Below are positions 1-64,000 of a stretch of DNA of 64,000 nt, in pieces (positions within the stretch are counted from its first letter, which is position 1; the number at the start of each line of letters is the position of its first letter). The stretch comes from a virus. The notes below the pieces were generated by a model that worked only from the letters and a program-made list of their open reading frames with translations, was not told the DNA's origin and searched no databases. The translations under genes and the position numbers were made by a program. Where the stretch lies: the UHGV virus genome UHGV-0390448; one strand, 5' to 3'.

Positions 1-360
1 GTGCGGGCCGTCTGAAGTTTCGTTGCGGTTGCCGCATTACCGGTTGTGCTCTGATTACCCGTTTTATTCACGCCAGGCAAGTCGATATTGGCGCTGCCAT
101 CAAATGCCACCCCGCCGATTGTGCGGGCTGTTTGCAGTTTTGTAGCGGTTGCAGCATTACCGGTTGTGTTCTGGTTACCAGCAATGTTCACACCCGGCAG
201 GTTGATATTGGCGGTGCCATCAAATGCCACCCCGCCGATCGTTCGGGCCGTCTTGAGCTTTGTGGCAGTATCTGCGTTTCCCGTCAAATTACCTGTAATG
301 CCACCACTAACTGTTACCCCATTACCGATGGACACCAACCCAGTTCTTAAGTTTATAGAA
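1..360. repeat. Three tandem ~120-bp direct repeats inside the tail fiber gene
   Basis: Units at about 1-120, 121-240 and 241-360 are near-identical (gccatcaaatgccaccccgccgat recurring); a more diverged copy lies near 600-700 and a second duplicated ~130-bp block at about 950-1330. Confidence 0.8.
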
Positions 361-1985
361 AATGGTCTTAATGGCCCGATGTCACCATTTTCACCCTCCC
401 CTTCATTTGTCGGGATAAGATGAAGATATTCCTCGGATCTCCTGAAGATAAGGCCAAAGGCCTGGTTAAATATTCGAAGGGCATTTATTGTGCCAATTTT
501 TAGCTGCCCCCCCATTGTGTCGCCAGAACGCTGAACGGCGTTACCAGCTTGAGAAGCAATATCCGTTAAGCCAAGATCTTCAGGGGTCAGAGTAATATCT
601 GCCGAACCGTCAAATGCCACACCGTTAATCTTTCTGGCTGTTTTTAATTTCGTCGCAGTATCGGAGTTCCCGGTCAGCGTACCAGTGATCCCCGCGCTGA
701 AAGTCTGGCGCGCACTCCAGGTATTAGCTGTGCTCAACAGAGGGATCTTTTCTCCGCTGGTTCCGAGTTCTCTTAAACCAAGGTATTGGATAACAGCCAG
801 TGTGCTTGTTTTAGCAAGAATATCGCGACCGACTGACGTTAAATCAGTCTGGGCTACAGTGTCTGTTCCGGTAAAGTACGGTAATTTATTTGCTCCCGTC
901 GCCAGGCCAGCGAGCGCGGTTAAGGTTGCGTCGAGAGGCTGCTTACCTGCCAGGGCATTTGTCATTGTAGTCGCAAAGTTCGGGTCATTGCCCAGTGCTG
1001 CGGCAAGCTCATTCAGGGTATCAAGAGCTTCTGGTGATGAGCCGACCAATGCAGAAATAGCGGCACGAACATAAGCGGTTGTTGCAATCTGAGTGTTGTT
1101 CGTACCTTGTGACGCCGTAGGAGCTGTTGGAATCCCCGTAAATGCCGGGCTTAATAACGGCGCTTTAAGAGCTAACGCATCATTAATCGTCTGGCTAAAC
1201 TGGGGATCATTGTTTATTGCATCTGCAATTTTTTTCAGCGTATCCAACGCTGAAGGAGAACCATCAATAAGGGCGGTTATTGCGGCCTGAACAAAGGCAG
1301 TGTTTGCGATTTGTGTACTGTTTGTACCTTGTTCCGGAGTTGGAGATTTAGGTATACCAATAAACTCCGGGCTATCAACCGGAGCTTTTAGTTTGTTTAA
1401 CGTGCTGATAGCAAGAGGTGTTGCGGCTTTATATTCTTCGTCACTATCCAAAGCACTGGAAAACTCAACACCTACAGCACGATTAGCACGATATTCAGTG
1501 CTAATCATATCTGCGGTAACGGCTTGAGCATTGTCAGGCACGATCACGCGGCATAGCTCAATCTGGTTAGATGCTATTTCCTCATCAACGAGAGCAATAA
1601 TTCTCGCTGCGCTAATATCCGATGAACTATCTACCTGGCTGGTTTTCACTCCATGTTCGTAATTAGCTTCAAGAACGATGATTGTCGTTACACCAGCTTC
1701 TACAGGAACAAGAACATCACTGACTTGCTGCACGGATATCTGACATTTACCCACGTCAATTGAAGCCGCCCCTCTTCCCTCTGTTTTCTCGGATGTAATC
1801 CGCACAAACAGACCACCCCCTGGCACCGGGTCAAACCCACAGTACACTCCGGGCAGAACGATATTTTTCATCTTCCTGTTTAGAGCTTCGGTGCTATACA
1901 GCTCAAAGTATTGCATGTCTGCAATTAGTGGAGCGGAAATGTCCGAAGATAAGGTGACAATATTCTTTACTTTATCTGCGCACAT
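1..1985 (-). CDS. Tail fiber protein, 5-prime part; ORF runs off the window edge
   Basis: Minus-strand ATG at 1985 preceded by GAGGGA RBS, directly after the stop of the upstream gene; frame stays open to position 1. Hand translation gives tandem ~40-aa repeats (ATKLKTARTIGGVAFDGSANI) typical of phage tail fibers. Confidence 0.75.
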   Translation of the reverse strand, partial: MCADKVKNIVTLSSDISAPLIADMQYFELYSTEALNRKMKNIVLPGVYCGFDPVPGGGLFVRITSEKTEGRGAASIDVGKCQISVQQVSDVLVPVEAGVTTIIVLEANYEHGVKTSQVDSSSDISAARIIALVDEEIASNQIELCRVIVPDNAQAVTADMISTEYRANRAVGVEFSSALDSDEEYKAATPLAISTLNKLKAPVDSPEFIGIPKSPTPEQGTNSTQIANTAFVQAAITALIDGSPSALDTLKKIADAINNDPQFSQTINDALALKAPLLSPAFTGIPTAPTASQGTNNTQIATTAYVRAAISALVGSSPEALDTLNELAAALGNDPNFATTMTNALAGKQPLDATLTALAGLATGANKLPYFTGTDTVAQTDLTSVGRDILAKTSTLAVIQYLGLRELGTSGEKIPLLSTANTWSARQTFSAGITGTLTGNSDTATKLKTARKINGVAFDGSADITLTPEDLGLTDIASQAGNAVQRSGDTMGGQLKIGTINALRIFNQAFGLIFRRSEEYLHLIPTNEGEGENGDIGPLRPFSINLRTGLVSIGNGVTVSGGITGNLTGNADTATKLKTARTIGGVAFDGTANINLPGVNIAGNQNTTGNAATATKLQTARTIGGVAFDGSANIDLPGVNKTGNQSTTGNAATATKLQTAR

Positions 1986-1987
1986 AA

Positions 1988-2434
1988 TTATCCCTCGACC
2001 TGTTCAATGGTCATGAGCAAGCTGTATCGCTTACCTTTGAATAAGGTGTCCTGTTGAGTGCAAACAACCCCAAAAGCCTGATCCTCTGCATCTACGAGAA
2101 CCAGCGTATTGAAATCGTAAGGTGTATCGTCCGGCATCGTTTCTTGTGGAAAAGCGGCATTAATCGTAATGACACCATCGAGGCTGGAAAGAATGAGATT
2201 GGATTCAGCAAAATGCTGTGCATCACTTAACTTGAAGTCGAGCGGAATATCAGAAATAGTCCAGCCACCAGCACTATTTACCGTCACAAGATCTGACTTG
2301 CACCAATAAGCCTTTGTCATAACAAAACGCTCACCCCTGCCGATTGCAGACTCTGCACGGCGAGAGTAGTAGTAAGAAAGGAGTTGCGCCTTGTAAATAC
2401 TTGAATCGCTTTGAGATTTTAAAGTTTCAGCCAT
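1988..2434 (-). CDS. Hypothetical tail/baseplate-associated protein
   Basis: 148-aa ORF immediately upstream of the fiber gene on the same strand with abutting stop/start; function by position only. Confidence 0.45.
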   Translation of the reverse strand: MAETLKSQSDSSIYKAQLLSYYYSRRAESAIGRGERFVMTKAYWCKSDLVTVNSAGGWTISDIPLDFKLSDAQHFAESNLILSSLDGVITINAAFPQETMPDDTPYDFNTLVLVDAEDQAFGVVCTQQDTLFKGKRYSLLMTIEQVEG

Positions 2435-2550
2435 AAGAACATAGCCCCTTTAACAAGCAATAAATCGAAGGGCAGTATGTTCAGTTTGTGATTTCCGGTG
2501 GTCTTCTATTTTAAGAAATGGCCCCACCCAGTTTGGCGGGGCCTGGTTTG

Positions 2551-3393
2551 CTAAGGTGCAAAATTATAATCCAGCGCCCAGGCGTCGAGCGGAAGTTCAT
2601 CGAGATGAAGCACTCTTTCCGTCGTCCGGTCTGGCCTTCCAGCGAACTGGATGCCGTCTAATTGAATGATCGTATCGCTAATAGATAGTTCATCGACCAT
2701 CTCTTGCGTCGTGTACACCCCCTCAATAAAGGACACTTCCGCAGATAAGCAATTCAGGATCTCCGCCATTTCCGGCAATGTTGCGCTCAACTGGAAAGAA
2801 ACACCATCAAACACGATATGCAATGGCAATAGCGGCGCTATAACCGTATCAAAATCAGCAAGTAGCTTCTGTACAGCAACGTCTCTGTCATCGCTATCAT
2901 AAGCTCGATACAGCTTATTTTGGTTGACGACAACCAGCCCTCTGGATGTCAGGAAAAACTCACCATATTGTGCCTGAGCGGTCGGTATTTCATTTGCGGT
3001 CGCGAAGAATGAACCATAGGGATGTTTTTCTGTATCGACAGGCGCATACAAAGGTTCCCATGAGACGGGGATTGTGCCAAATTCACGCCAGAACGTTTGC
3101 TCTATCGGCCTTACTGTTCCTTTGAAGTGCACCTCATCCAGTCGTTGAGCTAATAGCATTGGCCTGCGTGTTTTGTCCGTTTCTGTGATAACAAAGAAAC
3201 GACCATATTCAGCAATGCGAGTGTCCATATCCTCGCTTGCCATTGTGAAAAACGATTTACGGTTGCTTATTCGCGTGAGAATAGGTTCAACCGATTCATT
3301 CCACACGTCCTGAATCGTATCAACAAAGGCGGCCCACAATTTAGAATCCTGTTTAAATTGCGTCAGACGCTCTTTTAGCCAGTTATTCTGCAT
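2551..3393 (-). CDS. Putative baseplate protein
   Basis: 280-aa ORF in a co-directional tail module between a gp25/W-like gene and the fiber; positional inference. Confidence 0.4.
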   Translation of the reverse strand: MQNNWLKERLTQFKQDSKLWAAFVDTIQDVWNESVEPILTRISNRKSFFTMASEDMDTRIAEYGRFFVITETDKTRRPMLLAQRLDEVHFKGTVRPIEQTFWREFGTIPVSWEPLYAPVDTEKHPYGSFFATANEIPTAQAQYGEFFLTSRGLVVVNQNKLYRAYDSDDRDVAVQKLLADFDTVIAPLLPLHIVFDGVSFQLSATLPEMAEILNCLSAEVSFIEGVYTTQEMVDELSISDTIIQLDGIQFAGRPDRTTERVLHLDELPLDAWALDYNFAP

Positions 3394-3402
3394 TGTGACC
3401 TC

Positions 3403-4833
3403 TTACGGATAAGTTATGCTGAACGTTGATGATTCCACGTCCAGATAAACAAAATCATTAAAGTACACAGCTTCTTTCATGTTCTGCGTAGCCACGTCAT
3501 AAGACAGGAACATATCCAGCGATTCGATTACTCGCCAGATATCTTTTACTTTGACCTGTGCATAACATTGCTGTGAGTCGTCATCACTCTGCAATAGCTG
3601 GCTAAATGACATGGAGTCTTTACCGAAGTTCTCCTCCAGTGCCGCTTTAATTGCAGTTAGCGCGTCATCCACCAGCACACTCTTTTTTACGATACCGGTA
3701 AATTTGATGTTGAACGGCTGTTCATTGGTGGCGACGTATTCGAACTTCTTATTCAGCTCATTAGGGATACTCTCAAGGGCTGATAATATCTCTGTTTTCA
3801 GAGCTTCCTGTGTTACGCCGGGCTTATGCCCACAAAAGAAAATTTTGTTGATATTACGCACATCAAAGCCCGTTATTTTCTCCTGTAGCGCCTCCCCCCA
3901 CACGTTAAGCCATGACGTGCCACTGACCACGTTCTGAATGAACTGGCGGTAATCACCGCCCCAAACAACCTGCTCATCGTAGGCCACATAATACTGCGCC
4001 CTGTTTCGGGTTTCCTCGGTAGTTTCCATGCCACCACCGCCAGAAATGATCGAATCGGTTTTTACTTCCAGTGATTCGACATACCCGGAGATGTTCCCTG
4101 CTGGTTCAAGTTTCTGGCCTTCAGCCAGCGTGTAATCACCGAGGCTGGCCATAATATCAATGCGTACCTGACTCCCTGCCGCTGGCATCATCCCCATTGA
4201 TCCATCACCGAAGCGCACGCCGATCTGTTCTGTCGGCTTATAAACCAACACATAATGTTTACTGTTATCCCTGGACATGCGGAATAGGGGGTTATGTGTC
4301 CATTTTTCCTCGACACCATTAGTTATCACGACAACTTCCAGGCTGGCGACTTCTGCTGTTAACTCACGGGAAAGTAACAACGTCAGGAATGGTGTTTCTT
4401 GCACCACGTCGAACGTTATGCTGACTGCTTCATGCTGTTTTACTTCTATGCCGGATACTGTTTCACCAGCAGGGATAACAACACTACTGCTTGTTGCAAT
4501 TGGTGTCTGGTCACTTGTCAGTAATTCAGCCCCTCCGGGTAGCGTAATATCCCTGTCGGTTTTGTTGGTGATGGAAACAGTGCCGTATGACGCATCGACC
4601 AAACGACCGACATAGCCACGGTCTTCCGCTGCCGCGAGAATACTTGCTCTGCGCGTCGCGGTGGAAATGAATCCTTCTGTAAGTGCACGGCTTGCAAATG
4701 TACGCGCAATATAAACAATCTGCGCGCCAAAAACGGACTGCATTTGAATAAACTGGCTGTTTACAAATCGCGCCCACCAGGGGTTTTCGTTCAGCTTGGC
4801 ATTAAACTTGTCCAGTAATTCGGTAATACTCAC
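3403..4833 (-). CDS. Putative baseplate protein (J-like by position)
   Basis: 476-aa ORF immediately downstream of the gp25/W-like gene with 4-nt overlap, the usual place for a baseplate J-type protein. Confidence 0.4.
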   Translation of the reverse strand: MSITELLDKFNAKLNENPWWARFVNSQFIQMQSVFGAQIVYIARTFASRALTEGFISTATRRASILAAAEDRGYVGRLVDASYGTVSITNKTDRDITLPGGAELLTSDQTPIATSSSVVIPAGETVSGIEVKQHEAVSITFDVVQETPFLTLLLSRELTAEVASLEVVVITNGVEEKWTHNPLFRMSRDNSKHYVLVYKPTEQIGVRFGDGSMGMMPAAGSQVRIDIMASLGDYTLAEGQKLEPAGNISGYVESLEVKTDSIISGGGGMETTEETRNRAQYYVAYDEQVVWGGDYRQFIQNVVSGTSWLNVWGEALQEKITGFDVRNINKIFFCGHKPGVTQEALKTEILSALESIPNELNKKFEYVATNEQPFNIKFTGIVKKSVLVDDALTAIKAALEENFGKDSMSFSQLLQSDDDSQQCYAQVKVKDIWRVIESLDMFLSYDVATQNMKEAVYFNDFVYLDVESSTFSITYP

Positions 4834-5204
4834 GCTGTATCTCCGCTATCTTTCTGCATAACAACATTCACGGTGCCTCCTTTTGCCTGGAAGCTAATTA
4901 GTAACTGGTCTTCAGAGACAGTCGCGCAGCGGATCGCCTGGAGTCCAAGCCCTGGTAAGTCCTGCTGTAGCTTCGTCATCATTCGCGCTTCAATCGCCAC
5001 TTCAACAATGTGTGACGTATCAGAACCGAAGGGTTCGTGTTTGAACTCCTCCATCGGATTCCCCCATGACGGCAATCCGTAAACGCTGCCATTTGGTGTC
5101 CGTAGCCATTCATCGAGTCGGGCTATCCAGGCGTTTGTGTCGCCTTCAGCGATCACCACCCCGCTCTCGTTTGTCTGAAGGCGGGCATCAATCTCATAAA
5201 GCAT
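4830..5204 (-). CDS. Baseplate wedge protein, gp25/W-like
   Basis: 124 aa, contains GSVYGLPSWGNPMEEF resembling the conserved gp25/GPW motif; lies directly after the tape measure gene. Confidence 0.5.
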   Translation of the reverse strand: MLYEIDARLQTNESGVVIAEGDTNAWIARLDEWLRTPNGSVYGLPSWGNPMEEFKHEPFGSDTSHIVEVAIEARMMTKLQQDLPGLGLQAIRCATVSEDQLLISFQAKGGTVNVVMQKDSGDTA

Positions 5205-5209
5205 CGGTC

Positions 5210-8200
5210 TTAATCCTCCAGTAATTTGTCAAGAGATGGGTCATTGATAGTCGTGCTGGCACGCTGACGAGGTTGTGGTTGTGATGTGTTCACAACTTTG
5301 TCCTGATCGCCTTTGCGGTTGTCTTTGCTTACGCCAAGAATCTCTTTGAGAACGGAATAAACGTTCTCCAGTGCTTTCAACATAGCCGGATCGTTATTTG
5401 CGGTATCTGTTGTTAGCATCTGCCTTATTCCGCTTCGTGCGAGGTCCGTGACGGTTGGTAGCTGAGGAGGCATTGCAAGGAACGGTTCTTTAGCAGCCAC
5501 GCCCGAAGCAAACAGGCTTTGATTGATTGCACCAGTCGTGTCCCTGATCGTATCCGCCGTTTTCTGTATGCCACCATTCAGCCAGCCGCCAACACTTCTT
5601 GTTAACGGACTAATAGCGCGAGCAACATCGGTATTCTGTCCAGAGGACTGCAATACAAAGTCATTTAACATTCCGGTGCTATCGATACCGCCAACAAGTC
5701 GCGAGAGGTTATCTCCAACGGCGGGGAGGACGGCGGAGCCTACCTGTTTAAGCCCTGACACCGTTGAATCAAATAGCGAGCCAAAGAAGCCCCTGTCCTC
5801 ACCTTCAACCACCTTGTAGCCGTTGTCGTAAATCTGCACACCCGCCGGTGTCGATGTGGCACGCTTCCCGCTGATGGTTGCCGGACTCTCCGGAAGCAGG
5901 TCAATGGTTTCTGTATCGCGGTTAACGTTGCGCTTTTGCTGTATAGCCGTAGTGATATCGGCGATCTGTTCCGCCTTCTGGAAACTAAAGTTTTTGCCCG
6001 TTGCTCTGGATATTTTTTCAACAAGGAACTTATCCAATTGCTTGGCTTTTGCTGCTAACGAGGACATCTCTTCCGGAGAACTGACAGGGCCGAGATTTAG
6101 CCCCATATTGGGATCTCCCCCAACTATCCCGGCGATGACGCCCCCAACACCGTCTGCACTCATTAACCGATCCGTCAATTCGGCTGCGGCGGAAGATTTG
6201 CCACTAGCTTTCGCGTGGCTGATCGCCTGGGCATTTTCCTGTTGAGCCGCCTTCGGTTTTTTAGCTGCCTGTGCGTGTTGAACCACATCAGTAGGGGTAG
6301 GCATTACAGCCTGGGCTACGCTTGACGCAGGAATAGCAGAAGATGAGCCGTTGGCGTATTTGACTTTGCTACCGACACTATATTGGGAGTTGCGAGCGAT
6401 TAGAGGACCGCCCTTTTCCTTCTGGATTTTATTAATGTGTTCCAGTGTTTCATCATTGAATTGCCCTTCCCAACGCCCAGTTTTAGCGTTGAATGAACCA
6501 AGAGCTGTTTTGATGAAATTGTTGTTAACCGCCGGGTTCCCCCCCTCCTTCGTCGCAATAGCGCGAACAAGGTGCGTCATAACTTCAGGGTTACTAACGT
6601 CTATTTTATCGTTGGGGGATACCCCTAGATATTTGCTGACGTTTTCAATGTACTGATTGGTGTTGTTCTCTGTTGGTGGTGCCCATTTTGAAATGATGCT
6701 GGATACTGTTTGCAGCTTCTGATACCCGGCGGCAGCACTTGTACCGTTGTAATAACTCGATACCTGGTTTGCCAATGCCCGAATCCCTTCTTCGGGCGTA
6801 TTAAACCGCGCAAAACGCTGTTCGCCTTTCGCGTTCGGCGCTTCCAGCACCGCCCCCTCCTGATTTGCAAAAACCAGGTTCCCCAGGTTGTTATTCCGGT
6901 AATTCCTGTTCTTGGCGTTGCTTCCGCCTATATTCAGATCAGCCGTTATTGTATTTTTTTCAGGCGCTTTAAATTCGTCTGGCGATTTGTAGCCGTGTTC
7001 ACCCACGCCATCCTCACCTCTGCGCCCGCCCTGTAGCTGTCGGGCCAGATCATTAATTGCGGCTACCGTTTGCTTGGTGCCATCTTCAACGGCTTTCTTA
7101 ACCTGCGCAGTGCCTTCGCTGCTTGATGAGAACGATTCTTTTAGGCTGCTGAATGCGTTCTTCGACGCGTCGATAGAACTATTTATGCCGCGAGCGATAT
7201 TGCTGGTATCAAGACTCTGAAGTTTTTGTCCGACACCTTCAAAGCCTAGCGCGGACATCCCCTCGCCAATGAGGTTAGCCGCTCCCGTCACCAGACCGCC
7301 CATATCCAGGACGTTAGCAGCGGCGTAGGCGCTCTTTTGCTGTGTTGTAACGTCCTGCCCTTCCTTCAGGTTATAAGTCGCCCTCTGCGCTTCTGTGTCG
7401 CTGTAGCCGTCTACGGCATCATAACCAACCATAGCCACCTGGCCGATGACTGGAATCGCCCTGAATCCGGCCCTTGCGGCAACACCTCCGGCAGCTTTGA
7501 GAGCCACTTTTCCAGCTTCTTTTTTCGCGATGTTTTCACCAGTGGCAACGGCAACCTTACCCGCCTCTTTCCTGGTAAGGCTTTCCCCAGCGGAAGTTGC
7601 CGCTTTACCAGCGTCTTTCCCTGCCGCTCCACCAGCCGCCGTTTTGGCTACGCTTTCTTCAGTGACCTTACCTGCTCTGGTTTTAACTGAAGATTTATCA
7701 CCCGATGATTTTGGTGAGGTACTACCCTCGTTCCCACCAGCATTTTTTGTCCGATTTTTTTCCTCGCCCGCACTGTTGTTTTTGCCTGGCTGATTTTTTT
7801 TCCCCTCTTTGCCTTCCTGACTCCTGCCCGTCTCAGTAGGTTTGCTGGTGTTTTTTCCCTTCTTGCCCTTGTTTTCTTTACTGTCTCCAGTGCGGCCCGT
7901 GTTGCCACCACGTGCACTGCTACGACCGCGTGTAGGGGATATTTTGGAACGTAATCTGCCACCGCCGAGGAGGTCGCTCAGTTTTAGCCCACTCTCCTGC
8001 GACTTTCGTAGTTTCCGGATCTCTTCGGATACAGTTTCCAGCTCATCAATTATCTGGCTGTCGTTGCGTTGAAGAACTTTCGTTTGTTCTTCGATCGCAC
8101 GTACAGATTTTTCTTTAACGGCTTCAGTAAATGCCTTTGCTGAACCGGGCGCGTTATCTGGAGTCTTCCTTTCATTGTCAGGTGCCGGGTAAGTAATGGC

Positions 8201-9073
8201 GGGGGCTTTTGCGACCACCGGTGCGCCAGCCGCCTTGTCGTTGCCATTATCTATCCATTCTTTCAATGATTTAGCCTTACCAGTAATCTCGCGGCTGATA
8301 TCAAATACGCCCCGTGCTGCCATCCATAGTGGACCACCAGCCCCTACCCCGGCAGCATCGGTTACAGCTCCATCGTCGGCTTTCCCTGAACCATCAACCC
8401 CCATAATGGAACCGAGTTTTCGCAGGAACCCAACCTGTAGTTTTGCCTGTGCGCGTAGCTCATTCTGGCGTGCGAGATCCTCGTTTTTTTTCTGAGAGGC
8501 AAATCGTCCGTTGCTATCCCGTAACGGTGCACCAGAGGTGCTCTGGCTTTCTCTAACTGGTTGTTCTTGCCTTGCAGGCTGAATGTCAGGAGTGAGCAAC
8601 TGAATGCGCTCTGGCGATGACTTCGTGGCTTTGCCTTCAGCCAGTGGTGCTGTTTTTGATTCCGAATGAGCGGTGCGGTGATCTGCTGCTGCTTTTTGCG
8701 GATTATCTATCTCGCTAGTGTTGTTTATACGTAATCTCTGTTTCCTGGTAGGGAGCCGGTCTTTATACGGCCCCTGTGTGAAACTGTTGCGTTGCGCCCC
8801 TGCTTTTCCTGTTCGGGCCAAGCGACGACTTACGCGTCCTTGTGGTGCGTCGCTGGTATCAGGATTGCGTCCGTAAGACTCAAGTGCTTTTTTTATTTCT
8901 GAAAGCGCAGCTAGCTCTTTCGCGTTTGCCGTTTGTATTGCGTCGATTATCGCTATTCGGTCTTTTTTATCGTTCAAAATAACCTCACTTACATCGGCGG
9001 TGATCACCCTGTTTTTTTGGCGTGGGCTTTGTATTTCTCTTCCAGTGCTTTTTCCATATGGAGTGCCCGCCAC
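5210..9073 (-). CDS. Tail tape measure protein
   Basis: 1287-aa ORF with long low-complexity G/A/K-rich central region and coiled-coil segments, located upstream of baseplate genes. Confidence 0.8.
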   Translation of the reverse strand: MAGTPYGKSTGREIQSPRQKNRVITADVSEVILNDKKDRIAIIDAIQTANAKELAALSEIKKALESYGRNPDTSDAPQGRVSRRLARTGKAGAQRNSFTQGPYKDRLPTRKQRLRINNTSEIDNPQKAAADHRTAHSESKTAPLAEGKATKSSPERIQLLTPDIQPARQEQPVRESQSTSGAPLRDSNGRFASQKKNEDLARQNELRAQAKLQVGFLRKLGSIMGVDGSGKADDGAVTDAAGVGAGGPLWMAARGVFDISREITGKAKSLKEWIDNGNDKAAGAPVVAKAPAITYPAPDNERKTPDNAPGSAKAFTEAVKEKSVRAIEEQTKVLQRNDSQIIDELETVSEEIRKLRKSQESGLKLSDLLGGGRLRSKISPTRGRSSARGGNTGRTGDSKENKGKKGKNTSKPTETGRSQEGKEGKKNQPGKNNSAGEEKNRTKNAGGNEGSTSPKSSGDKSSVKTRAGKVTEESVAKTAAGGAAGKDAGKAATSAGESLTRKEAGKVAVATGENIAKKEAGKVALKAAGGVAARAGFRAIPVIGQVAMVGYDAVDGYSDTEAQRATYNLKEGQDVTTQQKSAYAAANVLDMGGLVTGAANLIGEGMSALGFEGVGQKLQSLDTSNIARGINSSIDASKNAFSSLKESFSSSSEGTAQVKKAVEDGTKQTVAAINDLARQLQGGRRGEDGVGEHGYKSPDEFKAPEKNTITADLNIGGSNAKNRNYRNNNLGNLVFANQEGAVLEAPNAKGEQRFARFNTPEEGIRALANQVSSYYNGTSAAAGYQKLQTVSSIISKWAPPTENNTNQYIENVSKYLGVSPNDKIDVSNPEVMTHLVRAIATKEGGNPAVNNNFIKTALGSFNAKTGRWEGQFNDETLEHINKIQKEKGGPLIARNSQYSVGSKVKYANGSSSAIPASSVAQAVMPTPTDVVQHAQAAKKPKAAQQENAQAISHAKASGKSSAAAELTDRLMSADGVGGVIAGIVGGDPNMGLNLGPVSSPEEMSSLAAKAKQLDKFLVEKISRATGKNFSFQKAEQIADITTAIQQKRNVNRDTETIDLLPESPATISGKRATSTPAGVQIYDNGYKVVEGEDRGFFGSLFDSTVSGLKQVGSAVLPAVGDNLSRLVGGIDSTGMLNDFVLQSSGQNTDVARAISPLTRSVGGWLNGGIQKTADTIRDTTGAINQSLFASGVAAKEPFLAMPPQLPTVTDLARSGIRQMLTTDTANNDPAMLKALENVYSVLKEILGVSKDNRKGDQDKVVNTSQPQPRQRASTTINDPSLDKLLED

Positions 9074-9127
9074 TGCGGTAATTGTTCAACGTCACTAACT
9101 GGCTGGTAGCCGTATAACGTCAGGTTA

Positions 9128-10075
9128 TTAATAATGGTTAGCCATCCATTCAGATCTAATTGATGGGATAAACTCTCTATTGAGAAATGGGGCGTACAGC
9201 GTGGTAGTCACGTCTGCACCCTCCTTAGCGTTTTTGCAGCGTTGTGGCGGTAGGATCAGGCGGCTTGTGCCTCGTTCAATAGCCATTTTTAAGCCGTGGC
9301 GAAGGTCTTTCTGCATGAGCTGAATGCGAGCTACCAGAGGGGTAAACTCGGTTTCCAGTGCCATGTTTTCAATGATATCGAATCGTCTGTTTGCAGCTTG
9401 TGTGAAGTCTTCTGGATCGTCGTTCAGAGATGTACACAAGGCCAACTCAGCTATGCGGAGACGAGCAACCTCAGCACTGTACTCTGGAGTTTTCATATCA
9501 GGCAAAGTGGCGCGCATACGCTCAAGCAATTCAGCGCCTTTCCCTGTTAGTGGTTTAAGCGTCCACTCGGTTGGTACTCCGTTTATAGGGACCATAGTTT
9601 TAATAAACGGCGGGACTGTCAGGATTTCTACCGTTTCGGCAAGGTCTGAAAGGTTAATATCTGCGTGATGAACGTTTCCACAGTGACCACACTCGTATGA
9701 GTAAGTCATTACGGCATCTGGTCTGGAATTGACAAAGATCCACCAAAGCGCGGTTCTGCGATCCTGAACTGTCCAGTTTGAGCTGTCGTTAATTTCGCCA
9801 TCTTGCATGGCGTTGAGGTATTCTGTTGTGGTTGCCTCGTCTTCTGCCGGATTGATGTCTGAATATTTCAGGGCATCTTTCACAGTAGGTGCATGAAACT
9901 GAATTTCTATTTCAGGCTGTGAAGGTAATGGGAATTTGGGAATGTTCAAGGATTCCTCCAGAAAAGTCGGTACTCGTTTGGCTGGAGGATAGGGAGTGTG
10001 TGATTTTGACTTTAACCTATTTATCCACAGGGTAGATCCAATAAATAGATCCCAAAGAGAACCAGTAAGATCCAA
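9128..10075 (-). CDS. Hypothetical protein (possible tail assembly protein by position)
   Basis: 315-aa ORF directly upstream of the tape measure gene; its 5-prime end overlaps the DnaA-box/GATC part of the replication origin. Confidence 0.45.
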   Translation of the reverse strand: MDLTGSLWDLFIGSTLWINRLKSKSHTPYPPAKRVPTFLEESLNIPKFPLPSQPEIEIQFHAPTVKDALKYSDINPAEDEATTTEYLNAMQDGEINDSSNWTVQDRRTALWWIFVNSRPDAVMTYSYECGHCGNVHHADINLSDLAETVEILTVPPFIKTMVPINGVPTEWTLKPLTGKGAELLERMRATLPDMKTPEYSAEVARLRIAELALCTSLNDDPEDFTQAANRRFDIIENMALETEFTPLVARIQLMQKDLRHGLKMAIERGTSRLILPPQRCKNAKEGADVTTTLYAPFLNREFIPSIRSEWMANHY

Positions 10076-10234
10076 AGAAGATCCCGGATCGCTGCGAGCC
10101 GCGCCATCACTGGCCTAAATGGAGATCAACATTGACTATGTGCGATTTAATGTTGACTATGTGCGATTTAATGTTGACTGTACGCGATTTAATGTTGACT
10201 ATATGCGATATAAACATTGACTGTATGCGATAAT
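10022..10234. promoter_or_regulatory. Plasmid replication origin: DnaA box, five GATC sites (four in AGATCC context), five ~21-bp direct iterons
   Basis: Perfect DnaA box TTATCCACA at 10022-10030; GATC at 10036, 10049, 10069, 10081, 10088; five tandem iterons (consensus aatgttgactatgtgcgattt) at 10131-10234, immediately upstream of repA. Confidence 0.8.
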
Positions 10235-10311
10235 TCTCTCAGCCCTCAGACGGCTGTGGATAAGTATCTTTCATTTGGCTATAAAGCCCCGTCAATCAAG
10301 GAAATAACAGG

Positions 10312-11196
10312 ATGGTAGATGACAAAAAAGGCTTTCTGAACGTTGAGGAAATATCAGGGAATACCGGAGAAATCCACAGCTTAAAGCCTAACAATAATAG
10401 CACTATTCAGCCGATAGCTTTGTTGCGGCTTGGGGTGTTTGTTCCCACATTGAAATCTACCAGTGTTGCTTTACGTCGCAAGAACGCCGGTTTAACTAAC
10501 TCCACTGATGCGACAGAAGAACTGTCCAGCCTGAAGATTGTAGAGCAGGAAGGGTATCAGGGTATTGAGATTCATGGGCCACGGCTGGATATGGATACTG
10601 ATTTTAAGGTGTGGATAGGCATTACATCTGCATTGTTTGACTATAAACCAGATAATGATGGTGTGATCACCCTGACATTCTCTGAATTTGTGGATCGTTG
10701 CGGTTATCCAAGGAAGCGGCTGTCCAAGGCTTTTCGCAAGAGCATTGGCGACTCTCTAACGCGTATTCAGCAGACGTTGCTGAAGTTCAACTTGCCCACC
10801 AGCAAAGAACATGTTCGTTATATCCAGATGAATTTATTGGCATTTAGTGAACTTGATACTGAAAATGACATTATAAGAATCCAACCGCAGAAGCAGTTGT
10901 CTGAGTTGTATTACGTTGACTATAAGCGAATATTGAAGCTCAAAATGCTCGATAAACTTGGCAGGAAAGAGACAGCCAAGGTGCTTTATACGTTTTTCGA
11001 AGCGTTACCTTCAAACCCTGCGCCAGTGAGTATTGAGCGCCTTCGCGCCAGATTGAACCTCAAATCATCGGTTAGCGTTCAGAACAGTGTGATTCGTAAA
11101 GCCATGAAAGACTTGGAAGCTGTTGAATATCTTAAATTTTCAGAGATAAAGAATGGTCGGAAAATAGGTTTCCAGATCCATAAACGAAATCCATAA
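10312..11196 (+). CDS. repA: Iteron-binding plasmid replication initiator RepA
   Basis: 294-aa ORF flanked upstream and downstream by iterons; sequence (QPIALLRLGVFVP, MDTDFKVW) resembles the RepA family of P1/RepFIB replicons as I recall it. Confidence 0.8.
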   Translation: MVDDKKGFLNVEEISGNTGEIHSLKPNNNSTIQPIALLRLGVFVPTLKSTSVALRRKNAGLTNSTDATEELSSLKIVEQEGYQGIEIHGPRLDMDTDFKVWIGITSALFDYKPDNDGVITLTFSEFVDRCGYPRKRLSKAFRKSIGDSLTRIQQTLLKFNLPTSKEHVRYIQMNLLAFSELDTENDIIRIQPQKQLSELYYVDYKRILKLKMLDKLGRKETAKVLYTFFEALPSNPAPVSIERLRARLNLKSSVSVQNSVIRKAMKDLEAVEYLKFSEIKNGRKIGFQIHKRNP

Positions 11197-11198
11197 CA

Positions 11199-11426
11199 TT
11201 GACTGTGTGCGATTCCAAGCGTTGACTATACGCGACAAACATTGATGCTGGCGGATTTAGTTATTAACTTTTTCACATGATCAATGGATAAACCAGCTAT
11301 TTCATTGAGTATTTGTCGCTTATAGTCAATCTTTCCTCATTTCTTGTCGTGTGTAGTCAATGTTTTGTGATCGGGATCGAGTACAGTCAACATTAGTTGT
11401 AAGCCATTTCGCCTATAGTCAACATT
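11199..11426. repeat. Downstream iteron cluster (incA-like copy-control locus), mixed orientation
   Basis: At least six copies of the ttgactRtRYgcga core: direct at 11199-11216 and 11222-11239, inverted (tagtcaa) at 11318-11332, 11349-11363, 11380-11394 and 11411-11426. Confidence 0.7.
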
Positions 11427-11442
11427 TCTCCATCAGCAGTCT

Positions 11443-11731
11443 TAAGGGCAATTTCTACACCTCTCTGTAGGTGTAGGATTTGCCCTTAAAGATGGGAGAT
11501 TGAGGGCAATTCTTACACCATTAGTGAGTTGGTTGGAGCTTTAACGGCTAACATCATTTGTAATTTATTGATTAATAAGTAATGTGTAAAAATCACCCTC
11601 AGATAGCATCGTATGTTATAGCTATTTTTATAGCACACCTGTTAAGTGTTTTTTGAATGTAACTCATTGATTTTGTTGTGATGTGTAAAAATGCCATCAT
11701 TGACGTAAACAGCAGGTGTAGAAATTGCCCT
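11443..11731. repeat. Unassigned repeat family AGGGCAATTTCTACACC (four copies incl. a 44-bp near-palindrome)
   Basis: Near-palindrome aagggcaatttctacacc-ctctctgt-aggtgtaggatttgccctt at 11444-11487; further copies at 11503-11519 and inverted at 11715-11731; AT-rich region with two tgtgtaaaaat copies lies between. Confidence 0.6.
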
Positions 11732-11775
11732 CAAGTTTGCCCCTTCCCCACCTTCTCGCACTTTAATATTGCATT

Positions 11776-12513
11776 TCAAAACTTGATCACGTTGCTGGCG
11801 GCGCTTTTAAGTGCGCTTGTTGCTAAACCAGCAGCTCCATTGACTAATGCGGACAGGCCGGAACCAGCAGATGTGTATCGCTGGAACGTGATCGGATAGG
11901 ACAAGAATTCGGACACCTGATCACGTGAGCGGCTGATCTCTCCTATTTGAGTAGGAAATACACGCATTTCCTCTTCCAGCTCTTTCCCGCCTTCCTGTGT
12001 AACGCGGTATAGCCTGATATTCATGAGATAATCTGGCGGCAGGTTTAGCGTACCATCGCTATTGGTTACACGGGCGCGGCGCTCCTTGAACCAATTCATT
12101 ATTTTGCCGTCTTCTGTGTCTCTGACCGTCATTGTTACCGGTCCGGCGGTTACGTGCGTTGGCTTATTGAACTCGACGCTACCAATGATTTTGCTTTCTG
12201 TTTCAATATTCCCGCTACTGTAAGTTATGTCCTTAACGAACATATCAAAGCCGCTTAATCCGTCTACATCTACCGTCCACTGCCAGCCCTGGGCATAGCG
12301 GATACGCATAGCCGTAGCAACTACGTTCTTTCCGTAAGCGATGTCATTGCCATAGCTCCCACTAACGCCACTGCCAGACACCGCTCTATCCAGAATGTCG
12401 CTGATAAGGTTGCTGGTGAACGATTTCGCGCTAAACGATACCGCACTGGCTAGCGTTTGCGTTGCAGCACTAAAAATACTCACGTAGCCCTCCGTGTTAA
12501 AAAATGGTAGCAC
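11776..12513 (-). CDS. Hypothetical virion structural protein
   Basis: 245-aa ORF in a long co-directional block with tail sheath and other structural genes; no motif recognised. Confidence 0.4.
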   Translation of the reverse strand: MLPFFNTEGYVSIFSAATQTLASAVSFSAKSFTSNLISDILDRAVSGSGVSGSYGNDIAYGKNVVATAMRIRYAQGWQWTVDVDGLSGFDMFVKDITYSSGNIETESKIIGSVEFNKPTHVTAGPVTMTVRDTEDGKIMNWFKERRARVTNSDGTLNLPPDYLMNIRLYRVTQEGGKELEEEMRVFPTQIGEISRSRDQVSEFLSYPITFQRYTSAGSGLSALVNGAAGLATSALKSAASNVIKF

Positions 12514-13048
12514 CAGGGATAATGGCCCGGTTGGCTGCCATTTTTTCTTCTATCTCCTGAACACGCGCGTAGAGCGTCGCCTCATCAGGAAGATCGGAGT
12601 AATCAAACTTGCCATCAATTGACGCCCTTCGCTGGCGGGCAACGTTGCGGACATTGATAAGTGCTTCAAGATATTCCTCAAGCATTCCGATAATCGCAGG
12701 TGGAACTTGCCACTCATCCAGGTTGCGATCGCGGAGATTTACAAGGTATTGCATCTTGAAAGGCCAGCGTTCAGAACCGGTAAGCTCAAGTTCGACAAAA
12801 CCGGCAATCTCGTCGGCGTAAACCAGAAGTCCGTTGTGGTCAGTGACGTGGATCAGAGACAGATAATCATCCGGAACAGGGATCGCCGTACCGTCTGCTT
12901 TCTCCAGCTTTAATGCCTTCACTACTCCCGCTCTGTCCTGGTAAGTAGTCAATGCTTTGATCAGGAATGCTTTCAGTGTCTCCTCTTCCCGTACAAGAAG
13001 AGGATTGAATCGCGCTTTAACGCTTTCTAATAGTTCAGAAGGTGTCAT
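12497..13048 (-). CDS. Hypothetical virion morphogenesis protein
   Basis: 183-aa ORF overlapping the downstream gene start; positional. Confidence 0.4.
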   Translation of the reverse strand: MTPSELLESVKARFNPLLVREEETLKAFLIKALTTYQDRAGVVKALKLEKADGTAIPVPDDYLSLIHVTDHNGLLVYADEIAGFVELELTGSERWPFKMQYLVNLRDRNLDEWQVPPAIIGMLEEYLEALINVRNVARQRRASIDGKFDYSDLPDEATLYARVQEIEEKMAANRAIIPGATIF

Positions 13049-13099
13049 AGATGCTCCGGACGGAAGGGGATAACCCCGCTCTTTTGAGCGGGATCGGTA

Positions 13100-13591
13100 T
13101 TACTCAACCCAGTTGTACACAATACGCAGGGTCGGTCTGACAACCGCCGTTACATCTTCTGATGAGAAATCAACGGCATCGGAATACACTTTGCAGTGTG
13201 AGTAAGTACGTGACAGACCTTTGCTGTCACCGCTGTTAGATTCAGCGGCAGCCTGGAAAGAGATATCCAGATATTTCTTCTCATAAACCATCTCTTTGAC
13301 GGCAGCGAGTACAACACCTTCAATCGTCTCCGCACAGGTAACCTGAAATTCACCTGAGTTACGCAGCGGGCCGTGTTGGTTGAACTTCATACCGCCTGGA
13401 GCGTAATCTTCTACGTCTTCACGCGTCATTTCCGGTAACTGCGCAGTGCGGATCAGCACTGACAGATTTTCGTATCCCTTAATGGTCATCCAGTATTCAG
13501 TGCCTATTAATTTTTCGCCTGCTGCCAGGTTCTTGTTGAATCTGGATTTCAGGAAGGCGAGATCGGCTTTTGTGTTTGAAAAACCGGCCAT
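13100..13591 (-). CDS. Hypothetical structural protein (tail tube candidate)
   Basis: 163 aa, size and position downstream of the sheath gene compatible with a tail tube protein; no diagnostic motif. Confidence 0.3.
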   Translation of the reverse strand: MAGFSNTKADLAFLKSRFNKNLAAGEKLIGTEYWMTIKGYENLSVLIRTAQLPEMTREDVEDYAPGGMKFNQHGPLRNSGEFQVTCAETIEGVVLAAVKEMVYEKKYLDISFQAAAESNSGDSKGLSRTYSHCKVYSDAVDFSSEDVTAVVRPTLRIVYNWVE

Positions 13592-13599
13592 AATTACTC

Positions 13600-14217
13600 C
13601 TAAACAAAAACAGATGAGATATTGCTGCGGTTAATAGATGTGTTACCACTGCATTGCAGAGTGACCGTGTTGTGGGTGAAATAGCCTTCCGATGTGCGTG
13701 GGGCGTCAAGCTGATAGCTCACGCTTTTGATCACAACGTTCGTTAACATCACGTTTCTGCCGATATTTATCGTTACGGCTTCCGGGATTCGACCAAAAAG
13801 AGCAACGTCGTTTAGTTCTGGCGATGCCATTTTCAGCAACGTCGTTATGGCGTCGTTTACCTCAGTTTTTGCGTTGGACATCGCTAAAAAATCCAGCACC
13901 AGGGTAAACTCCGGCGGCTGCTGCCCTTCCCACACAAGGGTGGAGTTGAGGCGGCTTTTGGTTGTGCGCCCGCTTATCACCTGTGCCACGCCAGTAAGAG
14001 CTGACGTCGCCTCGCTGATAGCGCCTAACACACTGCCCATTGCCTTATCTTCGAACGGCGACTGCCACAGAGACGTTAATTCGGCAGAGGAACCTTCTCC
14101 GATATATCCGATGACCATATCCTCGCTTGATATGATGTATGCTTTCATTAGCGGACTGATTCCGTCCGCAACGTTAGCGCCGCAAATCACTGCTATTTCT
14201 CCCAAACAGGCCACCAT
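13600..14217 (-). CDS. Hypothetical structural protein
   Basis: 205-aa ORF in the sheath-proximal module. Confidence 0.4.
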   Translation of the reverse strand: MVACLGEIAVICGANVADGISPLMKAYIISSEDMVIGYIGEGSSAELTSLWQSPFEDKAMGSVLGAISEATSALTGVAQVISGRTTKSRLNSTLVWEGQQPPEFTLVLDFLAMSNAKTEVNDAITTLLKMASPELNDVALFGRIPEAVTINIGRNVMLTNVVIKSVSYQLDAPRTSEGYFTHNTVTLQCSGNTSINRSNISSVFV

Positions 14218-14235
14218 TACAGGTGGCTTACATCA

Positions 14236-14982
14236 TTACAGACCGCGTTTTTTGCGAATGCGGATAGACTTACGGCGGCGAGTGTTAGCTATCGACGTAT
14301 GTGCCTTACGGCGAGCTTTTTTCAGCGCCTGCTTTTGTAAGGACGTCATGCGACGCGGGCGCGGGCGTTTGCGGATGATAGTAACCTTGCCATCACGAAC
14401 GACTTTTTTGCTGACAGCTTCGAGCATTGCGGCATTGCCACCAGCAACGGTGTAAATCGCAATGGCTTCTTCCATCATTTCACTATCGCTTTCTGACAGT
14501 GCGTCAAATACGCGTTCTGCTGCCGCGTCATCTTCGTCATCGATCATCTCGGTGACGTCGTCCTGATCAGCGCCCAGGGCCACAGCCGCGTTAGCCAACG
14601 CCGCGAGTGCGTCGTTATATGCGTCAACCTGTTCGTCGGTCAGTTCCGTGTCTTCGTCAATGTCGGCCAGGCCAGCCATTGTGATTGCCAGCGCATCAAA
14701 TGAATCCGCTTCAGGGTCGCCATCTTCTACCCAGCTCGCCAGCATTGAAGCTGCCAGACTGCGGATGTCACTTTGTGCACGGGATTCCACCGCTTCCATC
14801 ATTGCGGCTTCGATATCCGCGCCATCGGTTCCATTCTTGGCACTTTCCAGGATGGCGTTATCGCCACTTTCAAAACAACCAGAATCTTTGGCGCTTTCCA
14901 GTATGGCTGTATCTGCGTTACCGGCTGTTTTGCCTGCAAATAGCGCGCGCATGAATGGATCAACAACAGAATAGTTTTTCAT
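14236..14982 (-). CDS. Highly acidic protein with basic C-terminal tail (scaffold or internal virion protein candidate)
   Basis: 248 aa, long D/E-rich stretches followed by an R/K-rich C-terminus; immediately downstream of the sheath gene. Confidence 0.4.
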   Translation of the reverse strand: MKNYSVVDPFMRALFAGKTAGNADTAILESAKDSGCFESGDNAILESAKNGTDGADIEAAMMEAVESRAQSDIRSLAASMLASWVEDGDPEADSFDALAITMAGLADIDEDTELTDEQVDAYNDALAALANAAVALGADQDDVTEMIDDEDDAAAERVFDALSESDSEMMEEAIAIYTVAGGNAAMLEAVSKKVVRDGKVTIIRKRPRPRRMTSLQKQALKKARRKAHTSIANTRRRKSIRIRKKRGL

Positions 14983-15025
14983 TAGGAAACCTCATTCATC
15001 CCCGCGTTTCAGCGGGGAAGATAAA

Positions 15026-16681
15026 TCAACGCATCAGGATTGGTTTGCCGAGGATTCGACGAGCAGTGCCTGTTGGACACACGGACCATTCCACTTCCCA
15101 CAAGTCGATGTCTTTTTGAGTTACCTTGACCACATAAGGGTCAGAACCTTGAGATTCATCGCGTGGTGTAACCAGCGCACCAGCCGCATAAAAACGGTCC
15201 AGAAGATCTGTCAGTGCGTTAGTCAGACTTTCCTGCGTTACGCCATCAGGTTCATGCTTGATTGCCTGAGCAACTTCATAGAAATTGCGGGCAATTGCAT
15301 TCATCAGTGATGAAACGTGCTGGAATCGCAGATAGTTATTTTTGCTGTATGTCGTCAGGGAGTCGTCGATGTAGACAGAACCATCCGCTGCAACGCTTAC
15401 AGGGTTAATACGAGCGGTCACATACGCTTCACGATCGATTGTGCCAATCCCGGAGAGTCTGGTGATGTTCTGGCGATCAATGATTGCGCGAGACAGACCA
15501 GCCGGGGCGTAATGCCAGCCGCCTACATCAGACACAAGCGCAACGCCTTTAGCTTTTGCCACAAATGCGTCGCAACTGATTCCGTAAACCACATTCATAC
15601 CGCTGAAAGTGTCACGGCATGAGTACGGGAAGTGATAACGTGCAGCCTGGTGGGATTTGCCGAAACCATGTGATTTAGCTTCCGCGATAGCGTTATCACC
15701 AGTCTGAGCACATTTCAGGTCGTAGAACATATCCACGCGAACGTCTTCTGCCAGCGAATTAATTTTTGCCAGCACGGATGCGTCGTAGCAGCCCATAGAA
15801 AGCAGCGCGGTATAATTAACTTCTGACGCTTCGAGAACCTCTAACGCTTTCAGATAATCATCAGTGTCAATTGAGGACAGATCGCCATCTGTACCGCCTT
15901 CAAACGCTACATCTTCGAAAGTCAGCAAGTGAGCGGAGTCTTCGGCACCATCAGCCAGTACAGCTCCAAGCCTGGTGGACTGACTTTCTAACAATGCAGG
16001 AATCCATGCTGGCTGGCCCATATCGTTCGTTGCATCCGGATCGAAAGAAACCTGGTAGCTTTCCAGCGTTTCTACAGAACCATCGGTCTGTGTCTCTTTC
16101 AGTTCCAGAGTGAACAGGTCATTTTCTTCGTCCTCACGGGTCAGTGATAACGTGCGGTTTGTCGAAGCATCACCGTCCTTTATGTAGAAAATAGCCAATT
16201 CACTGCCGGAAATTTCAGGTGTTTCGCTTGCAGCGAAAGTTACCGGAGAAGTGGCTCCAGAAACGGCACGAACGGTCAGTGTATCGCCGATATTTACCGT
16301 TGCTTCGGTCGGAGCAATTTGCAGAGTTTTTGCTGACTTGGTGCTTTTCGACCTGGCCTGAACAGAAACGGCAATACCCGGTACTTTCATGTCTTTTGCG
16401 CATACGCGAACCACATAACCGGTGCCGCCTTTTACTGCGCGTTCAACGTGGCGATATGGTTCAAATGCGGCCCCGGTGCGCGGGTGAAGAGGTGAACCTA
16501 ACACGCTCTGATAGTTGGCTGCTGTAACCTGCAAAACCTTGCCTGGTGCTCCTCTGCGGGAAATCACCAGCCCGGCAAAGACGGAAGTACCGCCAGATGT
16601 GTTGGACAGAGTAGCATCGGCATTTACGTCCGCTACCGCAACGCCCGCCGCCTGACCAACAGAAAAACCAATTTTATTCAT
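15026..16681 (-). CDS. Contractile tail sheath protein
   Basis: 551 aa; C-terminal region has the PAG...INPV...DGSVYIDDSLTT pattern that parallels the conserved sheath C-terminal domain (T4 gp18-like PAGY...INPV...DGYV). Confidence 0.55.
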   Translation of the reverse strand: MNKIGFSVGQAAGVAVADVNADATLSNTSGGTSVFAGLVISRRGAPGKVLQVTAANYQSVLGSPLHPRTGAAFEPYRHVERAVKGGTGYVVRVCAKDMKVPGIAVSVQARSKSTKSAKTLQIAPTEATVNIGDTLTVRAVSGATSPVTFAASETPEISGSELAIFYIKDGDASTNRTLSLTREDEENDLFTLELKETQTDGSVETLESYQVSFDPDATNDMGQPAWIPALLESQSTRLGAVLADGAEDSAHLLTFEDVAFEGGTDGDLSSIDTDDYLKALEVLEASEVNYTALLSMGCYDASVLAKINSLAEDVRVDMFYDLKCAQTGDNAIAEAKSHGFGKSHQAARYHFPYSCRDTFSGMNVVYGISCDAFVAKAKGVALVSDVGGWHYAPAGLSRAIIDRQNITRLSGIGTIDREAYVTARINPVSVAADGSVYIDDSLTTYSKNNYLRFQHVSSLMNAIARNFYEVAQAIKHEPDGVTQESLTNALTDLLDRFYAAGALVTPRDESQGSDPYVVKVTQKDIDLWEVEWSVCPTGTARRILGKPILMR

Positions 16682-16717
16682 GCTGCTCTTTTCCTCTTTA
16701 TCGAGCGGATTAGAGAA

Positions 16718-16748
16718 GTCTCCCCATTTGCATGGGGAGACTTTTATC
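16718..16748. terminator. Stem-loop (9-bp stem) between the Ig-like gene and the sheath gene
   Basis: gtctcccca-tttgca-tggggagac followed by ttttat on the plus strand; on the minus strand it sits between two co-directional genes, so it may act as an attenuator. Confidence 0.4.
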
Positions 16749-17037
16749 AGGCTTCGCCGACCGTGAAGCTGTCACCTACCGTCACTTCTTTGGTTGACGG
16801 ATCAACGCTGACAGAACTGACACTTACTGCGGCTTCATTAACCGTTACAGTGCACGTTGCAGTTTTATTTCCATCTGTAGTTTTGATGGTTAGTACCGCC
16901 GTGCCTGCGGATACTGCGGTGCATGTGGTTCCGTCGACACGCACAATTTCCGGGTGGTCTGATTCGACAGTGAAGGTTTTATCTGTCGCATTTGATGGGG
17001 TAATAGTTACTTGGATATCAGCCATTTTTTCCTCCAT
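16747..17037 (-). CDS. Bacterial Ig-like (Big_2-type) domain protein
   Basis: 96 aa with threonine-rich beta-strand pattern (TVTVNEAAVSVSSVSVDP) typical of Big_2 domains found in decoration/structural proteins. Confidence 0.5.
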   Translation of the reverse strand: MEEKMADIQVTITPSNATDKTFTVESDHPEIVRVDGTTCTAVSAGTAVLTIKTTDGNKTATCTVTVNEAAVSVSSVSVDPSTKEVTVGDSFTVGEA

Positions 17038-17166
17038 ATAGCCCCCTATTCAGGGGCTTGTCTTACTTCTTTTTGGGTGTTTTTCGTGTCTTTGAAGTGC
17101 TCGCGGCGATAGTTTCACCTTCGTTTACTTCAATTGCCGTTGGTGAAACTGACACGTTCGCCACTG

Positions 17167-18864
17167 CTACTTTTTTTCGTTGATTTGCCCGCTCAACATG
17201 TCAATCGCACCTTCTTTCGAACGTGTCAGGCGAAGGCGAGTGAAATAGTTCTCACCGTTGCGCGGATGCACATCGTTGATTGCTTTGCCCCAAAAAGTGG
17301 TGCGGTTCACCAGGGCTGGATTTGTTTCGTGGACATACGGAATAGCAGGCACAGCATCACCTGCGACCAGGCCTGCTTTACCAATGCCTTCGCCACGACC
17401 ATAGAAATAGATGTCGTCCAGGCCGAAGTCGTAGCCATATTTCTGGAATTGTTTGCAGATAGGCTTCGGCACTTCGTAGATACGAATGGAACCAAACAGG
17501 GTGCCGATGTATTGAATGTACGGCGACTGTACATAGCCCGGTGCCAACTGGAAGTGCTGCGGCGGTAAGGAACGCAGGAAGTTAGCAGCATCGCCACCAG
17601 CAAAGCCACCACGGATACCGGTGGTCAGGGTGCGGTCAGCCATCTCCTGTGACAGCGCGTTCACAACATGGCGAATTAAACCAACCCACGACTCGTAGTT
17701 CTGCGCTTCTGGCAGTGCCACATCAAATTCACGACCGTAAACGGTGTGGAATACCAGAGTGCGCAGGCGCATCATATCGATTTCGTGGGAAATCCAGTTG
17801 CGCATTGCAGAGAATTGCAATGCTGCCAGTTCGAGTCCGTGTTCACGGCTCAGGTCAGATGCAGCCATAACCGTATGTTCGGATGCGATCACGTACTCCG
17901 ACGGGCGCAGGGCGTAATTGCGCATGGACTGGTTAATGACTGGTATCAGGTTCGGATTGCGTTCAATGTTGATTTCAACCTGAACAGCGATTTCAGTGCC
18001 TTCTGCTGGTGCTTCATTAAAGGTGATATCGATAACGCCGGTATCGTATCGAACCTTTGCCGTCACAGAGAAAGAGTTGCCGTTGACGTCTTTGTCGTTG
18101 AAATACAGGTTGCCATCACCATCATCTACTTTGGACGGTTTGCGGTTAATCAGCAGTTTGTTGTAGCCCTGGCGCAGCGGGCAGGCCTGGCCTTCGAAGT
18201 TCTGGATATCAAACTGGAAGGTGGTTTTGCTGCCATCGCCTTTTTCGGTCAGGATGTACAGGCGTTTCATCTGCGAATACACGCCAGCAGACTGCATGTT
18301 CAGTTCATCGCCCTGCTCGAATGTACCGAATTTTGTACCAGCAACGTTGGTCAGCTCGTAAATATTGGTTTCATCACGATCACAAGGGATAAACGTACAT
18401 GCGTCGCTGGTGGCTGCGCCGAGAGAAGCAGGCAGGATCAGTGCGGCATATTGTGCAACCTTCATTACACCATCGGAGGTGCGCATGTCCTTGGCTACTG
18501 ATTCAAACATGGCTTTGCCAGCGCCTTCATGCGTCTCTTTAGCGGACTCCATCATCAGGCGCTCAAGTGCCACATGGGCGTTGGCTAATACATCGCTTGC
18601 CGGATAATGCCCATACTGGCGTTTGTATTCATGAATAGACATGGCCCAGCTACCAATGATCTGGCGAGCTGCTTCTGGTTCAACGCCTTCAAACATAGGC
18701 TCTTTCTGGATAGCTTTTTCCAGGTTAGCCATCATCACTTCGTTGTCGGCAATCATGTTACCGGCAGCATCAGTGGTTGGATCGACGGTCATAGCCATGA
18801 CGCTTGCCGCCCGATTCATAATCTCGCGCTCGCGCTTACGAGCTGGCTCAATGTTCTTGTTCAC
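17167..18864 (-). CDS. Large virion structural protein (major head protein candidate)
   Basis: 565-aa ORF at the head of the structural block upstream of the Ig-like and sheath genes; assignment is positional. Confidence 0.3.
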   Translation of the reverse strand: MNKNIEPARKREREIMNRAASVMAMTVDPTTDAAGNMIADNEVMMANLEKAIQKEPMFEGVEPEAARQIIGSWAMSIHEYKRQYGHYPASDVLANAHVALERLMMESAKETHEGAGKAMFESVAKDMRTSDGVMKVAQYAALILPASLGAATSDACTFIPCDRDETNIYELTNVAGTKFGTFEQGDELNMQSAGVYSQMKRLYILTEKGDGSKTTFQFDIQNFEGQACPLRQGYNKLLINRKPSKVDDGDGNLYFNDKDVNGNSFSVTAKVRYDTGVIDITFNEAPAEGTEIAVQVEINIERNPNLIPVINQSMRNYALRPSEYVIASEHTVMAASDLSREHGLELAALQFSAMRNWISHEIDMMRLRTLVFHTVYGREFDVALPEAQNYESWVGLIRHVVNALSQEMADRTLTTGIRGGFAGGDAANFLRSLPPQHFQLAPGYVQSPYIQYIGTLFGSIRIYEVPKPICKQFQKYGYDFGLDDIYFYGRGEGIGKAGLVAGDAVPAIPYVHETNPALVNRTTFWGKAINDVHPRNGENYFTRLRLTRSKEGAIDMLSGQINEKK

Positions 18865-18939
18865 GGTTAAACCCTAAATTCGGGCGCGGCGTGAAGATTC
18901 TTTTGACGAGGTGACAATACTCACTTTGTTATTTAGTCA

Positions 18940-19024
18940 ATAGCATTAGAAAAATAATTTTCGTTAACAATCTTGTGTTAGTATGGTTTAATCTTAATTT
19001 TCTAACATAAAACATTAGAACAAT
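18940..19024. promoter_or_regulatory. Cluster of three operator-like sites (TGTTAGAAAA family) in a divergent promoter region
   Basis: cattagaaaaat at 18943-18954, attttctaacat at 18997-19008 (inverted), cattagaaca at 19013-19022; immediately upstream of the ORF at 19023. Confidence 0.6.
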
Positions 19025-19415
19025 GGCGTACAAGATCTTCGTTTCATACAAAAATGGTGCTAAAAGCCATTCTCTGAACACAAGCAGCAGATGCCTTGTA
19101 GAAGCTCAACTGTCATCAATCCTTACTGAAAGAGACATTCTTTCCTTGGCTGAACGAATCGTGATTCTCCATTCAGGTAAGGCTATTCTTAATGTTCCTG
19201 CGCTTACCCCGCCTTCTGACGTTTTGGCATCTGTTAAGTGGCCTCAAATCGGCACACCTGTAAGAGTGGAAGATCCTGTAACCACCACTCTTTATATGCC
19301 GAAGTCAGTAAGGGATTGGCTTGCTGCGGTTGGTAATGGGAAGGTCAGCGCGGGGCTTCGGAAGTTAGTGGAAATGGCTGATATTCCGGAGCTGAAAAAT
19401 GCATGGAGACAGTGA
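19023..19415 (+). CDS. Hypothetical protein under putative operator control
   Basis: 130-aa ORF starting directly after the operator cluster. Confidence 0.5.
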   Translation: MAYKIFVSYKNGAKSHSLNTSSRCLVEAQLSSILTERDILSLAERIVILHSGKAILNVPALTPPSDVLASVKWPQIGTPVRVEDPVTTTLYMPKSVRDWLAAVGNGKVSAGLRKLVEMADIPELKNAWRQ

Positions 19416-19885
19416 GCAGAGGACACATGAGTCACGCGAACCCATCGAAAACACAATATCGTTTAATGCTGGCTATCGCGTCAGCTATACCAACCAGCCT
19501 GAATCCACCCGCTGGCTATCCCGCTATTGTTGATGATTGTTTTCAGTATTACGGAGAAGACATCCTGAGCCAGTCCAAAGCGCTCAAGCAGTTATGTAAG
19601 GCAGGTATTCTTCACTGTATCGGAGATCCGGACGATTTTGTTGTTATGCTGGCGGATCGTGACTCTTTTCTGCTGTCATGGAAAGCCGGGGCGCGCGAAG
19701 CGCGTTTGGGCAATGGTATTGGCTACATCGACTATAGCGATTGTCCGCTGGCATTTGCTGGTGGATATATGCATTGGCATGAGCGAAATAGAGGCCGTCA
19801 GCGCCAGTATCGCTTGAGTGACTTTAACGTCTGTCACGGTTTCGAAGAAGCTGACAGCCAGGACATCTGGCTTCAGGAGCCTTAA
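19403..19885 (+). CDS. Hypothetical protein
   Basis: 160-aa ORF overlapping the previous gene end. Confidence 0.45.
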   Translation: METVSRGHMSHANPSKTQYRLMLAIASAIPTSLNPPAGYPAIVDDCFQYYGEDILSQSKALKQLCKAGILHCIGDPDDFVVMLADRDSFLLSWKAGAREARLGNGIGYIDYSDCPLAFAGGYMHWHERNRGRQRQYRLSDFNVCHGFEEADSQDIWLQEP

Positions 19886-20205
19886 CCCCCCTTCCCTTCC
19901 CAAATCTCCCTATTCCTTTGGTTATTCAGTACGTTTCGTTGGTTGCATTCATCGATAGTGCTGAATAACTGTTCAGTGTATGCCGGATACTTGTTTAACA
20001 GCACAGGCGTGTCCTCTGGCACTATGCAAGGGGTATAATCAATCAGATTTCCCTGCGGTTTGCTGGTGGCTTCTACGGTAATTTGCATTGGCACGCTGAT
20101 TGATTTCTTTTGCCCGTTCCCGCTGCATCCTGATAACGTCATCAGGCACACGCACATCATTAACCCCAGCATTGCGTAAAGCAGTTTCAAGACGAGTAAT
20201 TTCAT
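19882..20205 (-). CDS. Outer-membrane spanin (Rz1-like lipoprotein)
   Basis: 107 aa with signal peptide and lipobox LSGC; its start lies inside the i-spanin gene in another frame (overlapped spanin architecture). Confidence 0.7.
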   Translation of the reverse strand: MKLLVLKLLYAMLGLMMCVCLMTLSGCSGNGQKKSISVPMQITVEATSKPQGNLIDYTPCIVPEDTPVLLNKYPAYTEQLFSTIDECNQRNVLNNQRNREIWEGKGG

Positions 20206-20497
20206 TCTGGCTTTCCTCCCGTTGTTTGATCAGGCTGGTATTCAGTTCTGCTGTTTTGCGCTGGTACTCCTTCTCCAGTGTTTTAATTCTTTCGTTTTCA
20301 GCCATCATGGCAGATCGCGATTTTTCACTTAACTGCAATGCGGTAGAAAGCGTGTTGTTCTCGCTTTCAAGTTGTGATTTTGAGTCTTCCAGGGAACGGA
20401 TATACCTGATGTGATCGATAACTGCCGCCGTAGTACGGTAAATTCCATAAATGGCTAAAAGCGCAACTACTATCAAAATTATCTTTTTCAAAACCAT
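20039..20497 (-). CDS. Inner-membrane spanin (Rz-like)
   Basis: 152 aa, N-terminal transmembrane helix followed by a long coiled-coil periplasmic domain; overlaps the o-spanin gene. Confidence 0.7.
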   Translation of the reverse strand: MVLKKIILIVVALLAIYGIYRTTAAVIDHIRYIRSLEDSKSQLESENNTLSTALQLSEKSRSAMMAENERIKTLEKEYQRKTAELNTSLIKQREESQNEITRLETALRNAGVNDVRVPDDVIRMQRERAKEINQRANANYRRSHQQTAGKSD

Positions 20498-20567
20498 CCT
20501 CTTCAGATTTTTTGTTGGTGTGATATGTGTACCAATTTGTAACCATTTATGGGCTTAAATGGTGTGG

Positions 20568-21362
20568 TTATGGTTCCTTTTTAGTGTTGCTTTGGAGCGC
20601 ATCGATTACACCTTGTGGCATGATCAAACTGATTGCCGGACTCATTACTTCATCGCCCAGTAGAGAACCGGTTAACGTAATAGCTACAGCATTTTCCAGT
20701 CCCTGTTTGGCTTTTCCGGTAGAGTCCTTAACTTGCTGTGCAAGTGTTGAGAGACTACTGCTCGTGTTGTTTATTGCATTTATTTGTTCTGTTGCTGCTT
20801 CCACAGCGTCTTTTAGTGCTTTGATCTCTTCTTCTGTTAGTGCTGGTTGCTGTGTTGTTCCGGTGGAACTTCCGTTGCCTGAAGCCTCCCCGCTTGACGC
20901 CTGAACTTTTGCATTTATAGCGGTCATAGCTGAAGTGATTGGCACCAGTTCAAATGCTGCCAACGCGTCAATAAGCGATTGCGGATGCAGGGTATCTCCC
21001 ATAACTGTTACGAGAGCAAATTCTGGCGCAGGAGATAACTCATTACCTTTGACGTAACATTCCCAGCCAATTTTCATCTGAAGTAATTCAGTTGGCGAAG
21101 TATACGGAGACAGCGAGTCGGCTAAATTGGTTGCTTCTGCACTGACAGTTTTCAGTTGTTCTGAAAAGACAGAAAGCTGATTGACCCATGAAACCACCGA
21201 CGCCGGGTATGCTTTATCCTTCAGGATAAGAGCCTGGATATTCTCTTCCAGAGAACTGGCATTGGATGACGCTGTTTTACTTAGCGTGATAGATGCAGGC
21301 GTAGTTGTGCCTGATGCATTTAGAATTTTGAATGCGTTAACTTCAGCGATTGAATCAAGCAT
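20568..21362 (-). CDS. Hypothetical protein
   Basis: 264-aa Ser/Thr/Ala-rich ORF between the PAAR-like gene and the spanins. Confidence 0.4.
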   Translation of the reverse strand: MLDSIAEVNAFKILNASGTTTPASITLSKTASSNASSLEENIQALILKDKAYPASVVSWVNQLSVFSEQLKTVSAEATNLADSLSPYTSPTELLQMKIGWECYVKGNELSPAPEFALVTVMGDTLHPQSLIDALAAFELVPITSAMTAINAKVQASSGEASGNGSSTGTTQQPALTEEEIKALKDAVEAATEQINAINNTSSSLSTLAQQVKDSTGKAKQGLENAVAITLTGSLLGDEVMSPAISLIMPQGVIDALQSNTKKEP

Positions 21363-21646
21363 TATGACACCTGAAAAATTGCCTCACCATTAGCGATGAC
21401 TGAGCCACAAGAAAGGGGATCTCCCACACAAACAACTCCTTTCCCGCCTATTGCAAACCATGAGCGCGTCGATACGGCTGATCCGGGGTGCGCGCTATTT
21501 CCGTCTGTATGGCTGGGGAACGCTCCCCCATCTACAACCACTGGCTTTCCATTTACGGTAAACCAGGAAACTGTTTCTGCTACAGGTCGCGGAGGGAATC
21601 CTCCATGACCAGAACAAACTGTGTCACTGGTCGCAATTGCACTCAT
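21362..21646 (-). CDS. PAAR-repeat protein (spike tip)
   Basis: 94 aa with SGHGG...DGNSAHPG...GDPLSCGS, the characteristic PAAR-like Gly/His/Cys pattern. Confidence 0.6.
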   Translation of the reverse strand: MSAIATSDTVCSGHGGFPPRPVAETVSWFTVNGKPVVVDGGAFPSHTDGNSAHPGSAVSTRSWFAIGGKGVVCVGDPLSCGSVIANGEAIFQVS

Positions 21647-21704
21647 CTAACACCTCCTTTTTCTTAAATCTTCTCCACTTTGTGATTTTCACTCTTCAGA
21701 TTTC

Positions 21705-21880
21705 TTACTTCTCATATTTGTCTCTGATTTGTCTCAAAAGGGTATCATTGGTACATCATGTATCATCTAAGTCTCTTTTGTGTCTCTTTTGTGTCTCTAG
21801 TTTGATGCTTTTTACGCTATCTAACTTCTGGTCTTATTTTGTTTTCTCATATAAAATTCAATTCTTTCTCAAATGTGTCT
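21705..21880. promoter_or_regulatory. parC-like centromere/promoter repeats upstream of parM
   Basis: About seven copies of TTTGTCTC / TGTGTCTC within 170 bp in the position that parC occupies in R1-type parMRC loci. Confidence 0.55.
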
Positions 21881-21895
21881 CAGAAGTGGAGCAAT

Positions 21896-22855
21896 ATGAT
21901 GCGCATTTTTATCGACGATGGTTCTACCAATATCAAAATGCTGTGGGAACAAGACGGGGAAACTCGAACCCATATCTGTCCGAACAGTTTTAAACGTGGA
22001 TGGTCCGCCACATTTGGCGCAGGAAAGCCGTTTAACTACATCATTGATGACGAAAAATATTCATATGACTTGATCTCGCCGGATGTGCTGCCGACGAATA
22101 ACGTTGAATGGCAATACAGCCCGCTTAATGTGCTTGCTGTTCATCATGCCCTGCTTACAAGTGGCATTGAGCCTCAAGAAGTGGAAATAGTTGTCACGTT
22201 GCCACTGGCAGAGTTTTATGACGACGACGCACAATACAACATGAAAAATATTGAGCGGAAAAAGGCCAGCCTGATGCGACCAGTCACCCTTAACAAAGGT
22301 CAGGTTTTTACTATCAAAAAAGTGACTGTGCGCCCGGAGTCAATACCCGCAGGGATCGGTCTGTGCGACAGCCTTGTGCCAGCGCATTCTGTGCTTATTG
22401 TTGATCTTGGTGGGACTACTCTGGATGTGTCGATGGTCGCCGGGCAAATGACCGCCGTTTCTCGCGTATTTGGCGATTCTAATCTCGGCGTTTCGCTGGT
22501 AACTAAAGAGGTCAGACAGGCACTTGCAAAAGCGAATACCGAAACCTCTAATTATAATGTCGATCAATTAATCATTAATCGTGATGATGAGGATTATTTG
22601 ACCGACAATATTAACGATCCGTCTGCTATTGATGATGTTAAGAAAGCCATTTCGTCAAGCATAGAACGACTCCGTACACGCGTACTGGATGTGATCAGTG
22701 ATTTCAAAGGATACACGCATGTTATGGTCATTGGTGGCGGCGCGCCGCTTGTTGCTGATGCTATCCGTGAGCAGGTAAACATTCGTGACGATAGGTTTTT
22801 CGTTGCTGATGATCCACAACTTGCTCTTGTCTATGGTCTAAAATCTATCGGTTGA
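21896..22855 (+). CDS. parM: Actin-like plasmid segregation ATPase ParM/StbA
   Basis: N-terminus MMRIFIDDGSTNIKMLWEQ...NSFKRGW...VHHALLTSG closely parallels R1 ParM (MLVFIDDGSTNIKLQW...); start chosen at the ATGATG after RBS GTGGAG. Confidence 0.85.
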   Translation: MMRIFIDDGSTNIKMLWEQDGETRTHICPNSFKRGWSATFGAGKPFNYIIDDEKYSYDLISPDVLPTNNVEWQYSPLNVLAVHHALLTSGIEPQEVEIVVTLPLAEFYDDDAQYNMKNIERKKASLMRPVTLNKGQVFTIKKVTVRPESIPAGIGLCDSLVPAHSVLIVDLGGTTLDVSMVAGQMTAVSRVFGDSNLGVSLVTKEVRQALAKANTETSNYNVDQLIINRDDEDYLTDNINDPSAIDDVKKAISSSIERLRTRVLDVISDFKGYTHVMVIGGGAPLVADAIREQVNIRDDRFFVADDPQLALVYGLKSIG

Positions 22856-22865
22856 TGAGGTTGCC

Positions 22866-23231
22866 ATGTCTCAGGAACGTCGAAAAGTATTGTTTTATCT
22901 TCGTCCTGGTCTTAACGCCAGTGAGCAATATGCTGATGCAAAACTTGAGGGCCATCCATTAAGAGATCGCAATGATATGGCGCGCACAGCGATGCTTGCA
23001 GGTATCGCTCTTGGCGAGGTTGATAGCAGATTACCTCCCATGTTGGCATCGCTTTTATCCGGTGATAATAGCCCTGAAGTGATCAGAAAAATGCTGGTTT
23101 CATTTCTTGAAATTTCGCCTGAAGTTCGGGAAGCCTCTGAAGGAAACACCTCTGTCTCAGAGGATGTAAAAAAACCAGGCGTTCCGAAAAGCCGCTCTGC
23201 ACAGAATTTGGCAAACTCACTCCCTGATTAA
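22866..23231 (+). CDS. parR: ParR/StbB-like centromere-binding adaptor
   Basis: 121-aa ORF immediately downstream of parM, the invariant position of parR. Confidence 0.6.
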   Translation: MSQERRKVLFYLRPGLNASEQYADAKLEGHPLRDRNDMARTAMLAGIALGEVDSRLPPMLASLLSGDNSPEVIRKMLVSFLEISPEVREASEGNTSVSEDVKKPGVPKSRSAQNLANSLPD

Positions 23232-23248
23232 CCAATCTACATCTTCAA

Positions 23249-23273
23249 AGGCTGCAATTTGCAGCCTTTTTTA
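23249..23273 (+). terminator. Rho-independent terminator after parR
   Basis: ggctgca-att-tgcagcc stem-loop followed by tttttt. Confidence 0.7.
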
Positions 23274-23274
23274 T

Positions 23275-23515
23275 ACCGTTATGGTTCTGGTTTGGTGCTC
23301 TTTTAGTACCAAAACGGTGTTGTTATGGTGCTGCTTTGTATCTGGTTCCACTTTGGGGCTGATTTCGTGTTAAACAGGATGCAACAGAGGGCAAATTTAG
23401 AGTGTTTAGTGTTATACTTTTGCAAAGCATAGTGACTCCACTATAGAGCCAAAACCGCATCAATAAGGCTTCTGTTTGGAACCAGTTTGATACCAAAATA
23501 ACACCGAGGAACGGA
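23275..23515. repeat. Centromere-like repeats upstream of the ParA/ParG-type operon
   Basis: Repeated GTACCAAAACGGTGTT-like and TTATGGTKCTG-like elements (ggtaccaaaacggtgtt, gataccaaaataacaccg, ggaaccagtttg). Confidence 0.5.
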
Positions 23516-23516
23516 T

Positions 23517-24158
23517 ATGATTATATTGGTAGTCAGCCAAAAAGGTGGCTGTGGAAAATCAACCACAAGCGTAAACATCTGTGCGGAGCTTGCCCGCGAA
23601 AATAAGGATGTAGTGTTACTAGATGCAGACAAGCAAGGAACAGCTGCCCGCTGGGCAGCTGACCGTAACACGGCAGAGGTTTCTCCTGTAATTCATTGTG
23701 TCCAGAAGTTTGGTAATATTCGAGAAACACTTCTCGATCTGGATAAGCGTTATGAATTTGTAGTTGTTGATACAGCCGGGCGCGATAGCAAAGAGATGCG
23801 TACAGGCATAACCGCTGCAGATATTGTGTTGGTCCCATTCAGACCATCTCAACCAGATTTAGACACGCTGGCACACTTTGTTGAAGTGTTTGAAGAGGCT
23901 TTGGACCTGATGCCTAATCCTAGCATTAAGGCGTTCGCAGTCTTAACAATGGCCCCATCCAATCCGGTTGTGAATGAAACCAATGAGGCCAAAGAGTACC
24001 TAGCTGAATATCCGCAACTGAAGTTGCTGAAAACCATCATTCGTGATCGTAAGGTTTACCGCGATTGCATGGCTGAAGGGAAGGGCGTTGTTGAGATGGA
24101 CAACGGGAAAGCTAAAGGTGAAATCCAGATGTTGGTTAAGGAGTTATTAAGTGATTAA
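23517..24158 (+). CDS. Small ParA-family partition ATPase (ParF-like)
   Basis: 213 aa with deviant Walker A KGGCGKST near the N-terminus. Confidence 0.8.
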   Translation: MIILVVSQKGGCGKSTTSVNICAELARENKDVVLLDADKQGTAARWAADRNTAEVSPVIHCVQKFGNIRETLLDLDKRYEFVVVDTAGRDSKEMRTGITAADIVLVPFRPSQPDLDTLAHFVEVFEEALDLMPNPSIKAFAVLTMAPSNPVVNETNEAKEYLAEYPQLKLLKTIIRDRKVYRDCMAEGKGVVEMDNGKAKGEIQMLVKELLSD

Positions 24159-24438
24159 GCCTCGTAAATCGGTAAAAGCCCCCGAAGTAAAAGACCCCGA
24201 TCTTGAACGCCGAATTGAGGATTTTGCCAGTAAGGCTGATTTGGTGCCGGGTGAGCAACCAGAAGACAACAAAGTGCTCGATAAGGACGCCCCACGTGAT
24301 TTTAAATCCATTCGTGTTGGCTTCAATGAATACGAGTACCAGGTACTTGATGCGTTAAGCAAAAAGCATAATCGCAGCAAATTGAATATGATCCGCCATG
24401 CTATTCTCATGCTTGCAGAGTCTGAGGATACAAAATGA
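24151..24438 (+). CDS. ParG-like ribbon-helix-helix partition protein
   Basis: 95-aa ORF overlapping the ParA stop; disordered N-terminus and C-terminal RHH-like segment (NMIRHAILMLAE). Confidence 0.55.
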   Translation: MIKPRKSVKAPEVKDPDLERRIEDFASKADLVPGEQPEDNKVLDKDAPRDFKSIRVGFNEYEYQVLDALSKKHNRSKLNMIRHAILMLAESEDTK

Positions 24439-24444
24439 CGCCGG

Positions 24445-24550
24445 AATAACACCGTTTTGGTTCCATGTGTTATTTTGAAGCTATTTTGATGCCTTTTTAG
24501 TACCAGAATGGTGTTATTAGTGTACCGTAACGGTGCTTGTTTGATGTTAT
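24445..24550. repeat. Second copy cluster of the GTACCAAAACGGTGTT-family repeats downstream of the ParA/ParG-type operon
   Basis: aacaccgttttggttcc (inverted), agtaccagaatggtgtt and gtaccgtaacggtgctt. Confidence 0.5.
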
Positions 24551-24551
24551 A

Positions 24552-24575
24552 AAAGCCCCATATGGGGCTTTTCTT
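24552..24575. terminator. Bidirectional terminator between the ParG-like gene and dmt
   Basis: aaaagcccca-ta-tggggctttt: stem flanked by A-tract on one side and T-tract on the other. Confidence 0.7.
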
Positions 24576-26988
24576 AATTAAGCGTGGCTATAATGTCGTT
24601 AGCTATCATTCGCGTTGATGCTTTACAGGATACAGAGCGACGGGATGGCATAGGATACACCTTGAAGCCATTGCCAACGTAAAGTTCGCGAATGTTAGGC
24701 GCTCCACTGTTTGTTATCACAATTTTCGCCCCGCGTCTGTGAGCATCTACCAGCAGCGACACCAGCCGTTGTTGATCTTCAAACCTAAAGCTATGCCCTG
24801 AGTAATTTGTAAATCCGGTAGTGTCGGGCAATGGTTCATAGGGGGGATCGCAGAAAATCACATCATCATTCCCGGCAGCCTCAATTACACCAGCAAAATC
24901 GCCGGACACAAATTCCGAATACTTTGAAATATCGTCAGCCAGGAACGCCTCCATTTCCGCGAGAGGGAAGTAGGGAGATTTCTGCTTTCCATATCCGACG
25001 TTGAACTCTCCTTTACGGTTATAGCGAGTGACGCCATTAAAACAATGACGATTGAGATACAGGAACGCCGCTGCATGGTGAAGAGAATCATAAGCACCAT
25101 TGTTGAATGCATTGCGAACATTCAAAAATGCATCAGCAGAGTTGTAATCCTGAAAATAACGATATGCCAGTGTGATAAGAGAATACCCTTCACGCTGCAA
25201 TGTCTGATAGAAGTTAATCAGGTCACCGTTAATATCATTAAGCAGGTTGTGGCGAAAACCTGCATTCGTAAATACGGAACCGCCACCAACGAATGGTTCT
25301 ATTAACCGCTTGCCGTGTGGCAGATGCTCAAGCACTGTAGGCAACCCTGAGAATTTACCGCCTACCCATTTGAATATTGGGCGCTCATATTCATCCGGAG
25401 TCCGGAGTTTTCTAGTGTAGGTAATGGTATTTATTGTTTTTTGCTGTTTATCCGCCACGGTCGCAAGAATGCGACACCCAATCCATTGCATAACAGGAAC
25501 TGCCATGCTGTTGCCGATCGCTTTGTAACGCGGTCCGTCAGCTGCAAGCATCGCGGCCTCTTCTTCGCTTAAATCTGGATAGTGATTGCGCAGATATGCC
25601 AGTTCATCTGAATTAACTTTTTTACGCTTTTCCGTAGGGATCAACGTATGCCCATCAGGAAAACCTTGAAGTCTCTCACATTCGACAGGGGTAAGACGGC
25701 GGACAGCTACTTCTTCGTTTCTTACTTCATAGCAAACAGCAGTTGGATTTTGAGCCATTAGAGATGGTGAAGTATTCTTAGTTGCTGCATGTTGTGTACC
25801 ACTCATACGCTCAGGAAAAGCCAATGTAACAAGATGCCCATGGCTTTCTTGCTCACGCGCCCGCAATGTACCATGCCCTTCTGACCAAAAACCTGCTCCA
25901 GTGCTGCTAAAAACGGCAAGGTCAGTGGCATCTTTAAAGTCTCTTGCCTTTACTGTCGATGCGGTTTCATCGTCAATATATTCCCCAAATGCCGCCATCC
26001 TGAAACCGTTTACGGCTTTCGTCGATTTCATATCGGGGGACATGCCAGCGTGTAGGCATGGATTTAGGCTTTCGCCACTGATTGCAGCGCCATTTGCAGT
26101 AATGGCGGAAGCGATTTCCTTCTTTTTTCGGCTCGGCGCAATATTCCGGCGCACGCCTTCGAACTCAAAAAGTACCGTTGCGGGATCGAGGTCTGTTCGA
26201 GCACTTGCGACAACAAACACGCGTCGGCGTCGTTGTGCCACTCCGAAGTATTGGGCATCAAGGATTCTCCAGGCCACTTTTCGCTGCGGTCCATAAATAC
26301 AACCACACTGCGGCCACTTTGGAGCATGGCTACCGGTTTTGGCATCCCACCGCCAGAACGCGTTACTTTTTCGTGATTCAGGTCGATCACCAGGTTCGAA
26401 TGGCGCATTTTCTCCAGCCAATCCGGCAAGGAAACATCCGAATGCGTTATCTGCTGATGACAGGACTCCTGGGACATTTTCCCATACGATGACGGCTGGT
26501 TTGAGAAAGGACTCGGCCCGTTTGTCGTCAATTGCATTTGCAAGCTCCACATATTTTAAAGTTAGCGCGCCGCGCTCATCATCAAGCCCACCACGCAAGC
26601 CCGCGATACTGAATGCCTGACAAGGGGTTCCTCCGACGAGAACATCCGGGGCTTCAATTTTTCCAGCCCGGATCTTCTTAGCAAGTTTTGTCATGTCGCC
26701 AAGGTTGGTGACATGAGGCCAGTGGTGCGCAAGAACGGCAGACGGAAAAGGCTCGATTTCAGCAAACCAAGCCGGACGCATACCCAACGGTTCCCAGGCA
26801 ATGCTTGCGGCTTCAATTCCACTGCAAACCGAACCATATCGAAGATTAATGCTCTGCTTCACCGCCAATGGCCTCCACCAGCGAGCTAAACATCGCGGAT
26901 AATTCGCTTGTGAACAGAATGAAGTCAGCATCAAACCGCTGGGCAACATCTTCACGGTCGATGTCATCGTTCTGGTCATAGAGATCAT
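24574..26988 (-). CDS. dmt: Bifunctional DNA methyltransferase, N-terminal C5-cytosine (Dcm-like) fused to C-terminal N6-adenine (Dam-like) domain
   Basis: N-terminal part has CSGIEAASIAW (motif I-like) and GGTPCQAFSIAG (PCQ motif IV); C-terminal part has FVGGGSVF and DPPY. The true start is probably internal, since the ORF as drawn overlaps the upstream gene by about 140 nt. Confidence 0.8.
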   Translation of the reverse strand: MISMTRTMTSTVKMLPSGLMLTSFCSQANYPRCLARWWRPLAVKQSINLRYGSVCSGIEAASIAWEPLGMRPAWFAEIEPFPSAVLAHHWPHVTNLGDMTKLAKKIRAGKIEAPDVLVGGTPCQAFSIAGLRGGLDDERGALTLKYVELANAIDDKRAESFLKPAVIVWENVPGVLSSADNAFGCFLAGLAGENAPFEPGDRPESRKSNAFWRWDAKTGSHAPKWPQCGCIYGPQRKVAWRILDAQYFGVAQRRRRVFVVASARTDLDPATVLFEFEGVRRNIAPSRKKKEIASAITANGAAISGESLNPCLHAGMSPDMKSTKAVNGFRMAAFGEYIDDETASTVKARDFKDATDLAVFSSTGAGFWSEGHGTLRAREQESHGHLVTLAFPERMSGTQHAATKNTSPSLMAQNPTAVCYEVRNEEVAVRRLTPVECERLQGFPDGHTLIPTEKRKKVNSDELAYLRNHYPDLSEEEAAMLAADGPRYKAIGNSMAVPVMQWIGCRILATVADKQQKTINTITYTRKLRTPDEYERPIFKWVGGKFSGLPTVLEHLPHGKRLIEPFVGGGSVFTNAGFRHNLLNDINGDLINFYQTLQREGYSLITLAYRYFQDYNSADAFLNVRNAFNNGAYDSLHHAAAFLYLNRHCFNGVTRYNRKGEFNVGYGKQKSPYFPLAEMEAFLADDISKYSEFVSGDFAGVIEAAGNDDVIFCDPPYEPLPDTTGFTNYSGHSFRFEDQQRLVSLLVDAHRRGAKIVITNSGAPNIRELYVGNGFKVYPMPSRRSVSCKASTRMIANDIIATLN

Positions 26989-27751
26989 CGCAAAACGTCA
27001 GTGCTTTGATGCTCATGTCATCGTTTAACCTGAAGGTCGCGCGGTCCTGCCAGTTGATTGCAACTGTTGTTGCAACTTTTCCGGCTTCAATATGAGTCAT
27101 TATTTCCTCTGACTGTAGGTCTACTTTCTTGCAACGAACTGCGCCGCCGTCATCGAACAGAGATTTCAATATGGCTTCTTCGCCTGCTTTAAAGCCTTGA
27201 GGAAATGTTGACTTGAACCATTCGGTCATAGTCATTTCGAGCGGTTCTATCGGCGTGAATGGAATCACCGGAAGGCTGCCAAGTGATTTACGTAAGAGCG
27301 CCAGCATTTCTTCTGCTTTTCTGGCGCTGGAAGCTTCTACGAAGACCAGATAGTTGTCGCGATCAATAAGGATTCGCGACAATGATTTGCGAGTGAATGC
27401 GCGAGGCAACAAAGAGTGGAGAACTTCATCCTTCAGGGTGTTTTTTTCCGACTTCTTCAGCTTACGGGATTGCTCATTTTCGAGCTTTTCCACTTTTTTC
27501 TGCACTTCCTCCTTAATGACATGAGAGGGCAGGAGCTTAATTTCTCGCTGTTGCTGGAGAAGTAGAAAACCGTGGTATTCATGGATCAGGTTGTCAGCCA
27601 GAACCGGCACCCATCCGACTTTTGCCATTTCTTGTGATGCGCATGGAGTGAATGTGAATTGGCTTAAGGCATCACTAACGGTGGTTGAGTCCAGTTTAAT
27701 TTCGCGGGCAAGGCGATAGACGTATATGTTTTTAAATGCGACCAATCTCAT
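26846..27751 (-). CDS. RdgC-like recombination-associated protein
   Basis: 301 aa; extensive collinear similarity to E. coli RdgC as recalled (FKN..VYRL, FTPC.SQ.MAK.GWVP, LKDEVLHSLLPRAF, LRKSLGSLPV, DREDVAQRFDADFIL). Confidence 0.75.
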   Translation of the reverse strand: MRLVAFKNIYVYRLAREIKLDSTTVSDALSQFTFTPCASQEMAKVGWVPVLADNLIHEYHGFLLLQQQREIKLLPSHVIKEEVQKKVEKLENEQSRKLKKSEKNTLKDEVLHSLLPRAFTRKSLSRILIDRDNYLVFVEASSARKAEEMLALLRKSLGSLPVIPFTPIEPLEMTMTEWFKSTFPQGFKAGEEAILKSLFDDGGAVRCKKVDLQSEEIMTHIEAGKVATTVAINWQDRATFRLNDDMSIKALTFCDDLYDQNDDIDREDVAQRFDADFILFTSELSAMFSSLVEAIGGEAEH

Positions 27752-27752
27752 A

Positions 27753-27795
27753 TTTCGTAAAACTGTGTTAGAAAATAAAACTCAATTATCTAACA
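27753..27795. promoter_or_regulatory. Operator palindrome upstream of the rdgC-like/dmt operon
   Basis: Perfect 13-bp inverted repeat aaactgtgttaga ... tctaacacagttt separated by 17 bp, each arm carrying the TGTTAGA core. Confidence 0.6.
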
Positions 27796-27810
27796 CAGTT
27801 TTGTGTTTTG

Positions 27811-28488
27811 CTATCCCTTCACAAAGGAGAAATTGCTCGCTGTTGCTTTTAGCGCGCCACCAGCGTTCAGGGCTATATCACCATCAGCGGCGACGGTTAC
27901 ATTGCTGCCTTTTACATTAACGTCTCCATCGGAGGATACATTGGTTTTGCTGCTTGATTTGACGTTAACCTCACCTCCAGCATTAAGCACTATATTCGCC
28001 GGGCCGATTATGTAAATCTGGCCGGATTCGTTCATCCCTATCCTTGATCCTGCGGCGGTGTTTGCTATTTCATAGCCACCGCCAGCCGTTCTGACCTCAA
28101 GGATATTGTTTCGGTGAATAACAAAATCTTCAGTCGCCGAAAACTGGGGGCGGGCAGGAGCACCATCAACTTCTTCTGGCGACCATCCGTTTCCTTGTCC
28201 GGAGGCTTCCGGAGGCACATTTGGTACGCCTCCTGGGGCATCCTGCGCCGCGCCAACGATTAAAGGTCGGCGCGTGTCTATCCTGCCTTTAGCATCCAGA
28301 TAAGGAAATTCGACCCAGACTAAATCGCCGCTGACTGTAGGTGTAAAGGCGTTACCGATAGGCATTTGATACTCTGCCCATGGGAGGTCTTCATCCGGTA
28401 CACCGTTCCAGTCAGGCAGTATGCGGACCTGCGCTCGCATAAGTCCGGCAGGGTGTTTGGTCCCTACGATTTGCGCTCTGCGTTTCAC
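27811..28488 (-). CDS. Baseplate hub/spike protein (gpV/gp45-like)
   Basis: 225 aa; N-terminal OB-like segment followed by repetitive beta-helix-like C-terminus (NAGGEVNVKSSSKTNVSSDGDVNVKGSNVTVAADGDIALNAGG). Confidence 0.5.
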   Translation of the reverse strand: MKRRAQIVGTKHPAGLMRAQVRILPDWNGVPDEDLPWAEYQMPIGNAFTPTVSGDLVWVEFPYLDAKGRIDTRRPLIVGAAQDAPGGVPNVPPEASGQGNGWSPEEVDGAPARPQFSATEDFVIHRNNILEVRTAGGGYEIANTAAGSRIGMNESGQIYIIGPANIVLNAGGEVNVKSSSKTNVSSDGDVNVKGSNVTVAADGDIALNAGGALKATASNFSFVKG

Positions 28489-29465
28489 TGGTTGGGTACT
28501 CCTAATATCATTCGTGTTGTATAGCCGATCCGGTCTTCAAAATGGGCTACGTTTTTCACCAGCAGCTTACGAGGCAACGATTCGTCCAGCTTATTTTCCT
28601 GGTCGTAACGATACACGAGGATCTCAATAACCATTCCCGGCGTGATGTCGGGATTACCCGCGACCTCAATATCCATTTTGGGTACGAGCGACAATTGCAT
28701 ATTGCGCAGAGTTTCCATATCCGGATCGGATATATAGCGTATTGGAAGTGAGCTATCGCCATATTCGACATAGCCTTCAGTCATTGAATAGCCGGTAAAT
28801 CGATACTGAGTATTTGCCGTAACGGCATACTCTTGCTGTATAAGCCTCATTTTTGAAATCGTGTATTCTGCCCTGGGGTTGTTCCCTTCATAGGTGAATG
28901 ATGATTTAGCTTTCATAAGGTCAGCTAATGTATAAAAGTTAAACTGACCACGGCAGGCCCAGCATAAAGCGCCTTTGTCGCGGGCCATTTCAGATAGCAT
29001 TTTGGAGGGTTTTTCCCCGGCGGAAAGATGGTACGTACAGCTTCGTTTCAATGCGCTGGAGGAAACTTTCAGTGTACCGGTATACGTCTTGAAAATGGTA
29101 TCAGGCGTTTTGTTTGTATGCAGGTTAGCCCGTAGAGCGGGGATCTTAAATATCCGAACGTCTTCACTGACTGCAATGACCGTAATGACATCACCAGCCA
29201 GCACCGCAGATGTTACGAAAAAAGTTGTTTTAAACGTGCCTGAATTGCCTTGTGGATCACCCATCTCTGCAACCAGTGCTGCGCCGTATTTTGTTTTCCA
29301 GTCATCAATTATGGTGCCGGTAATATCGTGAATTTCCAGTTTCAGCAATGGTGCACGCAGGTTTGCCTTTTCCACATATACGGCAGTGAATATCCACTCC
29401 CTGGGCACTTTGTTTCCGTTGATGGTAACGGACTGTAGAAAGTATTGCTGTAGCTCCTGGGACAT
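28485..29465 (-). CDS. Putative baseplate protein
   Basis: 326-aa ORF co-directional with and overlapping the spike gene. Confidence 0.4.
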   Translation of the reverse strand: MSQELQQYFLQSVTINGNKVPREWIFTAVYVEKANLRAPLLKLEIHDITGTIIDDWKTKYGAALVAEMGDPQGNSGTFKTTFFVTSAVLAGDVITVIAVSEDVRIFKIPALRANLHTNKTPDTIFKTYTGTLKVSSSALKRSCTYHLSAGEKPSKMLSEMARDKGALCWACRGQFNFYTLADLMKAKSSFTYEGNNPRAEYTISKMRLIQQEYAVTANTQYRFTGYSMTEGYVEYGDSSLPIRYISDPDMETLRNMQLSLVPKMDIEVAGNPDITPGMVIEILVYRYDQENKLDESLPRKLLVKNVAHFEDRIGYTTRMILGVPNQ

Positions 29466-29468
29466 GGC

Positions 29469-30236
29469 TTACCCCATTCTCAGAGAGGTTTCAGTAATAA
29501 TTCGTTTCGCGTCCAGCTCCCAGGCCGTGATCACGTCTGCTATAACACTAATTGCCGTTTGTGCAGCATAAATACGCTCTTCCCCAATTGGGGCTGAAAC
29601 ATCAGTAAAACTGATGTCTTTAGCATCCTGAATCGCGCAAATTAGCGGGACGGGTACTCGTACCAGCGGGGTTGTTGCTGCAAACTGCGTTCCTGCCATC
29701 AAGCGAAGACGTGCTCCTAGCGAATTACACATCAGACTCATGGTCGCCTTATCCGTCGCCATTAACGTAACGTCATACGTCAGATTTGCCTGGGTGTATT
29801 CCAGGGCTACTAAAGGCATACCGCTGCCAGGTTCGCAGAAGTGATCACAGCTTTTGCGGTCTATCTGCTGGTCATTGTTGATATAGCTGATATCCATTGA
29901 GCGCGAGATATTAATCAGAGGGAGCGCATCGCGATTAATGTTCGGATTCTCTGGCTTTCTCCCTTGCCCGGCATTAGCACGGCGAACCGCTTTAAGGAAC
30001 TCGACCGCGTTATCAAAACGGGCAACATAAACACGTTCTGCTGGTGGGCGACTCAGGAATGATGCAAAGCGCCTTTCTTCTTTTGCTGGTTCCACCAGCG
30101 TTACGTCAGAAAAAATGTCGCTGATTAGCGTAGCAAAAGCGTTATCCACTCTTTCCAGACCAGTTGTCTGGAATTTTCCAGTACGCGTTGTCTGCCACTC
30201 GCCAATGCGGGACAGTAGAGTTTTGTTAGGTGTCAT
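29469..30236 (-). CDS. Hypothetical structural protein
   Basis: 255-aa ORF in the same module. Confidence 0.4.
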   Translation of the reverse strand: MTPNKTLLSRIGEWQTTRTGKFQTTGLERVDNAFATLISDIFSDVTLVEPAKEERRFASFLSRPPAERVYVARFDNAVEFLKAVRRANAGQGRKPENPNINRDALPLINISRSMDISYINNDQQIDRKSCDHFCEPGSGMPLVALEYTQANLTYDVTLMATDKATMSLMCNSLGARLRLMAGTQFAATTPLVRVPVPLICAIQDAKDISFTDVSAPIGEERIYAAQTAISVIADVITAWELDAKRIITETSLRMG

Positions 30237-31105
30237 TCGATCACTCCGTTTTGAGTGGTATCAAAGTTCCTGGCCGGGATGCAGTAATAAAGGGAACCAA
30301 CGTGTTGTGTTCCGTAGCTGAAGATTCGATGCACGTACCACCAGCGGCGGGCGAGGCCATTCGCCATTTCTTCGTTCCATTCCAGGATTGAACCAACAGG
30401 TACGTTGTTTGCAGCAATACGCAGGATTAGCACTTCATCAGCAAGACCATCCTGTTCTCCATCGGCATCAATGGCATGAAACGAATCCCTTCCGTCCGGG
30501 TTATCCAGGACGTATACGATTTCCGGTTCCAGATAGGTAAGCTCACGCTGGTTGTTGTCCAGTTGCGTGAAAGACTCTTCACCTGTTTCATCGTTTACGA
30601 CGCCATAGGTGCCATCAGCCGGGCGATATAAAAGCGCCTCGAATGCGTCAGGGCTTGATTCAATAATGAGCATCCAATCGGCGCGGATCTGGTCGTTGAA
30701 CGCTTTGTGTCCGTTATATCGGGTTTTAAGCTGCTGGTTTGGTTGTCTGTTAGCGAGCGATGCCGGTAGGGGGGCGATGTCAGGTTCAATCACTTCCGTA
30801 ACAGAGTCACCAGCATTATCAGGCCAATTATCATGGCGGCTATCTGCTTCGGTGGCAGCGTGTTCTTCCAGAATACTGAATGGCCCTGTACTGACCTTCC
30901 CATTTTCCGTTGTGCTTCCTTCATTCGCTTCAACCGTCGTTGTCTCTTCTCTCTGCGTGCTGTCATGTTCTGTTCCCTTTCTCATCAGGCTTGCATCATC
31001 AGCAAACCATTCATCAAAACGGCCCATAAGCGTCCTCAAAGGTCGATTTATCAGGTATCGAGGGGCATTGTCAGGAGATTGTGATTTCAATTCATATCCC
31101 AGCAT
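30233..31105 (-). CDS. Hypothetical structural protein
   Basis: 290-aa ORF, first gene of the minus-strand module ending at the rdgC-like/dmt pair. Confidence 0.4.
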   Translation of the reverse strand: MLGYELKSQSPDNAPRYLINRPLRTLMGRFDEWFADDASLMRKGTEHDSTQREETTTVEANEGSTTENGKVSTGPFSILEEHAATEADSRHDNWPDNAGDSVTEVIEPDIAPLPASLANRQPNQQLKTRYNGHKAFNDQIRADWMLIIESSPDAFEALLYRPADGTYGVVNDETGEESFTQLDNNQRELTYLEPEIVYVLDNPDGRDSFHAIDADGEQDGLADEVLILRIAANNVPVGSILEWNEEMANGLARRWWYVHRIFSYGTQHVGSLYYCIPARNFDTTQNGVIE

Positions 31106-31171
31106 GGGACTAAAGTGCTTTACATTGTCCCATATTGGGACTACTATACTTTCAGAGAGAAGGAATCTGTG

Positions 31172-31474
31172 ATGAAAATAATTTCGGTAAAAACACTAAG
31201 GGATTTCTGGGCGAAGAATCCCGATGCAGAACAGCCATTAAAGGCATGGGTTGATGAAGCAACAAAGGCTGACTGGAAAAATCCGGCTGAGATCAAAGAA
31301 CAGTACCGGACAGCCAGCATCCTTAAAAACAGGCGCGTGGTGTTCAATATTAAGGGAAATGATTACAGGTTAATTGTCGCAATTGCTTATCAGCGAGGAT
31401 GGATGTTCGTTAAGTTTATTGGAACACATAAGGAATACGATGCCATTGACGCGGATACAATAGAACTGGAGTAA
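31172..31474 (+). CDS. higB: HigB-family toxin (RelE/ParE superfamily)
   Basis: Start MKIISVKTLRDFW and overall pattern match HigB-type toxins; followed 4 nt later by an HTH antitoxin gene. Confidence 0.7.
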   Translation: MKIISVKTLRDFWAKNPDAEQPLKAWVDEATKADWKNPAEIKEQYRTASILKNRRVVFNIKGNDYRLIVAIAYQRGWMFVKFIGTHKEYDAIDADTIELE

Positions 31475-31477
31475 ATC

Positions 31478-31837
31478 ATGAACATTAAACCTATCCGTAC
31501 AGAACAAGATTATGAGGCCGCACTGCGTGCGGTCGAACCGATGTTCGATAACGAACCGGAAATGAACACCCCGGAAGGTGATTTCTTTGAGGTCATGTGT
31601 CTTCTCATTGAGGAGTACGAGAAAAAACATTACCCAATTGAGCCACCATCACCTATTGAAGCCATTAAATTCCGCATGGAACAGCAAGGGCTGACCGTGA
31701 AGGATCTGGAACCGGCAATTGGTAAGTCAAACCGTGTTTACGAAGTGCTAAATGGAACACGAAATTTAACGTTACCTATGATTCGTCGTTTACATTCCCA
31801 GTTTGGCATTCCTCTTGAAAGTTTGGTTGGTGTATGA
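31478..31837 (+). CDS. higA: HigA-family antitoxin (HTH)
   Basis: 119 aa with C-terminal HTH (SNRVYEVLNGTRNLTLPMIRRLHSQFGIPLESL) immediately downstream of the toxin. Confidence 0.65.
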   Translation: MNIKPIRTEQDYEAALRAVEPMFDNEPEMNTPEGDFFEVMCLLIEEYEKKHYPIEPPSPIEAIKFRMEQQGLTVKDLEPAIGKSNRVYEVLNGTRNLTLPMIRRLHSQFGIPLESLVGV

Positions 31838-31871
31838 GTTCGGCGGTCTGTATGACCGCCTTTGTTGTCAA

Positions 31872-33068
31872 TCAAGAACCTTTCTTCACGTACTCCATAA
31901 ACATTTTTTCAGCTTGCTCAGGTGACGTTCCTGTCATGACCAGCGCATCAATGAACGCTTGCTTCTTCAGTGCGAATTGATCGGCAAGGCGTTGCTGAAG
32001 CTCCTTGTTTTTCTGTTTCTCACGTTGCAAGGCTGCTTCTTTTGCTGCTGCCCGTTTTTTTTGTGCATCGGACAACTTTCTGGCCCTGGTCAGCTGGTCA
32101 CGTAGCTTGTCAATCTTGCCGTTGTCCTTTGCCAGTTTTGTGCTTAAAGCGGCCTGGCGTTTCTGATAGAGCTTCCATTCACGTTTAGCTGCCTCAACAT
32201 TCGTTTTGCTGCTACGGTTTCGATTGAACGCCTTCTCGTCTTCTTTTGTGAAGTGTTTTGTCGTGCGGCGGCGATCGTCACCAAAGGCAACTTGCGTTGC
32301 AGCTTTTTGCAGGGCGCGAGCAATACTCATCTGCCAACTGGCAGACTGTAGTCGTGTCATTGAGTGGATCACATGTTTACAGGCGACGCCTTGCAGCTTA
32401 GGGTTGCGAACTTTTGGATAGGCGTATTCTTTTGGCGGGGCCAGGGCAAAGTTACCCGCAGTGGCGATGTAGCGATACCAGTATTGATGGCGACCGCAGT
32501 CACAGTCGAAAGACACTCGCCCGGCACACAGTGATTTTGTGACTTTCAGGGCTGATTTATCATCTTCTGCGATGTCATCGACCATCTGATCCCATTCTTC
32601 AAAACGTACCCGGACAATGTGGTGCTGGTGAACGGATATATCGGACGCTTCCACTCGGATATTAATCACATTGTGACGAAGAGATACGGGCGTAGCTCTT
32701 TTGATACCAGAACCGTCGTCTACGGCGTTATTTGCTCGCTTAATATCGATAGCCTGGCTGGACGCTACCAGTTGTGCGTATGTGATGCCAGCCGTCTTGC
32801 TGTCATATTTTTCGCGTGCTTTGCTTCGCAGCTTTTCGAAGCCTTTCAGATCGTCACGCGTAAAGAACGTGCCGCCTTTCTTTTTCCCCAGCTTAAGAAT
32901 GTCTTCGGCTGATTTATTCCTAAGCCTGCCCGGCGTGAGTGTCCTGTGCGCCTGGCGGCGTTTGCGGTTTTGCTCTTTCCTGATGAGTTCAAATACGCGT
33001 GTGAAATCCTTAGAGGACAGACCGTTAGTGATATATCGCCCGTCCTGATTTTTCAGGAAGTCAGGCAT
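31872..33068 (-). CDS. SWIM-type zinc-finger protein with basic coiled-coil C-terminus, function unknown
   Basis: 398 aa; CxC...CxH arrangement (FDCDCGRHQYWY ... VACKHVIH) and a K/R/Q-rich C-terminal coiled coil. Confidence 0.45.
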   Translation of the reverse strand: MPDFLKNQDGRYITNGLSSKDFTRVFELIRKEQNRKRRQAHRTLTPGRLRNKSAEDILKLGKKKGGTFFTRDDLKGFEKLRSKAREKYDSKTAGITYAQLVASSQAIDIKRANNAVDDGSGIKRATPVSLRHNVINIRVEASDISVHQHHIVRVRFEEWDQMVDDIAEDDKSALKVTKSLCAGRVSFDCDCGRHQYWYRYIATAGNFALAPPKEYAYPKVRNPKLQGVACKHVIHSMTRLQSASWQMSIARALQKAATQVAFGDDRRRTTKHFTKEDEKAFNRNRSSKTNVEAAKREWKLYQKRQAALSTKLAKDNGKIDKLRDQLTRARKLSDAQKKRAAAKEAALQREKQKNKELQQRLADQFALKKQAFIDALVMTGTSPEQAEKMFMEYVKKGS

Positions 33069-33390
33069 TTTCTATCTCCGGTGCCGAGCCAGCGTAATCG
33101 CGAATCTTGTTTCTTAGCCATGCTGCGTCAGGAAGAGTTAACGTTGTCCCTACCGGCATTTCTTCCATTTCTGACTCATGGCCCACCAGCACGCGAAATA
33201 CCCAGCGCAAATCAGCATTGCCATAGGCGCGATAGGCCGCCAGGTCTGAGCGATAAACCTCATCAATTTTTATCGTGTACTGGAAATTATCGGAGTGATA
33301 CTCCGATACCCGCTTGATCATCTCCTGATGGAATAGTGCGCGCAGCACATCGTCTTCAATGCATCGATCGTCGAGCCTGCTGTAACTCAT
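33061..33390 (-). CDS. Hypothetical protein, first gene of the two-gene SWIM module
   Basis: 109-aa ORF overlapping the start of the SWIM protein gene; preceded by an 8-bp-arm palindrome (33393-33427). Confidence 0.45.
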   Translation of the reverse strand: MSYSRLDDRCIEDDVLRALFHQEMIKRVSEYHSDNFQYTIKIDEVYRSDLAAYRAYGNADLRWVFRVLVGHESEMEEMPVGTTLTLPDAAWLRNKIRDYAGSAPEIENA

Positions 33391-33482
33391 AACAGTTCCT
33401 CACAGTCATAACCTGTGGGGAACTGTATGCAGGGTGTGAAATGCGGGAAAGCAGCGTCACCTGGCCTGGTGACGCTGTAAAA

Positions 33483-33764
33483 TTATGCGTGGGAAAATAA
33501 TGGACGGATGTTTGGGCGAGCGGTTTGCGAAGCAACCCAAAGCTCATACTGGGATTGCATACCGGTCCACATTTCGGCACTGGTTCCAAGAGCGGACTCC
33601 AGACGAAGTGCCATATCAGCAGAAATACCTGTTTTTTCGTTCAGAATTCGGGAAAGTGCCGTGCGAGTAATGCCTAATGCAGCAGCTGCGTCTGTGACTG
33701 ACATGTCTCCCAAATATTCACGAAGAACCGCGCCTGGATGCGCGGGATTATGCATACGACTCAT
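33483..33764 (-). CDS. HigA/VapI-type HTH antitoxin-like protein (no cognate HigB adjacent)
   Basis: 93 aa with [13 protein letters not shown] and [38 protein letters not shown], the classical HigA signature. Confidence 0.65.
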
Positions 33765-34060
33765 ATGTGGAAAGCAACCCGTTTACCGGTTGGCAATTCA
33801 ACGTCCAGACTCAACTTTCCACCCATAGCCTCAACGTAACGTTTAAGCGTTGCTACTTTCAAGTCATTGCCTCGTTGTTCAAGTTTTGTGATGGCTGGTT
33901 GACTAATTCCCATCGCATCGGCAACTGTTTTTTGTGATAACTGAAGCTCCTCTCTCAACATCTGCAATCCGACTTCCAGAATCATTTCATCAGCCTGCTC
34001 TTTGATACGAGCTTGGCTTTCAGGGGATTGCGCAGCAATAACTTCTCTTAGAGTTCTCAT
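33761..34060 (-). CDS. XRE-family HTH antitoxin
   Basis: 99 aa with HTH ([21 protein letters not shown]), start overlapping the toxin stop. Confidence 0.6.
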
Positions 34061-34407
34061 TATTTTTTCTCAAGTTCTGCAAGATGGTTGGAAAATTCGT
34101 CGTCTGCAATCCGTATCATTCTTTCGTAGAACTTTTTATCGTTACTCTTATCTCCGGCGCACAGGATTATGGCTTGCCTTACCGGATCAAATGCGAAGAA
34201 TGCTCTGATAGGGCGACCAGCGTACTGAATCCGTAACTCCTTCATGTTTTTATGGCGTGAGCCTTTAACTGTGTCGGCATATGGCCTTGATAATGAAGGG
34301 CCATATGTTTCCAGATTGATCAGGTCAACCAGGATTTTTTCTTTTAATGCAGGTTCCTGTTCCTGGAACCATTCATCAAAAATTTTTCCAAAATAAATTT
34401 GCCACAT
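34060..34407 (-). CDS. RelE/ParE-superfamily toxin (Gp49/DUF891-like)
   Basis: 115 aa; toxin-first order with overlapping HTH antitoxin; sequence pattern of the phage Gp49-like killer family. Confidence 0.55.
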   Translation of the reverse strand: MWQIYFGKIFDEWFQEQEPALKEKILVDLINLETYGPSLSRPYADTVKGSRHKNMKELRIQYAGRPIRAFFAFDPVRQAIILCAGDKSNDKKFYERMIRIADDEFSNHLAELEKK

Positions 34408-34442
34408 AGTTATTCAAAATCCTTTTTAATAAACTACATGTT

Positions 34443-34479
34443 ATAAACTACAGGTTATATCATATAACCTGTAGTTTAT
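34443..34479. promoter_or_regulatory. Perfect 37-bp palindrome upstream of the toxin gene (probable autoregulatory operator)
   Basis: ataaactacaggttatat-c-atataacctgtagtttat, 36 nt upstream of the toxin start codon. Confidence 0.6.
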
Positions 34480-34512
34480 ATTTTCAAGGCCATTTTTTAT
34501 TCGATTTAGCAT

Positions 34513-35166
34513 TTAAAGTATCACGGTATCCTCATCAACTTCTTTCCCTGCCAGTGACTTTGGCTGGGAGGCTGCTGCTTTAACCTTCTCATGCCCAATA
34601 ATGGACAGGAACGAGGCCATTATCCCTGCTTTGTTTTCTTTCTCTACCGCTCCTGTCATTTGTTTCAGGTAATCCGCGCTGGCAACATTGTGGTATACCG
34701 TTGCATAGCAGCACAGAATCATCAGGATGTGCTCTGGTCGGATATCTTGCCAGTTAACTCGATAAACCTCTTCACCGTTGCCGTTGTATTCGGTATCGAC
34801 GATAGAGTCGGGGATCTCAAATGCCCCTTTGTTCTTGTCAGGCAGGGATAGCAGCCTTTGTAGTTTCAGCTCCCGGTATCTTTCCATGCCGACAATGATC
34901 GCCGCTCTGCCGTCGGCGTGCCGTGTTTTTAATGTTACCTGACTGGCACCTGTACCGGCTGAAATGGTTGGCGTGATTTCGTCAACCAGCACCTTAAATT
35001 CACTTTTACGCAGCTCGGCAATTGCTGGTGGAATTTTTCGTTTTTGTTCAATAGCAGATGCAGGGAGCGGCTTTACTTTGTCAATTACAAGCGCGCCGTC
35101 TTTCAGGACTGCCGTAGCCATCAGCGGCTTGTTAGTCGAAAGGCTGAATATTGCGATCTTTTGCAT
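34513..35166 (-). CDS. Hypothetical protein
   Basis: 217-aa ORF; no motif recognised. Confidence 0.45.
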   Translation of the reverse strand: MQKIAIFSLSTNKPLMATAVLKDGALVIDKVKPLPASAIEQKRKIPPAIAELRKSEFKVLVDEITPTISAGTGASQVTLKTRHADGRAAIIVGMERYRELKLQRLLSLPDKNKGAFEIPDSIVDTEYNGNGEEVYRVNWQDIRPEHILMILCCYATVYHNVASADYLKQMTGAVEKENKAGIMASFLSIIGHEKVKAAASQPKSLAGKEVDEDTVIL

Positions 35167-35190
35167 GGCTTTTACTCCACGATAGCAGGC

Positions 35191-35217
35191 ACAAAAAAAG
35201 GCCGCACATGGCGGCCT
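35191..35217 (-). terminator. Minus-strand Rho-independent terminator-like hairpin in the leader of the 34513-35166 gene
   Basis: Plus strand aaaaaaa-ggccgc-acatg-gcggcc; on the minus strand the stem-loop is followed by a U7 tract; lies only about 25 nt upstream of the start codon. Confidence 0.5.
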
Positions 35218-35431
35218 GCTTTGGCGTTATGACTCCCTACCGCGCATCGGCTGAAAGTTAGTCGTCAAAAGAACCTTCAACGGGAGCCGTTTGCGTAATG
35301 GATTTTGTCCAGATTGTGATTTCCAGAATAGTGTCAACAATTTTTTTGAATTTTTTATTCGCTCTGAATTTGGCCTAGGTCATTTTGGCGTAGATGTTTG
35401 CTTTTGTAACATAAAGCTTCAGTTTGTTTAC

Positions 35432-36055
35432 ATGAAGGATGGTTTTGTGAAGTTAAGGGTTTTGGGAGCAGTGCTCGCGGTTATATTGGGGGGAGTTTCT
35501 CTTAATGCTGCCTATGCAGGCGCGTTACCTGCAAAGTATGAGGCTGGGCTGAAGGTGTTACGAAACGCCAAAACAAACTATACGCCTGATGAAGTTTCAA
35601 ACTATTGCCAGAAAGAAAATATCCCACTGAAACCTGTAGAGCCATTCTTTAAAAGCAACATAGAGTTCTGTGTATTTGCGTATGCAGCAGATGAAACAGG
35701 AAAGGCCATACAAAAGACAGGGTATTCCACCAAAGACACAATGTCAGTGTTAAGTAACGGCGTGTTGCAGTTTGAGCTTTATCGTCAGCAAGGAATGGGA
35801 GATCTATTGCAGCCTTTGTATGGTCTAGCATTGGTGCCGGAAGGTCAGCAGTTTCTGATCAAAAAAGGCCTCATGAGGCAGGAAGATGTAGCTGGTTTCG
35901 ATGCCATCGTTGCCTATGAAAAACAACTCAAGGAACAGCGCAATAAAAAACCATCTGCCTCATGCGTGCAAAGCAAAACAGCAGAATACAGCGCAGTGGC
36001 TGGGCCTTTAGCCCCACAAATGGCAGAGCAATGGTGTAAACAATACGGGCAATAA
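35432..36055 (+). CDS. Secreted protein with signal peptide, function unknown
   Basis: N-terminus MKDGFVKLRVLGAVLAVILGGVSLNAAYAG is a typical Sec signal peptide. Confidence 0.55.
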   Translation: MKDGFVKLRVLGAVLAVILGGVSLNAAYAGALPAKYEAGLKVLRNAKTNYTPDEVSNYCQKENIPLKPVEPFFKSNIEFCVFAYAADETGKAIQKTGYSTKDTMSVLSNGVLQFELYRQQGMGDLLQPLYGLALVPEGQQFLIKKGLMRQEDVAGFDAIVAYEKQLKEQRNKKPSASCVQSKTAEYSAVAGPLAPQMAEQWCKQYGQ

Positions 36056-36075
36056 GTTACGCAGCGGAGGCAGAA

Positions 36076-36468
36076 TTGAAAAGATTAGCTATTGCTTTAT
36101 TGGCAGCTTTCCCTTTGATCGCTCACGCCGGGAATTTACAAGTGAAGTGCGGTAGGTTTGATATAAAAATCTATCCGAACGCCATATTTCTGAATGGGAA
36201 TAAGGTCGATAACGCGCACCGGAAAACTGAATCTGACGTAATGAGCTATGTGTTCCAGGAGTATGCCGAGATGGGGGGAACTTACACGTTGTACTCGCTG
36301 GATGTTCCATCTCGCGGTGATATGACGTTATCTCATCAATGGCAGAACGCCGATGGCGAAGCTCTGCGCGAGGTTAAAACAGAAAAATGTGGCACTTTCC
36401 ATTCTTTTAAAGGGAAAGCGCCCAATGTTAAATCTACGCTTGAAAAACAGCGTGCTGGTGAGCTTTAA
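36076..36468 (+). CDS. Secreted protein with signal peptide, function unknown
   Basis: N-terminus MKRLAIALLAAFPLIAHAG. Confidence 0.55.
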   Translation: MKRLAIALLAAFPLIAHAGNLQVKCGRFDIKIYPNAIFLNGNKVDNAHRKTESDVMSYVFQEYAEMGGTYTLYSLDVPSRGDMTLSHQWQNADGEALREVKTEKCGTFHSFKGKAPNVKSTLEKQRAGEL

Positions 36469-36803
36469 ACCCCTTTAATCACGGAGATTTCGTTTCCCGC
36501 ACGATAGCGGCGGGGAACGGAACTCTCCATCAGGTCACGAATTACTCCCGCTTCACGCAGTTCCTCTGTCTCCCAGTATCTGTTTGTCACCAGGTCAAGG
36601 CTGGCAATGACTTTATGCCGGTCATTCGGCATTGCTTCTTTTTCAGCCATTATCATCAGTGAGAACTCTTCATCCAGTAGAATTTGATACCAGACTTTTG
36701 ACAGTTCCAACTCTCTAATGAGGGTGAAGCGCCGCTCAATTGTGGCAGCAGAATAAGTGAAATCTATTTTTTTGGTGGCATACATTTTGCTGTGTCCGGT
36801 CAC
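36465..36803 (-). CDS. Hypothetical protein
   Basis: 112-aa ORF downstream of the antirepressor gene on the same strand. Confidence 0.4.
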   Translation of the reverse strand: MTGHSKMYATKKIDFTYSAATIERRFTLIRELELSKVWYQILLDEEFSLMIMAEKEAMPNDRHKVIASLDLVTNRYWETEELREAGVIRDLMESSVPRRYRAGNEISVIKGV

Positions 36804-36842
36804 TTAGTAGTTAAAGCCCCGGCATGACCGGGGCAAAAGCTA

Positions 36843-37769
36843 TTAACTAATAATCCAGTCGGTTGCTGCTACATCTTCTGGCTGCAAATCAATCGCACAG
36901 ATCTTACCGTCGCGAATGGTGCGCCAGTTTTTCCGTGAGCCTCTTTCGGGCCATACCCAGACACTTTCAGGCCAGGATGCTCGACGGCATACGGTTGCAT
37001 ACCCTGTTTTAATCTTCTCTCTGGCGGTATGCAACGACAGGTTTGCCTTTGGACTTTCAGGCACAGGATGGTGAATGGCCTGAAATAGCCCCATCCTGGG
37101 ATGATACCAGCGTTTGTTACGTGGTTCTGCCTCCGACATAACCTGCTTAAAGGCTTTCCGGAAGGGGGCCAGGGCCACAATGGAACGTCGCGCAAGCAAA
37201 CCGTCGGGAGTTAAAAACTCATGCGTATCAGTGGGTATCCGGTAAGCGTTGACCAGGTTACGGCATTTGGCTTCAGTCAGGCCACATTTCGCCGCCAACT
37301 GGCGGTAGCCAATGTAGCCTTCCGGAATATTGCCTTTCTTGATCTGCTCGACGGTTTCAGCGACTTTGGACACTTGTGCCGATACTTCGGCTACCTGGGC
37401 ATTAACAGCGTTGATCCGGCGTTCATGCTCAAGATGCATTTGCGCCATTTCAGCCAGGATTTCGGCTTTTGATTTTAACGGTCCCCTGGCATTCTCCAGT
37501 TCGCGCCAGCGGTCCACCAGCCGGGCGGTGAATTCCGGAGAGAGCTGTGCGACGACAATGATACTATCGCGCTTGCCTTGCTCGCCTTCGAAGACGTAAT
37601 AGCTCGCCGGGCGGCCTGCGGTGGGCTTTTCCTCAATTTGAGGAAAAGATATTACGCCCCGTTCCGCCAGGTGTTCAATGGTGCGTTTAACGTTATCAGG
37701 GCGCTTACCTACCAGTTCCGCGATCTCAATGCTGGTCATTGTCGCTTTTTGAGAGATGGACAGATTCAT
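36843..37769 (-). CDS. Rha-family antirepressor-like protein
   Basis: N-terminus MTSIEIAELVGKRPDNVKRTIEHL matches the phage Rha regulatory domain; position downstream of the icd-like ORF and c4-like RNA mirrors the P1 immI operon. Confidence 0.6.
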   Translation of the reverse strand: MNLSISQKATMTSIEIAELVGKRPDNVKRTIEHLAERGVISFPQIEEKPTAGRPASYYVFEGEQGKRDSIIVVAQLSPEFTARLVDRWRELENARGPLKSKAEILAEMAQMHLEHERRINAVNAQVAEVSAQVSKVAETVEQIKKGNIPEGYIGYRQLAAKCGLTEAKCRNLVNAYRIPTDTHEFLTPDGLLARRSIVALAPFRKAFKQVMSEAEPRNKRWYHPRMGLFQAIHHPVPESPKANLSLHTAREKIKTGYATVCRRASWPESVWVWPERGSRKNWRTIRDGKICAIDLQPEDVAATDWIIS

Positions 37770-37984
37770 CAGTGCACCTCCACGCAGTTCATCGGCAGAT
37801 TCCAGTAATTGAGGATCTCCATCGCATCAAGAGTGAAGCGAGCAGCAAAAATGCAGGGTTCTTCGGGAAGGTATGAGCGCGCTTCTGCTTCGGTAGCTGC
37901 CATGACGCAGATGTAGAGGTGTTTTTGGCAGGAATAGAAACGCCAGATAAATTCAGAATGAGTTGGGGTAGGGATAGTAGCCAT
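37769..37984 (-). CDS. Icd-like small ORF
   Basis: 71-aa ORF with a perfect SD (AAGGAGG), stop overlapping the antirepressor start; positional analogy to P1 icd. Confidence 0.4.
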   Translation of the reverse strand: MATIPTPTHSEFIWRFYSCQKHLYICVMAATEAEARSYLPEEPCIFAARFTLDAMEILNYWNLPMNCVEVH

Positions 37985-38165
37985 ATTGGCAGCCTCCTTT
38001 GACTAAGTTAAGGAGCTACCGCGTGAGGTTCCAATCTCAATGGCGGTAGCACTGACTGGGTTGGAACTACCGGCGTCAAAGGGAACCGGCCTGCCTTTCG
38101 GCAGCCCAGCCAGCACTACCATTGATCTCTGAGCTAAACGCTAAGTATGGCTGTGCGATGGCATG

Positions 38166-38235
38166 ACACAAAAAAAGACGCTTTCGGCGTCTGTGTCGCC
38201 TTTGACATTATCCGGGGTTCCAATCCCGGCACCCG
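38166..38235 (-). ncRNA. Candidate c4-like antisense RNA (stem-loop with AUUGGAAC loop plus intrinsic terminator)
   Basis: Minus-strand hairpin CCGGG-AUUGGAAC-CCCGG (38212-38229) followed by terminator AGACGCCGAAAGCGUCU + U7 (38169-38192); complementary GUUCCAA site at 38061-38067 on the same strand upstream of the icd-like SD. Confidence 0.4.
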
Positions 38236-38783
38236 TTTTTCTAAGGTGCCGTAGAAATATACCCCACGATAATGCCTGGGCGCAACAGTCTGTATTTTTA
38301 TGCTTTGGAGGATTTCTTCCGGGCTTGTTTGCAAGCGTAGGCCATTGCTTTAGCTTTCACTTCATCCAGCTTTCCGGTGATCACTTCTTTTCCGAGAGTG
38401 ACAAACCAGTCATAGCAACCGCCAGTGATGTTCTGGATTTGAAAGTTGAGGTAGCGAACGGTCATTTTGACACCCCCAGCGCGAGTAAAGAATGCAGATT
38501 ATCGCGTGAGTGGCGGACAATGAGTGATGGGGAAAGACAGTAGTTGTTCATAGTGTAGTGACTCCTTGCTTTCGGAGCCGCCATCGACTGTTCCACGGTC
38601 TGGTGGCGGCGCAATAAAGGCTGGAACACCGTGAGTCAACGGGGGCTTTTCAGCCACCTATATTGCACCGCCATTGGTATGGCGGCGGCAATCATACGAA
38701 AAACCAAACGGTTTGTCTCAAAAAGTTGACCGGTGTACCAATCGGTTGTGAATGTACAACGGTGAATTTCACAATTCAACTTA

Positions 38784-38800
38784 AAATGTTAGAAAACTAA
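38784..38800. promoter_or_regulatory. Operator-like site at the head of the immI-like operon
   Basis: aaatgttagaaaactaa matches the TGTTAGAAAAYTAA family. Confidence 0.55.
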
Positions 38801-39414
38801 TTTATTAATTCAGTCACCATCTGATACAACGTCATTTCATCAGCATTGTGCCGCCTGAAATCTGCTTTGCCGCCTATTTTTCCATCAGCATGAACAGGGA
38901 CCAACCAGGGGTATTGCTCGCGTATCTCTGCTGGCGCTGCGTGTTGATGGTGCCATTTACACAAAGGGAGAACGTATTTATGCGCGTTCTCTGCCGTTCT
39001 CCCGAAGATGTGGTGCAGGGATACCACAGGGCTATGCTGTCCGTGCATATGGCAGGCAATGCAGGGGAGGGCACCGATGGCAGTTTGTATCCGGCGCTCA
39101 TCTGCTGTGAGTGTTCTGCCTTTCAGGCCGCGTGACGCGCGAGTTTTTTTGACAGGAGCAGAAGCGGCCTTCTCTTTTCTTCGCTGTTCATATTGCTTCG
39201 CTTTTTCAATTTTCTTTTGCCGATATTCAGGCGATGCGGCTTTTTCTCGCGCACGCTGCTGCTGGCGTTGAGCTTGCTGAAGACGTTTTGCCCTTTGTTC
39301 CTCCCGCCATTTCGGATCAGCCAGTTTTTGCAGGGCTTTTTGTGTCTGTTTCTCCCAATAGCTTTGCTTCATAGAAATACCCGGTTTGTCTACATCGCCG
39401 CTATGGTTGATCAA
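38797..39414 (-). CDS. ref: Ref-like HNH endonuclease
   Basis: 205 aa; K/R/Q-rich disordered N-terminal half, C-terminal Cys/His cluster (CIACHMHG ... SLHHIFG ... PLCKWHH); perfect palindromic operator directly upstream. Confidence 0.5.
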   Translation of the reverse strand: MINHSGDVDKPGISMKQSYWEKQTQKALQKLADPKWREEQRAKRLQQAQRQQQRAREKAASPEYRQKKIEKAKQYEQRRKEKAASAPVKKTRASRGLKGRTLTADERRIQTAIGALPCIACHMHGQHSPVVSLHHIFGRTAENAHKYVLPLCKWHHQHAAPAEIREQYPWLVPVHADGKIGGKADFRRHNADEMTLYQMVTELIN

Positions 39415-39415
39415 A

Positions 39416-39449
39416 TGTGTTAGAAAATCAAAATTGATTTTCTAACACA
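39416..39449. promoter_or_regulatory. Perfect 34-bp palindromic double operator
   Basis: tgtgttagaaaatcaa-aa-ttgattttctaacaca, 2 nt upstream of the ref-like start and about 170 nt upstream of the divergent plus-strand genes. Confidence 0.7.
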
Positions 39450-39617
39450 AAATGAAGATACTTTTTTTCATACGCTATATCAGGAGGTCATGATGCTTGT
39501 CGCAATAAGTGCAATCCACCAGCAATCCGGTACAGAAATTGGGTTGCTATATGCCCTGTTTTTCACTGTCCTGGCGTTGTTTGAGCTGGGCATTGAACTC
39601 TTTGCTCTCATCAACTT

Positions 39618-40256
39618 TTGCGTAACGTTCCTGGGGAAACTTTGATGGCTATACGCATTATGAAAATTTACATCGCGGGTCCGATGACTGGTTATCCCGA
39701 CTACAACCGCACAGCGTTTTTTTCGAAAGCAAAAGAGCTGATGGAGGCAGGGCATATTGTTCTGAATCCGGCGCTGTTACCTGCTGGCCTCTGCCAGAGC
39801 GAATATATGGATATTTGCCTTGCTATGGTGCGTTCGGCTAATGCGGTCTATTTGCTCAAGGGGTGGGAGGAATCAGTTGGCGCTCGTGCAGAGCACGAGC
39901 TGGCTCAAAAGCTGGGGCTGAATGTAATTTATGAGTCACCAACCAACATTGAATGCCAGGTTGCTCCGCATATTTACCGGGAACTGGTCAATGCACTGCG
40001 TGATATCGCTGCTGTATATCACGGCACAGAACAGCTTCGTGAGCGTTTAGCCCATACCATTTCCTATTACCTGTCTGCATCTCATGAGCACAAGCTCCGT
40101 CAGAAGGTAATGATCAAATTTATCATGAGGTTATCGAAATCCCTGGCAAACGCCGATCCAAAGAATCCATTACCGAAAGAGGCAATGAATTACCTGAAGT
40201 CCTGCAACATTGTTTCTGAAGATGGCGTTCTTTTGGTTAGAAGGAGTTCTGCGTGA
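39618..40256 (+). CDS. DUF4406-like (nucleoside 2-deoxyribosyltransferase fold) protein with C-terminal extension
   Basis: Contains MKIYIAGPMTGYPDYNRTAFF...VLNPA, the signature I associate with DUF4406; start may be at an internal Met near 39660. Confidence 0.45.
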   Translation: MRNVPGETLMAIRIMKIYIAGPMTGYPDYNRTAFFSKAKELMEAGHIVLNPALLPAGLCQSEYMDICLAMVRSANAVYLLKGWEESVGARAEHELAQKLGLNVIYESPTNIECQVAPHIYRELVNALRDIAAVYHGTEQLRERLAHTISYYLSASHEHKLRQKVMIKFIMRLSKSLANADPKNPLPKEAMNYLKSCNIVSEDGVLLVRRSSA

Positions 40257-40570
40257 GCTGGCGGGGATGGGGAAGGGCAGAAATCATGATACTCCGCCAG
40301 TGCGCCGGGACTATGACAGTCGAGGGTATTGGGAGACTGATCGGGCGTACCGGTGGTGCTGTCAGGACTAAAGCGCGGCAATTGCGGATCAGCATGATTC
40401 TGAAAGGTGACTTTCACCAGTCAGCCAAATACCGGCAGAGCGATATAGAGCTGGCGCGGCAGCTTCATCAGTGTGGCGTTCCCCGCCGTGAGATCGCAGA
40501 AAAACTCGAAATGCCCCTGGGCATGATTAATCAGTACGTTTATTTCGAAAGGAGAGTGCATGAAGTCTGA
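40253..40570 (+). CDS. Hypothetical small DNA-binding-like protein
   Basis: 105-aa ORF, overlapping neighbours. Confidence 0.4.
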   Translation: MSWRGWGRAEIMILRQCAGTMTVEGIGRLIGRTGGAVRTKARQLRISMILKGDFHQSAKYRQSDIELARQLHQCGVPRREIAEKLEMPLGMINQYVYFERRVHEV

Positions 40571-41063
40571 AGGTTTAACGCCCGCACAACTGGCAGAGCG
40601 TAACGCTGAGTATGTAACGGAAATTTCCCGACTTGAGAAAGAGCGCGCGGCGCTGGCGGCGGAGAATGCACTTGCTCGTAAAGCTGTTCAGGCATTCTGT
40701 GATGTTGTTGGCGACAACACTGAGATTATCTCCGAGTTGGTTGGGCGAGATGGCGTTCTGGTTATTTTGGAGGCCATGAAAGTAACAGGAAATATGCCAG
40801 CCACCGACGCTTTCCTGGCTGAAATACGTGCGGAGGCACGCAACGAGGGGATTAACTACACCGCAAGCCGCCTTGCTGCCGCTTTCAACCACGGATTTAT
40901 CAATAAGTCTTTACGTGAAGTTTTCGACGTTACACGCATGATTCTGTCAGCGAAAGAAGAGTTGGCTAATGAACTGCACCCAATTGATGGCCTGTCCGGT
41001 GAATATGCGGAGAAATCCCTTGAAGAATGGGCGGAACAGATTCGCAAAGGAGTTCAGTCATGA
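40560..41063 (+). CDS. Hypothetical protein, paralog family with ERAALAAENA motif
   Basis: Shares LEKERAALAAENA and ATDAFLAEIRAE segments with the C-terminal part of the 42034-42741 product. Confidence 0.45.
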   Translation: MKSEGLTPAQLAERNAEYVTEISRLEKERAALAAENALARKAVQAFCDVVGDNTEIISELVGRDGVLVILEAMKVTGNMPATDAFLAEIRAEARNEGINYTASRLAAAFNHGFINKSLREVFDVTRMILSAKEELANELHPIDGLSGEYAEKSLEEWAEQIRKGVQS

Positions 41064-41293
41064 GCATCCGAACTGAACATGGATTTGGTCCGTCAACGGT
41101 CGAAGTCGAATGGCTTGATGATTGCCCTAAGTGCCAGCACGGCAAAGCCAAGGTAACAGGATGGTCGGTAACCAAAGATTCTTTGTGGGCGGGTGATGAG
41201 GCCGTCTGTTCCAAATGCGGTCACAAAGGTGAAATCGATGCTGATGGAGAGAATGCCTGGGTGGAATGGGACGAAATCGAGGAGGCACAATGA
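41060..41293 (+). CDS. Small zinc-ribbon protein
   Basis: CPKCQHG ... CSKCGH pairs. Confidence 0.45.
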   Translation: MSIRTEHGFGPSTVEVEWLDDCPKCQHGKAKVTGWSVTKDSLWAGDEAVCSKCGHKGEIDADGENAWVEWDEIEEAQ

Positions 41294-41712
41294 GCAACAT
41301 CGACATCGATACACTGGCGCTGCGTGAGGCGGCAGAAGCAATAAAAATAGCAGCCACACCACAAAAATTGCTGGCATTTCGTATGAAAGTCACACCTCAG
41401 GTTGTGCTGGCACTGCTGGATGAACGGGAAAGAAACCAGCAATACATCAAACGCCGTGACCAGGAGAACGAGGATATTGCGCTAACGGTAGGGAAGCTGC
41501 GCGTTGAGCTTGAAGCAGAAAAACAGCGGGCAAAGGTTCTATTTATGGAAAATGCTCGGCTTAAGTCAGGCATAGCCGGTCTGATACACCTCGGTATTCG
41601 ATATGCAGATGTTGAGGTCATGAAAATTGCTGGAGATGCCCAGCTTTCTACCCCATGCACTGACAGCATCATAAACAGCATTGCAACAGGCATTCGCATC
41701 AAAGGAGAGTGA
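41290..41712 (+). CDS. Ead/Ea22-like protein
   Basis: N-terminus [17 protein letters not shown] ... [38 protein letters not shown] matches the lambdoid Ea22 family pattern. Confidence 0.6.
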
Positions 41713-41713
41713 G

Positions 41714-42037
41714 ATGACCACATCGCATTCTGCAATCACCCAGGAAAAAGTATTTCGCTTGCTCGAACGTCTGGAGGCGCTCGCCACGGAGGAGGATATA
41801 TCCCCGGAGATGCTGGTCGAGTGCAGCCGTGTGATATTGCGTCGCAAGAACGACATCGCGCGGCTGACATCTGGCGCACCATCCGTATCAGCCAGTCCAA
41901 CGCTTTATTGCAGCTTCTGCAACAAATCCCAGCACACCGTTAAAAAGTTAATTGCCGGGGACAACGTTTTCATCTGCAACGAGTGCGTGAAAGATTGCAA
42001 CAACATTATCCAGGAAGAGCAAAGGGAATCAGCATGA
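41714..42037 (+). CDS. Small protein with ClpX-type zinc-binding-domain-like C-terminus
   Basis: C-terminal [36 protein letters not shown] parallels the ClpX N-terminal zinc finger (LYCSFCGKSQHEV.KLIAG..V.IC.ECV). Confidence 0.55.
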
Positions 42038-42741
42038 AATTTTCCAAATTTTCTGAGTTGGTGAATCGTATTTTGTCCAACAACCACAGCCATCGTCGCG
42101 ATATGGATGTAACGATCGTTGTTCATTCGCCTGGCAGCATTGGTTCAACACCTTCAGTTGAGGTTCAGTCAATTCACGCTGGTTTTGATTGGGATTCCGG
42201 GAAAGTGCTGATTTTCCCAGCACAGCCACTGACCACGCTAACACCAGAACAGATTACTGATATCACGGATAGTGTGCGCAAAGGTCAGTCTTGGCACGCA
42301 TACCAGGAATACAAGAAGCATAAAGAGCAGTTGGAAAAATTGTCGATTGAACTGGATGCTGCAAGACGGCGCATTACAGAACTGGAGAGCGAACGCGCGG
42401 TGCTGGCGGCGGAGAATGCGGAGCTGAAGTCTGTGCACCCTCAACCATTCGGAGCTGAGATGATGAAGGCTCTTGATGCGTATGAGAAGCATCAGGATGA
42501 AGTGCCAGAGACTGGAATGCTCAATGCATTTTTCATCTTGCGCGACAGCATCCGTGTTGAAACCCCAGCCACCGACTCTTTCCTGTCTGAAGTGCGGGCG
42601 CAGGGGGTGGAAATGTTTGCACAGAAATGTAACTCAAAATCCGCACAGTCGCTTGCATCTGATATACGCGATAACTGGAAACTACTCGGTGAACATGCAA
42701 CTGACTTTGCCGATGAGCTTCGAAGAGGAAGCAGCAAGTGA
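42034..42741 (+). CDS. Hypothetical protein (Ea22-family-like C-terminal half)
   Basis: [20 protein letters not shown] and [12 protein letters not shown] segments shared with paralogs in this window. Confidence 0.45.
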
Positions 42742-43013
42742 ATATCGACACGACAATAACGATCGATACGCTCCTAAATTCCGGTCTGGCACTTCTCGGT
42801 TGGCTTTACATCATGTCCCGTACATGGCGATGGCTGGGTTCCATTTTCCTGAAACAGTGGAAAAAACGGCGCAAACAGGAACTACGCCAGAAGGCATTAG
42901 AAGCGTTCTATGACGCATTTGAACTTGGCAGCATTGAACCAGGCACAACAGCGAGGATAGCGACAAAAGGCGACCTGATGATAGTGATGTTCAGACAGGA
43001 GAAAACAAAATGA
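42738..43013 (+). CDS. Small membrane protein
   Basis: 91 aa with a hydrophobic helix (LLNSGLALLGWLYIM). Confidence 0.4.
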   Translation: MNIDTTITIDTLLNSGLALLGWLYIMSRTWRWLGSIFLKQWKKRRKQELRQKALEAFYDAFELGSIEPGTTARIATKGDLMIVMFRQEKTK

Positions 43014-43234
43014 CAGAACAGACGATGACAAATCGCGAACTTGTTGATGCCGCGATTGAACTTGCTGGCGATTTTTATTCCATGATGGGTTACGAGCATC
43101 GACCTGGTTTTAAGTATTGGGAGTCACCGCATCCCCAAGAACAACAGGTGTTTGAAATGGCCTGCCGTGCTTTTGAGGTTATTCGCGGTTCTGATGTGAT
43201 GGACGCCGTTGCCGACTTGGAGGATGAAGAGTGA
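43010..43234 (+). CDS. Hypothetical small protein
   Basis: 74-aa ORF with ATGA-type overlaps on both sides. Confidence 0.4.
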   Translation: MTEQTMTNRELVDAAIELAGDFYSMMGYEHRPGFKYWESPHPQEQQVFEMACRAFEVIRGSDVMDAVADLEDEE

Positions 43235-43542
43235 GCATCATTGTAGAAATGCCGGTAGAACGTGATGAATATGGCTGCTGGACACATCCGGAGTATGAAA
43301 AGTTTTGTGCAGGGCGTGAATATATTTCAACGGAAGAATTTGACGCATGGTTGAAGGCAAATAATCTTCAGTGGACCATCCAAACTATGGATGAAGATGA
43401 TTTTAATCTGGACGCAGATGGTCCCGATATTGCCGCCTGGGAACCGGAGCGACCAGAGGGCGAAGGCTGGTTTGTTGGCTCTATTCATGACACTGAAGAT
43501 GGTCCGGTTTGTGTCTGGCTGCGGGAGAAGGTTGCCGCATGA
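43231..43542 (+). CDS. Hypothetical small protein
   Basis: 103-aa ORF in the same overlapping array. Confidence 0.4.
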
Positions 43543-44225
43543 CCCAGGTGCTGCATGAAGTGAATTTATATAGCCGTATTGATGGTTCAGGCTACAGAAA
43601 CATATGGGTTGTTGGTGATTTGCACGGTTGCTACACCCTACTTATGAATGAACTCCATCGTGTGGATTTTGACCCTACACAGGATTTACTGATATCGGTT
43701 GGCGACCTTATCGATCGCGGCACCGAAAATGTTGAATGCCTGGAGCTATTGCAGATGCCCTGGTTTCGGTCGGTTATGGGAAACCACGAGCGATTAATGA
43801 TCGATGCGTTAAGTCCCGCAGGCAACGTGAATAACTGGCTAATGAATGGTGGTCAATGGTTCTTCATGCTGGACGCTGATCGGGAAATATTAGCCAGGGC
43901 GCTGGTGGAGCTGGTAAGACGTTTGCCCTATATCATTGAGTTGAACACCGGGCATGAAACTATCGTTATAGCCCATGCCGACTATCCTGATAACGAATAC
44001 CAGTTTGGTAAACCTGTTAGCGATCTCAATGTTACCTGGCGGCGTGAGCGATTTTATGACGCGGTTGATGGTGTTGGTGGAATGATCACTGGCGCAGATA
44101 GCTTTATTTTCGGGCATACGCCAGTAAACAGCCCGAAATCTTTCTGGAACCAGCACTACATAGACACTGGCGCGGTTTTTTGCGGAAATCTGACGCTAAA
44201 GCAGGTGAAGGGAGGGCAGTTGTAA
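43539..44225 (+). CDS. Ser/Thr protein phosphatase (lambda-phosphatase-like metallophosphoesterase)
   Basis: GDLHGC, GDLIDRG and GNHE motifs in the canonical order. Confidence 0.8.
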
Positions 44226-44255
44226 TCCTGAACACATCGTTTATGCACTCAAAAT

Positions 44256-44288
44256 GATGTTAGAATATTGATTTTAATTTTCTAACAG
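44256..44288. promoter_or_regulatory. Inverted pair of operator-like sites
   Basis: gatgttagaatattgattttaattttctaacag upstream of the ORF at 44330. Confidence 0.55.
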
Positions 44289-44329
44289 ATTATTTTACCG
44301 CTCGGAACAAAACAGAGTCGGTATACATT

Positions 44330-45325
44330 ATGAGTGCAATAATCACACCTCATTTCGTAAACGGAGCTGGTGTGGCTGTCTTTCCGGTAGACAAGCCCAC
44401 CAGTAACTACATTGGCGCAGGTCGCCGTTTCATTATCTCTCCACTTCCGCGTGAACAGGCTGAAAACACGCCAGATGGCGTAGTGGATCTGAATTATTCG
44501 CTGGTTGCCAACCAGTCTCTGAAACCGTTTTTTCAAAGCGAGCGCGTATTTAACGCGTTGGGCGGTGAAGATTCGCTTGTTCATTGGGTAAGTTCCAATA
44601 TCCACGATTGCCAGGCGCACGATAAGCGCGATTGCAGCCACCAGCTAACCACTCATTTCTATAACGGCTCTGCCGTTCGCCTGTGCTGGAAGCATGATGC
44701 GGAATACATGATGAAGGGGTACGGCAAGCTGGACGACCAGTTATCCCTGAATCGTGCCAACTGGGTTATGAACTGGGCTGCGAGCGAGTTAAAACTACCG
44801 CCAGAACGCGATCTGAGCATGGTTGAACTCACTTTTTGGGCCATTCGCCGGAATCTGAAAGACGAGCTGCCAGATGAAGCCGGTCGCATTGCATTTTGTC
44901 AGCCAAAACAGGAAATCCCTACCGGCACACTGAAAGAATCGGATATCACCTGGGAGCACAGCACCCGTGAGCTGGTGGACATAACCGCAGAGCAGATCGT
45001 CAACCTGTCTGTAGATGAGGATTCCGGCCTGCTGTATATGCGCCGACCAAAAGCGGTTCTCGGTAAAAGCCCGGCTTATCTCCGGTTTGTGATTTCTCGT
45101 CCGTGCATCGGATGCGGTGGCAAAGTTAATCACCCGTTCATGTACCGCGCCCGCTCGTTAAACGAACACGATCGCTGGGCCGTTCCTCTTTGCGATGAAT
45201 GCGCCAGAAGCGCAGAAAACGATGTCCGGGCATGGGAAAAAACACATGGCATACGCCTTTACGTAGCCGCTAACCAGCTTTTCGACTTCGCCATCGAGCG
45301 CGGAGTGATCACGTTCAATAACTGA
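44330..45325 (+). CDS. Hypothetical protein with C-terminal Cys cluster, under putative operator control
   Basis: 331 aa; CIGCGG ... CDEC near the C-terminus. Confidence 0.45.
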   Translation: MSAIITPHFVNGAGVAVFPVDKPTSNYIGAGRRFIISPLPREQAENTPDGVVDLNYSLVANQSLKPFFQSERVFNALGGEDSLVHWVSSNIHDCQAHDKRDCSHQLTTHFYNGSAVRLCWKHDAEYMMKGYGKLDDQLSLNRANWVMNWAASELKLPPERDLSMVELTFWAIRRNLKDELPDEAGRIAFCQPKQEIPTGTLKESDITWEHSTRELVDITAEQIVNLSVDEDSGLLYMRRPKAVLGKSPAYLRFVISRPCIGCGGKVNHPFMYRARSLNEHDRWAVPLCDECARSAENDVRAWEKTHGIRLYVAANQLFDFAIERGVITFNN

Positions 45326-45329
45326 TGGA

Positions 45330-46064
45330 GTGGATCAAAAAATGAAAGAACGCGGGATGATTTTTAACGATGAAATGGTCCGGGCCATCCTCGAAGGAAG
45401 AAAAACGCAGACTCGCCGACCTGTAAAAAATGTCAGGGCCGATAACTGCCTAGTTATCCGTAAACCGACAAAGAAACGCAATGGTGTCTATACCCACGTT
45501 ATGGATGCACCTGAACATGGTTTATGCCCGTTCGGTAACGTTGGTGATCGCATATGGGTCCGTGAAGCGTGGGCGATATTAGGCAATGAGGATGGTTGCA
45601 GTGTGGACTGGAACGACAACCTTTGTCGTGGCGATGAGAAGAACGCAGCAAGGATTTATCGGGCCAGTTGCGAGCAAAAGCCTGGTGATTACGGCTTATG
45701 GTCGATACCCGATGATGCCGACTGGAAACCTCACACTGTGAATGAAAAGTTTGATGGCGGGTGGTGTCCATCAATTCACATGCCGCGATGGGCATCACGC
45801 ATTCTGTTGGAGATTACCAACGTGCGCGTTGAGCGGTTGAACGATATCAGCGAATGCGATGCAGGGGCTGAGGGCGTTCCGCCTGCTGGAAGTTTGCTTC
45901 CTGATTACCCGGAAACATTCCTTACTCCCAAGGGGGATTTCGCAATGGCCAAGGTTGCGTTCCAGCGTCTGTGGGAATCCATCTATGGTGAAGAAAGCTG
46001 GAACACTAATCCCTGGGTATGGGTAATCGAGTTTAAGCGTATTCAGGGGGCAACCTGTGAGTGA
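45330..46064 (+). CDS. Hypothetical protein (ASCH-like N-terminal motif, tentative)
   Basis: MIFNDEMVRAILEGRKTQTRRP N-terminus resembles a recurrent prophage protein family that I tentatively place in the ASCH-like group. Confidence 0.35.
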   Translation: MDQKMKERGMIFNDEMVRAILEGRKTQTRRPVKNVRADNCLVIRKPTKKRNGVYTHVMDAPEHGLCPFGNVGDRIWVREAWAILGNEDGCSVDWNDNLCRGDEKNAARIYRASCEQKPGDYGLWSIPDDADWKPHTVNEKFDGGWCPSIHMPRWASRILLEITNVRVERLNDISECDAGAEGVPPAGSLLPDYPETFLTPKGDFAMAKVAFQRLWESIYGEESWNTNPWVWVIEFKRIQGATCE

Positions 46065-46323
46065 GTCAAAATGCCAAATTAATGGCAACAAGATAGAACC
46101 GTGCGCGGCGTTGGCACAATCCCTGGAGCATGACGCTGAATACACGACGCGAAAAGGTCTGCTGAAATACAAAATCTATAACCATGCATTAATTCATTCA
46201 CAAGACCTGATCATGCTGCGGTCAGGCGAGTTTTCTAAATCGCCGATTCGAATTTCATTTTGCCCGTTCTGTGGTGAAAGTCTGAAAACGTGGGAAGCGG
46301 AGGCAACCAGTGAGCAAAATTAA
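46057..46323 (+). CDS. Small zinc-ribbon-like protein
   Basis: 88 aa with CPFCGESL near the C-terminus. Confidence 0.4.
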   Translation: MSESKCQINGNKIEPCAALAQSLEHDAEYTTRKGLLKYKIYNHALIHSQDLIMLRSGEFSKSPIRISFCPFCGESLKTWEAEATSEQN

Positions 46324-46768
46324 CTATCAAGAACTGCGCGAGGCGGCGGAACAGGCAACGCAAGATGAATGGGTAGCATATATTTTGCCGGGTCATAACG
46401 GCATTTATCCTGCGCGCACGTCTGAGGGTAGGCATTGCGGATACTTTATTGACTGGCCTGGCATTGATGGACAAAGGAATGCTGGTGCTAATGCCCGTTA
46501 TATCGCGGCTATCCCACCAAAAGTTGCGCTGGCACTCCTGGGCGAAATTAAGCGCCTGGAAGACACAAATATTGATGCCATGTGCCGAATTGCAGAACTG
46601 GAGAGCAATCGCGCGACGCTGGCGGCGGAGCAGCGTATTCAGATTGCAATAAATGAACTGGTTGCTCTGGCCCCGTGCCTGGATAAAAGAGCGATGGATG
46701 CACTCTCTGTGACTGTGGTGCACCTGTATAAACTGATTAATAAGGAGGCAACCAGTGAGCGAAATTAA
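46310..46768 (+). CDS. Ead/Ea22-like protein
   Basis: MSKINYQELREAAEQATQ ... KVALALLGEIKRLE ... LESNRATLAAE. Confidence 0.6.
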   Translation: MSKINYQELREAAEQATQDEWVAYILPGHNGIYPARTSEGRHCGYFIDWPGIDGQRNAGANARYIAAIPPKVALALLGEIKRLEDTNIDAMCRIAELESNRATLAAEQRIQIAINELVALAPCLDKRAMDALSVTVVHLYKLINKEATSERN

Positions 46769-47444
46769 TTACCAGGCACTGCGTGAGGCGGCAGTGAAAG
46801 CAACGTGGGGAGACTGGGACTCATATAAACCACACCGTGGCGCACGTGGTTATGAGGTCCGACTAAGTAGTCAGGCCATTGCGCAACACGTTCTGAAAAA
46901 CAACGCTGAATTTATTGCTGCCTTTAATCCAAAGGTTGCTTTGGCACTACTGGATGAGATCAACGCATTAGAGGAAACGCGTATCAACGATGTTTGCCGT
47001 ATTGCGGAACTAACAAAACAACTGGAGTCGGCAAAATCAAAACTCAACGAGCAGCGCGAGCTTTACGAGGGAGTAATCGCGGATGGAGGTAAGCGCATAG
47101 CAGAACTGGAAAAACAATGCGCTGAATCGGAGCGAAAAGCATTAAGCAACTTTGAAGAGTGTGCTGCGATGGCTGAACGTATCGAAGAGTTGGAGCAGGC
47201 CAACACAAGACAGGACGCCAATATAAACCACCAGCAGGAGGGCGTGACTCAATCAGTCACCCGATACATATATCACTACAACGCAGTGAATGGTTCTGAC
47301 TCTATGTCTGGAATTGCGCGGTTAAGTTTCATGATCAAATCACAATCTGACCTTGAAGAACTTAAAAGCGCGCTTAGGAATATTGGTGGTTTCCGTGCGA
47401 AAGCAATTAACTCTCTTTCATATCTTGGATGTGAGGAAGAATAG
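46755..47444 (+). CDS. Ead/Ea22-like protein
   Basis: MSEINYQALREAAVKAT ... KVALALLDEINALEE ... coiled-coil C-terminus. Confidence 0.6.
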   Translation: MSEINYQALREAAVKATWGDWDSYKPHRGARGYEVRLSSQAIAQHVLKNNAEFIAAFNPKVALALLDEINALEETRINDVCRIAELTKQLESAKSKLNEQRELYEGVIADGGKRIAELEKQCAESERKALSNFEECAAMAERIEELEQANTRQDANINHQQEGVTQSVTRYIYHYNAVNGSDSMSGIARLSFMIKSQSDLEELKSALRNIGGFRAKAINSLSYLGCEEE

Positions 47445-47450
47445 CAAACG

Positions 47451-47984
47451 ATGAAAAAAGGATTTAAAGATAATTTCGGTGCAGCGCAAAACACTGGAGA
47501 AATCATTGACGCATTTAATGGGGAGGAAATGCCCACTTTATTCAGAAAAGAATATCCGCGAAAGAGTAGAGCAATAGAATTGCTGTTTATCATTCTGTTT
47601 TTCGTGTTGCTGATACCAATAGCCTCAATATTAGTGACTGTTCTAATGGGAAGAGTATTTGAACCGTTAGTTGAACTGTATATCGATATAGTGTGGACCC
47701 CATTCAGGAAGCTACACAATAAAATTAACCCACATAAGGAAACAGATATGGCAACTTTGACAAAAGAAGATCGTTTTACCAAAAAACAAATCGCCGAGGC
47801 AAAAATCCTCGATAACAACGGAACCTACTTCATCAACGGTTCTATTCTTCCTGTTTATATCAATGAGGATGGAGACACTTACCTTATTGAAGAGTACGAA
47901 AAAGGCGAGCCGAGCGAACACCTCATTAAAGATTTGTTCGCGGATGGCGTTATTGTTGCGGTTAATCCAATCGGATACAACTGA
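47451..47984 (+). CDS. Hypothetical membrane-anchored protein
   Basis: 177-aa ORF with a hydrophobic segment (LLFIILFFVLLIPIASILVTVLM). Confidence 0.4.
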   Translation: MKKGFKDNFGAAQNTGEIIDAFNGEEMPTLFRKEYPRKSRAIELLFIILFFVLLIPIASILVTVLMGRVFEPLVELYIDIVWTPFRKLHNKINPHKETDMATLTKEDRFTKKQIAEAKILDNNGTYFINGSILPVYINEDGDTYLIEEYEKGEPSEHLIKDLFADGVIVAVNPIGYN

Positions 47985-47994
47985 GGCATAATTT

Positions 47995-48375
47995 ATGACC
48001 ACTTTAACCGACAAAGAACTGATTAAAGAAATCAAAGAGCGCATAGGCAGTCTGGACGTGCGAGACGATATTGAGCGCCGTGCTTATGAAATTGCTCTGG
48101 CATCACTGGAAGCAGAGCCGGTGGCGTGGCTTCATTCAGACAATGGCTTAGGTATTCCGGCAATAACGAGGAGTAAAAACATTGCTGACAGTTGGTTATC
48201 AAAGGGTTGGTATGTTCAGCCGCTATATATAGCCAAGCCAGTGCCAGTTGTACCGGAAGAAAAACCAATGCCTAACCCTCTTAGCAGGTACGCGGTTGAT
48301 GCTGTTGCCGCTATTGCAGAGGTGAGAGGCTGGAACGCCTGTCGTGCCGCCATGCTTCATGGTAAAGGAGAGTGA
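47995..48375 (+). CDS. Hypothetical protein (paralog of the 48583-49521 N-terminus)
   Basis: Shares ASLEAEPV N-terminal segment with the ORF at 48583. Confidence 0.4.
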   Translation: MTTLTDKELIKEIKERIGSLDVRDDIERRAYEIALASLEAEPVAWLHSDNGLGIPAITRSKNIADSWLSKGWYVQPLYIAKPVPVVPEEKPMPNPLSRYAVDAVAAIAEVRGWNACRAAMLHGKGE

Positions 48376-48376
48376 T

Positions 48377-48586
48377 ATGGCTATTGCCGCAAGTTACACC
48401 ATGCATCTCTATTGTGACTGCCGCCAGTGTACGGAAGGTGTATATCCAGTGCCAGACTTCGGTGAGTATATCGGTACGTCATGGTCTGGCTGTGCAAAAG
48501 AGGCACGTAAGGATGGCTGGCGAATAAGCAAAGACAAAACACGTGCTTTTGCGCCAGGGCATAAAGTTTTAAGGATTAACAAATGA
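48377..48586 (+). CDS. Small Cys-rich protein
   Basis: Start after RBS AAGGAGAG; contains CDCRQC. Confidence 0.35.
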   Translation: MAIAASYTMHLYCDCRQCTEGVYPVPDFGEYIGTSWSGCAKEARKDGWRISKDKTRAFAPGHKVLRINK

Positions 48587-49521
48587 CCACTATTACCAAA
48601 GAGTTCACCAAAGAGCAGTTGATTGAGCAGGCTAAGAAGAATATTGAGGTTCTTCGAGTTGCGGTGGAAAGAGTCCCAGGCGCTTATGATGCGGCGGTTA
48701 TTCATCTCAAGCTGGCTGAAATTACGCTGGCATCGCTGGAAGCAGAGCCTGTTCTGTATCAGTCCTGCACACGCCCCACCTGGAATAGCGGAGTTCCGTG
48801 GACGGAATGGAAAGAACGTAGTCGTGAGGGCTACGAAGACGATTTGCGCTTTACAGACACGCCTGACCATGCCGGTTGGATAAACAAATGTCGAAAACTA
48901 TATACCACTCCGCCAGCACCGATAGCGTTAGAGGCCATTGAAAACGCAATTGAATATATCCGCAGTATCGCTTTTCACATCGATGAAGACGATTACCACG
49001 GCAAGCATATTGCGTATTTCATGCGACAAGCACTGGTCTGGCTGGAAGGGCATTCATGCAGCAACGACAGACAGGGTAAAGCCGAGAATCAACCAGTACG
49101 CGGCAACCAGACTGCCGAATCCAATCGCGGTAATGAGTGGACCGGCAATCCTGATATTGATAACGCCATCATCATGCTCGATCGCATAGATACGCTGGAA
49201 AGTTGCGATGATGACCGTATTGAGGCGGTTAAGGCTGTTTTGCGTAGACTGGCTGGCAACTATCCGGTAACTCCGGATGGTTGGATAAGCTGTAGTGAGC
49301 GAATGCCAGAAATGGGAGAGCGACAATGCTATGTGTTAGCAGCTGACTTTAAAAACAACTACCCACCAAACATCCCCAACACTCAGGTCGGCGTATATGG
49401 CGACTGGTTTAATGATGGCAATCCCACTTGGGATGACGGTGATGGCGAAGACCTGTATCTCAAAGAGGTAACCCACTGGATGCGGCTACCGGAACCGCCG
49501 CAGGAGGTTAACCGTGGCTAA
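48583..49521 (+). CDS. Hypothetical protein
   Basis: 312-aa ORF; ATGA overlap with the upstream gene. Confidence 0.45.
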   Translation: MTTITKEFTKEQLIEQAKKNIEVLRVAVERVPGAYDAAVIHLKLAEITLASLEAEPVLYQSCTRPTWNSGVPWTEWKERSREGYEDDLRFTDTPDHAGWINKCRKLYTTPPAPIALEAIENAIEYIRSIAFHIDEDDYHGKHIAYFMRQALVWLEGHSCSNDRQGKAENQPVRGNQTAESNRGNEWTGNPDIDNAIIMLDRIDTLESCDDDRIEAVKAVLRRLAGNYPVTPDGWISCSERMPEMGERQCYVLAADFKNNYPPNIPNTQVGVYGDWFNDGNPTWDDGDGEDLYLKEVTHWMRLPEPPQEVNRG

Positions 49522-49697
49522 CCTGCAACTTATCCTCAAAGGTGAAAAGATTTGAGGATTCGCATCATTAATAACACCGACAAGCATCCGGAAGATTATT
49601 TGGATTGCTCGTTAGCAGAGCGCGTGGAATTGATATAAGAAAATCTCCGCACATCGGCAACACACAGCTAAATATGTTCGCAATAAAGGGTAAATCA

Positions 49698-50099
49698 ATG
49701 GCTAAATTTCGGAGAACTATTATTTTTCTGGCAATGTTATCTGCCTGCCATTTATCACATGCATCGGTTATTGTTGCAACCGCCGCAACAACGGCAGCAA
49801 TTAGCGCCTCAGCCGCAAGCGAGCAGGAGCAACGCACTGCAATCAATGCATCCGCAAATACTACCACTGTAGCAGTCACGCAAGATAAGCCAAATATAGG
49901 CTTTGTTACTTGCGGAAAACGGTATGGAGAGACGGTCGGTTCTCTTGGTTGCGCAGTGTGGCATGACGAACGAGCAGAAATTCCGTGGAAATCATGGCCT
50001 GGTTACATTCTTGGCGAAAAGATACCCACCAGCTATGAAGTAAATGCTATTTCGTTCGATCAATATAACAGAGTCGCAACGGTCTACTTTTCTTATTAA
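49698..50099 (+). CDS. Secreted protein with signal peptide
   Basis: MAKFRRTIIFLAMLSACHLSHASV N-terminus. Confidence 0.45.
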   Translation: MAKFRRTIIFLAMLSACHLSHASVIVATAATTAAISASAASEQEQRTAINASANTTTVAVTQDKPNIGFVTCGKRYGETVGSLGCAVWHDERAEIPWKSWPGYILGEKIPTSYEVNAISFDQYNRVATVYFSY

Positions 50100-50105
50100 C
50101 ACGGA

Positions 50106-50405
50106 GTGATTATGTGGCGCGGTAATAATCATGGCAGAAGCCATATGATACTTACCGAATATAAGCTAGACCACAAAACCAATAAATCACGCTCAGTATA
50201 TTTGCTTCGGCACAATAGCCGCGTAAGGAATACCGTGCTGGAGCAAAATCTGACCGTTGAAATGGATAATTTCGGGAATTTCAGGCCAACAATATCGCTT
50301 GATGATTTCCCACGTGGTTTAAGCGAAAGAGAAGCAATGCTGAAATTAGCAGAATGGCTACAAAGATTGAGTATTGTTATTGAAGATAACTGGAGTCAAC
50401 CATAA
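50106..50405 (+). CDS. Hypothetical small protein
   Basis: 99-aa ORF. Confidence 0.35.
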   Translation: MIMWRGNNHGRSHMILTEYKLDHKTNKSRSVYLLRHNSRVRNTVLEQNLTVEMDNFGNFRPTISLDDFPRGLSEREAMLKLAEWLQRLSIVIEDNWSQP

Positions 50406-50581
50406 TGAAAAACAGAAAGAAATTTTGGATTACTTTTTTGTTTGTATGCCTTTGTGGTTTATTTATTTTATTAGCTGGTGGTGTTAAATGGGGTACGGTG
50501 GGGTGTGGTTTTTGGAGCGGGGTTACTCTTTTCGCAGCCTGGCTTATTGCCAACTTTGAGTCAGGCGGAGGGTATTGGTAA
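50405..50581 (+). CDS. Small hydrophobic membrane protein (58 aa), below the ORF-track cutoff
   Basis: Hand translation MKNRKKFWITFLFVCLCGLFILLAGGVKWGTVGCGFWSGVTLFAAWLIANFESGGGYW; TAATG overlap with the upstream stop. Confidence 0.4.
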   Translation: MKNRKKFWITFLFVCLCGLFILLAGGVKWGTVGCGFWSGVTLFAAWLIANFESGGGYW

Positions 50582-50660
50582 GTGGTCTTATTCCCCACTT
50601 CATAACGGATATCACTCTCGTGATAACGGATATTCCAATTTTGATAACGGATAAGGCCAA

Positions 50661-50870
50661 ATGAAGCATTTTTTAAGACTGGCATTTGTTCTGGCGCTAT
50701 TTGCTCCTCCGGCTGCAATGGCTGGAGAACAGCAACATTGCACAAAAGAGAATGAACACCCTTTCATCGTTATTCAATGTGATGACGGAACGGTGACAGT
50801 AGTTAATGTAAGGGATAAACGTGCAGCCGTATGCCGTAAAGGCGAACCATGCAAGGAAATAAAACTATGA
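50661..50870 (+). CDS. Small secreted protein
   Basis: MKHFLRLAFVLALFAPPAAMA signal peptide, four Cys in the mature part. Confidence 0.45.
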   Translation: MKHFLRLAFVLALFAPPAAMAGEQQHCTKENEHPFIVIQCDDGTVTVVNVRDKRAAVCRKGEPCKEIKL

Positions 50871-51664
50871 CTAAAATCACTAAATTTCGCATATCAGAGA
50901 TTATTGCACGCATCGAAATGTATGGACACGGCGCTGGATACACGGCAGATGAGGTATTGGAGCTTGCCCAAATAGCGTTAGCAACCTGCAAAGACGGTGA
51001 GAGTATAAAGCTGATTGACTTGTTGGTGCTGGAGCTGCCAAAGCGTGGAGGGTGGCCTGATGATGTGCTCGATTGTCGCATGGTTAGAGAGGACTGCTGT
51101 GAACCATCATATGGTTTCTTTGCTTTTGGCTCTGATCCAGCGAAAAGCCCGCGTGGGCGCAATTTTTGCCTTGAGGTCAGGCTTCCGATAAGTAACCTTG
51201 ATCGCGAGGAATACACGGAAATAATTTCGCGCAAACAATACGAAGAGGCTCTTGAAGCATCCAATAAGTTAAATTTTGAGCAATGGCTGGGGCAACAACG
51301 CGAAAAAATCGACCTGGACTGCGGTTGTGTGTCTACTGAAACATTCATGCACTGGCTGCGAGTAGCCTATGAATCTGGCAACCGTCTGGATACTCATCCA
51401 CAAGAGGTGCCGAAGCCAAGAGTAAGCACAACTCTGGAAAGGAGCTATCTTGAAACTGCATTAAAGATTAAGGCAGGCCATACGCTAGGCGTCATTGATG
51501 CCATGTTGGTTCATGAAATGGCGAAGGCTTTACTACCAGAAATTCCCGCGAATACGCCTACGCAAGTTCTGGCGCTAATGAACCAACACAATCTGCCCAG
51601 GGAAGCATTCTGGTGCTTTGACCATGAACAGTGGAGATACTCATGCTATGAATGCCGGTATTAA
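50867..51664 (+). CDS. Hypothetical protein
   Basis: ORF with ATGA overlap to the upstream gene. Confidence 0.4.
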   Translation: MTKITKFRISEIIARIEMYGHGAGYTADEVLELAQIALATCKDGESIKLIDLLVLELPKRGGWPDDVLDCRMVREDCCEPSYGFFAFGSDPAKSPRGRNFCLEVRLPISNLDREEYTEIISRKQYEEALEASNKLNFEQWLGQQREKIDLDCGCVSTETFMHWLRVAYESGNRLDTHPQEVPKPRVSTTLERSYLETALKIKAGHTLGVIDAMLVHEMAKALLPEIPANTPTQVLALMNQHNLPREAFWCFDHEQWRYSCYECRY

Positions 51665-51720
51665 TGATGACTGGTGAGCTTGTAGTTCTGGCTACCCGCA
51701 GTACCCCTGGTTACTACAAA

Positions 51721-52071
51721 TCATTGTAGTGGGTGGCATTTAACGAAATCGATCACCCTATCCTGAACTTCAGAAAGAAGGGCTTTTTCACGCGCCAGGA
51801 CGTCAGGATATTGACGTTCTGGCCTTACCAGATGCCGGAGCTTCCCATTAAGCAGAATGGCCTCAGAAAACACTTTTACGCTGTGCTTTATCCCCTCTGT
51901 TTCACTTTTCAGCGTCAAAATAAAGCGCAATTGCTTATTAGCCTGATTCAGATTCAATACACGAATTTGCAGTTCGTCTATGCTGTTTCGCAATGGGATT
52001 GATGCCACCACACTGGTGCAGTCTCTGATTGTCTGAATTGAACGGCTAACATTGAGAACGTTATTGTGCAT
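51721..52071 (-). CDS. Hypothetical protein, member of a divergent paralog pair
   Basis: N-terminus MHNNVLNVSRSIQTIRDCTSVVAS parallels MLNYHDNTRSMQTIRTNTAVVDS of the ORF at 52381. Confidence 0.4.
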   Translation of the reverse strand: MHNNVLNVSRSIQTIRDCTSVVASIPLRNSIDELQIRVLNLNQANKQLRFILTLKSETEGIKHSVKVFSEAILLNGKLRHLVRPERQYPDVLAREKALLSEVQDRVIDFVKCHPLQ

Positions 52072-52103
52072 GTGCCTGATCCACTAACTCCTGGAGGTTT
52101 CTT

Positions 52104-52355
52104 GTGTCAGATCGAAATATAGCAGCTAAAAGCCAGGAAGAGCGAGACAAGGTGAACGTAGACCTTGCCGCCAGCGGCGTTGCTTACAAAGAACGGCTGA
52201 ATATACCTGTGATTGCAGAGCAGGTGGCCCGTGAGCAACCGGAAAACCTGCGCGCATATTTCATGGAACGGCTACGGCACTACCGGCAGTTAAGCCTCCA
52301 GTTGCCAAAAGGGAGCGATCCGGTGTATCAGAACGAGGATGCACCAAAAAAATAA
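52104..52355 (+). CDS. Hypothetical small protein
   Basis: 83-aa ORF between the paralog pair. Confidence 0.35.
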
Positions 52356-52380
52356 CGGCAAGATGGGGGAGACATTAAAC

Positions 52381-52731
52381 ATGCTTAACTATCACGACAA
52401 CACGCGTTCTATGCAGACAATCCGCACCAATACAGCGGTGGTTGATAGCTTTCCTGTACATACCCAAGGCCGTGAAGATACCGTGGAAGTGCGACGCATG
52501 TTGTGTCGCCGGTCACCAGGCCACCAGCACTTCATCGTAACGTTTAAAAGCGATGTAGAGCGCGCCGAAAAAATCTCTAACTCCACATCTCTGGTTAAGC
52601 CGTTGGCGGAGGTTATTGTGCGCAACAATAAGGCGCGCTTTGTCCTTGAGGAGCATCATTCTGATTTTAATGAAAAAATCGAGTCAAGCATTTTGCAATA
52701 TATGAATGGCACGTTCACGCCACCAATGTGA
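52381..52731 (+). CDS. Hypothetical protein, paralog of 51721-52071
   Basis: Shared N-terminal motif and equal length (116 aa). Confidence 0.4.
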   Translation: MLNYHDNTRSMQTIRTNTAVVDSFPVHTQGREDTVEVRRMLCRRSPGHQHFIVTFKSDVERAEKISNSTSLVKPLAEVIVRNNKARFVLEEHHSDFNEKIESSILQYMNGTFTPPM

Positions 52732-52830
52732 TTAGCCCCCAGCGTGGCGCGCGTACAAACCCCGCTTTCACAAACTATGCCTTTTCAATGTATACTGTAT
52801 GAATAAACAGTATTATTGAGGTAAAACGCT

Positions 52831-53220
52831 ATGGGCTTCCCTTCTCCTGCGGCGGATTATGCAGAGAGCCGTATTTCTCTTGATCAGCAACTAATCAGAC
52901 ATCCTTCAGCAACCTACTTCATGCGGGCGGCAGACAGCCATCACCGTGAGGGAATATTGCAGGGTGCTTTGCTGGTGGTTGATTCCTCACTTACTCCGGT
53001 TGATGGTTCACTGCTTATATGCGCTATGGAGGGGGAATATCGCGTAAAAAGATACCGGAAGTATCCGCGCCAGCACCTGGAGGATTTAAGAACCGGGAAG
53101 AAAGAGGCGTTACCAGTAGATGACGATGGATACACGGGCAGTAATGCTGTTTTTGGTGTGATCACTCATGTCATCAATGATGCCCGAAGTGGGGAATTTG
53201 ATGATTGTCCGGTGATTTAA
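52831..53220 (+). CDS. humD: UmuD-like S24 peptidase (HumD-type)
   Basis: 129 aa UmuD-prime-like domain; position directly upstream of phd-doc as in P1. Confidence 0.65.
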   Translation: MGFPSPAADYAESRISLDQQLIRHPSATYFMRAADSHHREGILQGALLVVDSSLTPVDGSLLICAMEGEYRVKRYRKYPRQHLEDLRTGKKEALPVDDDGYTGSNAVFGVITHVINDARSGEFDDCPVI

Positions 53221-53292
53221 GCTGCAAAGTGCTGGTGCTTTATGCCTGTGAAGTTTATAGTTGTGTACACATAACGAGTACACGAGGTGTTT

Positions 53293-53514
53293 ATGCAATC
53301 CATTAACTTCCGTACCGCGCGCGGCAACCTTTCTGAAGTGCTCAACAATGTTGAAGCCGGGGAAGAGGTTGAAATCACCCGCAGAGGCCGTGAGCCAGCA
53401 GTAATTGTCAACAAGGCTACTTTTGAAGCCTACAAAAAAGCGGCGCTGGATGCCGAATTTGCATCCCTGTTTGACACTCTGGACTCCACCAACAAGGAAC
53501 TGGTTAACCGATAA
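53293..53514 (+). CDS. phd: Phd antitoxin
   Basis: [39 protein letters not shown]... is essentially the P1 Phd sequence as I recall it. Confidence 0.9.
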
Positions 53515-53894
53515 TGAGGCATATATCACCGGAAGAACTTATTGCGCTTCATGATGCGAATATAAACCGCTACGGCGGCCTGCCGGGAATGTCAGATCCG
53601 GGTAGGGCAGAGGCCATTATCGGGAGAGTTCAGGCCAGAGTTGCCTACGAAGAGATCACCGACCTTTTCGAAGTCTCCGCCACCTACCTGGTGGCTACTG
53701 CGAGAGGGCATATATTCAATGATGCCAATAAGCGTACCGCGCTAAACAGTGCGCTGCTATTTCTACGCCGTAACGGTATACAGGTATATGATTCTCCCGT
53801 GCTGGTGGAACTTGCGGTTGGGGCTGCAACTGGTGAAATCCCCGTATCTTCAGTAGCGGAGAAACTACGTGAACTATATGGTTCCAATATTTGA
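53514..53894 (+). CDS. doc: Doc toxin (Fic-fold kinase)
   Basis: [87 protein letters not shown] matches P1 Doc. Confidence 0.9.
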
Positions 53895-53929
53895 AAAGAA
53901 GCCCGCTCAACCAGGCGGGCTTCCTACTA

Positions 53930-55036
53930 TCACTCAATGATTTTTTCTGCTGTCAGCCAGCTAATTTCTTGCCTGTCTTTCGGCGGTTTTAGCATGTGGG
54001 CGTATTCAGCGACATTCTCCCACGGAATTGTTTTTGCCCACTCAACGATAGCATTGTGATCTGCAGTGAAGAGTGGAATGGTGTGCGATTTCAACCACTC
54101 TAATGTTGTAACGCCATGTTTTTTTGCGTGGTGCTGTGCATGATGCCGGGCTATCACTTGTAATGGCATTGTCCATTCACTACCATCAGGCATCGAAAAG
54201 CGCATTGTTTTCGGCATATCTGATTCAAGAACAGCCTCCCGAATACCCGGGAACTCACCAAGAACCATGCGACGGTAATCATCGCCGATTTTACCACCAT
54301 ACATTTCTGCAATCCCATCAAGATAATCTTGAGTAAGCAGAGGTGATTCTTCTGCGTTCAGCTTGATGGCTGTATAAATACCACATGGATTTTCTTCAGT
54401 TTTTGCACGACCATGATGGGAATCGTAAAAGTGTCCATGTTCCTCCTCTGGAGGAGCGGACATTAAAAGTATACGTGAATCGTCACTCACTAAAGATGCT
54501 CTTAACATCCCGAATAGCCGATAGCTTACAAGAGCCGCGTCCATAACAATGATCAAAAGATGTTCAGCATAATATCCGGCTACATCTTCCTCATAATTTA
54601 GGCGATATGGTTTAATTTCGCAGCCCCAAGATTTTTGGTAACGATGATTGAGGCCATTTTGGTCGATTTGAAAATACTCTCCCAGTAATGGCGCTTTTGT
54701 ATTAGCTTTCTCCCAATACATATTCATGAGTGAGAGAGTTACCATTCCATTACGCTCAAAGTCTGGAGCGACCATGACCGTTTTAGACTCAGGCATCAGG
54801 ATCGTATAAAGGATACAAATGATAGCCAGAGCAGACTTATGTCCTATCCCAGTCGGTGTGGTAACGCTGACTGCTGAACCTTTTTGTTGAATCGCTTCAA
54901 CAATTAATTTTTGCTGGTGGGTTAACTTAACCCCCATCAACTCTTCTGCTGCTAATGCCCAGTCATGGCTATATTTGCTTACCAGCTCTCTCCACTCTGG
55001 TAATTCGGTGATGTTTTTAGGCGTCAGCATCAGCAT
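53930..55036 (-). CDS. Terminase-large-subunit ATPase-domain paralog with degenerate Walker motifs and no nuclease domain
   Basis: 368 aa, collinear with the first ~240 aa of the PacB-like terminase (shared AEHLL.I, MLSQPTRPSGYFYESHH vs LLMSAPPEEEHGHFYDSHH, NPEGVWTAIVLNSEESP vs NPCGIYTAIKLNAEESP), but Walker A reads PTGIGHKS and Walker B IIVMDAA (no DE); C-terminal 130 aa unrelated. Confidence 0.6.
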   Translation of the reverse strand: MLMLTPKNITELPEWRELVSKYSHDWALAAEELMGVKLTHQQKLIVEAIQQKGSAVSVTTPTGIGHKSALAIICILYTILMPESKTVMVAPDFERNGMVTLSLMNMYWEKANTKAPLLGEYFQIDQNGLNHRYQKSWGCEIKPYRLNYEEDVAGYYAEHLLIIVMDAALVSYRLFGMLRASLVSDDSRILLMSAPPEEEHGHFYDSHHGRAKTEENPCGIYTAIKLNAEESPLLTQDYLDGIAEMYGGKIGDDYRRMVLGEFPGIREAVLESDMPKTMRFSMPDGSEWTMPLQVIARHHAQHHAKKHGVTTLEWLKSHTIPLFTADHNAIVEWAKTIPWENVAEYAHMLKPPKDRQEISWLTAEKIIE

Positions 55037-55823
55037 CCTCCGCTACCTCTGCCTCCACATCTGCCGCGACTTCATCGGACTGTTCTTCTTTGGCCTGTTC
55101 TGCAATCGCCGCACGGCATTTCGCCCTGGCTGTAGCGATAGCCTCAACTTTCACGTCATTAGGAATACTTGAGGTGACATACATATCCAGTTCTTCAGCA
55201 CGGAATACTGTTTTGCCCAGGAATTCATCAAGCATCCAGGTTAAGGAAAAGTCGCAGGAAATCAGGTCTACTTCGCCTTCCGCGCCGTTTGGGAAATGGA
55301 TAAATATCTGTTTGCCCAGGCCAAGCACGCGACAAGCAGCCATCATTACTGCAAGTTCCAGGTCTTTGTTTTCACCTGCTACTGGTTGATCCACACCAGT
55401 AATAGTGCCGTTCAAATGGATATTATATGGCTGATATTTAGAGATACGTTCTACACGCCATGTGCCGGTTAAGGTTCCCTGGCGGAAGATTATCGGCGTG
55501 ACCGAAAGCGACAGCTCTCGAATGAGTTGTTGCGCTATGGCTGGGTCATACAGGGGATCTAACGCGATGCATCCATAAGACTGCGCCAGTTCAAACAATT
55601 CTTCCTGTGTGCACTGAATGCCTCTTGCCGTAATAAAACGTCTGACTCCCGTTTTTCCGTCACGCCAGATAGCAATGCCATTCTCACTATCTAACTCTTC
55701 GTCTAAGCCCAGGTATGTAAGGATGGTTCGCTCAATGGTGGCAAAGGGCAGGGACATATCATCGTTTACATCCACCAGCAGGCCGTTACGCAGGCGATAT
55801 TGAATGTTTTTGGTATTTTCCAC
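55017..55823 (-). CDS. Hypothetical protein with strongly acidic C-terminal tail
   Basis: 268 aa ending EEQSDEVAADVEAEVAEDADADA; overlaps the start of the terminase-paralog gene. Confidence 0.45.
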   Translation of the reverse strand: MENTKNIQYRLRNGLLVDVNDDMSLPFATIERTILTYLGLDEELDSENGIAIWRDGKTGVRRFITARGIQCTQEELFELAQSYGCIALDPLYDPAIAQQLIRELSLSVTPIIFRQGTLTGTWRVERISKYQPYNIHLNGTITGVDQPVAGENKDLELAVMMAACRVLGLGKQIFIHFPNGAEGEVDLISCDFSLTWMLDEFLGKTVFRAEELDMYVTSSIPNDVKVEAIATARAKCRAAIAEQAKEEQSDEVAADVEAEVAEDADADA

Positions 55824-55829
55824 GTTAAA

Positions 55830-56492
55830 TCACTCCACAACAAACCAGTCACAGGCCAGCAGGTCGCCAACTGAAGGCACCCACGGAACAACTACACCTT
55901 GTGCATTTTTTAAGGCGAAATAAGCACCATACGGAACGAGGTCGCCGGGGAAATATCCCTTAATGGCTTCCATTCGTGCCGGGTACTGTCCTTCAGGAAC
56001 CAGCCAGCAGAATTGGTTTTCGCCGTTCCACCCGCGTCGAGCAACTTTCTTGCCATCCTTCAGCCACATCAGCGCGTCAGAAAAGTCGGCTGCTTCAAGG
56101 TCGATTTCTTCTTGTAGAGTAGCGATACCGCCAGCAGAAATAGTTACGTCCCTGGCTGTAATGAATGTCACCCCATTGTGACCTTCAATGCTGAGCAATG
56201 TCCCATTTTCGAAGGCGTCGTTAACCCGGCTATAGCATTTTTCAAATGCTTTCTCTGGCACATAGACCAGATAGCCATTTTCAGCAGTGACGAGATATCC
56301 TCCTATTTGCGGGCGGAATTTTTCCAAGAACACACCATCAACACGAAGCGTCATTCCTTTTGGCTCAACGACTTCGATACTGCCAAAAATGGGCGCATAA
56401 TCTTCGCCGACAATAACAATATCTTTGATTTTCGATGCCCGAATGATGCTGTGGCATTTGTATTTGGGGAACACCTGAAAAGTGCTGACCAT
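55830..56492 (-). CDS. Two-domain protein with C-terminal DUF2829 (Tad2-like) domain
   Basis: C-terminal ~85 aa (FSDALMWLKDGKKVARRGWNGENQF...VPYGAYFALKNAQGVVVPWVPSVGDLLACDWFVVE) matches the DUF2829 signature; N-terminal ~130 aa unassigned. Confidence 0.55.
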   Translation of the reverse strand: MVSTFQVFPKYKCHSIIRASKIKDIVIVGEDYAPIFGSIEVVEPKGMTLRVDGVFLEKFRPQIGGYLVTAENGYLVYVPEKAFEKCYSRVNDAFENGTLLSIEGHNGVTFITARDVTISAGGIATLQEEIDLEAADFSDALMWLKDGKKVARRGWNGENQFCWLVPEGQYPARMEAIKGYFPGDLVPYGAYFALKNAQGVVVPWVPSVGDLLACDWFVVE

Positions 56493-56506
56493 AATCCTTC
56501 CTCTAC

Positions 56507-57001
56507 TTAAAACTTTTCGTACTGAAGCGGTGTACGCTTGATTTCAACGCGGCCTTCCGATGTGCTACCAAAACCACCAGCACCTCGCTCTGTTTCATCG
56601 AGTTCATCAACTTCTACCAGCGATACCGGTTCAACACGCTCAAAAATGCCTTGCATGACCGCCATTCCAGGCTTGAGGCAAACACCTTCACCACCGGGAT
56701 CTGTAATCAGTTTTGCCATGATTTCACCGCGATAATCGGCGTCGATAATTCCTACGCAGTTAGCCAGGCGCGTATGCTTTTTGCAGCCCAATCCGGAACG
56801 AGGATAAAGTTTCAGACACCAACCAGGAGGGATCGCCATAGCGAGGCCGGTATGCACCCACCAGCTTGAGGAAATAGCGCCATTGCTATCGATACCAGGC
56901 GTTATTTCAACAGCAACAAAATCCATCGCCGCCGATCCGGCGGTGGCGTAAACGGGGAGTTTTGCCGCCGGATGAAGGCGTTTCACTTTCACGTTAATCA
57001 T
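56507..57001 (-). CDS. dut: dUTP diphosphatase (dUTPase)
   Basis: 164 aa; LPVYATAGSAAMDF, RSGLG, IDADYRGE and C-terminal GFGSTS motifs collinear with E. coli Dut. Confidence 0.8.
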   Translation of the reverse strand: MINVKVKRLHPAAKLPVYATAGSAAMDFVAVEITPGIDSNGAISSSWWVHTGLAMAIPPGWCLKLYPRSGLGCKKHTRLANCVGIIDADYRGEIMAKLITDPGGEGVCLKPGMAVMQGIFERVEPVSLVEVDELDETERGAGGFGSTSEGRVEIKRTPLQYEKF

Positions 57002-57486
57002 TGCTTTTTAGCTCTCCGGGTAAATGTATAAATCCGGCGTTTGATATGCGGAGCGGTCGGAACGGAGACGCAGGTATTCTCGATAACACCTTGCTCCTCC
57101 AGCGATCGCACAGCACGCAAGAACTGTGATGCATCGCCACCGCCAGATAGCCAGAATTTGCGGGCATAGACGCTGCCATTACGGATAATTTCTGCGATCA
57201 CCCGCGCTTGCGTCTGGCTTTCTCGATAGCCAAAGAGTTCTCTTGCCTCTCCTTGTGGGATAGCCAACTGATAGCCTTTCCCGCTACGGTGACGGACAAA
57301 ACCGTGAGCAATGAGGTTCTTCAGCTCATTTCGGGTGCGGATACACCCGTACTCAGGGAACTGTGTGTTGATATCACCAGGCTTATGCCATTCATCAGGG
57401 CTATCAGCCAGGAGGGACAGAAGTTTCCCTGACAGCTCAGGATTAGTGGTTGGATAGCAGTTCAGGGATGGGTAGTAAGTTTTCAT
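56998..57486 (-). CDS. Hypothetical protein
   Basis: 162-aa ORF, ATGA-overlapped on both sides within the operon downstream of the recombinase. Confidence 0.4.
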   Translation of the reverse strand: MKTYYPSLNCYPTTNPELSGKLLSLLADSPDEWHKPGDINTQFPEYGCIRTRNELKNLIAHGFVRHRSGKGYQLAIPQGEARELFGYRESQTQARVIAEIIRNGSVYARKFWLSGGGDASQFLRAVRSLEEQGVIENTCVSVPTAPHIKRRIYTFTRRAKKQ

Positions 57487-57827
57487 TTGCGCCCCCTTGC
57501 CGGATAGCGCCCGGCATTTGCATCAGGGGCAATGAAGCCGCTGGTGGGGCGAGTGAAAACATGGTTAATTTTCTCGGTCATAGCGCGATAATTTTCCTGA
57601 TAGTGGGCCAGGAGTTTTTCAGCAGCAATGACGGTTACTTTCCGGACGTAGCGTTCAGCTTCCTCCAGATTTCGCCAGTTTTTTTCGAGGGTAAACACGG
57701 GAACGGCATCAAGTCCGGTCATAACACCGAACACCACGACCGCCTGGTCGCGCTTAACGCCCGCAGTGAAGGTTATGGTGTAACCGTCAACAGTGAAGCG
57801 TTTTGATTCCGTAATACGATTGTGCAA
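57483..57827 (-). CDS. Hypothetical protein, first gene of the operator-controlled operon
   Basis: 114-aa ORF; tandem operator-like sites 57870-57900 lie about 60 nt upstream. Confidence 0.4.
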   Translation of the reverse strand: MHNRITESKRFTVDGYTITFTAGVKRDQAVVVFGVMTGLDAVPVFTLEKNWRNLEEAERYVRKVTVIAAEKLLAHYQENYRAMTEKINHVFTRPTSGFIAPDANAGRYPARGRK

Positions 57828-57869
57828 AGTACCCTCCGCAATAGGCGAGGGTACTTTACATTAAAATGC

Positions 57870-57900
57870 ACTGTCTAAAAAGATTGTTAGAAAATTAATT
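57870..57900. promoter_or_regulatory. Tandem operator-like sites between the recombinase gene and the downstream operon
   Basis: actgtctaaaaag + attgttagaaaattaatt; the second is a full match to the TGTTAGAAAAYTAA family. Confidence 0.55.
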
Positions 57901-58928
57901 CAGGAATCCATCAGGCGACTATTTGCACCAACGGATGCCCCGCTACGGCGCAAATATCGCATAAGTGTTTCGGGCTTTTTCCATGTGCCTTCCTGCATGA
58001 TCTCGACCATTGACACCTGTTTCTCAGCCATATCAATTGCCGCACCAACACGCGCACTATGACCTGTCCACGTCCGGTATCTTCCTTTGTTCGGCGTGGC
58101 ATCTCGCTTATTCAGCAATCCCCAGGCATCGCTGAATATTTTCTCCATCGCAGGAGCAGTAAGAGGCGTTGTCGTGATTCTGGCTTTATTACTGCGGTGT
58201 ATTGGCGGGAATAGCACCGCGTCCGGATGTTCACGAAGTCCGGACACCTCCAGCCAGTCGTTTAGCACGGCGGTAGTGCAACGAGAAAGCACCTTATCAA
58301 GTCCGGCGGCGGTCGTGATGGTCTTCGTGTGTGAAATATGCAGCGTTACAGTGTCACCTGTTTGGTCCAGATCTCCGACACGGATGCGCGAGATTTCTGA
58401 CATACGCATCAGGGTATTGTATGCCACGAAGAGAAACGCCCGATTGCGCAGGTCCACCAGCCGCTCGGAACGGGACAGCAATACGTCGAGCAATTTCAGA
58501 TCATCCCACCGCAACGGTATAGCCTGGCCTGTACGCTCGCCTTTTTCCGTTGCCGCTTCGCGCCGGATGCGCCGCATGGCCAGAGATACACTTTTATCGT
58601 CTGACAGCGGCGGTAGGCCGCATTGCGAAAGCAGCATGTTAAGCATGGCATAGTGCTTATCAATGGTGGTCGAAGCCAGATCGGCTTCATGCAACTGGAG
58701 AAGATACTCGCGGGCCATTTCCGGCGTAATCGGGAACCAGGGGCGCTGGCGCGAATTACACCACCGCGCCCAGGAATGAAAGACCAGACGGAGATCACGA
58801 AGTGTATTTGGGGCATAAGCTCCCTGGTCGTTCATGAACTGCATAAAGTTTTTTGCAGCTTCCTGGTATTCGGTGCCAATATCGCGCAGAAAACCGCCAG
58901 AACCGCCGGAGATAACTAGTTCACCCAT
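57900..58928 (-). CDS. Cre-family tyrosine recombinase (Dre-like)
   Basis: 342 aa, collinear with P1 Cre (WFP..PE..R.YLL.L, VSL.MRRIR, IRNLAF..AYNTL.R..EI.RIRV.D, W.GHSARVGAA.DMA, EIMQ.G.W, .Y.R.); about 45-50 percent identity by eye; catalytic R/H/R/W/Y positions conserved. Confidence 0.9.
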   Translation of the reverse strand: MGELVISGGSGGFLRDIGTEYQEAAKNFMQFMNDQGAYAPNTLRDLRLVFHSWARWCNSRQRPWFPITPEMAREYLLQLHEADLASTTIDKHYAMLNMLLSQCGLPPLSDDKSVSLAMRRIRREAATEKGERTGQAIPLRWDDLKLLDVLLSRSERLVDLRNRAFLFVAYNTLMRMSEISRIRVGDLDQTGDTVTLHISHTKTITTAAGLDKVLSRCTTAVLNDWLEVSGLREHPDAVLFPPIHRSNKARITTTPLTAPAMEKIFSDAWGLLNKRDATPNKGRYRTWTGHSARVGAAIDMAEKQVSMVEIMQEGTWKKPETLMRYLRRSGASVGANSRLMDS

Positions 58929-59079
58929 GAAACTATTAAACCTCTATATACAGATGACGCTACGTGAAAAATAGAAAACTGACAGGGTAGTTATAAGTTA
59001 ATTTTCAAAATTCAAGCCTTTGATTCGAGGCATGATTTTTCATCCTTGTCAATACTACCTGTTTACTGGAGATTATAGC

Positions 59080-59113
59080 CTAACTTTAAATAATGCCAAT
59101 TATTTAAAGTTAG
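59080..59113. other. lox-type recombination site (rox-like): 13-bp inverted arms around an 8-bp spacer
   Basis: cTAACTTTAAATA-ATGCCAAT-TATTTAAAGTTAg; arms are perfect inverted repeats and share TAACTT...ATA with loxP arms; the 32-bp core equals the rox sequence as I recall it; 150 bp upstream of the recombinase gene. Confidence 0.85.
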
Positions 59114-59194
59114 AAATCGGGACTTTTTTCCCAAAAAAACACCGGCAAGATCACTTCGCAAATCTGTCAGCCATGCGGTAGCCGTTTCCTGGTT

Positions 59195-59297
59195 ACATTT
59201 TCTAATAGGAACAATCAAAAAAAAGCGGTTTTATCCTTTACTCACCTTGTTATTCAGCATAAATTTGTCACAGGACTTTTATGTTAGAAAACTAAAT
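59195..59297. promoter_or_regulatory. Two operator-like sites upstream of the 59310 ORF
   Basis: acattttctaatagg (59195-59209, inverted) and ttatgttagaaaactaaat (59279-59297). Confidence 0.55.
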
Positions 59298-59309
59298 CGA
59301 GTAGGAATA

Positions 59310-60347
59310 ATGAGTAAGAAGTCGATCGAGAATGAGTACAAACGGTTCCTGCAAACCGCTGAACGGTGGAAAGAGCTGGTGGTCGCAAACTCTGTTTTCC
59401 ATGATACCAGTTACGTTGGCGAGGAATTTCGCCATGTTGCATTAACACATGATCCGGCTGTATTAGAAGAAGCTGAAAAATGCATAGCCGAATGGAAAGC
59501 CTTTGTTGATCTGTGTCGCAAGGATGATGACAAAGCCTCAAACATTGTTGAGTCGGTTTATTTACCGATCCCATTCATTGTTGAGGATACTAATCAGAGT
59601 ACGCATATCGTTATGCAAAGCGCAACCACAACGAGAACATTTACGCGCGAAGACCTGCTGAAAAAATACGATAAAACTATAAAGAAAAGCATGAAAAACA
59701 GGATCTTTTCACAGGTTGTCGGTGCGCTTGAAGAAGAACGCAGATTCTTCGCCGCAGAACGTGAGGGCGAGGTATACCGCGCAAGAAAAGAAGGTTATAC
59801 CGATGTGGTGATTACCACCAATATCGAGGGCAACAATGGACTTTCACGCTTCAGAGTGGGTACGCACGGTGCGCTGATCTTTGCAAAAAAAGCAAACACA
59901 GAGATTCCCGTTGTTAACAACGTTGGTGAGCGCCGCACCCTTACCATTTACACTGGCATTAAACCGCTTCCGTGCGGACTTCTCGGCGAATTTGACCTTT
60001 ATCGGGTTCGTGACCTGGAAAAGCAGCAGCCAAGCTATGTCGTGAAGTCATATATCCTGAGAAACATTGATATCCGCAATCAGAGTTTAAAAAACAAATC
60101 AGAGAAAATGCTGTCCGAAGCCGATCCAGCCATACACCAGATCGTTAGCCGGAAAATTCAAGAAGCTAAAGATGCAATGGCAAGGCTGGATAAAATGGAC
60201 CTGGAACTACTGGAAGTTATGATTGCCTCCGGCGATGACCTGACAGGCATCCGCCTTACTGAAGCCAGGAAAAAATACGGTAAAAGCGTTGAAGAACGCT
60301 ATGGGTACACATTCACACAAACGATGTACGCGGCAAAACTCTGGTAA
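59310..60347 (+). CDS. Hypothetical protein in the position of the immunity repressor (between lox-like site and pacB)
   Basis: 345 aa from ATG 59310 (RBS AGTAGGA); operator-like sites in its 5-prime region. I could not recognise similarity to P1 C1, so the repressor assignment is positional only. Confidence 0.4.
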   Translation: MSKKSIENEYKRFLQTAERWKELVVANSVFHDTSYVGEEFRHVALTHDPAVLEEAEKCIAEWKAFVDLCRKDDDKASNIVESVYLPIPFIVEDTNQSTHIVMQSATTTRTFTREDLLKKYDKTIKKSMKNRIFSQVVGALEEERRFFAAEREGEVYRARKEGYTDVVITTNIEGNNGLSRFRVGTHGALIFAKKANTEIPVVNNVGERRTLTIYTGIKPLPCGLLGEFDLYRVRDLEKQQPSYVVKSYILRNIDIRNQSLKNKSEKMLSEADPAIHQIVSRKIQEAKDAMARLDKMDLELLEVMIASGDDLTGIRLTEARKKYGKSVEERYGYTFTQTMYAAKLW

Positions 60348-60364
60348 TCGCAAGCCACCCACAA

Positions 60365-60386
60365 GCCCCGAATCGCCGGGGCTTTT
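60365..60386 (+). terminator. Terminator between the convergent 59310 ORF and pacB
   Basis: gccccg-aatcgc-cggggc followed by tttt. Confidence 0.6.
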
Positions 60387-61893
60387 AAATGTCAATATCA
60401 GGAATATCCACTTCTGCCAACACCTGATCGCGGAATGTTGCTAGTTCTGCGCCAATGTCTTCATTAGCAGGCACGTAATCCACCAGCATAGTGAAGCAGT
60501 AGGTATCCCATCTGTCCGGCGACTTGATGTTTAACTTCTGCCGCATGTGCTCCTTGCGCATCATCGCCACCTTCCCTTCTTCGTTAAGCATATACGGGAT
60601 TTTTGATGCCTGATCGGCAGTTTTGGGGTCACTATCGATACGCATACGCCCTGATTTAATGGCATCCCCTGCCATAATATTGGCGTAAGCACGCTGATTG
60701 ACAAAGCGTTCTCTGTCTCTTAGCGCAAACATAGGTTTACCCCAACGGATGCGAACGGGATTAGCACCACGGCGGACAAGCTGCGCACACGTATCTGAAC
60801 CAAAGCCATCAGCATCCACAGCAATGGTGATGTTCGGGTATTTATCAGGAGTGCATTCGTTATAGATAAAGTCGGCAAAAGCCAACGGGTCCATAGTGCC
60901 TGGCATCTCCAGTATCTTAAAGTTCACAACACGTCGTTTCTCACGATAACCGGATACTTTGCATATATTGAGCACCGATTTGTCGCGACCATTACCGACG
61001 TCAGCGGTCGCTACCCAGCCCCAATCTTTCTCCAGCAACACTTTACGCCGTGCGGCGCGGTCGCACTCATCACGACCAAGCAAATACCCGTTAATTGCAC
61101 GCGGGAACTGGCCCAGCACCTTAACCATGTACTCCAGCGAATCCCTGCCGCCGTACTCCAGCAATTTCTCACGAATAAAGCTCGGTTCAACGAATGGAGA
61201 TTCTTCAGAGTTAAGGACTATTGCCGTCCAGACTCCTTCCGGATTGCCTTCTGCCTTTGCCCTTGAATGGTGGGATTCATAAAAGTAACCGCTTGGACGC
61301 GTAGGCTGGGAAAGCATGAGCATACGGTTATCTTTCTGCGTTAACGCCCCCGTCATGACGTTAATCGCCTTATCTGATATGCCCGATGCTTCATCAAGGA
61401 TTAGCAGTAAATGCTCCGCGTGCTCCCCCGCCAGTGCCTCTTCGTTACCGAGTCGATAACCTTTACAGAGCACTTCCCATATCCCTTTACGGGAACGCTC
61501 ATAAAACATGGTGTCAGACAGGACAAAATAGGTCTGTAACCAGCCGTGGCGCTTAACAGCATTCGCCCAAAACTGTTTCACGTATTTGAATACGCCTGTT
61601 TTTACCTGGCCTATTTTGTTCGCAACAATAATGACGCGGGCGTCGGGGAACAGGATCATAAAAATTAGTAGCAACATCGCGGTAAGGGACGACTTACCCG
61701 TTCCGTGTCCGGACGTAACGGTCGTCCTGCTCCCCGTCTCCTGCACTGACTGAATGATCTGCTGCTGCTGGTGGGAGGGGAACATCCCAAAAATATCGAC
61801 AACCGCCTGGGTAAAGTTGTATCGATACCTGATAACCATATCGCGCCAACGTGGATCACTGGTGACGCACTTAATCTTACGACCACCAGCCAT
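60385..61893 (-). CDS. pacB: Terminase large subunit (PacB-like)
   Basis: 502 aa; N-terminal ATPase with Walker A-like SGHGTGKSS and Walker B LLLILDEA, C-terminal RNaseH-like nuclease region with conserved acidic residues; start overlaps the upstream stop (TAATG). Confidence 0.8.
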   Translation of the reverse strand: MAGGRKIKCVTSDPRWRDMVIRYRYNFTQAVVDIFGMFPSHQQQQIIQSVQETGSRTTVTSGHGTGKSSLTAMLLLIFMILFPDARVIIVANKIGQVKTGVFKYVKQFWANAVKRHGWLQTYFVLSDTMFYERSRKGIWEVLCKGYRLGNEEALAGEHAEHLLLILDEASGISDKAINVMTGALTQKDNRMLMLSQPTRPSGYFYESHHSRAKAEGNPEGVWTAIVLNSEESPFVEPSFIREKLLEYGGRDSLEYMVKVLGQFPRAINGYLLGRDECDRAARRKVLLEKDWGWVATADVGNGRDKSVLNICKVSGYREKRRVVNFKILEMPGTMDPLAFADFIYNECTPDKYPNITIAVDADGFGSDTCAQLVRRGANPVRIRWGKPMFALRDRERFVNQRAYANIMAGDAIKSGRMRIDSDPKTADQASKIPYMLNEEGKVAMMRKEHMRQKLNIKSPDRWDTYCFTMLVDYVPANEDIGAELATFRDQVLAEVDIPDIDI

Positions 61894-63257
61894 TAGTCAT
61901 CCTCCGGCTGGTCTATCGCAATCTCGTCATCTACAGCATCAAAACCGGTATCCCCCGCGTCATAATCACCGTAGATATCAGCCGTGGCGGAAGGGTCTAT
62001 ATTCAGGTCTTCATCATTGGCCTCAAATTCACCGGCTTTACGTTCTCCGTTCCGGTCGTAATCCCCCATCCCAAGCCTATCAACGATTTTCGCTACTTCA
62101 GCCCGGCGTTGTGCAAGCCATTGTGGGAGTCCAGCTTGTTGCTCGGCAAACTGCTTCGCCTCTTTATCCAGTTGCTCATCATCAACATCGTTAACGTCAG
62201 AAACCGGAGGCTCCAGAAGTGAGATCGCTTTTGCCGCTCGTGCCGCCAGGATAGCCGGGACACTGACGCCCTGCCGCTCGATATATTCAGCAACGCCTAT
62301 ATCGTCCAGCTCCTCGCGCTCACGCATACGTATAGCGGCGGCGATAACTCTGGCGGCGCGTGCGTCAGCGCCAATGCGATACTCAATCTCTTTGCCACGC
62401 TGCTCGGCTTGCAGGCGAGTAATCGCCAGTTTTTCTCTGGCCTCAGCCTCTCTGAATGCCTGCTGGCGCGCGCCCTGCGCAAGTTTTTCATCCCCCTGGC
62501 GTAGCTTCTGCTCGGTCTGGTAGATGGCAGCCAACCTACTGATAAAGTCATTCATGTAGTAGGCCGCATCGCTTATTAGGCCGAGAAGACGCTGCCCTGG
62601 GTGCATTCCCTCTGGCTGTGTATCGCCGAGGGCGTCAATCTCTTCCTGTAGTCGTTCCGCTTCCTGGTCAACGATGGCCTGATACTGAATTGCTCGTTCC
62701 TGCGCCATCTGTATCGCAAGTCGTAAATGTTCAGTCGCGCCGTTCTTCATCATCTCACGGGCGACGTTGGTGGCAGGCAAAGTGGCGCTTTGAGCTGATG
62801 AGTCAGGGATCATTTGCAATGATCCCTTGTTTCGTTGGGCTTTTTCGCTGCTTTTAGGGATCATTTCCCCCATTTCATCACAAAATGATCCCCTTACATC
62901 CTTGTGTATCTTATTGTTATTACTTGGCTTTTCTTTGTGATCCGCATTTTGTTTTTGCGGCATGGCGCGGAATCGTCCACCAGCTAACGATTTGTCAGTT
63001 TTTGTAAATTCTGTGCTTTTATCAGCCTTTTTTTGCTCTTTTTTTGGGCTTGTGGCGCTACTTTTTGCGCGCTGTTTTGTACTTTTCCCGGCAGCCTTAG
63101 CTTTCGCTTTAACCTCGTTTTTTTTCATATTGAGATGCTTTCTGGCGGTGTTAAAGCTGAGGTCATGCTGCTCGCAATATTCTTTTATGGTGATCCCGGT
63201 TTCTTCTCTTAACTCCAGGAACTTAGCTCGATGCGCTTCCCAGTTAATTAACGTCAT
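61893..63257 (-). CDS. pacA: Terminase small subunit-like protein (PacA-like) containing the candidate pac site
   Basis: 454 aa, N-terminal HTH-like region, immediately upstream of and translationally coupled to the large-subunit gene; GATC-heptamer cluster inside the coding sequence. Confidence 0.6.
   Translation of the reverse strand: MTLINWEAHRAKFLELREETGITIKEYCEQHDLSFNTARKHLNMKKNEVKAKAKAAGKSTKQRAKSSATSPKKEQKKADKSTEFTKTDKSLAGGRFRAMPQKQNADHKEKPSNNNKIHKDVRGSFCDEMGEMIPKSSEKAQRNKGSLQMIPDSSAQSATLPATNVAREMMKNGATEHLRLAIQMAQERAIQYQAIVDQEAERLQEEIDALGDTQPEGMHPGQRLLGLISDAAYYMNDFISRLAAIYQTEQKLRQGDEKLAQGARQQAFREAEAREKLAITRLQAEQRGKEIEYRIGADARAARVIAAAIRMREREELDDIGVAEYIERQGVSVPAILAARAAKAISLLEPPVSDVNDVDDEQLDKEAKQFAEQQAGLPQWLAQRRAEVAKIVDRLGMGDYDRNGERKAGEFEANDEDLNIDPSATADIYGDYDAGDTGFDAVDDEIAIDQPEDD
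62805..62946. other. Candidate pac site: five GATC sites in TGATCC(C)/GGGATCA heptamers as inverted pairs
   Basis: agggatcatt-tgc-aatgatccct (62805-62827), tagggatcattt ... aaatgatcccct (62855-62894), tgtgatccgc (62937-62946); analogous to the hexanucleotide/Dam-site architecture of the P1 pac site. Confidence 0.5.
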
Positions 63258-63646
63258 AGGGAAGCCTCACGTTTTTTCACAGCGGCGTTCCATAGCTGGT
63301 TAGTCATCGCCACCAACTGACGCTGCTCCTTTCGTAATTGAGCTTCTATCTTTCGGTTGGTGTTTTTCACCAACAGCCGACCGAATTCAGGAGTGCGCCC
63401 GCGCACCTTGAACTGGTATCCATTCAGGCCATGTAGCCAATATTTCCGGGGGTATACGCGGTCGTCTATTTCGCAAATGGCACGACTGGAACGAACAAAA
63501 AAACGTATGATGTTATTTACGTTTACGCGCGACACATGAAGGTGAGGATATTGTGCTTTTGCACGGCTGGTGATTTCGGTGACCGTCAGATAGCAGTCAG
63601 CCCTGATCATGATATCCGCTATTTCGGCGCTACTGATTTGCTCCAT
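63254..63646 (-). CDS. Hypothetical protein upstream of pacA (late-promoter-activator position)
   Basis: 130-aa ORF with ATGA overlap to pacA; operator-like site about 80 nt upstream; Lpa-like role inferred only from P1 gene order. Confidence 0.35.
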   Translation of the reverse strand: MEQISSAEIADIMIRADCYLTVTEITSRAKAQYPHLHVSRVNVNNIIRFFVRSSRAICEIDDRVYPRKYWLHGLNGYQFKVRGRTPEFGRLLVKNTNRKIEAQLRKEQRQLVAMTNQLWNAAVKKREASL

Positions 63647-63721
63647 TTATCCCCCGGATAGAAAAAGACCGAGGGGATGATAATCAGCTTGTTAATACTG
63701 AGAAGACTGTCAAAAACATGA

Positions 63722-63740
63722 TGTATTAGAAAATTAATAT
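63722..63740. promoter_or_regulatory. Operator-like site upstream of the 63254-63646 / pacA / pacB operon
   Basis: tgtattagaaaattaatat. Confidence 0.5.
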
Positions 63741-63753
63741 TAACTTACTAACA

Positions 63754-63999
63754 CTACCAGCGGGATAAACGAACAACATGCTTAACTTTTGCCTCCCACT
63801 TCCCTTTATGTTTGTTGATCACCGCCTGCGCCATCTTCAGACTGGCTTCAAAATCGGCTTTTCGACCACTATTGCCCACCAGCAACGCTCCGTCTATTTC
63901 GGGTAAGCATAAGTAATCCTGCTCGACGGTAAGCGGCATTGATGATGTAACCTGGCAGGCTTTCCATCTGAAGCGTATGCGCACACTCCTGACTGACAT
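63754..63999 (-). CDS. Hypothetical ORF, possibly extending past the window end
   Basis: 81-aa ORF whose first in-window Met is at the window edge; cannot tell whether the true start lies beyond. Confidence 0.3.
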   Translation of the reverse strand: MSVRSVRIRFRWKACQVTSSMPLTVEQDYLCLPEIDGALLVGNSGRKADFEASLKMAQAVINKHKGKWEAKVKHVVRLSRW

Positions 64000-64000
64000 C

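Follow-up and report, generated by a model that had tools for sequence, protein, structure and literature searches.

What do the six minus-strand genes downstream of the Dre recombinase and its rox site do, and do they act together against host immunity? The locus lies in a 64,000-nt stretch of viral DNA (the window), which judging by its sequence is a D6-like phage-plasmid. An earlier note, made from the letters alone, had proposed that the six genes form an undescribed counter-defence module. We find that only one of them, a fusion with a Tad2 (DUF2829) domain, is identifiable from sequence as counter-defence, and that the array is probably best described as a lineage-typical accessory block after dre in D6-like phage-plasmids, a mosaic of two parts.

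Layout and gene content of the array

All six ORFs are present where the earlier note had placed them (57827 down to 53930), tightly packed and each preceded by a Shine-Dalgarno sequence, with junctions, in gene order, of a 4-nt overlap, a 4-nt overlap, a 14-nt gap, a 6-nt gap and a 20-nt overlap (14 nt from the last gene's second ATG at 55030, the likelier start). Evolutionarily, dN/dS values of 0.07–0.44 across all six (against D6 or pTB423 orthologs) indicate that these are real genes on which purifying selection acts, and annotations of the same array exist for phage D6 and many plasmids. The packing, the single upstream regulatory region and the single terminator suggest that the six genes form one operon.

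Table 1. Coordinates of the array, its predicted regulatory sequences and upstream context in the window
Feature	Position	Strand	Basis
rox recombination site, TAACTTTAAATAAT-GCCA-ATTATTTAAAGTTA (context)	59081..59112	.	Perfect 15-nt inverted repeat; identical to annotated D6 rox half-site
Near-consensus promoter TTGGCA-16-TATAAT, directed into dre	59099..59072	-	Overlaps rox; promoter scan 11/12
Dre-type tyrosine recombinase (context)	57900..58928	-	PF00589/PF02899; 94% amino-acid identity to D6 Dre; dN/dS 0.04; D6 annotation
Single ("monovalent") repressor-operator-like 17-mer GAATTAATTTTCTAACA	57885..57901	-	Overlaps dre stop codon; motif enrichment; conserved in D6
Candidate weak promoter TTTTTA-N17-TAAAGT (inferred)	57853..57881	-	Window/D6 alignment: both hexamers kept, spacer varies
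Strong RNA hairpin (or DNA palindrome)	57823..57860	-	14-nt arms; dG -25 kcal/mol, z -4.4
114-aa basic protein, pI 9.8, TTG start, D6 orf117 ortholog	57483..57827	-	phrog_1968 at 4e-44; dN/dS 0.17-0.20
162-aa basic protein, pI 9.7, D6 orf116 ortholog, lineage orphan	56998..57486	-	phrog_6669; dN/dS 0.07
Trimeric-type dUTPase, 164 aa	56507..57001	-	PF00692 at 7e-13; NCBIfam NF001862 116.6 bits (equivalog)
220-aa fusion, whole gene	55830..56492	-	ORF and domain matches
Fusion N-terminal part: Dec-like OB/beta-barrel domain, then linker	56118..56492	-	Residues 5-92, pLDDT about 90; low-confidence linker 93-130
Fusion C-terminal Tad2 (DUF2829) sponge domain	55830..56099	-	Residues 132-220
268-aa acidic IsaA homolog, pI 4.4, GTG start, variable acidic C-terminal tail	55017..55823	-	IsaA homology
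PacB N-terminal (terminase ATPase) paralog, 368 aa	53930..55036	-	Homology to window's PacB; dN/dS 0.33
Intrinsic terminator ending the array, AAGCCCGC-loop-GCGGGCTT then CTTTTC	53893..53922	-	Sequence reading; terminator scan

The first two products have few relatives. Homologs of the 114-aa protein form only 8 clusters, with no match in Pfam, PDB or PADLOC, and the 162-aa protein has 5 matches among 1.84 billion representatives, its gene occurring in 130 plasmids and beside dut in every listed record. A distant homolog of the latter, P0143, gives sub-threshold MarR matches, weak hints that the 162-aa protein is possibly a winged-helix DNA binder. The dUTPase scores above the NF001862 cut-off of 103 bits, retains all five motifs and matches PDB dUTPases down to 2e-23 with the motifs aligned, as expected of an ordinary, housekeeping-type enzyme.

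Sequence, profile (PF11195, residues 136–219, E=1.6e-22) and fold place the C-terminal domain of the 220-aa fusion in Tad2. It keeps the pocket motifs that mutagenesis of HgmTad2 identified, and one adenine-contacting residue of HgmTad2, T92, is Gly in the fusion; the extra Dec-like domain could alter oligomerisation. The sixth protein, whose gene always adjoins and overlaps isaA, aligns with residues 8–264 of the window's PacB (34% identity, E=6e-49) and keeps many non-catalytic invariant positions, with His at the Walker A lysine position and DA for the Walker B DE. At its C-terminus it carries a unique His-rich domain, about 100 aa long, for which profile and PDB searches gave no known counterpart. 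Having lost the Walker A lysine and Walker B glutamate together with the whole C-terminal nuclease domain, the protein is not a terminase, and we regard it as a predicted pseudo-ATPase.

The earlier note's ORF and domain calls were thus right, including the dUTPase, the DUF2829 fusion, the acidic-tailed protein and the catalytically degenerate terminase-ATPase paralog. Its functional claim held for one gene: profile searches and structure prediction gave dUTPase, Tad2 and PacB-type calls and, Tad2 apart, no anti-defence homology, PADLOC returned nothing for the block, and neither homology, fold nor context linked the 114-aa, 162-aa, dUTPase, IsaA or PacB-paralog proteins to counter-defence.

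Predicted regulatory sequences upstream of the array

Between dre and the first gene lies a 72-bp gap, at whose dre end the 11-mer ATTTTCTAACA (57885–57895) exactly matches a motif enriched in the window: its 8-mer core has 10 copies against 1.7 expected, and the extended 17-mer 4 against 0.18. Sister sites precede lpa-like, ref-like, exonuclease, HNH and repressor genes. Several other sites in the window are full palindromes, whereas the site before the array is a half-site only. The P1 counterparts of the lpa, ref and repressor genes are C1-controlled. Where tandem operator-like sites had been proposed, we therefore retain one strong predicted site; the neighbouring TTTTTAGACA matches too weakly and incompletely to make a convincing tandem pair. 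Overlapping the first gene's start, the hairpin (equalled in stability by 0 of 200 shuffles) buries the Shine-Dalgarno GGAGGG (57837–57832) and the TTG start codon (57827–57825), and is conserved in D6 apart from a single U-A to U-G change.

Mechanistically, two routes of expression can be envisaged. A transcript that starts at the strong dre promoter overlapping rox and reads through would have the first gene's ribosome-binding site and start codon hidden in the hairpin, while the weak candidate promoter in the gap, next to the single predicted operator, would be released from repression upon induction or infection, by analogy with the C1-controlled ssb-isaA and ref operons of P1. The early expression claimed previously likewise draws on an analogy to P1. 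In the consensus scan nothing in the gap, the candidate included, qualified as a sigma-70 promoter.

A probable two-part block and rival readings

In the reading that we favour, the first part is a D6-specific trio: a pair of small basic proteins, of which that of 162 aa is probably a winged-helix DNA binder, and a catalytically intact trimeric dUTPase that would keep uracil out of phage DNA during replication. The second part, comprising the Dec-like OB-Tad2 fusion, IsaA and the PacB-derived pseudo-ATPase, is a cassette that P1-like phages also carry, where its members recur between ssb and hxr (P1 "variable region 2") in the order ssb-Tad2 fusion-isaA-hxr (SJ46 and Ro157c2YLVW) or ssb-isaA-PacB paralog-hxr (MH422554 and 813R1). 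By analogy with MoTad2, the fusion would form tetramers that sequester TIR-derived ADP-ribose signals, most likely the His-ADPR of type II Thoeris, a system inhibited by MoTad2 and close homologs, one of them from an enterobacterial (Tatumella) prophage; a second pocket possibly takes cyclic pyrimidine or dinucleotide signals, and such sequestration would blunt signalling immunity. Within the D6 lineage the locus is not the variable one that it had been taken for: locus comparison shows five core genes, and only the sixth, which D6 and roughly two in three D6-like plasmids lack, comes and goes. Nor is the content undescribed, since a preprint on P1/D6 distribution reports Tad2 in 93% of the D6-like elements and in 56% of the P1-like ones, and the array is annotated in D6 as orf113–orf117; the 220-aa fusion was not found in the text-format supplementary data of two Tad2 papers.

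That all six products target host immunity, as the earlier note held, seems to us unlikely. The Tad2 fusion would then sponge signals, the pseudo-ATPase with IsaA would be a decoy or inhibitor of terminase-recognising sensors (e.g., Avs-type STAND NTPases), the dUTPase would counter nucleotide-pool attacks, and the two basic proteins would inhibit other systems. Such a coherent island would fit the movement of the three cassette genes together between a P1-like and a D6-like locus, the place of the isaA region among the eight variable regions of P1-like elements, the block's highest dN/dS values in the Tad2 fusion (0.44) and PacB paralog (0.33), the concentration of fusion allele differences in ligand-pocket loops, and the conservation of the pseudo-ATPase between lineages at 48% identity despite lost catalysis. 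It has to contend, however, with the fixity of five of the six genes in the D6 lineage, with a dUTPase of standard housekeeping type, and with PADLOC, Pfam, PHROG and PDB searches that were empty or uninformative on anti-defence homology apart from Tad2. An in-frame dut-Tad2 fusion, and a Bacillus phage in which a Tad2-like gene adjoins the dUTPase, speak for such an island, but the fusion probably arose by a microhomology deletion, with loss of part of Dut motif V. Because Tad2 is known, the dUTPase ordinary and four proteins without assigned function, the analysis does not establish the block as a new counter-defence module; equally, our mixed-function reading is partly an argument from ignorance, since only the Tad2 fusion and dUTPase have assignable functions.

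Two narrower proposals concern the cassette. We judge it quite improbable that IsaA and the pseudo-ATPase form a packaging or competition module, in which the paralog, keeping the PacA- or DNA-contacting surface of the PacB N-terminus but unable to hydrolyse ATP or cut DNA, would therefore titrate PacA, and so could either delay premature pac cleavage during the phage's own development or disable the pacase of another P1/D6-type phage that shares the host or superinfects it. The proposal is purely inferential, and D6 and the D6-like plasmids that lack the gene package normally; the alignment with PacB, the retained invariant positions and the constant overlap with isaA are nonetheless consistent with it, as is the frequent sharing of hosts by P1-family elements of different pac or immunity types (same preprint), while the His-rich domain, without known counterpart, argues the other way. 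Very improbable, in our view, is a virion-associated or otherwise structural 220-aa protein rather than a free cytoplasmic sponge, whose Dec-like module would trimerise and bind capsids and whose DUF2829 domain would have another role. The monomer model shows a segment of that module as disordered, a property also of monomeric Dec. Against this reading, the gene's neighbours are dut or ssb in an accessory block instead of head genes, homologs of the N-terminal domain that stand alone are encoded in the early or regulatory regions of unrelated phages, D6 and other elements carry Tad2 with no OB domain attached, and the Tad2 pocket motifs are conserved.

Comparison with D6, P1 and characterised Tad2 sponges

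Phage D6 (GenBank MF356679 / NC_050154) carries orf117-orf116-dut(orf115)-orf114-orf113 downstream of dre, in the same position, order and strand as the window and at about 84% DNA identity, with the operator-like site, hairpin and first five genes orthologous. It lacks the sixth gene, and its DUF2829 protein, of 146 aa, has no OB domain; plasmid pRHBSTW-00605_3 of E. marmotae is the closest match (98%) to the window's version.

The related P1 region lies elsewhere in the genome, following ssb and controlled by the C1 operator Ossb (ssb-isaA-IS1, the "variable region 2" ssb-isaA-(IS1)-isaB of P1-like phage-plasmids). P1 IsaA shares 46.6% identity with the window's homolog, whereas IsaB of P1 bears no relation to the PacB paralog; IS1-free P1-like phages have either the same paralog after isaA (48% identity) or the Tad2 fusion before it (80% identity). 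The C1-controlled early operons of P1 (Oref, Omat, Ossb, Olpa) have 17-bp asymmetric operators, single or in inverted pairs, and the window's predicted sites are alike and precede equivalent genes (lpa, ref, repressor) and the six-gene block. The operator sequences differ, however (AAATTAnTTTTCTAACA in the window, ATTGCTCTAATAAATTT in P1), no P1-type operator was found within the window, and its candidate repressor, of 366 aa, shows no more than a faint relationship to C1.

The ATPase-nuclease PacB, which is the large subunit of the P1 and D6 pacase, is homologous to the paralog over its N-terminal 260 residues (34–37% identity, same phrog_5902 core) and ends in a nuclease domain, in whose place the paralog has its His-rich domain. 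Among characterised sponges, MoTad2 (PDB 9eib) is the closest solved relative, at 50% identity; the others are SPO1 Tad2 gp34.65 (8sme) and HgmTad2/AcrIIA7 (8kbi). Of the ADPR-signal pocket, the GWNG loop and W..S..D motif are conserved in the fusion. Known Tad2 proteins are single-domain, of about 90–105 aa, whereas the 220-aa fusion adds a 130-residue N-terminal Dec-like OB module and linker.

Gene content of the block downstream of dre

The element is a D6-like phage-plasmid rather than one of the P1 type, since its recombinase, a Dre, is 94% identical in amino acids to that of D6, its rox site is a perfect inverted repeat that is the same as the annotated D6 half-site, and across 6 kb it is ~84% identical to phage D6 and 84-99% to ~90-kb non-mobilisable plasmids of Escherichia, Salmonella and Shigella, the best of them being plasmid pRHBSTW-00605_3 of E. 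marmotae (98%, full length). Six minus-strand ORFs lie downstream of dre exactly where the earlier note had placed them, and its description of the block proved accurate: a Shine-Dalgarno (SD) sequence stands ahead of each ORF, and the successive gene junctions measure -4, -4, +14, +6 and -20 nt. For the last gene, encoding a paralog of PacB, the second ATG (55030) suits the SD sequence better and matches RefSeq. Directly 3' of its stop codon is a terminator, formed by a GC-rich hairpin and then CTTTTC; humD, phd and doc converge on this end of the block, and the doc stop codon is overlapped by the terminator. Evolutionarily, the dN/dS values indicate that all six ORFs are genuine genes, and because dS differs between adjacent genes, from 0.25 to 2.4, the block is read as a recombination mosaic. 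A 118-aa ORF antisense to the 114-aa gene is almost certainly spurious, given that the sense gene has a dN/dS of ~0.2 and is annotated in D6.

Positions of the block and of related features in the window (dN/dS calculated with orthologs from D6 and pTB423)
Feature	Coordinates	Strand	dN/dS
Six-gene block	53930-57827	-	
114-aa gene		-	0.17-0.20
162-aa gene		-	0.07
dut		-	0.10-0.14
Tad2 fusion gene	55830-56492	-	0.25-0.45
Dec-like module (residues 1-125)	56118-56492	-	
Counterpart of dUTPase-Tad2 fusion	55830-57001	-	
isaA	55017-55823	-	0.11
PacB paralog gene	53930-55036	-	0.33
Terminator	53922..53893		
humD, phd, doc	52831-53894		
Antisense 118-aa ORF	57450-57806	+	
Exact operator-like site at the block	57885-57901		
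dre	57900-58928		
dre promoter	59072-59099	-	
rox	59081-59112		
pacB	60385-61893		
ref-like gene	38797-39414	-	
Deoxyribosyltransferase- or MazG-like gene	39618-40256		
Motif ATTTTCTAACA	18997; 27767-27795; 38787-38803; 39419-39447; 44268-44287; 59197-59207; 59282-59298; 63734-63753		

The first two genes encode small basic proteins. The 114-aa protein (pI 9.8; phrog_1968) is the ortholog of D6 orf117, its homologs form 8 clusters only, and searches of Pfam, PDB and PADLOC gave no match. The 162-aa protein (pI 9.7; phrog_6669), ortholog of D6 orf116, had five relatives in an exhaustive HMMER search of 1.84 billion representatives and is therefore a lineage orphan; Pfam gave no match even at E=10. 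One relative, 29% identical, yields sub-threshold MarR matches, with which a winged-helix fold for the 162-aa protein would be compatible, a fit rather than proof. Its gene occurs in 130 PLSDB plasmids and adjoins dut in all among the matches listed. The third gene encodes a trimeric dUTPase: it scores 116.6 bits against NF001862 (cut-off 103) and 116 against TIGR00576 (cut-off 102.55), also exceeds the curated Pfam cut-off, and, aligned to 7n56, has motifs I-V intact (AGSAAMD, PRSGLG, GIIDADYRGEI, GMAVMQ and RGAGGFGST).

The Tad2 fusion protein

The fourth gene encodes a 220-aa protein whose residues 132-220 form a Tad2 domain, with PF11195 matching residues 136-219 at 80.3 bits (cut-off 25; E=1.6e-22) and with the N-terminal helix and antiparallel sheet of the Tad2 fold. 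Its relatives by phmmer include MoTad2 (9eib; 5.6e-20), HgmTad2/AcrIIA7 (3.6e-10) and SPO1 Tad2 (6e-9), and a profile search of the PDB returned MoTad2 at 4e-25 and SPO1 Tad2 at 3e-17. Mutagenesis of HgmTad2 has shown that changing W21/N22 and S90/T92/D93 abolishes gcADPR binding. Against HgmTad2 W21/N22/G23, W87, S90 and D93, the fusion protein keeps GWNG (154-157), W204, S207 and D210, all invariant or nearly so among homologs except N156 and G157; T92 is replaced by G209, the sole pocket substitution, apart from which the motif of the ADPR-signal pocket is conserved. Functionally, the closest relative, MoTad2, takes up the type II Thoeris signal His-ADPR as well as Pycsar cUMP/cCMP, and the enterobacterial homolog TmoTad2 likewise blocks type II Thoeris; the protein encoded here does not appear in the supplementary text of two Tad2 papers. 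An independent 2025 preprint reports that 93% of D6-like elements and 56% of P1-like ones carry Tad2, and with the gene's family assignment already in the literature for these elements, the word "undescribed", which the earlier note had applied to the module, no longer holds. The counter-defence role that the note proposed for the whole block is retained for the Tad2 fusion and, though possible, is not supported for the other five genes; PADLOC matched none of the six proteins. If active, such a sponge would help D6/P1-type phage-plasmids, which pathogenic E. coli, Shigella and Salmonella commonly carry, to establish and persist in hosts carrying Thoeris, Pycsar or CBASS.

The N-terminal part of the fusion could suggest a quite different function. 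Residues 1-125 are homologous to the capsid decoration protein Dec of phage L (profile E=1.2e-8), in sequence as well as fold, and the homology covers the OB domain and extends into the segment that forms the trimeric spike of Dec, which is of low confidence in the monomer model of the fusion. Genomic context disfavours a decoration protein: the fusion gene sits in an accessory block and not among head-morphogenesis genes, and stand-alone homologs of the N-terminal domain are encoded in early or regulatory regions of the unrelated Klebsiella phage LASTA, E. coli phage Bas106 and Salmonella phage PCSE1, none of them in a head module. Because these stand-alone homologs fall outside head modules, we do not read the fusion as a capsid component and regard it as a Tad2 protein carrying a Dec-like OB domain.

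Alleles of the fusion in closely related plasmids, compared in an alignment of its homologs, vary chiefly at the beta2-beta3 insertion loop, of which there are at least four types, and in one loop type the pocket motif GWNG is changed to EWKG. This pattern suggests diversification of ligand specificity, and the Dec-like OB-Tad2 form, together with the loop-swapped alleles of near-identical plasmids, offers a natural series for the evolution of sponge specificity. In some D6-like plasmids dUTPase and Tad2 are fused in frame into one protein of 241 aa (P0053, from E. coli). A deletion running from Dut motif V (RGAGG|FGST) to the linker of the Tad2 fusion (SAGG|I) apparently joined them, at the cost of the OB domain and a portion of motif V. 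In Bacillus phage Shanette (KC595513.2, 93206-93475) a Tad2-like gene adjoins that for dUTPase, and in PCSE1 the OB-domain homolog is one gene away from a MazG-like pyrophosphatase gene; sponge-related domains may thus recur near nucleotide-sanitising enzymes. The Dec-like-Tad2 architecture with its loop-variant alleles and the natural dut-Tad2 deletion fusion are among the most interesting items of the block.

Operator-like motif and transcription signals

The P1 C1 operator consensus ATTGCTCTAATAAATTT has no match in the window with up to three mismatches; the element would use another operator. A motif, ATTTTCTAACA (extended form AAATTAnTTTTCTAACA), is strongly enriched in the window, with 10 occurrences of its 8-mer core (1.7 expected) and four of the 17-mer (0.18 expected). 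Inverted pairs with an 8-bp spacer precede the lpa-like, ref-like, exonuclease and HNH (pdcB-like) genes, and single sites occur upstream of the gene for the 366-aa, faintly C1-related repressor (59247-60347) and at the ref-like gene's 3' end, a distribution that parallels Olpa, Oref, Oc1 and Omat of P1 but differs in sequence. At the block, one exact single copy, a half-site and putative repressor operator that is conserved in D6, lies over the dre stop codon. The earlier note had described tandem operator-like sites here; the exact site stands, and since its neighbour TTTTTAGACA is only a weak copy, "tandem" is generous. The gene for the Ref-like RecA-filament endonuclease diverges from one resembling nucleoside 2-deoxyribosyltransferase or MazG, and a bivalent operator-like site lies between the two.

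In the 72-bp gap between dre and the 114-aa gene, no promoter passed the promoter scan; alignment of the gap with D6 reveals two conserved blocks with 13 variable nt between them, and a weak promoter, TTTTTA-N17-TAAAGT, would be compatible with it. A hairpin (-25 kcal/mol, z -4.4) covers the SD sequence and TTG start of the first gene. Upstream, a near-consensus sigma-70 promoter (TTGGCA-16-TATAAT) overlaps rox and points into dre; its -35 element falls within the spacer of rox, so that Dre binding there could control its own gene along with any read-through into the block. Read-through transcripts from this promoter would contain the hairpin that buries the SD sequence; one initiated at the putative promoter in the gap, with a predicted start at about 57846 within the hairpin, would be missing the 5' arm and leave the SD sequence free. 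The -22 box of P1 late promoters, AAGTGACTT, shows no enrichment in the window (13 found, 13.9 expected) and is absent from the locus, and Rfam gave no match across 53500-59400 at E up to 1.

IsaA, the PacB paralog and related loci

The acidic 268-aa product of the fifth gene is a full-length homolog of P1 IsaA (46.6% identity over 262 residues, E=3e-85; phrog_2326 at 2e-124). It was the one match when P1 cre-neighbour genes were compared, those without similarity being cra, c8, ref, mat, lxc, ulx, pdcA/B, lpa, hxr and lxr. The IsaA family is confined to P1/D6-type elements (12 clusters, 474 plasmids), and its acidic tail varies and is missing in some homologs. By eye, no nuclease-type catalytic motif was picked out in the alignment used for IsaA (A2); a fold search of a viral structure library returned P1's own protein alone, and a profile search of the PDB gave no match. 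For IsaA, of "unknown function" in the P1 annotation, the locus displays an intact, IS1-free arrangement.

The sixth protein (368 aa; phrog_5902 at 4e-127) shares 34% identity with the ATPase domain of the window's PacB (E=6e-49), but GTGKS of the PacB Walker A motif is GIGHK(S) in the paralog, with His at the lysine column, and ILDEA of Walker B is VMDAA, changing DE to DA. The RNase H-like nuclease domain of PacB (residues ~270 to 500) has no counterpart; an unrelated His-rich C-terminal region of ~100 aa, for which searches found no relatives, stands in its place. Orthologs from P1-like elements (48% identity) are more degenerate still (GIGETS, VINSA) and remain conserved over their full length; the paralog is a conserved pseudo-enzyme rather than a decaying copy. 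P1 IsaB is ruled out as an IS1-truncated remnant of the paralog, as the two lack similarity. The conserved pair of IsaA and pseudo-terminase is among the most interesting remaining items. A bolder reading, which we consider unlikely, would make the Tad2 fusion, IsaA and the pseudo-terminase a mobile cassette, moving between ssb-hxr and the position behind dre, for counter-defence or inter-phage competition, in which the dead terminase and IsaA would decoy or antagonise terminase-fold sensors or packaging machines and the OB module would give Tad2 a new assembly or targeting.

Gene order in related elements
Element	Arrangement
D6	dre-orf117-orf116-dut-DUF2829 (146 aa, OB domain missing)-isaA homolog, followed by convergent pdcA-doc-phd; PacB paralog missing
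CP085065, CP095127	PacB paralog missing
pTB423, pRHBSTW-00605_3	PacB paralog present
SJ46, Ro157c2YLVW (P1-like)	ssb-Tad2 fusion-isaA-hxr
MH422554, 813R1 (P1-like)	ssb-isaA-PacB paralog-hxr
P1	ssb-isaA-IS1-isaB-hxr; C1 operator Ossb upstream of ssb

From the arrangements compared across D6-like and P1-like elements, the block is a two-part fusion, in which a D6-specific trio is joined to a cassette of Tad2 fusion, IsaA and PacB paralog. The idea that it occupies a variable locus did not survive the comparison, as D6-like plasmids keep dre-114-162-dut-Tad2-isaA and vary only in the sixth gene and the N-terminal domain of Tad2; the D6-type PacB paralog is found in ~44 plasmids (at least 60% identity), against the 130 with the 162-aa gene. 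Unlike this D6-lineage block, the homologous locus of P1-like elements, ssb-hxr, does vary, and the cassette has its equivalent in "variable region 2" of these phage-plasmids; the ref-like gene, which follows the recombinase in P1, lies elsewhere in this element. On present evidence, the block is best described not as a new kind of system but as a Tad2 sponge within a known, uncharacterised gene block of D6.

Follow-up and report, generated by a model that had tools for sequence, protein, structure and literature searches.

Few phage proteins are as conserved as the large terminases, which are recognised by several bacterial immune receptors. Satellites act on packaging enzymes as well: the non-catalytic proteins Ppi (SaPI) and Rpp (PICI), neither of which is known to be a terminase paralog, hinder packaging by binding a terminase subunit of the helper. 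In phage P1, pacB is essential and isaA is non-essential (PMC10695390), and isaA-IS1-isaB is a documented variable region of P1-like elements (RD-2 or region 2; PMC6906374, PMC9603915), in whose literature we found no mention of a PacB paralog. That a sensor can be blocked by competitive binding is known from DSAD1 and DSR2, where the sensor is occupied in competition with the triggering structural protein (PMC10286901). Ksap2, a small non-terminase protein of phage Bas60 with a weak structural similarity to the terminase ATPase domain, meets the terminase-sensing receptor KpAvs2 and activates it (PMC11564622).

Here, we describe a gene, termed B, in a 64,000-nucleotide stretch of the UHGV virus genome UHGV-0390448 (the window; positions are counted from its first letter). 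The N-terminal ~260 aa of its product are homologous to P1-type PacB (34–39% identity), match the same protein family (phrog_5902) and share the TerL ATPase fold, but the protein has neither the Walker A lysine nor the Walker B Asp-Glu pair, and no RNase H-like nuclease half. Furthermore, B does not lie beside pacA, and it is accessory whereas PacB is essential. Its neighbour A is a homolog of IsaA, and in P1 variants the A-B pair occupies exactly the ssb-hxr slot of the isaA-IS1-isaB region, where IS1 and the unrelated isaB stand in place of B in reference P1; the pair of the window is found at another site. Unlike the satellite-borne Ppi and Rpp, B is carried by the phage-plasmid itself. We interpret the B family as a TerL-derived pseudoenzyme family; our literature search returned no description of a dead terminase paralog or of a terminase-derived decoy.

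Gene B as a PacB paralog without catalytic motifs

The window has the genes of a P1/D6-type phage-plasmid of E. coli, and the 12 kb around gene B match non-mobilizable E. coli plasmids of ~90 kb at 97% identity. The plus strand encodes humD, phd and doc, and the minus strand a Cre-like recombinase, dut, a Tad2-like gene, lpa, pacA and pacB, with a C1-type repressor gene between cre and pacB. The intact terminase and the parts of gene B are located as follows:

60385..61893, minus strand: PacB, intact large terminase (phrog_2, terminase large subunit, 4e-41 over residues 38–477; GHGTGKS and LDEAS intact)
53930..55036, minus strand: gene B, predicted dead PacB paralog, 368 aa from the first ATG (phrog_5902, 4e-127)
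54248..55036, minus strand: N-domain of B, residues 1–263, TerL/PacB-type ATPase-like without catalytic motifs; the hypervariable unit
54833..54862, minus strand: Walker A remnant TTPTGIGHKS, residues 59–68 (PacB counterpart TSGHGTGKSS)
54533..54559, minus strand: Walker B remnant LLIIVMDAA, residues 160–168 (PacB counterpart LLLILDEAS)
53933..54247, minus strand: tail of B, residues 264–368, motif MPDGS-W-VP--VIA...PLF...W (phrog_17928 C-terminus, 1e-14; pLDDT about 80–85)

The likely true start of B is the second ATG at 55030, yielding 366 aa; it is preceded by GGAGG 6 nt upstream and is the RefSeq call in a 97%-identical plasmid.

A sequence-only reading of this stretch had proposed that B is a paralog of the ATPase half of PacB, and this was borne out. 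BLASTP against the PacB of the window aligned residues 7–263 of B with residues 8–264 of PacB (34% identity and 58% positives over 258 aa, E = 6e-49), a similarity far beyond chance, and the N-domain of B derives from PacB. Common to both proteins are the N-terminal helices, the Q motif, the P-loop glycines, the SxP motif and the lid region, and the alignment of B homologs contains 31 invariant columns. The N-terminal domain is homologous to the TerL ASCE ATPase fold; B additionally matches phrog_7579 (terminase large subunit), although weakly. The structure prediction agrees: the best Foldseek matches in the PDB are the terminase ATPase domains of P74-26 and T4 gp17 (probability 0.99–1.0), obtained with an AF2 model of B that is partly confident (mean pLDDT 64) and poor in the ATPase core.

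B departs from a functional TerL in several respects. In place of the Walker A signature GK[ST] it reads GIGHKS, and in place of the Walker B signature hhhhDE it reads IIVMDA, where PacB has LILDEA. The alignment with PacB ends at residue 263, leaving no nuclease domain, and the gene lies ~5 kb away from pacA-pacB, at the end of a cre-dut-Tad2-like operon. Both motif remnants had been quoted correctly in the earlier reading, and the alignments uncovered no intact Walker A or B motif. The whole family shares this degeneracy: nine B homologs have H, Q, R or E, and never K, where PacB has the Walker A lysine, and M, T, A, V or I at the Walker B Asp position, and the same holds for a wider clade (see below). 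Searches of Pfam, NCBIfam and PADLOC assigned neither A nor B to a known family, PADLOC-DB defence models gave no match for A, B, the 114 aa, the 162 aa or the Tad2-like products (E up to 0.01), and PDB sequence searches gave none for A, B, the tail or PacB. We conclude that B is, as judged from these comparisons, a motor-domain copy of PacB that has lost both the motifs for ATP hydrolysis and the nuclease half.

The tail as a member of a widespread early-phage domain family

The sequence-only reading had further stated that the nuclease half was replaced by an unrelated 130-aa tail. The absence of the nuclease half is confirmed by the end of the alignment at residue 263, and the tail is indeed not a nuclease remnant, but it is about 105 aa long and has a large family of its own among early phage genes. 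MAFFT had hinted at collinear remnants of the nuclease; this candidate was dismissed because hhalign of the tail profile against PacB residues 265–502 gave a probability of 0.15%, and because stand-alone and differently fused homologs of the tail exist. In Cronobacter phage JK004 (P1-like), the homolog is a stand-alone protein of 98 aa (gp35) encoded two genes after the DnaB helicase gene, and in Xanthomonas phage CP2 it forms the C-terminus of a 511 aa coiled-coil DUF1351 protein (ORF36). The tail of B, gp35 and the C-terminus of ORF36 share 23 invariant columns, with a motif that spans about 95 aa. The tail is also the best-modelled part of B.

A profile search with the tail retrieved at least 1,280 protein clusters (E up to 1e-3); among the best 120 of these, nearly all are ~100 aa proteins and none carries a Pfam family. 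At the loci examined, tail homologs reside in early operons; they follow dnaB in lambdoid prophages and yqaJ-recT-uvrD in an Acinetobacter prophage. Our searches found no functional annotation for the domain and, within the window, no second copy of either A or the tail. The tail of B thus belongs to a ~100 aa domain family that is widespread among early phage genes.

Gene B follows an IsaA homolog in an accessory operon

From the cre-like gene through B, the genes on the minus strand are tightly packed or overlapping, and every D6-like locus examined has them in the same order (cre, two small genes, dut, Tad2-like, A, B). The remaining features of this putative operon are:

59072..59099, minus strand: sigma-70-like promoter TTGGCA-16-TATAAT upstream of the cre-like gene (11/12 matches; consensus match only)
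57900..58928, minus strand: Cre-like tyrosine recombinase, first gene of the putative operon (Pfam Phage_integrase, E = 1e-16)
56507..57001, minus strand: dUTPase gene (RefSeq and Pfam annotation in homologous loci)
55830..56492, minus strand: Tad2-like (DUF2829) gene directly upstream of A (Pfam PF11195, E = 1.6e-22; order kept in L003, L009 and L011–L017)
55017..55823, minus strand: gene A, encoding a 268 aa homolog of P1 IsaA, with its stop overlapping the start of B
53893..53923, minus strand: hairpin and T-run (GAAGCCCGC-loop-GCGGGCTTC-TTTTC) directly 3' of the B stop, likely the operon end

The site before the cre-like gene is the only strong promoter candidate for the operon. The C1-operator consensus of P1 has no match in the window, and the P1 late-promoter motif has chance-level matches, none of them near the cassette; both motifs are those of P1, and this lineage may use other sites. 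B is located in the cre-dut-Tad2-like accessory operon and outside the lpa-pacA-pacB packaging operon.

Gene A belongs to the IsaA family, with 47% identity to P1 IsaA over 262 aa (E = 4e-86) and a match to phrog_2326 at 2e-124. Since the end of A overlaps the start of B, the two genes are translationally coupled. A was also considered as a PacA-like small-subunit paralog and rejected, as it has no similarity to PacA.

While the A-B pair of the window sits between the Tad2-like gene and doc, it recurs in P1 variants at about 47% identity and at another site, between ssb and hxr. The P1 ssb operon is annotated with a C1-controlled operator and is therefore early. In reference P1, the same slot contains isaA followed by IS1 and the unrelated isaB, and B is missing because IS1 and isaB occupy its place; B is likewise absent from D6. 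Among plasmid records, IsaA homologs are present in 457, and a full-length B was found in 163 of ~789 PacB-bearing records and is absent from about 80% of them. B is an accessory gene.

A clade of dead PacB paralogs

An exhaustive HMMER search with the N-domain of B returned 464 relatives that split cleanly by length and motif state. All PacB-like relatives of ~500 aa keep GHGTGKS, VDEAS and LSQPT, and the short relatives (230–268 aa, plus one of 444 aa) have Walker A and B motifs as degenerate as those of B. The dead representatives (n = 10) form a single clade in 92 of 100 neighbour-joining bootstraps and still do so in 82 of 100 once the Walker columns are removed. The sequence-only reading had described B as a degenerate paralog. 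The loss of motifs stands, but B is not a one-off copy; it belongs to an old clade that has been kept under purifying selection.

All identifiable contexts of dead paralogs are P1-like elements with a C1 repressor and a Cre-like integrase, and genes of the size of PacA and PacB were seen in one of them (L022). Three contigs, among them the ssb-carrying L018, are too short or uninformative to classify. Within this sample, the dead clade seems to be confined to P1-like elements. The upstream neighbour of the dead paralog varies, being IsaA in the window, SSB in L018, a Ref-like nuclease in L020 (a RecA-dependent type whose gene the dead paralog overlaps by 4 nt) and a radical-SAM protein in L019, and the D6-like lineage contains a natural variant without the tail (P0007, 266 aa). 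As the dead domain also occurs alone (about 250–266 aa) and behind differing partners, it is the core unit, is tied to no particular effector, and can have IsaA and the tail as optional additions.

Fast evolution and exchange of B N-domain alleles

We compared six loci, in which the N-domain of B emerged as the variable unit. Four pairwise comparisons illustrate this:

L014 and L016: PacB 100%, PacA 99%, A 98%, B N-domain 76%
L014 and L015: PacB 98%, PacA 94%, A 97%, B N-domain 51%
L009 and L011: A 96%, tail 97%, B N-domain 53%
Window and L014: PacB 92%, PacA 74%, A 74%, B N-domain 99%

L009 and L015 are the same plasmid (pS143-4) with different flanks, as are L011 and L016 of one contig. PacB is 92–100% identical among most of the elements compared, and PacA is 69–99% identical between elements. 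The B N-domain alleles differ widely (51–77% identity) between elements with a 92–100% identical PacB. The boundaries of the variable unit are also visible at the DNA level: between the window and pS143-4, identity is 97–100% at the 3' end of the Tad2-like gene, 45–70% across A and the B N-domain, and again 92–97% in the tail of B. Conversely, the window and L014 share nearly the same N-domain allele (dS 0.02) on diverged backbones (dS above 1.2 for A, PacA and PacB), which confirms horizontal exchange.

By segment, dN/dS is 0.29–0.48 for the N-domain of B, 0.08–0.17 for A, 0.06–0.15 for the tail and at most 0.07 for PacB, so the ratio of the N-domain is roughly 4- to more than 10-fold above that of PacB. 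The B open reading frames are nevertheless intact across alleles that are only 42–51% identical and across two genomic sites. We therefore regard B as a working protein that evolves unusually fast. Within the N-domain, variability is highest in residues 81–180, the ATPase core with the former active site; residues 1–80 and 181–263 are better kept, and residues 141–160 and 201–220 are closest to PacB. Each B N-domain is 33–39% identical to each PacB, with no preference for the resident one, and in the loci compared we found no co-evolution of the N-domain with the resident PacA, PacB, C1 or IsaA. The alleles thus pass from one backbone to another without following PacA, PacB, IsaA or the tail.

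Possible roles of a PacB mimic

What could a terminase domain of this kind do? The sequence-only reading had suggested a decoy for Avs-type immunity, a packaging modulator or a hijacking factor. A domain of 260 aa without catalytic residues or a fixed effector partner must act by binding. The accessory status, the horizontal exchange of alleles, the raised rate ratio and the Tad2-like gene upstream point to a role in conflict, as does the position outside the packaging operon. That the alleles do not depend on the resident PacA and PacB speaks against a function matched to the packaging enzyme of the carrier itself. We therefore favour a competitive mimic that is aimed outside the element. Specifically, we tentatively propose, with a confidence that is low, that B is a binding-only mimic of PacB in conflict, most likely directed against host terminase sensors of the Avs type.

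Under this proposal, an old duplication of pacB within P1-like phage-plasmids would have given rise to B, followed by the loss of the Walker A lysine, the Walker B Asp-Glu pair and the whole nuclease domain, after which B could no longer power or cut DNA. In the lineage of the window, B has the ~105 aa early-phage domain as an addition and is coupled to the IsaA homolog. Produced from the accessory operon that runs from cre to B, the protein would compete with the genuine PacB for some ligand that is not part of the packaging apparatus of the element. The likeliest ligand would be a host immune sensor of the Avs type that detects large terminases, and B would engage or dampen it ahead of the appearance of PacB. 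Binding, target, timing and any anti-defence effect of B are what we infer here. The logic would be that of DSAD1 and DSR2, with the difference that we know of no evidence that DSAD1 is a paralog of its trigger, as the putative binder B would be.

Several observations count against this idea or against its simple form, a decoy. Conservation within the N-domain is lowest at the former active site, and the Avs3 sensor reportedly contacts both active sites of the terminase in their joint structure, neither of which B has. The activation of KpAvs2 by Ksap2 also implies that a terminase mimic could be a liability rather than a block. The DNA-metabolism neighbours and fusion partners (ssb and ref for the dead domain; dnaB, recT and uvrD near the tail) likewise weigh against the Avs reading, and a literature search retrieved no published terminase-derived inhibitor of Avs. 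Moreover, the informative contexts are all P1-like, which fits a P1-type packaging target at least as well as a host sensor.

Such a target is the basis of a second account, in which B is a weapon between elements: a dominant-negative mimic that binds the PacA or enters the PacB ring of a rival or co-resident P1-type element and thereby blocks pac cleavage or packaging. Dead paralogs turned up only in P1-like elements, and these have PacA and PacB in common; B retains the greatest similarity to PacB in its N-terminal region and lid, its alleles are independent of the resident PacA and PacB, and PacA is itself variable between elements. The binding of helper terminase subunits by the satellite proteins Ppi and Rpp provides a precedent. 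However, with a PacB this conserved in most elements, a mimic of its conserved surfaces would poison the carrier, and no match or mismatch of alleles with the resident PacA was seen. We regard this account as a serious alternative of low confidence, slightly below that of the Avs reading. Another serious alternative, of somewhat lower confidence still, is that B is a factor of early DNA metabolism, with the dead fold serving as a DNA- or protein-binding scaffold alongside SSB, Ref-type nucleases or helicases. The genomic neighbourhood is what speaks for it: B or its short relatives directly follow ssb in P1 variants and L018, the L020 relative overlaps the gene of a Ref-like nuclease, the stand-alone tail follows dnaB or yqaJ-recT-uvrD and is fused to a DUF1351 protein in CP2, and the P1 ssb operon, with its C1-controlled operator, is early. 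Yet anti-defence genes are found in early operons as well, making the context ambiguous; isaA is dispensable in P1 (PMC10695390), most P1-like elements manage without B, and neither the hypervariability nor the horizontal exchange of alleles would be explained.

Two explanations confined to the element itself fare worse. B could be a self-regulator that titrates the resident PacA or PacB early and so delays pac cleavage, in keeping with its PacB-like surfaces and its expression from a non-late operon; but three classes of B N-domain alleles accompany nearly identical PacA and PacB proteins, one class occurs with PacA proteins that are only 74% identical, and the gene is missing from P1, D6 and about 80% of PacB-bearing plasmids, which makes this role quite improbable. 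The idea that B is a functionless, decaying relic of the pacB duplication would accommodate the missing catalytic motifs and nuclease domain and a dN/dS above that of neighbouring genes. It is nonetheless strongly disfavoured and, in our view, barely credible: dN/dS lies well below 1, reading frames stay intact across divergent alleles at two genomic sites, 31 columns are invariant, the translational coupling and the fused conserved domain have been maintained, and the clade is old and monophyletic.

Returning to the conflict reading in its broader form, P1-like phage-plasmids may maintain diversifying 'pseudo-terminases', dead motor-domain mimics directed against host sensors or rival packaging enzymes, a generalisation that we likewise put forward as a possibility of low confidence. 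The hypervariable core would then reflect an arms race with the target. A phage-borne, dead and rapidly diversifying copy of a terminase motor would constitute a new kind of viral pseudoenzyme. Should B block terminase sensors, it would be, to our knowledge, the first known counter-defence derived from the trigger protein itself; should it poison rival packaging enzymes, phage-plasmids would be using a satellite-type packaging interference.

B also places IsaA, together with a very common ~100 aa early-phage domain that has no name, in a context open to testing. That the family has escaped notice is partly due to reference P1, which lost B to an IS1 insertion, and partly to annotation pipelines, as public records label gene B either 'terminase large subunit' or 'hypothetical protein'.

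Gene content around the dead PacB paralog

In the window, the 3' end of B, the dead PacB paralog, is adjoined by an addiction module on the opposite strand:

53287-53894 (+), phd-doc addiction module

The module lies next to B in the window and in the D6-like loci L011 and L014; it is absent from L009 (plasmid pS143-4), L012 and L013, where other genes come after B (in L009, humD directly). The presence or absence of phd-doc is an insertion/deletion polymorphism located exactly at the cassette boundary. The slot occupied by the dead PacB paralog in P1 variants is filled in reference P1 by IS1 and the unrelated isaB (L010, NC_005856, 1570-4133, compared with L001, 5184-7065), which is why the laboratory reference P1 genome lacks the paralog; isaA, which is homologous to gene A of the window, is retained there.

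The Tad2-like gene is mosaic, too:

55830-56492 (-), Tad2-like (DUF2829) gene

Its 3' part shares 97–100% DNA identity with pS143-4, where the N-terminal ~135 codons are absent or unalignable, and the predicted products measure 220 aa in the window and 146 aa in pS143-4. Among elements, Tad2-like protein identity ranges from 56% to 90%. Another Tad2-like gene, with a product of 191 aa, is present in related elements (L016, 278-853; L017, 396-971), where it lies two genes upstream of lpa. The equivalent of this gene in L003 bears the RefSeq name 'MW1434 family type I TA system toxin', and its position in the window would fall at or past the 3' end.

Tail-less paralogs and the tail-domain family

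Within the D6-like lineage, P0007 (L013 / L017) encodes a natural B variant of 266 aa that has no tail domain and shares no overlap with the neighbouring IsaA-like gene. Short dead PacB paralogs also occur on three further contigs, each with a different coupled gene upstream:

L018, 1-1197, SSB gene
L019, 7027-8795, radical-SAM protein gene
L020, 7336-8792, Ref-like RecA-dependent nuclease gene (4 nt overlap)

The tail of B is a ~100 aa domain from a very large family that has no name and comprises at least 1,280 clusters; the best-scoring hits have no Pfam family. In the loci examined, the domain is encoded in early operons, close to dnaB or to yqaJ-recT-uvrD. Xanthomonas phage CP2 has it joined to a DUF1351 coiled-coil protein.

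Loci with the tail domain
L004, 5001-5297
L005, 2768-4303
L006-L008, 6001-6315
L026, 5001-5315

Divergence of the packaging genes

Both packaging genes are encoded on the minus strand of the window:

60385-61893 (-), pacB
61893-63257 (-), pacA

Between related elements, PacA is much more divergent (69–99% identity) than PacB (78–100%), and pacA gene calls differ in some relatives, comprising about 324–326 codons (L003, L016) versus 454.

Follow-up and report, generated by a model that had tools for sequence, protein, structure and literature searches.

The gene at positions 55830 to 56492 of the window, by which we mean the whole 64,000-nucleotide stretch of virus genome UHGV-0390448 that was analyzed, is predicted to encode a two-module anti-defense protein of a D6/P1-type phage-plasmid, and the product most likely functions as a Thoeris sponge and carries an accessory module with a putative anti-defense role. 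The gene is a single, uninterrupted open reading frame of 220 codons on the minus strand with an ATG start at 56492, and a match to PHROG 872 (E = 2.9e-52) spans residues 3 to 220 of the 220-aa protein. A Shine-Dalgarno-like motif begins 3 nt past the stop codon of the dUTPase gene. The sequence-only reading that preceded this analysis had left out the strand. The gene and its parts are the following:

55830 to 56492, minus strand: complete open reading frame, 220 aa plus stop, comprising OB-fold module, linker and Tad2-like domain (ORF list and translation).
56495 to 56503, minus strand: Shine-Dalgarno-like GAGGAAGGA, 2 nt ahead of the start codon (read off the sequence).
56211 to 56483, minus strand: N-terminal OB-fold module, aa 4 to 94, homologous to the capsid-binding OB domain of phage L Dec.
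56088 to 56210, minus strand: linker, aa 95 to 135, a predicted beta-hairpin at 99 to 112 and then a low-confidence stretch.
55836 to 56087, minus strand: Tad2-like (DUF2829, PF11195) domain, aa 136 to 219, ModTad2 clade (Pfam E = 1.6e-22).

The sequence-only reading had placed a DUF2829/Tad2 domain at the C terminus, and the profile search bore this out. The PF11195 model, the "Thoeris anti-defense 2-like domain" earlier named DUF2829, matched residues 136 to 219 far beyond chance (E = 1.6e-22), with 80.3 bits against a cut-off of 25 and over profile positions 2 to 73 of 73. The motifs quoted for the domain (KVARRGWNG ... VPWVPSVGDLLACDWFVVE) were found in the translation, and the size of about 90 aa given for stand-alone Tad2 proteins agrees with the 89 aa of SPO1 Tad2. 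The nearest solved sequences were those of ModTad2 (9eib and 8v3e; E of about 8e-21), with one 1-residue gap over 89 columns and 45% identity, a level from which ligand specificity within Tad2 is not readable. In the same PDB sequence search, SPO1 Tad2 gave a weaker match (E = 1e-9, 36% identity). A Foldseek search with the full-length model returned 24 chains at E <= 0.001, all of them from the Tad2 family (ModTad2, SPO1 Tad2, HgmTad2/AcrIIA7, and SptTad2), and the top rank was taken by 9eib (ModTad2 with hisADPR) at 47% identity. By these matches, the Tad2 fold, that is, alpha1 followed by an antiparallel sheet with the alpha2 and alpha3 loops, is present in the predicted model, in which the Tad2 half has a pLDDT of 50 to 84. 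Structure prediction, which had been proposed as a check on the sequence-only reading, thus yielded an N-terminal OB-fold at a pLDDT of about 95 and a Tad2 fold recovered by Foldseek with moderate confidence. The alignment to ModTad2 runs through the clade-specific insertion after beta2, and by E value and identity the Tad2 half is closer to ModTad2 than to the type I-inhibiting Tad2s. These comparisons show the C-terminal 85 residues to be a Tad2-family domain, which its sequence assigns to the ModTad2 clade.

The pocket core of SPO1 Tad2 is formed by W25, N26, W73, S76, and D79 (bioRxiv 10.1101/2023.05.01.538930), and in the alignment W155, N156, W204, S207, and D210 of the window protein are identical to these five residues. 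The residues of SPO1 Tad2 that contact adenine or water are changed here (I63L, T65N, D67Q, H71V, and T78G). ModTad2 and its Tatumella and Clostridium relatives block type II Thoeris via His-ADPR binding (bioRxiv 10.1101/2024.01.03.573942). From these alignments, we infer that the Tad2 half is a functional sponge and that His-ADPR is its likeliest ligand. Comparison of the Tad2 codons with those of five relatives revealed 7 to 10 synonymous and 0 or 1 nonsynonymous differences (dN/dS of 0 to 0.04), a sign of strong purifying selection on this half of the protein.

It is quite improbable, in our judgment, that the DUF2829 domain takes cyclic oligonucleotides of CBASS or type III CRISPR, or acts as an anti-CRISPR, and not on Thoeris. 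HgmTad2/AcrIIA7 and SptTad2 do have a second pocket that takes up cGG and related molecules (8kbk and 8wjd), ModTad2 too has this extra pocket (bioRxiv 10.1101/2024.01.03.573942), and AcrIIA7 was first described as an anti-CRISPR. However, the matches of AcrIIA7/HgmTad2 and SptTad2 in the PDB sequence search (E of 1e-9 to 1e-12, with long gaps) are far weaker than that of ModTad2, and the core residues of the ADPR pocket are conserved; as for the anti-CRISPR role, the anti-Cas9 activity of DUF2829 has never been demonstrated to involve binding.

The surrounding DNA is that of a D6/P1-type phage-plasmid. Phage D6 matches window positions 55000 to 58000 at about 80% identity across 87%, and the two have in common the gene order cre-like recombinase (dre), two small ORFs, dUTPase, Tad2 gene, and isaA-like gene, while Doc, a HumD-like peptidase, and Lpa are encoded nearby. 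An NCBIfam search of the Tad2-fusion gene and its neighbors gave no match. The neighboring features are the following:

56507 to 57001, minus strand: dUTPase, the upstream gene (Pfam PF00692, E = 7e-13; position as in the phage D6 annotation).
55017 to 55823, minus strand: IsaA-like protein (phrog_2326), the downstream gene, which adjoins the Tad2 gene in D6-like and P1-like elements.
59072 to 59099, minus strand: sigma-70-like promoter match, 11/12, the best found, upstream of the cre-like recombinase gene (consensus scan only).
53901 to 53916, minus strand: terminator-like hairpin directly past the last co-oriented ORF at 53930 to 55036 (consensus scan only).

Seven genes, from 58928 down to 53930, share one orientation, and because they are co-oriented with overlapping or abutting stop and start codons, they may reasonably be regarded as a putative operon. 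The promoter-like site at 59072 to 59099 is a possible start for the string dre-orf-orf-dut-Tad2-isaA-orf368.

The fusion itself had been called unusual, which in the sense of rare was an overstatement: 229 plasmids in PLSDB, one of them of Klebsiella and the others of Escherichia, Salmonella, and Shigella, carry the Tad2-fusion CDS, and Tad2 is often fused to other modules. In 183 of these plasmids, at least 80% of the gene is covered and the reading frame is intact, and in the PLSDB records listed the annotation is "DUF2829 domain-containing protein." The Tad2 assignment is secure and has precedent in D6/P1-type elements; a 2025 survey of phage-plasmids reported "Tad2 AcrIIA7 (anti-Thoeris)" in 93% of the D6-like and 56% of the P1-like elements (bioRxiv 10.1101/2025.09.12.675607), so the presence of a Tad2 gene in such elements is not a new observation. 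P1 itself is without the Tad2 gene, its ssb being directly followed by isaA, and the order in the P1-like phage SJ46 is ssb, Tad2 gene (J46_0048), isaA. The 281-aa annotation of the SJ46 gene is probably over-extended, since its first 55 codons also stand before isaA in P1. P1 isaB was considered as a remnant of the Tad2 gene and rejected, as P1 lacks the gene outright.

Upstream of the Tad2 domain, the sequence-only reading had seen an unknown 130-aa N-terminal domain. The first part of this description stood, as the region has no match in Pfam or NCBIfam, which makes "unknown" a fair description from sequence alone; the second did not, for profile comparison and modeling identify the region not as one domain but as a Dec-type OB-fold of about 90 aa plus a linker of about 40 aa. 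AlphaFold2, run with an alignment of 143 sequences, placed residues 1 to 90 at a pLDDT of about 95, and in the full-length model residues 96 to 136 fell below 50 to 57; the N-terminal domain modeled alone reached 90.5. The models thus show a sponge joined by a flexible linker of about 40 residues to an OB module that is predicted to fold independently.

The elements are predicted to follow one another as b0, b1, b2, b3, helix, b4, b5, helix, an order also seen in the NMR description of the Dec OB-fold (PMC6449081). When the OB-family profile was searched against the PDB, Dec (6e3c) was matched with E = 1.9e-5, and hhalign aligned the OB module with Dec at 96.5% probability (E = 1e-9, 81 columns). 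Pairwise BLASTP to Dec gave E = 8e-9 over aa 59 to 119, an alignment in which ITARDVTIS of the linker is paired with STARTITLT, the motif with which the Dec spike begins. The homology of the OB-fold to Dec was therefore found by both sequence and structure tests, four in all, which agree. Among the structure matches of the N-terminal module there were no solved sponge folds, and comparison of the module with PF13876, PF21825, and PF24729 gave no match. The fold is unlike any known sponge, an observation that was counted against the anti-defense reading of the OB module. Nothing relevant was found in the literature searched on an OB-fold anti-defense or anti-Thoeris protein.

Could the module be a Dec-like capsid binder, made of the OB-fold and a spike remnant, by which the sponge is anchored on the phage head? 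The homology to Dec over the OB-fold is true and reaches the TAR-x-(V/I)-T motif at the spike start, the order of secondary structure is identical to that in the Dec NMR structure, and the window allele, like Dec, is without the YEDGYxSYSP consensus. Nevertheless, we hold a capsid tether to be highly improbable. K30 and Y49, which matter for the capsid binding of Dec (PMC6449081), are not kept among the site-1 residues and align to V26 and R50 of the window protein, a comparison that is only suggestive because the capsids differ. The C-terminal trimeric beta-helix spike of Dec is absent, the putative stalk being a single short TARDVTIS motif at a pLDDT below 57 that is followed by the Tad2 domain. 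Furthermore, the symmetry of a Dec-type trimer is at odds with that of a Tad2 tetramer, and a protein on the capsid exterior stays out of the cell, although a sponge has to be present in the cytoplasm, and in large amounts. The gene is part of a recombinase-dUTPase string and not of a head operon, the family members of other phages are in accessory regions, and the solved cement protein of Ralstonia phage GP4 is a different, Ig-like protein (gp1). It is the residues, the vestigial stalk, the symmetry clash, and the access to the cytoplasm that lead us to disfavor a tether.

Neither Pfam nor NCBIfam has a model for the OB module, and the PHROG families matched carry no assigned function. When the N-terminal 134 aa were used in a word-indexed search, only close enterobacterial relatives were matched, and the wider family was reached only by an exhaustive search of 1.84 billion representatives, which yielded 951 proteins at E <= 1e-3. 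A profile search of a 5.8-billion-sequence collection gave 3250 clusters at E <= 1e-5; of these, the 120 top-scoring ones are nearly all single-domain proteins of 84 to 100 aa without names or Pfam domains. The family consensus is LPxYxCHKxVxAxKI ... KHxPxxGGYxVxYEDGYxSYSPAxAFExGYT. In the genomes examined, stand-alone members sit in small accessory-gene blocks and not in head modules, and their neighbors include DNA methyltransferases, MazG, YopX, and one Acb2/Tad1-like gene. One hit of 2543 aa (P0050), which is repetitive and has 10 matched stretches, was taken as a compositional or repeat artifact and was not recovered by iterative HMM search. The family member gp05 of Ralstonia phage GP4, encoded between the portal and major head genes, was considered as a capsid cement and rejected. 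Pseudomonas phage Dolphis gp96 is labeled "capsid decoration protein," but it sits among small hypothetical genes, and the label therefore looks like annotation by homology.

To define the partners of the module, Pfam matches in the rest of the protein were recorded for 143 family members:

Tad2-like: 9 of the 143 members, the query included.
PF21825 (Sequestin): 9 of the 143 members.
Acb2/Tad1 hairpin: 2 of the 143 members.
T7 gp5.9 RecBCD inhibitor: 1 of the 143 members.
DUF551: 1 of the 143 members.
DUF7130: 1 of the 143 members.

Among the 143 members, all functionally named Pfam partners belong to anti-defense families. Association by fusion to anti-defense modules is guilt by association. 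When twenty non-OB parts were scanned in Pfam, just four named partners were returned (worked examples of fusions are P0194, P0180, P0174, and P0067), and an all-against-all BLAST of the non-OB parts returned almost only singletons, with no partner classes. The same OB-Tad2 architecture occurs in distant phages, namely SopranoGao (41.7% identity), P0052, P0061, P0141, P0143, and P0170. In the Klebsiella sister phages SopranoGao and LASTA, the syntenic OB modules are about 96% identical over aa 1 to 82, and the shared module is followed by Tad2 in one phage and by a middle domain and Sequestin in the other. PF21825 is Sequestin, a 3'cADPR sponge, which was discovered because it is fused to Tad2 and Acb4 (bioRxiv 10.1101/2025.07.12.664507). 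The OB module is thus found both as a stand-alone protein and fused to several different sponge families. There is strong circumstantial evidence that it belongs to the anti-defense toolkit, and the suggestion of the sequence-only reading that the N terminus could contribute a further function, in ligand binding or targeting, is plausible and is indirectly backed by the repeated fusions of the family to four different, unrelated anti-defense families.

The gene is a mosaic among its relatives, in which three OB alleles (about 70 to 75% DNA identity) and two linker alleles occur with one nearly invariant Tad2 half (95.9 to 97.0% DNA identity to the compared relatives, with at most one amino-acid difference). 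In D6 orf114, which has one of these OB alleles, the OB core has been cleanly removed in frame, and the linker and Tad2 domain are intact. This homologue, without the OB module and yet with Tad2 intact, was counted for the reading of the Tad2 half. Between alleles, the OB codons have a dN/dS of 0.43 to 0.54, and within the window-type allele there are 3 to 9 nonsynonymous changes versus 1 synonymous change in the OB codons. At 8 of the 28 positions conserved at >=80% (K15S, V17I, H59F, Y70A, D72N, S76V, S78V, and G86C), the residue of the window allele is not that of the family; none of the 106 other members examined departs as often, their maximum being 6 and their mean 1.5. Dec departs at 14 of the 28 positions, largely the same ones as the window allele. 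With a family-conserved site altered in this way, specificity may have shifted or weakened; an altered site in a fold that is retained is compatible both with a change of specificity and with a module that is being lost.

These data also bear on whether the protein is a plain Tad2 sponge whose OB module, a passive appendage or one in decay, has no target of its own and at most helps with folding, solubility, or spacing, an explanation that we consider possible but rather doubtful. The 8 losses among 28 conserved positions, the OB dN/dS (0.43 to 0.54 between alleles and about 1 or more within, versus <=0.04 for Tad2), and the in-frame loss of the OB core from D6 orf114 fit a dispensable, decaying module as well as a fast-evolving one, and the pairing of three divergent OB alleles with an almost invariant Tad2 half likewise speaks for an appendage. 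On the other hand, the reading frame is intact in the 183 plasmids with at least 80% coverage, the OB fold is still predicted at a pLDDT of about 95, a dN/dS of about 0.45 is below neutrality, and the architecture is kept in SopranoGao and the five other distant phages named above. The retention of the OB module while the payloads are swapped argues that it does something.

We therefore return to the two-module reading, which we find on balance probable, namely, that a cytoplasmic Tad2 tetramer sequesters the Thoeris signal and that the linker-borne OB module has a second anti-defense binding function. The Tad2 domain would assemble into the usual Tad2 homotetramer, in which the pockets lie at protomer interfaces, and this tetramer would bind the ADP-ribose-derived signal from Thoeris TIR proteins, most likely the His-ADPR of type II Thoeris and possibly gcADPR too. 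With the signal sequestered, the ThsA effector would never be switched on, and the element could then infect or persist in Thoeris-carrying enterobacteria. The OB module, in turn, would be a portable partner of anti-defense "payloads" that binds separately to another host target, either a protein or a small molecule, and it would probably be dispensable for the sponge activity itself. Experiments have shown that fused Tad2 proteins can be active, as in the case of Acb4-Tad2 (bioRxiv 10.1101/2025.07.12.664507).

The Tad2 half is ordinary; it confirms that a conserved sponge, probably directed against Thoeris, is present in the D6/P1-type phage-plasmids of E. coli, Shigella, and Salmonella, which bears on the persistence of these clinically common elements. 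The more useful result is the N-terminal module, which represents several thousand small phage proteins without a curated model. Judged by the searchable literature, two points appear to be new: the N terminus as a predicted Dec-type OB-fold, and an uncurated OB family as a putative recurrent partner of sponge and inhibitor domains. We tentatively suggest that the OB-module family may be a new, widespread phage anti-defense family that acts as a sponge or as a direct inhibitor of a host immune protein. If so, it is the lack of a Pfam model that would have hidden the family from fusion-based screens for sponges and kept it from notice; the proteins in which it is fused with Tad2, Sequestin, Acb2/Tad1, or gp5.9 would block several defenses; and Dec would be a family member co-opted for capsid binding. 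The logic of "fused to a known sponge" led to Sequestin, and by the same logic the OB family is a concrete and cheap candidate for an anti-defense screen. The findings also prompt one to ask by what route a domain came to be shared between a capsid decoration protein and anti-defense modules.

Compared with known systems, the window protein belongs to the same Pfam family as ModTad2 of a Myroides odoratus prophage (8v3e, apo; 9eib, hisADPR; relatives TmoTad2 and CcaTad2), which it resembles over the whole 88-aa domain (45 to 47% identity, one 1-residue gap) and in the extended segment after beta2. ModTad2 is a stand-alone protein of 89 aa, whereas the window protein has 135 extra N-terminal residues, and its His-ADPR binding is putative. 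With SPO1 Tad2 (gp34.65; 8sme, 8smf, and 8smg), the founder of the family and a gcADPR sponge, it shares the fold and the pocket core, but identity is 36%, and the beta2-beta3 segment and the adenine and water contacts differ. Acb4-Tad2 of Pasteurella phage Pm86 and the Sequestin-Tad2 and Sequestin-Acb4 proteins likewise combine Tad2 or a sponge with a second small phage module in one polypeptide, and there, too, the second module is mostly also a stand-alone phage protein of about 60 to 100 aa; in contrast, the partner in the window protein is an OB-fold without a Pfam model, outside the families with demonstrated sequestration. Acb4 fusions and 60 PF21825 fusions have been reported (bioRxiv 10.1101/2025.07.12.664507), and since the published fusion screen queried Pfam families only, the OB module could not have been found by it. 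Dec of phage L (6e3c) continues from the OB-fold into a trimeric beta-helix spike and its gene adjoins the terminase genes, whereas the window protein continues into Tad2 and its gene stands in an accessory string. Finally, SJ46 J46_0048, D6 orf114, and the P1/D6-type "DUF2829 domain-containing protein" of PGAP are the same gene with the same isaA-like neighbor; SJ46 carries a more canonical OB allele than the window, and in D6 the OB core is deleted.

At a shared locus of the sister Klebsiella phages LASTA and SopranoGao, the following two genes of the Dec-type OB-fold module family were compared.

LASTA (L017) 1486-2361: gp52, OB module, middle domain and Sequestin (PF21825)
SopranoGao (L003) 3986-4582: gp55, OB module and Tad2

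The two OB modules are ~96% identical over aa 1-82, and between these phages the module is constant while the payload behind it is swapped (Sequestin versus Tad2). The middle domain of gp52 (residues ~110-205) did not show any match in Pfam, and it carries a motif resembling the GGYLVxYEDGYxSYSPxxFExGY of the OB family; one possibility is that this domain is a small barrel of distant paralogous origin. Two OB modules were found in tandem within one polypeptide in the family members P0053, P0062 and P0191, an arrangement that would fit an OB unit functioning as a dimer. DUF551 is also among the OB-family fusion partners (P0067), and this domain is present at the C terminus (E=3e-19) of one protein encoded in the window.

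Window 48583-49521 (+): 312-aa protein with a C-terminal DUF551 domain

Truncated or altered copies of the Tad2 gene were identified in several elements. D6 orf114 (L002:2594-3034; 146 aa) is the same gene with the OB-fold core cleanly deleted in frame (junction KAHK|...|KNGTT), and it provides a natural N-terminal-deletion control for experiments. In phage RCS47 (FO818745.1 / NC_042128.1, ~15531-15950), the gene is represented by its N-terminal part alone, labelled "part 1" and adjoining an inverted repeat; thus, a mobile element appears to have interrupted this copy. For the plasmid database (PLSDB) hits H122-H124, the match is restricted to gene bases 25-496, a segment that spans the OB module and linker and ends one third of the way into Tad2, and the 3′ part of the gene in these plasmids is either diverged or replaced.

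Examination of annotated starts revealed that SJ46 J46_0048 (L001:3806-4651) and P1 isaA (L004:3570-4532) begin with the same ~55 N-terminal codons (VQTPTKARTRKQTPK...). The presence of this stretch ahead of two distinct genes suggests that the annotation begins too far upstream in both cases, and that the stretch serves as a leader common to the two, lying downstream of ssb. In P1, it sits under the C1-controlled ssb promoters.

Downstream of the Tad2 gene lie the last two genes of the string.

Window 55017-55823 (-): isaA-like gene, 268 aa, phrog_2326; counterparts at L001:4658-5440 (SJ46) and L002:3041-3817 (D6)
Window 53930-55036 (-): 368-aa ORF, phrog_5902

The isaA-like gene, for which no match was found in Pfam or NCBIfam, comes directly after the Tad2 gene whether the context is D6-like (after dut) or P1-like (after ssb), and hence the two genes seem to move together; in P1 itself, isaA is present but the Tad2 gene is not. 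The isaA-like gene, too, may have an accessory or anti-defence role. Its end overlaps the 368-aa ORF by 20 nt, and a terminator-like hairpin is located at the end of this ORF. The D6 phage, in contrast, has pdcA, doc and phd at this position, and relative to D6 the 368-aa ORF is therefore accessory.

Follow-up and report, generated by a model that had tools for sequence, protein, structure and literature searches.

What is the perfect 34-bp inverted repeat that lies between a gene for a Cre-family recombinase and a divergently oriented prophage repressor gene in the viral genome UHGV-0390448, and what does it reveal about the element that carries it? The stretch analyzed here (64,000 nucleotides, hereafter the window) had been given an initial annotation from its letters only, which proposed a lox-type recombination site with a core identical to rox, the site on which Dre, the recombinase of phage D6, acts; the Dre/rox system of this phage was reportedly described by Sauer and McDermott in 2004. 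Based on comparisons of the site, of the adjoining protein and of the whole window with D6, P1 and a large set of relatives, we assign a probability of about 0.93 to the reading that positions 59080-59113 hold the rox site of a D6-like Escherichia plasmid prophage and that the adjoining gene encodes a Dre-type recombinase. The features on which this reading is built are collected in Table 1.

Table 1. Features of the window discussed in the text, with their coordinates, strand and the basis of each assignment.
Feature	Coordinates	Strand	Basis
Rep3-type plasmid initiator	10312-11196	+	Segment not alignable with D6 DNA
C4 antisense RNA (77 bits)	38039-38126	-	Rfam
isrK (63 bits)	38171-38249	-	Rfam
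dre orthologue, 342-aa Cre-type tyrosine recombinase	57900-58928	-	Dre/Cre alignment, Pfam, catalytic residues
Putative sigma-70 promoter of dre	59072-59099	-	11 of 12 consensus positions, TTGGCA-16-TATAAT
Extended palindrome, 15+4+15	59080-59113	.	Repeat search, comparison with D6
rox core, 32 bp	59081-59112	.	Identity with published roxP and annotated D6 rox
Hypervariable segment directly right of rox	59114-59215	.	Homology with D6 and relatives breaks
c1 prophage repressor homologue, divergent from dre	59310-60347	+	80% identical to D6 C1, same position
pacB	60385-61893	-	Synteny with D6
pacA	61893-63257	-	Synteny with D6

The rox site and its recombinase

Direct reading of the window gives the palindrome as CTAACTTTAAATAATGCCAATTATTTAAAGTTAG, a perfect inverted repeat, and a repeat search resolves it into two fully (100%) complementary arms of 15 nt (59080-59094 and 59099-59113), which flank GCCA (59095-59098). 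The outermost C/G pair sets this lineage apart, as the base that follows the right arm is G here and T in D6, and it is this difference that extends the palindrome to 15 nt per arm. The 32 bp inside this pair correspond letter for letter to the wild-type roxP, 5'-TAACTTTAAATAATGCCAATTATTTAAAGTTA-3' (PMC4777119), and to the stretch annotated in the immC record of D6 (AY753669) as "region of crossover (rox) site for Dre recombinase", so that the identity of the core with rox, which the initial annotation had put forward, is borne out by both sources. Judged by its letters, the core is an exact copy of the known rox, the Dre target of phage D6. It is composed of a left arm TAACTTTAAATA (59081-59092), a central 8 bp ATGCCAAT (59093-59100) and a right arm TATTTAAAGTTA (59101-59112). 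In the literature, rox is described as two 14-bp repeats with a 4-bp spacer (PMC4777119), and the core shows precisely this organization, with 14-bp inverted repeats around GCCA. The partition into 13-bp arms and an 8-bp spacer proposed earlier is valid as a loxP-style parse, and its spacer corresponds to the functional crossover region inferred by experiment (PMC4777119), but both arms of the palindrome reach 2 nt further inward, and the asymmetry is limited to GCCA. The arms do share TAACTT and ATA with loxP, as had been claimed; this can be read directly from the P1 lox arms and is also described in PMC4777119. The site as a whole is distinct from loxP (arms ATAACTTCGTATA, spacer ATGTATGC), as only 9 of 13 arm positions and 3 of 8 spacer positions match by direct reading.

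The gene next to the site starts 151 bp away from it (the earlier estimate was 150 bp) and encodes a protein identical to WP_068862850.1, a RefSeq entry from the E. coli plasmid pMUB-MIN14-1. The alignment to Dre and Cre that had been recommended as a check identifies it as a Dre orthologue: it is identical to D6 Dre at 322 of 342 positions (94%), without gaps and at equal length, versus 41% identity to P1 Cre. In a sequence search, Cre structures were matched over residues 22-341 (E 4e-72), and Pfam recognizes the SAM-like N-terminal domain Phage_int_SAM_1 (PF02899) and the catalytic domain Phage_integrase (PF00589). All six catalytic residues, the conservation of which had also been asserted, are found by alignment, with R175, K202, H290, R293, W316 and Y325 facing R173, K201, H289, R292, W315 and Y324 of Cre, and the same positions are given for Dre in PMC4777119. 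Karimova et al. have found that the exchanges K43R, R259P and G263K, which introduce the residues of Dre and Panto, allow Cre to recombine rox (PMC4957104). The corresponding residues R44, P259 and K263 are common to the window protein, Dre and the protein of plasmid pK91, where Cre has K43, R259 and G263, and they support the earlier view of a recombinase that is heterospecific with respect to Cre. The 20 substitutions relative to Dre (positions 2-30, 58-102, 217, 227, 270, 329 and 331) are mostly found in the first 30 residues and in the stretch 58-102, and none of them touches a catalytic or specificity residue. The protein thus has the catalytic set, the full-length identity together with the two-domain architecture of Cre, and the specificity residues of a Dre orthologue. 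The same rox sequence is recombined by D6 Dre and not by Cre (PMC4777119, PMC4957104), and we infer that the 94%-identical recombinase of the window would be active on the adjacent rox.

The 32-mer occurs only once in the 64-kb window, beside the Dre-type gene, and was never recovered in 100 shuffles, even with up to three mismatches allowed. A single rox per window fits a site for resolution or cyclization. Perfect inverted repeats with arms of at least 13 nt and a gap of at most 10 nt amount to three in the 64 kb and were absent from 20 shuffles. Elsewhere in the window, we observed a perfect 19+1+19 palindrome, TATAAACTACAGGTTATAT C ATATAACCTGTAGTTTATA (34442-34480), which is the longest inverted repeat of the window and lies upstream of a mat-like ORF (34513-35166, minus strand), where it is probably an operator. 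A perfect 16+2+16 palindrome of 34 bp, TGTGTTAGAAAATCAA AA TTGATTTTCTAACACA (39416-39449), is flanked by a ref-like ORF (38797-39414, minus strand) on one side and by rightward ORFs on the other.

A D6-like phage-plasmid

The aligned part of the window follows the complete D6 genome in one collinear path by local BLAST, running from 36.2 kb of the D6 record to its end and on to 4.85 kb, the record having been opened in the middle of rox. In total, 46,352 of the 64,000 bases (72% of the window) could be aligned, in blocks of 73-98% identity, and several segments, including the Rep gene region, appear to be replaced. An identity of only 73-98% over 46 of 64 kb characterizes a D6-like phage-plasmid and not D6 itself, so that from the earlier alternative of "D6 or a close relative" only the relative is retained. 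By these comparisons, the element is a separate lineage of the D6 group. The gene order dut-orf-orf-dre-rox-c1-pacB-pacA is the same as in D6, and collinear modules for phage morphogenesis, immunity and plasmid maintenance are all present, as in D6-like plasmid prophages of the P1 family. Among them, the segment encoding the C4 antisense RNA and isrK is a P1-type immI control region beside icd/ant-like genes, and the replication module seems to have been exchanged or to have diverged strongly, given that the segment with the Rep3-type initiator could not be aligned with D6.

The window and D6 (AY753669, MF356679) share the 32-bp site, the length of 342 aa and the catalytic and specificity residues of the recombinase, as well as the order dre-rox-c1-pacB-pacA and a promoter-like element over the site (see below), and the gap between site and gene is 152 bp in D6 versus 151 bp here. 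They differ by the 20 substitutions in the recombinase, by the 100 bp to the right of the site, which are unrelated, and by a C1 protein that is only 80% identical. With P1 Cre/loxP, the window has in common a Cre-type enzyme with the same active site, lox-type inverted arms around an asymmetric center, the location of the site, with the recombinase gene on one side and the c1/pac region on the other, and the same presumed roles; in P1, however, the cra gene lies between lox and cre, where the window has only the gap of 151 bp. Two further observations concern the gene content relative to D6. An ORF of 220 aa (55830-56492, minus strand) has at its C terminus a domain resembling Tad2 (Thoeris anti-defence 2; PF11195, E 1.6e-22) and is longer than the counterpart region of D6, which aligns only in part. 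A single ORF of 804 aa (24574-26988, minus strand) fuses a C5-cytosine methyltransferase domain to a D12-class N6-adenine methyltransferase domain, and the same domains are annotated in D6 as two genes, D6_64 and D6_63.

The nearest records are circular, non-mobilizable plasmids of 89-94 kb from E. coli and E. marmotae, which are 96-99% identical to the window over most of the regions tested. The Dre-type region was found in 193 plasmid records. Among 5,426 complete E. coli genomes, 155 contain it, and it is nearly always plasmid-borne. Species-representative genomes yielded no close Dre orthologue, only relatives at 42-48% identity in Pantoea, Erwinia and Rahnella, which we used as an outgroup only. 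Of the 160 matching places in the complete E. coli genomes, five are chromosomal, and the enzyme carries the generic annotation "tyrosine-type recombinase/integrase". Both would be in line with an attP-like site serving the integration of the element into a chromosome, instead of the resolution or cyclization of a plasmid. We regard this as extremely improbable, since the other 155 places lie on plasmids of about 90 kb, since the site is a simple and symmetric lox-type site for which the repeat search detected neither arm-type sites nor accessory repeats in the surroundings, and since the enzyme is an orthologue of Cre and Dre and not of the lambda-Int type with an arm-binding domain.

Conservation and natural variation of rox

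The site is part of a 42-bp island (rox and 10 bp on the dre side) that is perfectly conserved with D6; the rest of this intergenic region is 86% identical and partly unalignable. In order to follow its variation, we compared 44 loci (the window, D6, 9 plasmids and 33 IMG/VR contigs) that were retrieved by homology and not by the sequence of the site, and whose recombinases are 70-100% identical to that of the window; some of them are clonal or closely related plasmids, so that the following counts do not represent independent events. All 44 loci have the same left 12-bp arm, TAACTTTAAATA, and the right arm is either TATTTAAAGTTA or TATCTAAAGTTA, which reflects a single T/C polymorphism. The central 8 bp read ATGCCAAT in 37 loci, ATACTAAT and ACTCCAAT in two loci each, and ATGCCACT, ATCCCCAT and ATGCTAAT in one locus each. 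Central positions 1 and 8 are constant throughout the 44 loci, all changes being confined to positions 2-7, as is expected for arms bound by protein that surround a homology-sensing crossover region of 6 bp. Mutagenesis by Chuang et al. has indicated that the crossover region of rox extends into the first base of each repeat, with a length nearer to that of loxP (PMC4777119). The natural variants provide independent support for such a loxP-like crossover region of 6 bp, in agreement with the mutagenesis. Further copies of the same alleles were recovered when IMG/VR and metagenomes were scanned by pattern; as the invariance of the arms is true by construction in loci found in this way, the statistics on the arms and on the -10 element (see below) are drawn from the 44 homology loci only.

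The exact conservation of the site across relatives with diverged flanks also bears on the trivial explanation of a chance palindrome or an intrinsic terminator between the divergent genes, for which the AT-rich and intergenic nature of the region could be invoked. Comparable palindromes were absent from the shuffles, the stem lacks both a G+C-rich part and a T-run, and a terminator scan made no call. With the conservation data and the shuffle statistics, this explanation is refuted, and we leave it hardly any probability.

The more distant relatives of the recombinase (55% identical in IMG/VR, 42-48% in Pantoea, Erwinia and Rahnella) are accompanied by pox-like sites that display symmetric changes in both arms, e.g., TAACTTTATATA...TATATAAAGTTA, which fits half-sites that co-evolve with the protein. 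The Panto/pox system and its kin on plasmids of these three genera (PMC4957104) have Cre-type recombinases that share 42-48% identity with the window protein. They resemble the rox system in that their lox-type sites are mostly located about 190-400 bp upstream of the gene and have arms only 1-2 bases away from rox (e.g., TAACTTTATATA), and Panto was reported to recombine rox (Karimova et al., 2016; PMC4957104). They differ from it by the symmetry of these arm changes, by their centers, hosts and replicons, and by GGATC-rich flanks without a TATAAT abutting the arm. A site found on plasmid pC3_3 of Pantoea sp. C3 (locus L065, position 2746) has exact loxP-type 12-bp arms (TAACTTCGTATA / TATACGAAGTTA) with a different center, ATTATACT; the recombinase encoded downstream of it shares 44% identity with the window protein. 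Five metagenome contigs (L121/L137, L130/L138 and L133) carry the 12-bp arms of rox (TAACTTTAAATA) around the unrelated centers AGCTGTAC, AGCCGGCA and CATTGATG. No Dre homologue was found in their stored flanks, and these sites, which were left out of the counts, may belong to other lox-type systems or be due to chance.

The conservation ends abruptly on one side. Directly beyond the right end of rox, homology to D6 and to the other relatives is lost, and it is regained about 100 bp further on, near the upstream region of c1. The group of IncY/IncFIB resistance plasmids at about 79% identity (e.g., S. Typhi pK91) can be aligned only up to position 59115 of the window. Moreover, the classes of flanks are found in several combinations, as D6-type left flanks are associated with two right flanks, and so are IncY-type left flanks. 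This suggests that rox could be a mosaic junction at which, or near which, exchange has occurred, although the adjoining immunity region is variable anyway. The IncY/IncFIB resistance plasmids (L099, which is pK91, and L105-L107) encode a Dre-type recombinase of about 88% identity together with a rox variant and are phage-plasmid remnants with IS26 beside or inside the pac/c1 region; one of these resistance plasmids is a 168-kb NDM-5 cointegrate.

A promoter-like element over rox and the possible roles of the system

The site overlaps with a putative promoter facing dre. Its -35 element TTGGCA (59099-59094) consists of the center of rox plus one base on each side, its 16-nt spacer is made of most of the dre-proximal (left) arm and a linker of 3 nt, and its -10 element TATAAT (59077-59072) lies 3 bp outside the arm. 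This is the only promoter-like match of at least 11 of 12 positions in the 64-kb window; shuffled sequences have about one per window, at random positions. On the dre strand of the 151-bp gap, the promoter scan revealed no further promoter-like match. In P1, by contrast, the annotated cre promoters are located 104-424 bp from lox without overlapping it. Of the 44 homology loci, 43 have TATAAT at this very offset and the remaining one has TATGAT, with the 3-nt linker and the bases beyond being variable. TATAAT does not abut the arm in the relatives at 55% and at 42-48% identity. In the variant central alleles, direct reading gives the -35 element only 3-5 of 6 consensus positions, so that any promoter would differ in strength between the alleles.

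Could the palindrome then be chiefly a transcriptional control element, i.e., an operator or core promoter of dre or of the divergent c1 to which a regulator binds, with recombination being secondary or absent in this lineage? The overlap of an 11/12 promoter with rox, the retention of its -10 element in 43 of 44 relatives and the lack of another match on the dre strand of the gap all speak in favor of this idea. Yet, the same 32 bp are an experimentally validated substrate of Dre (PMC4777119, PMC4957104), and the -35 element sits in the naturally variable central bases, where variants keep 3-5 of 6 positions, which argues for selection acting on the arms and the -10 element and not on the promoter as a whole. 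A role as promoter is, besides, compatible with a role in recombination and no true alternative to it, and we consider a site that is mainly regulatory to be quite unlikely. As for c1, the operator consensus of the P1 C1 repressor (ATTGCTCTAATAAATTT) has no match with up to three mismatches anywhere in the window.

Returning to a rox site that also overlaps a promoter, its architecture suggests that Dre bound at rox might repress its own gene. Nothing relevant on an autoregulation of Dre was found in the searchable literature, the scope of which does not include the original D6 papers. We tentatively propose, as a joint idea that we hold to be possible at rather less than even odds, that in the Dre clade rox doubles as the core promoter of dre, that occupancy by Dre shuts off dre, and that the central alleles ATGCCAAT, ATACTAAT, ACTCCAAT, ATGCTAAT, ATCCCCAT and ATGCCACT represent mutually incompatible classes of rox.

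The Cre/lox system of P1 resolves multimers and circularizes the infecting DNA. Dre/rox functionally follows the paradigm of Cre/loxP (PMC4777119, PMC4957104). By analogy, each inverted arm would be bound by one monomer of the recombinase, and two occupied sites would synapse as a tetramer. Tyr325 would then cut at the edges of the crossover region of about 6 bp within the central ATGCCAAT, strand exchange would proceed via a Holliday junction, and the asymmetric GCCA center would set the direction of the site. In the prophage state, dimers and multimers of the plasmid would be resolved to monomers, ensuring a stable segregation of the low-copy prophage, and upon infection terminally redundant linear DNA would be circularized when rox is present at both ends. 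Both roles are likely, as transferred from P1, a transfer which is partly based on a statement in a preprint (bioRxiv 10.1101/2020.11.09.375378). Within pacA, direct reading of about 140 bp (62808-62946) shows five TGATCC/GGATCA hexamers, each of them with a GATC Dam site, approximately 3.7 kb from rox. The hexamer of P1 pac is TGATCA/G, unlike that of the window. By its P1-pac-like arrangement, we infer the cluster to be a candidate pac site, and its distance of about 3.7 kb from rox is consistent with a role of the site in circularization.

The Dre/rox feature as such is already known, as are D6-like phage-plasmids, and the exact recombinase protein is already present in RefSeq. The value of the site for annotation lies in marking the window as a phage-plasmid of the D6 group and in fixing the conventional origin of its genome. 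Dre/rox has been a standard tool of genome engineering since 2004, and the natural central alleles constitute naturally selected heterotypic rox spacers for its users. Together with these alleles, the overlap with a promoter offers modest leads beyond the known system. The strong promoter-like element that overlaps the native site may explain how Dre is maintained at low levels in the prophage. If the joint proposal holds true, the Dre clade would possess an occupancy-based autoregulation of dre that is absent from P1 Cre/loxP, and the allele classes would keep co-resident phage-plasmids of the D6 type and the IncY type from fusing, while at the same time altering the strength of the promoter.
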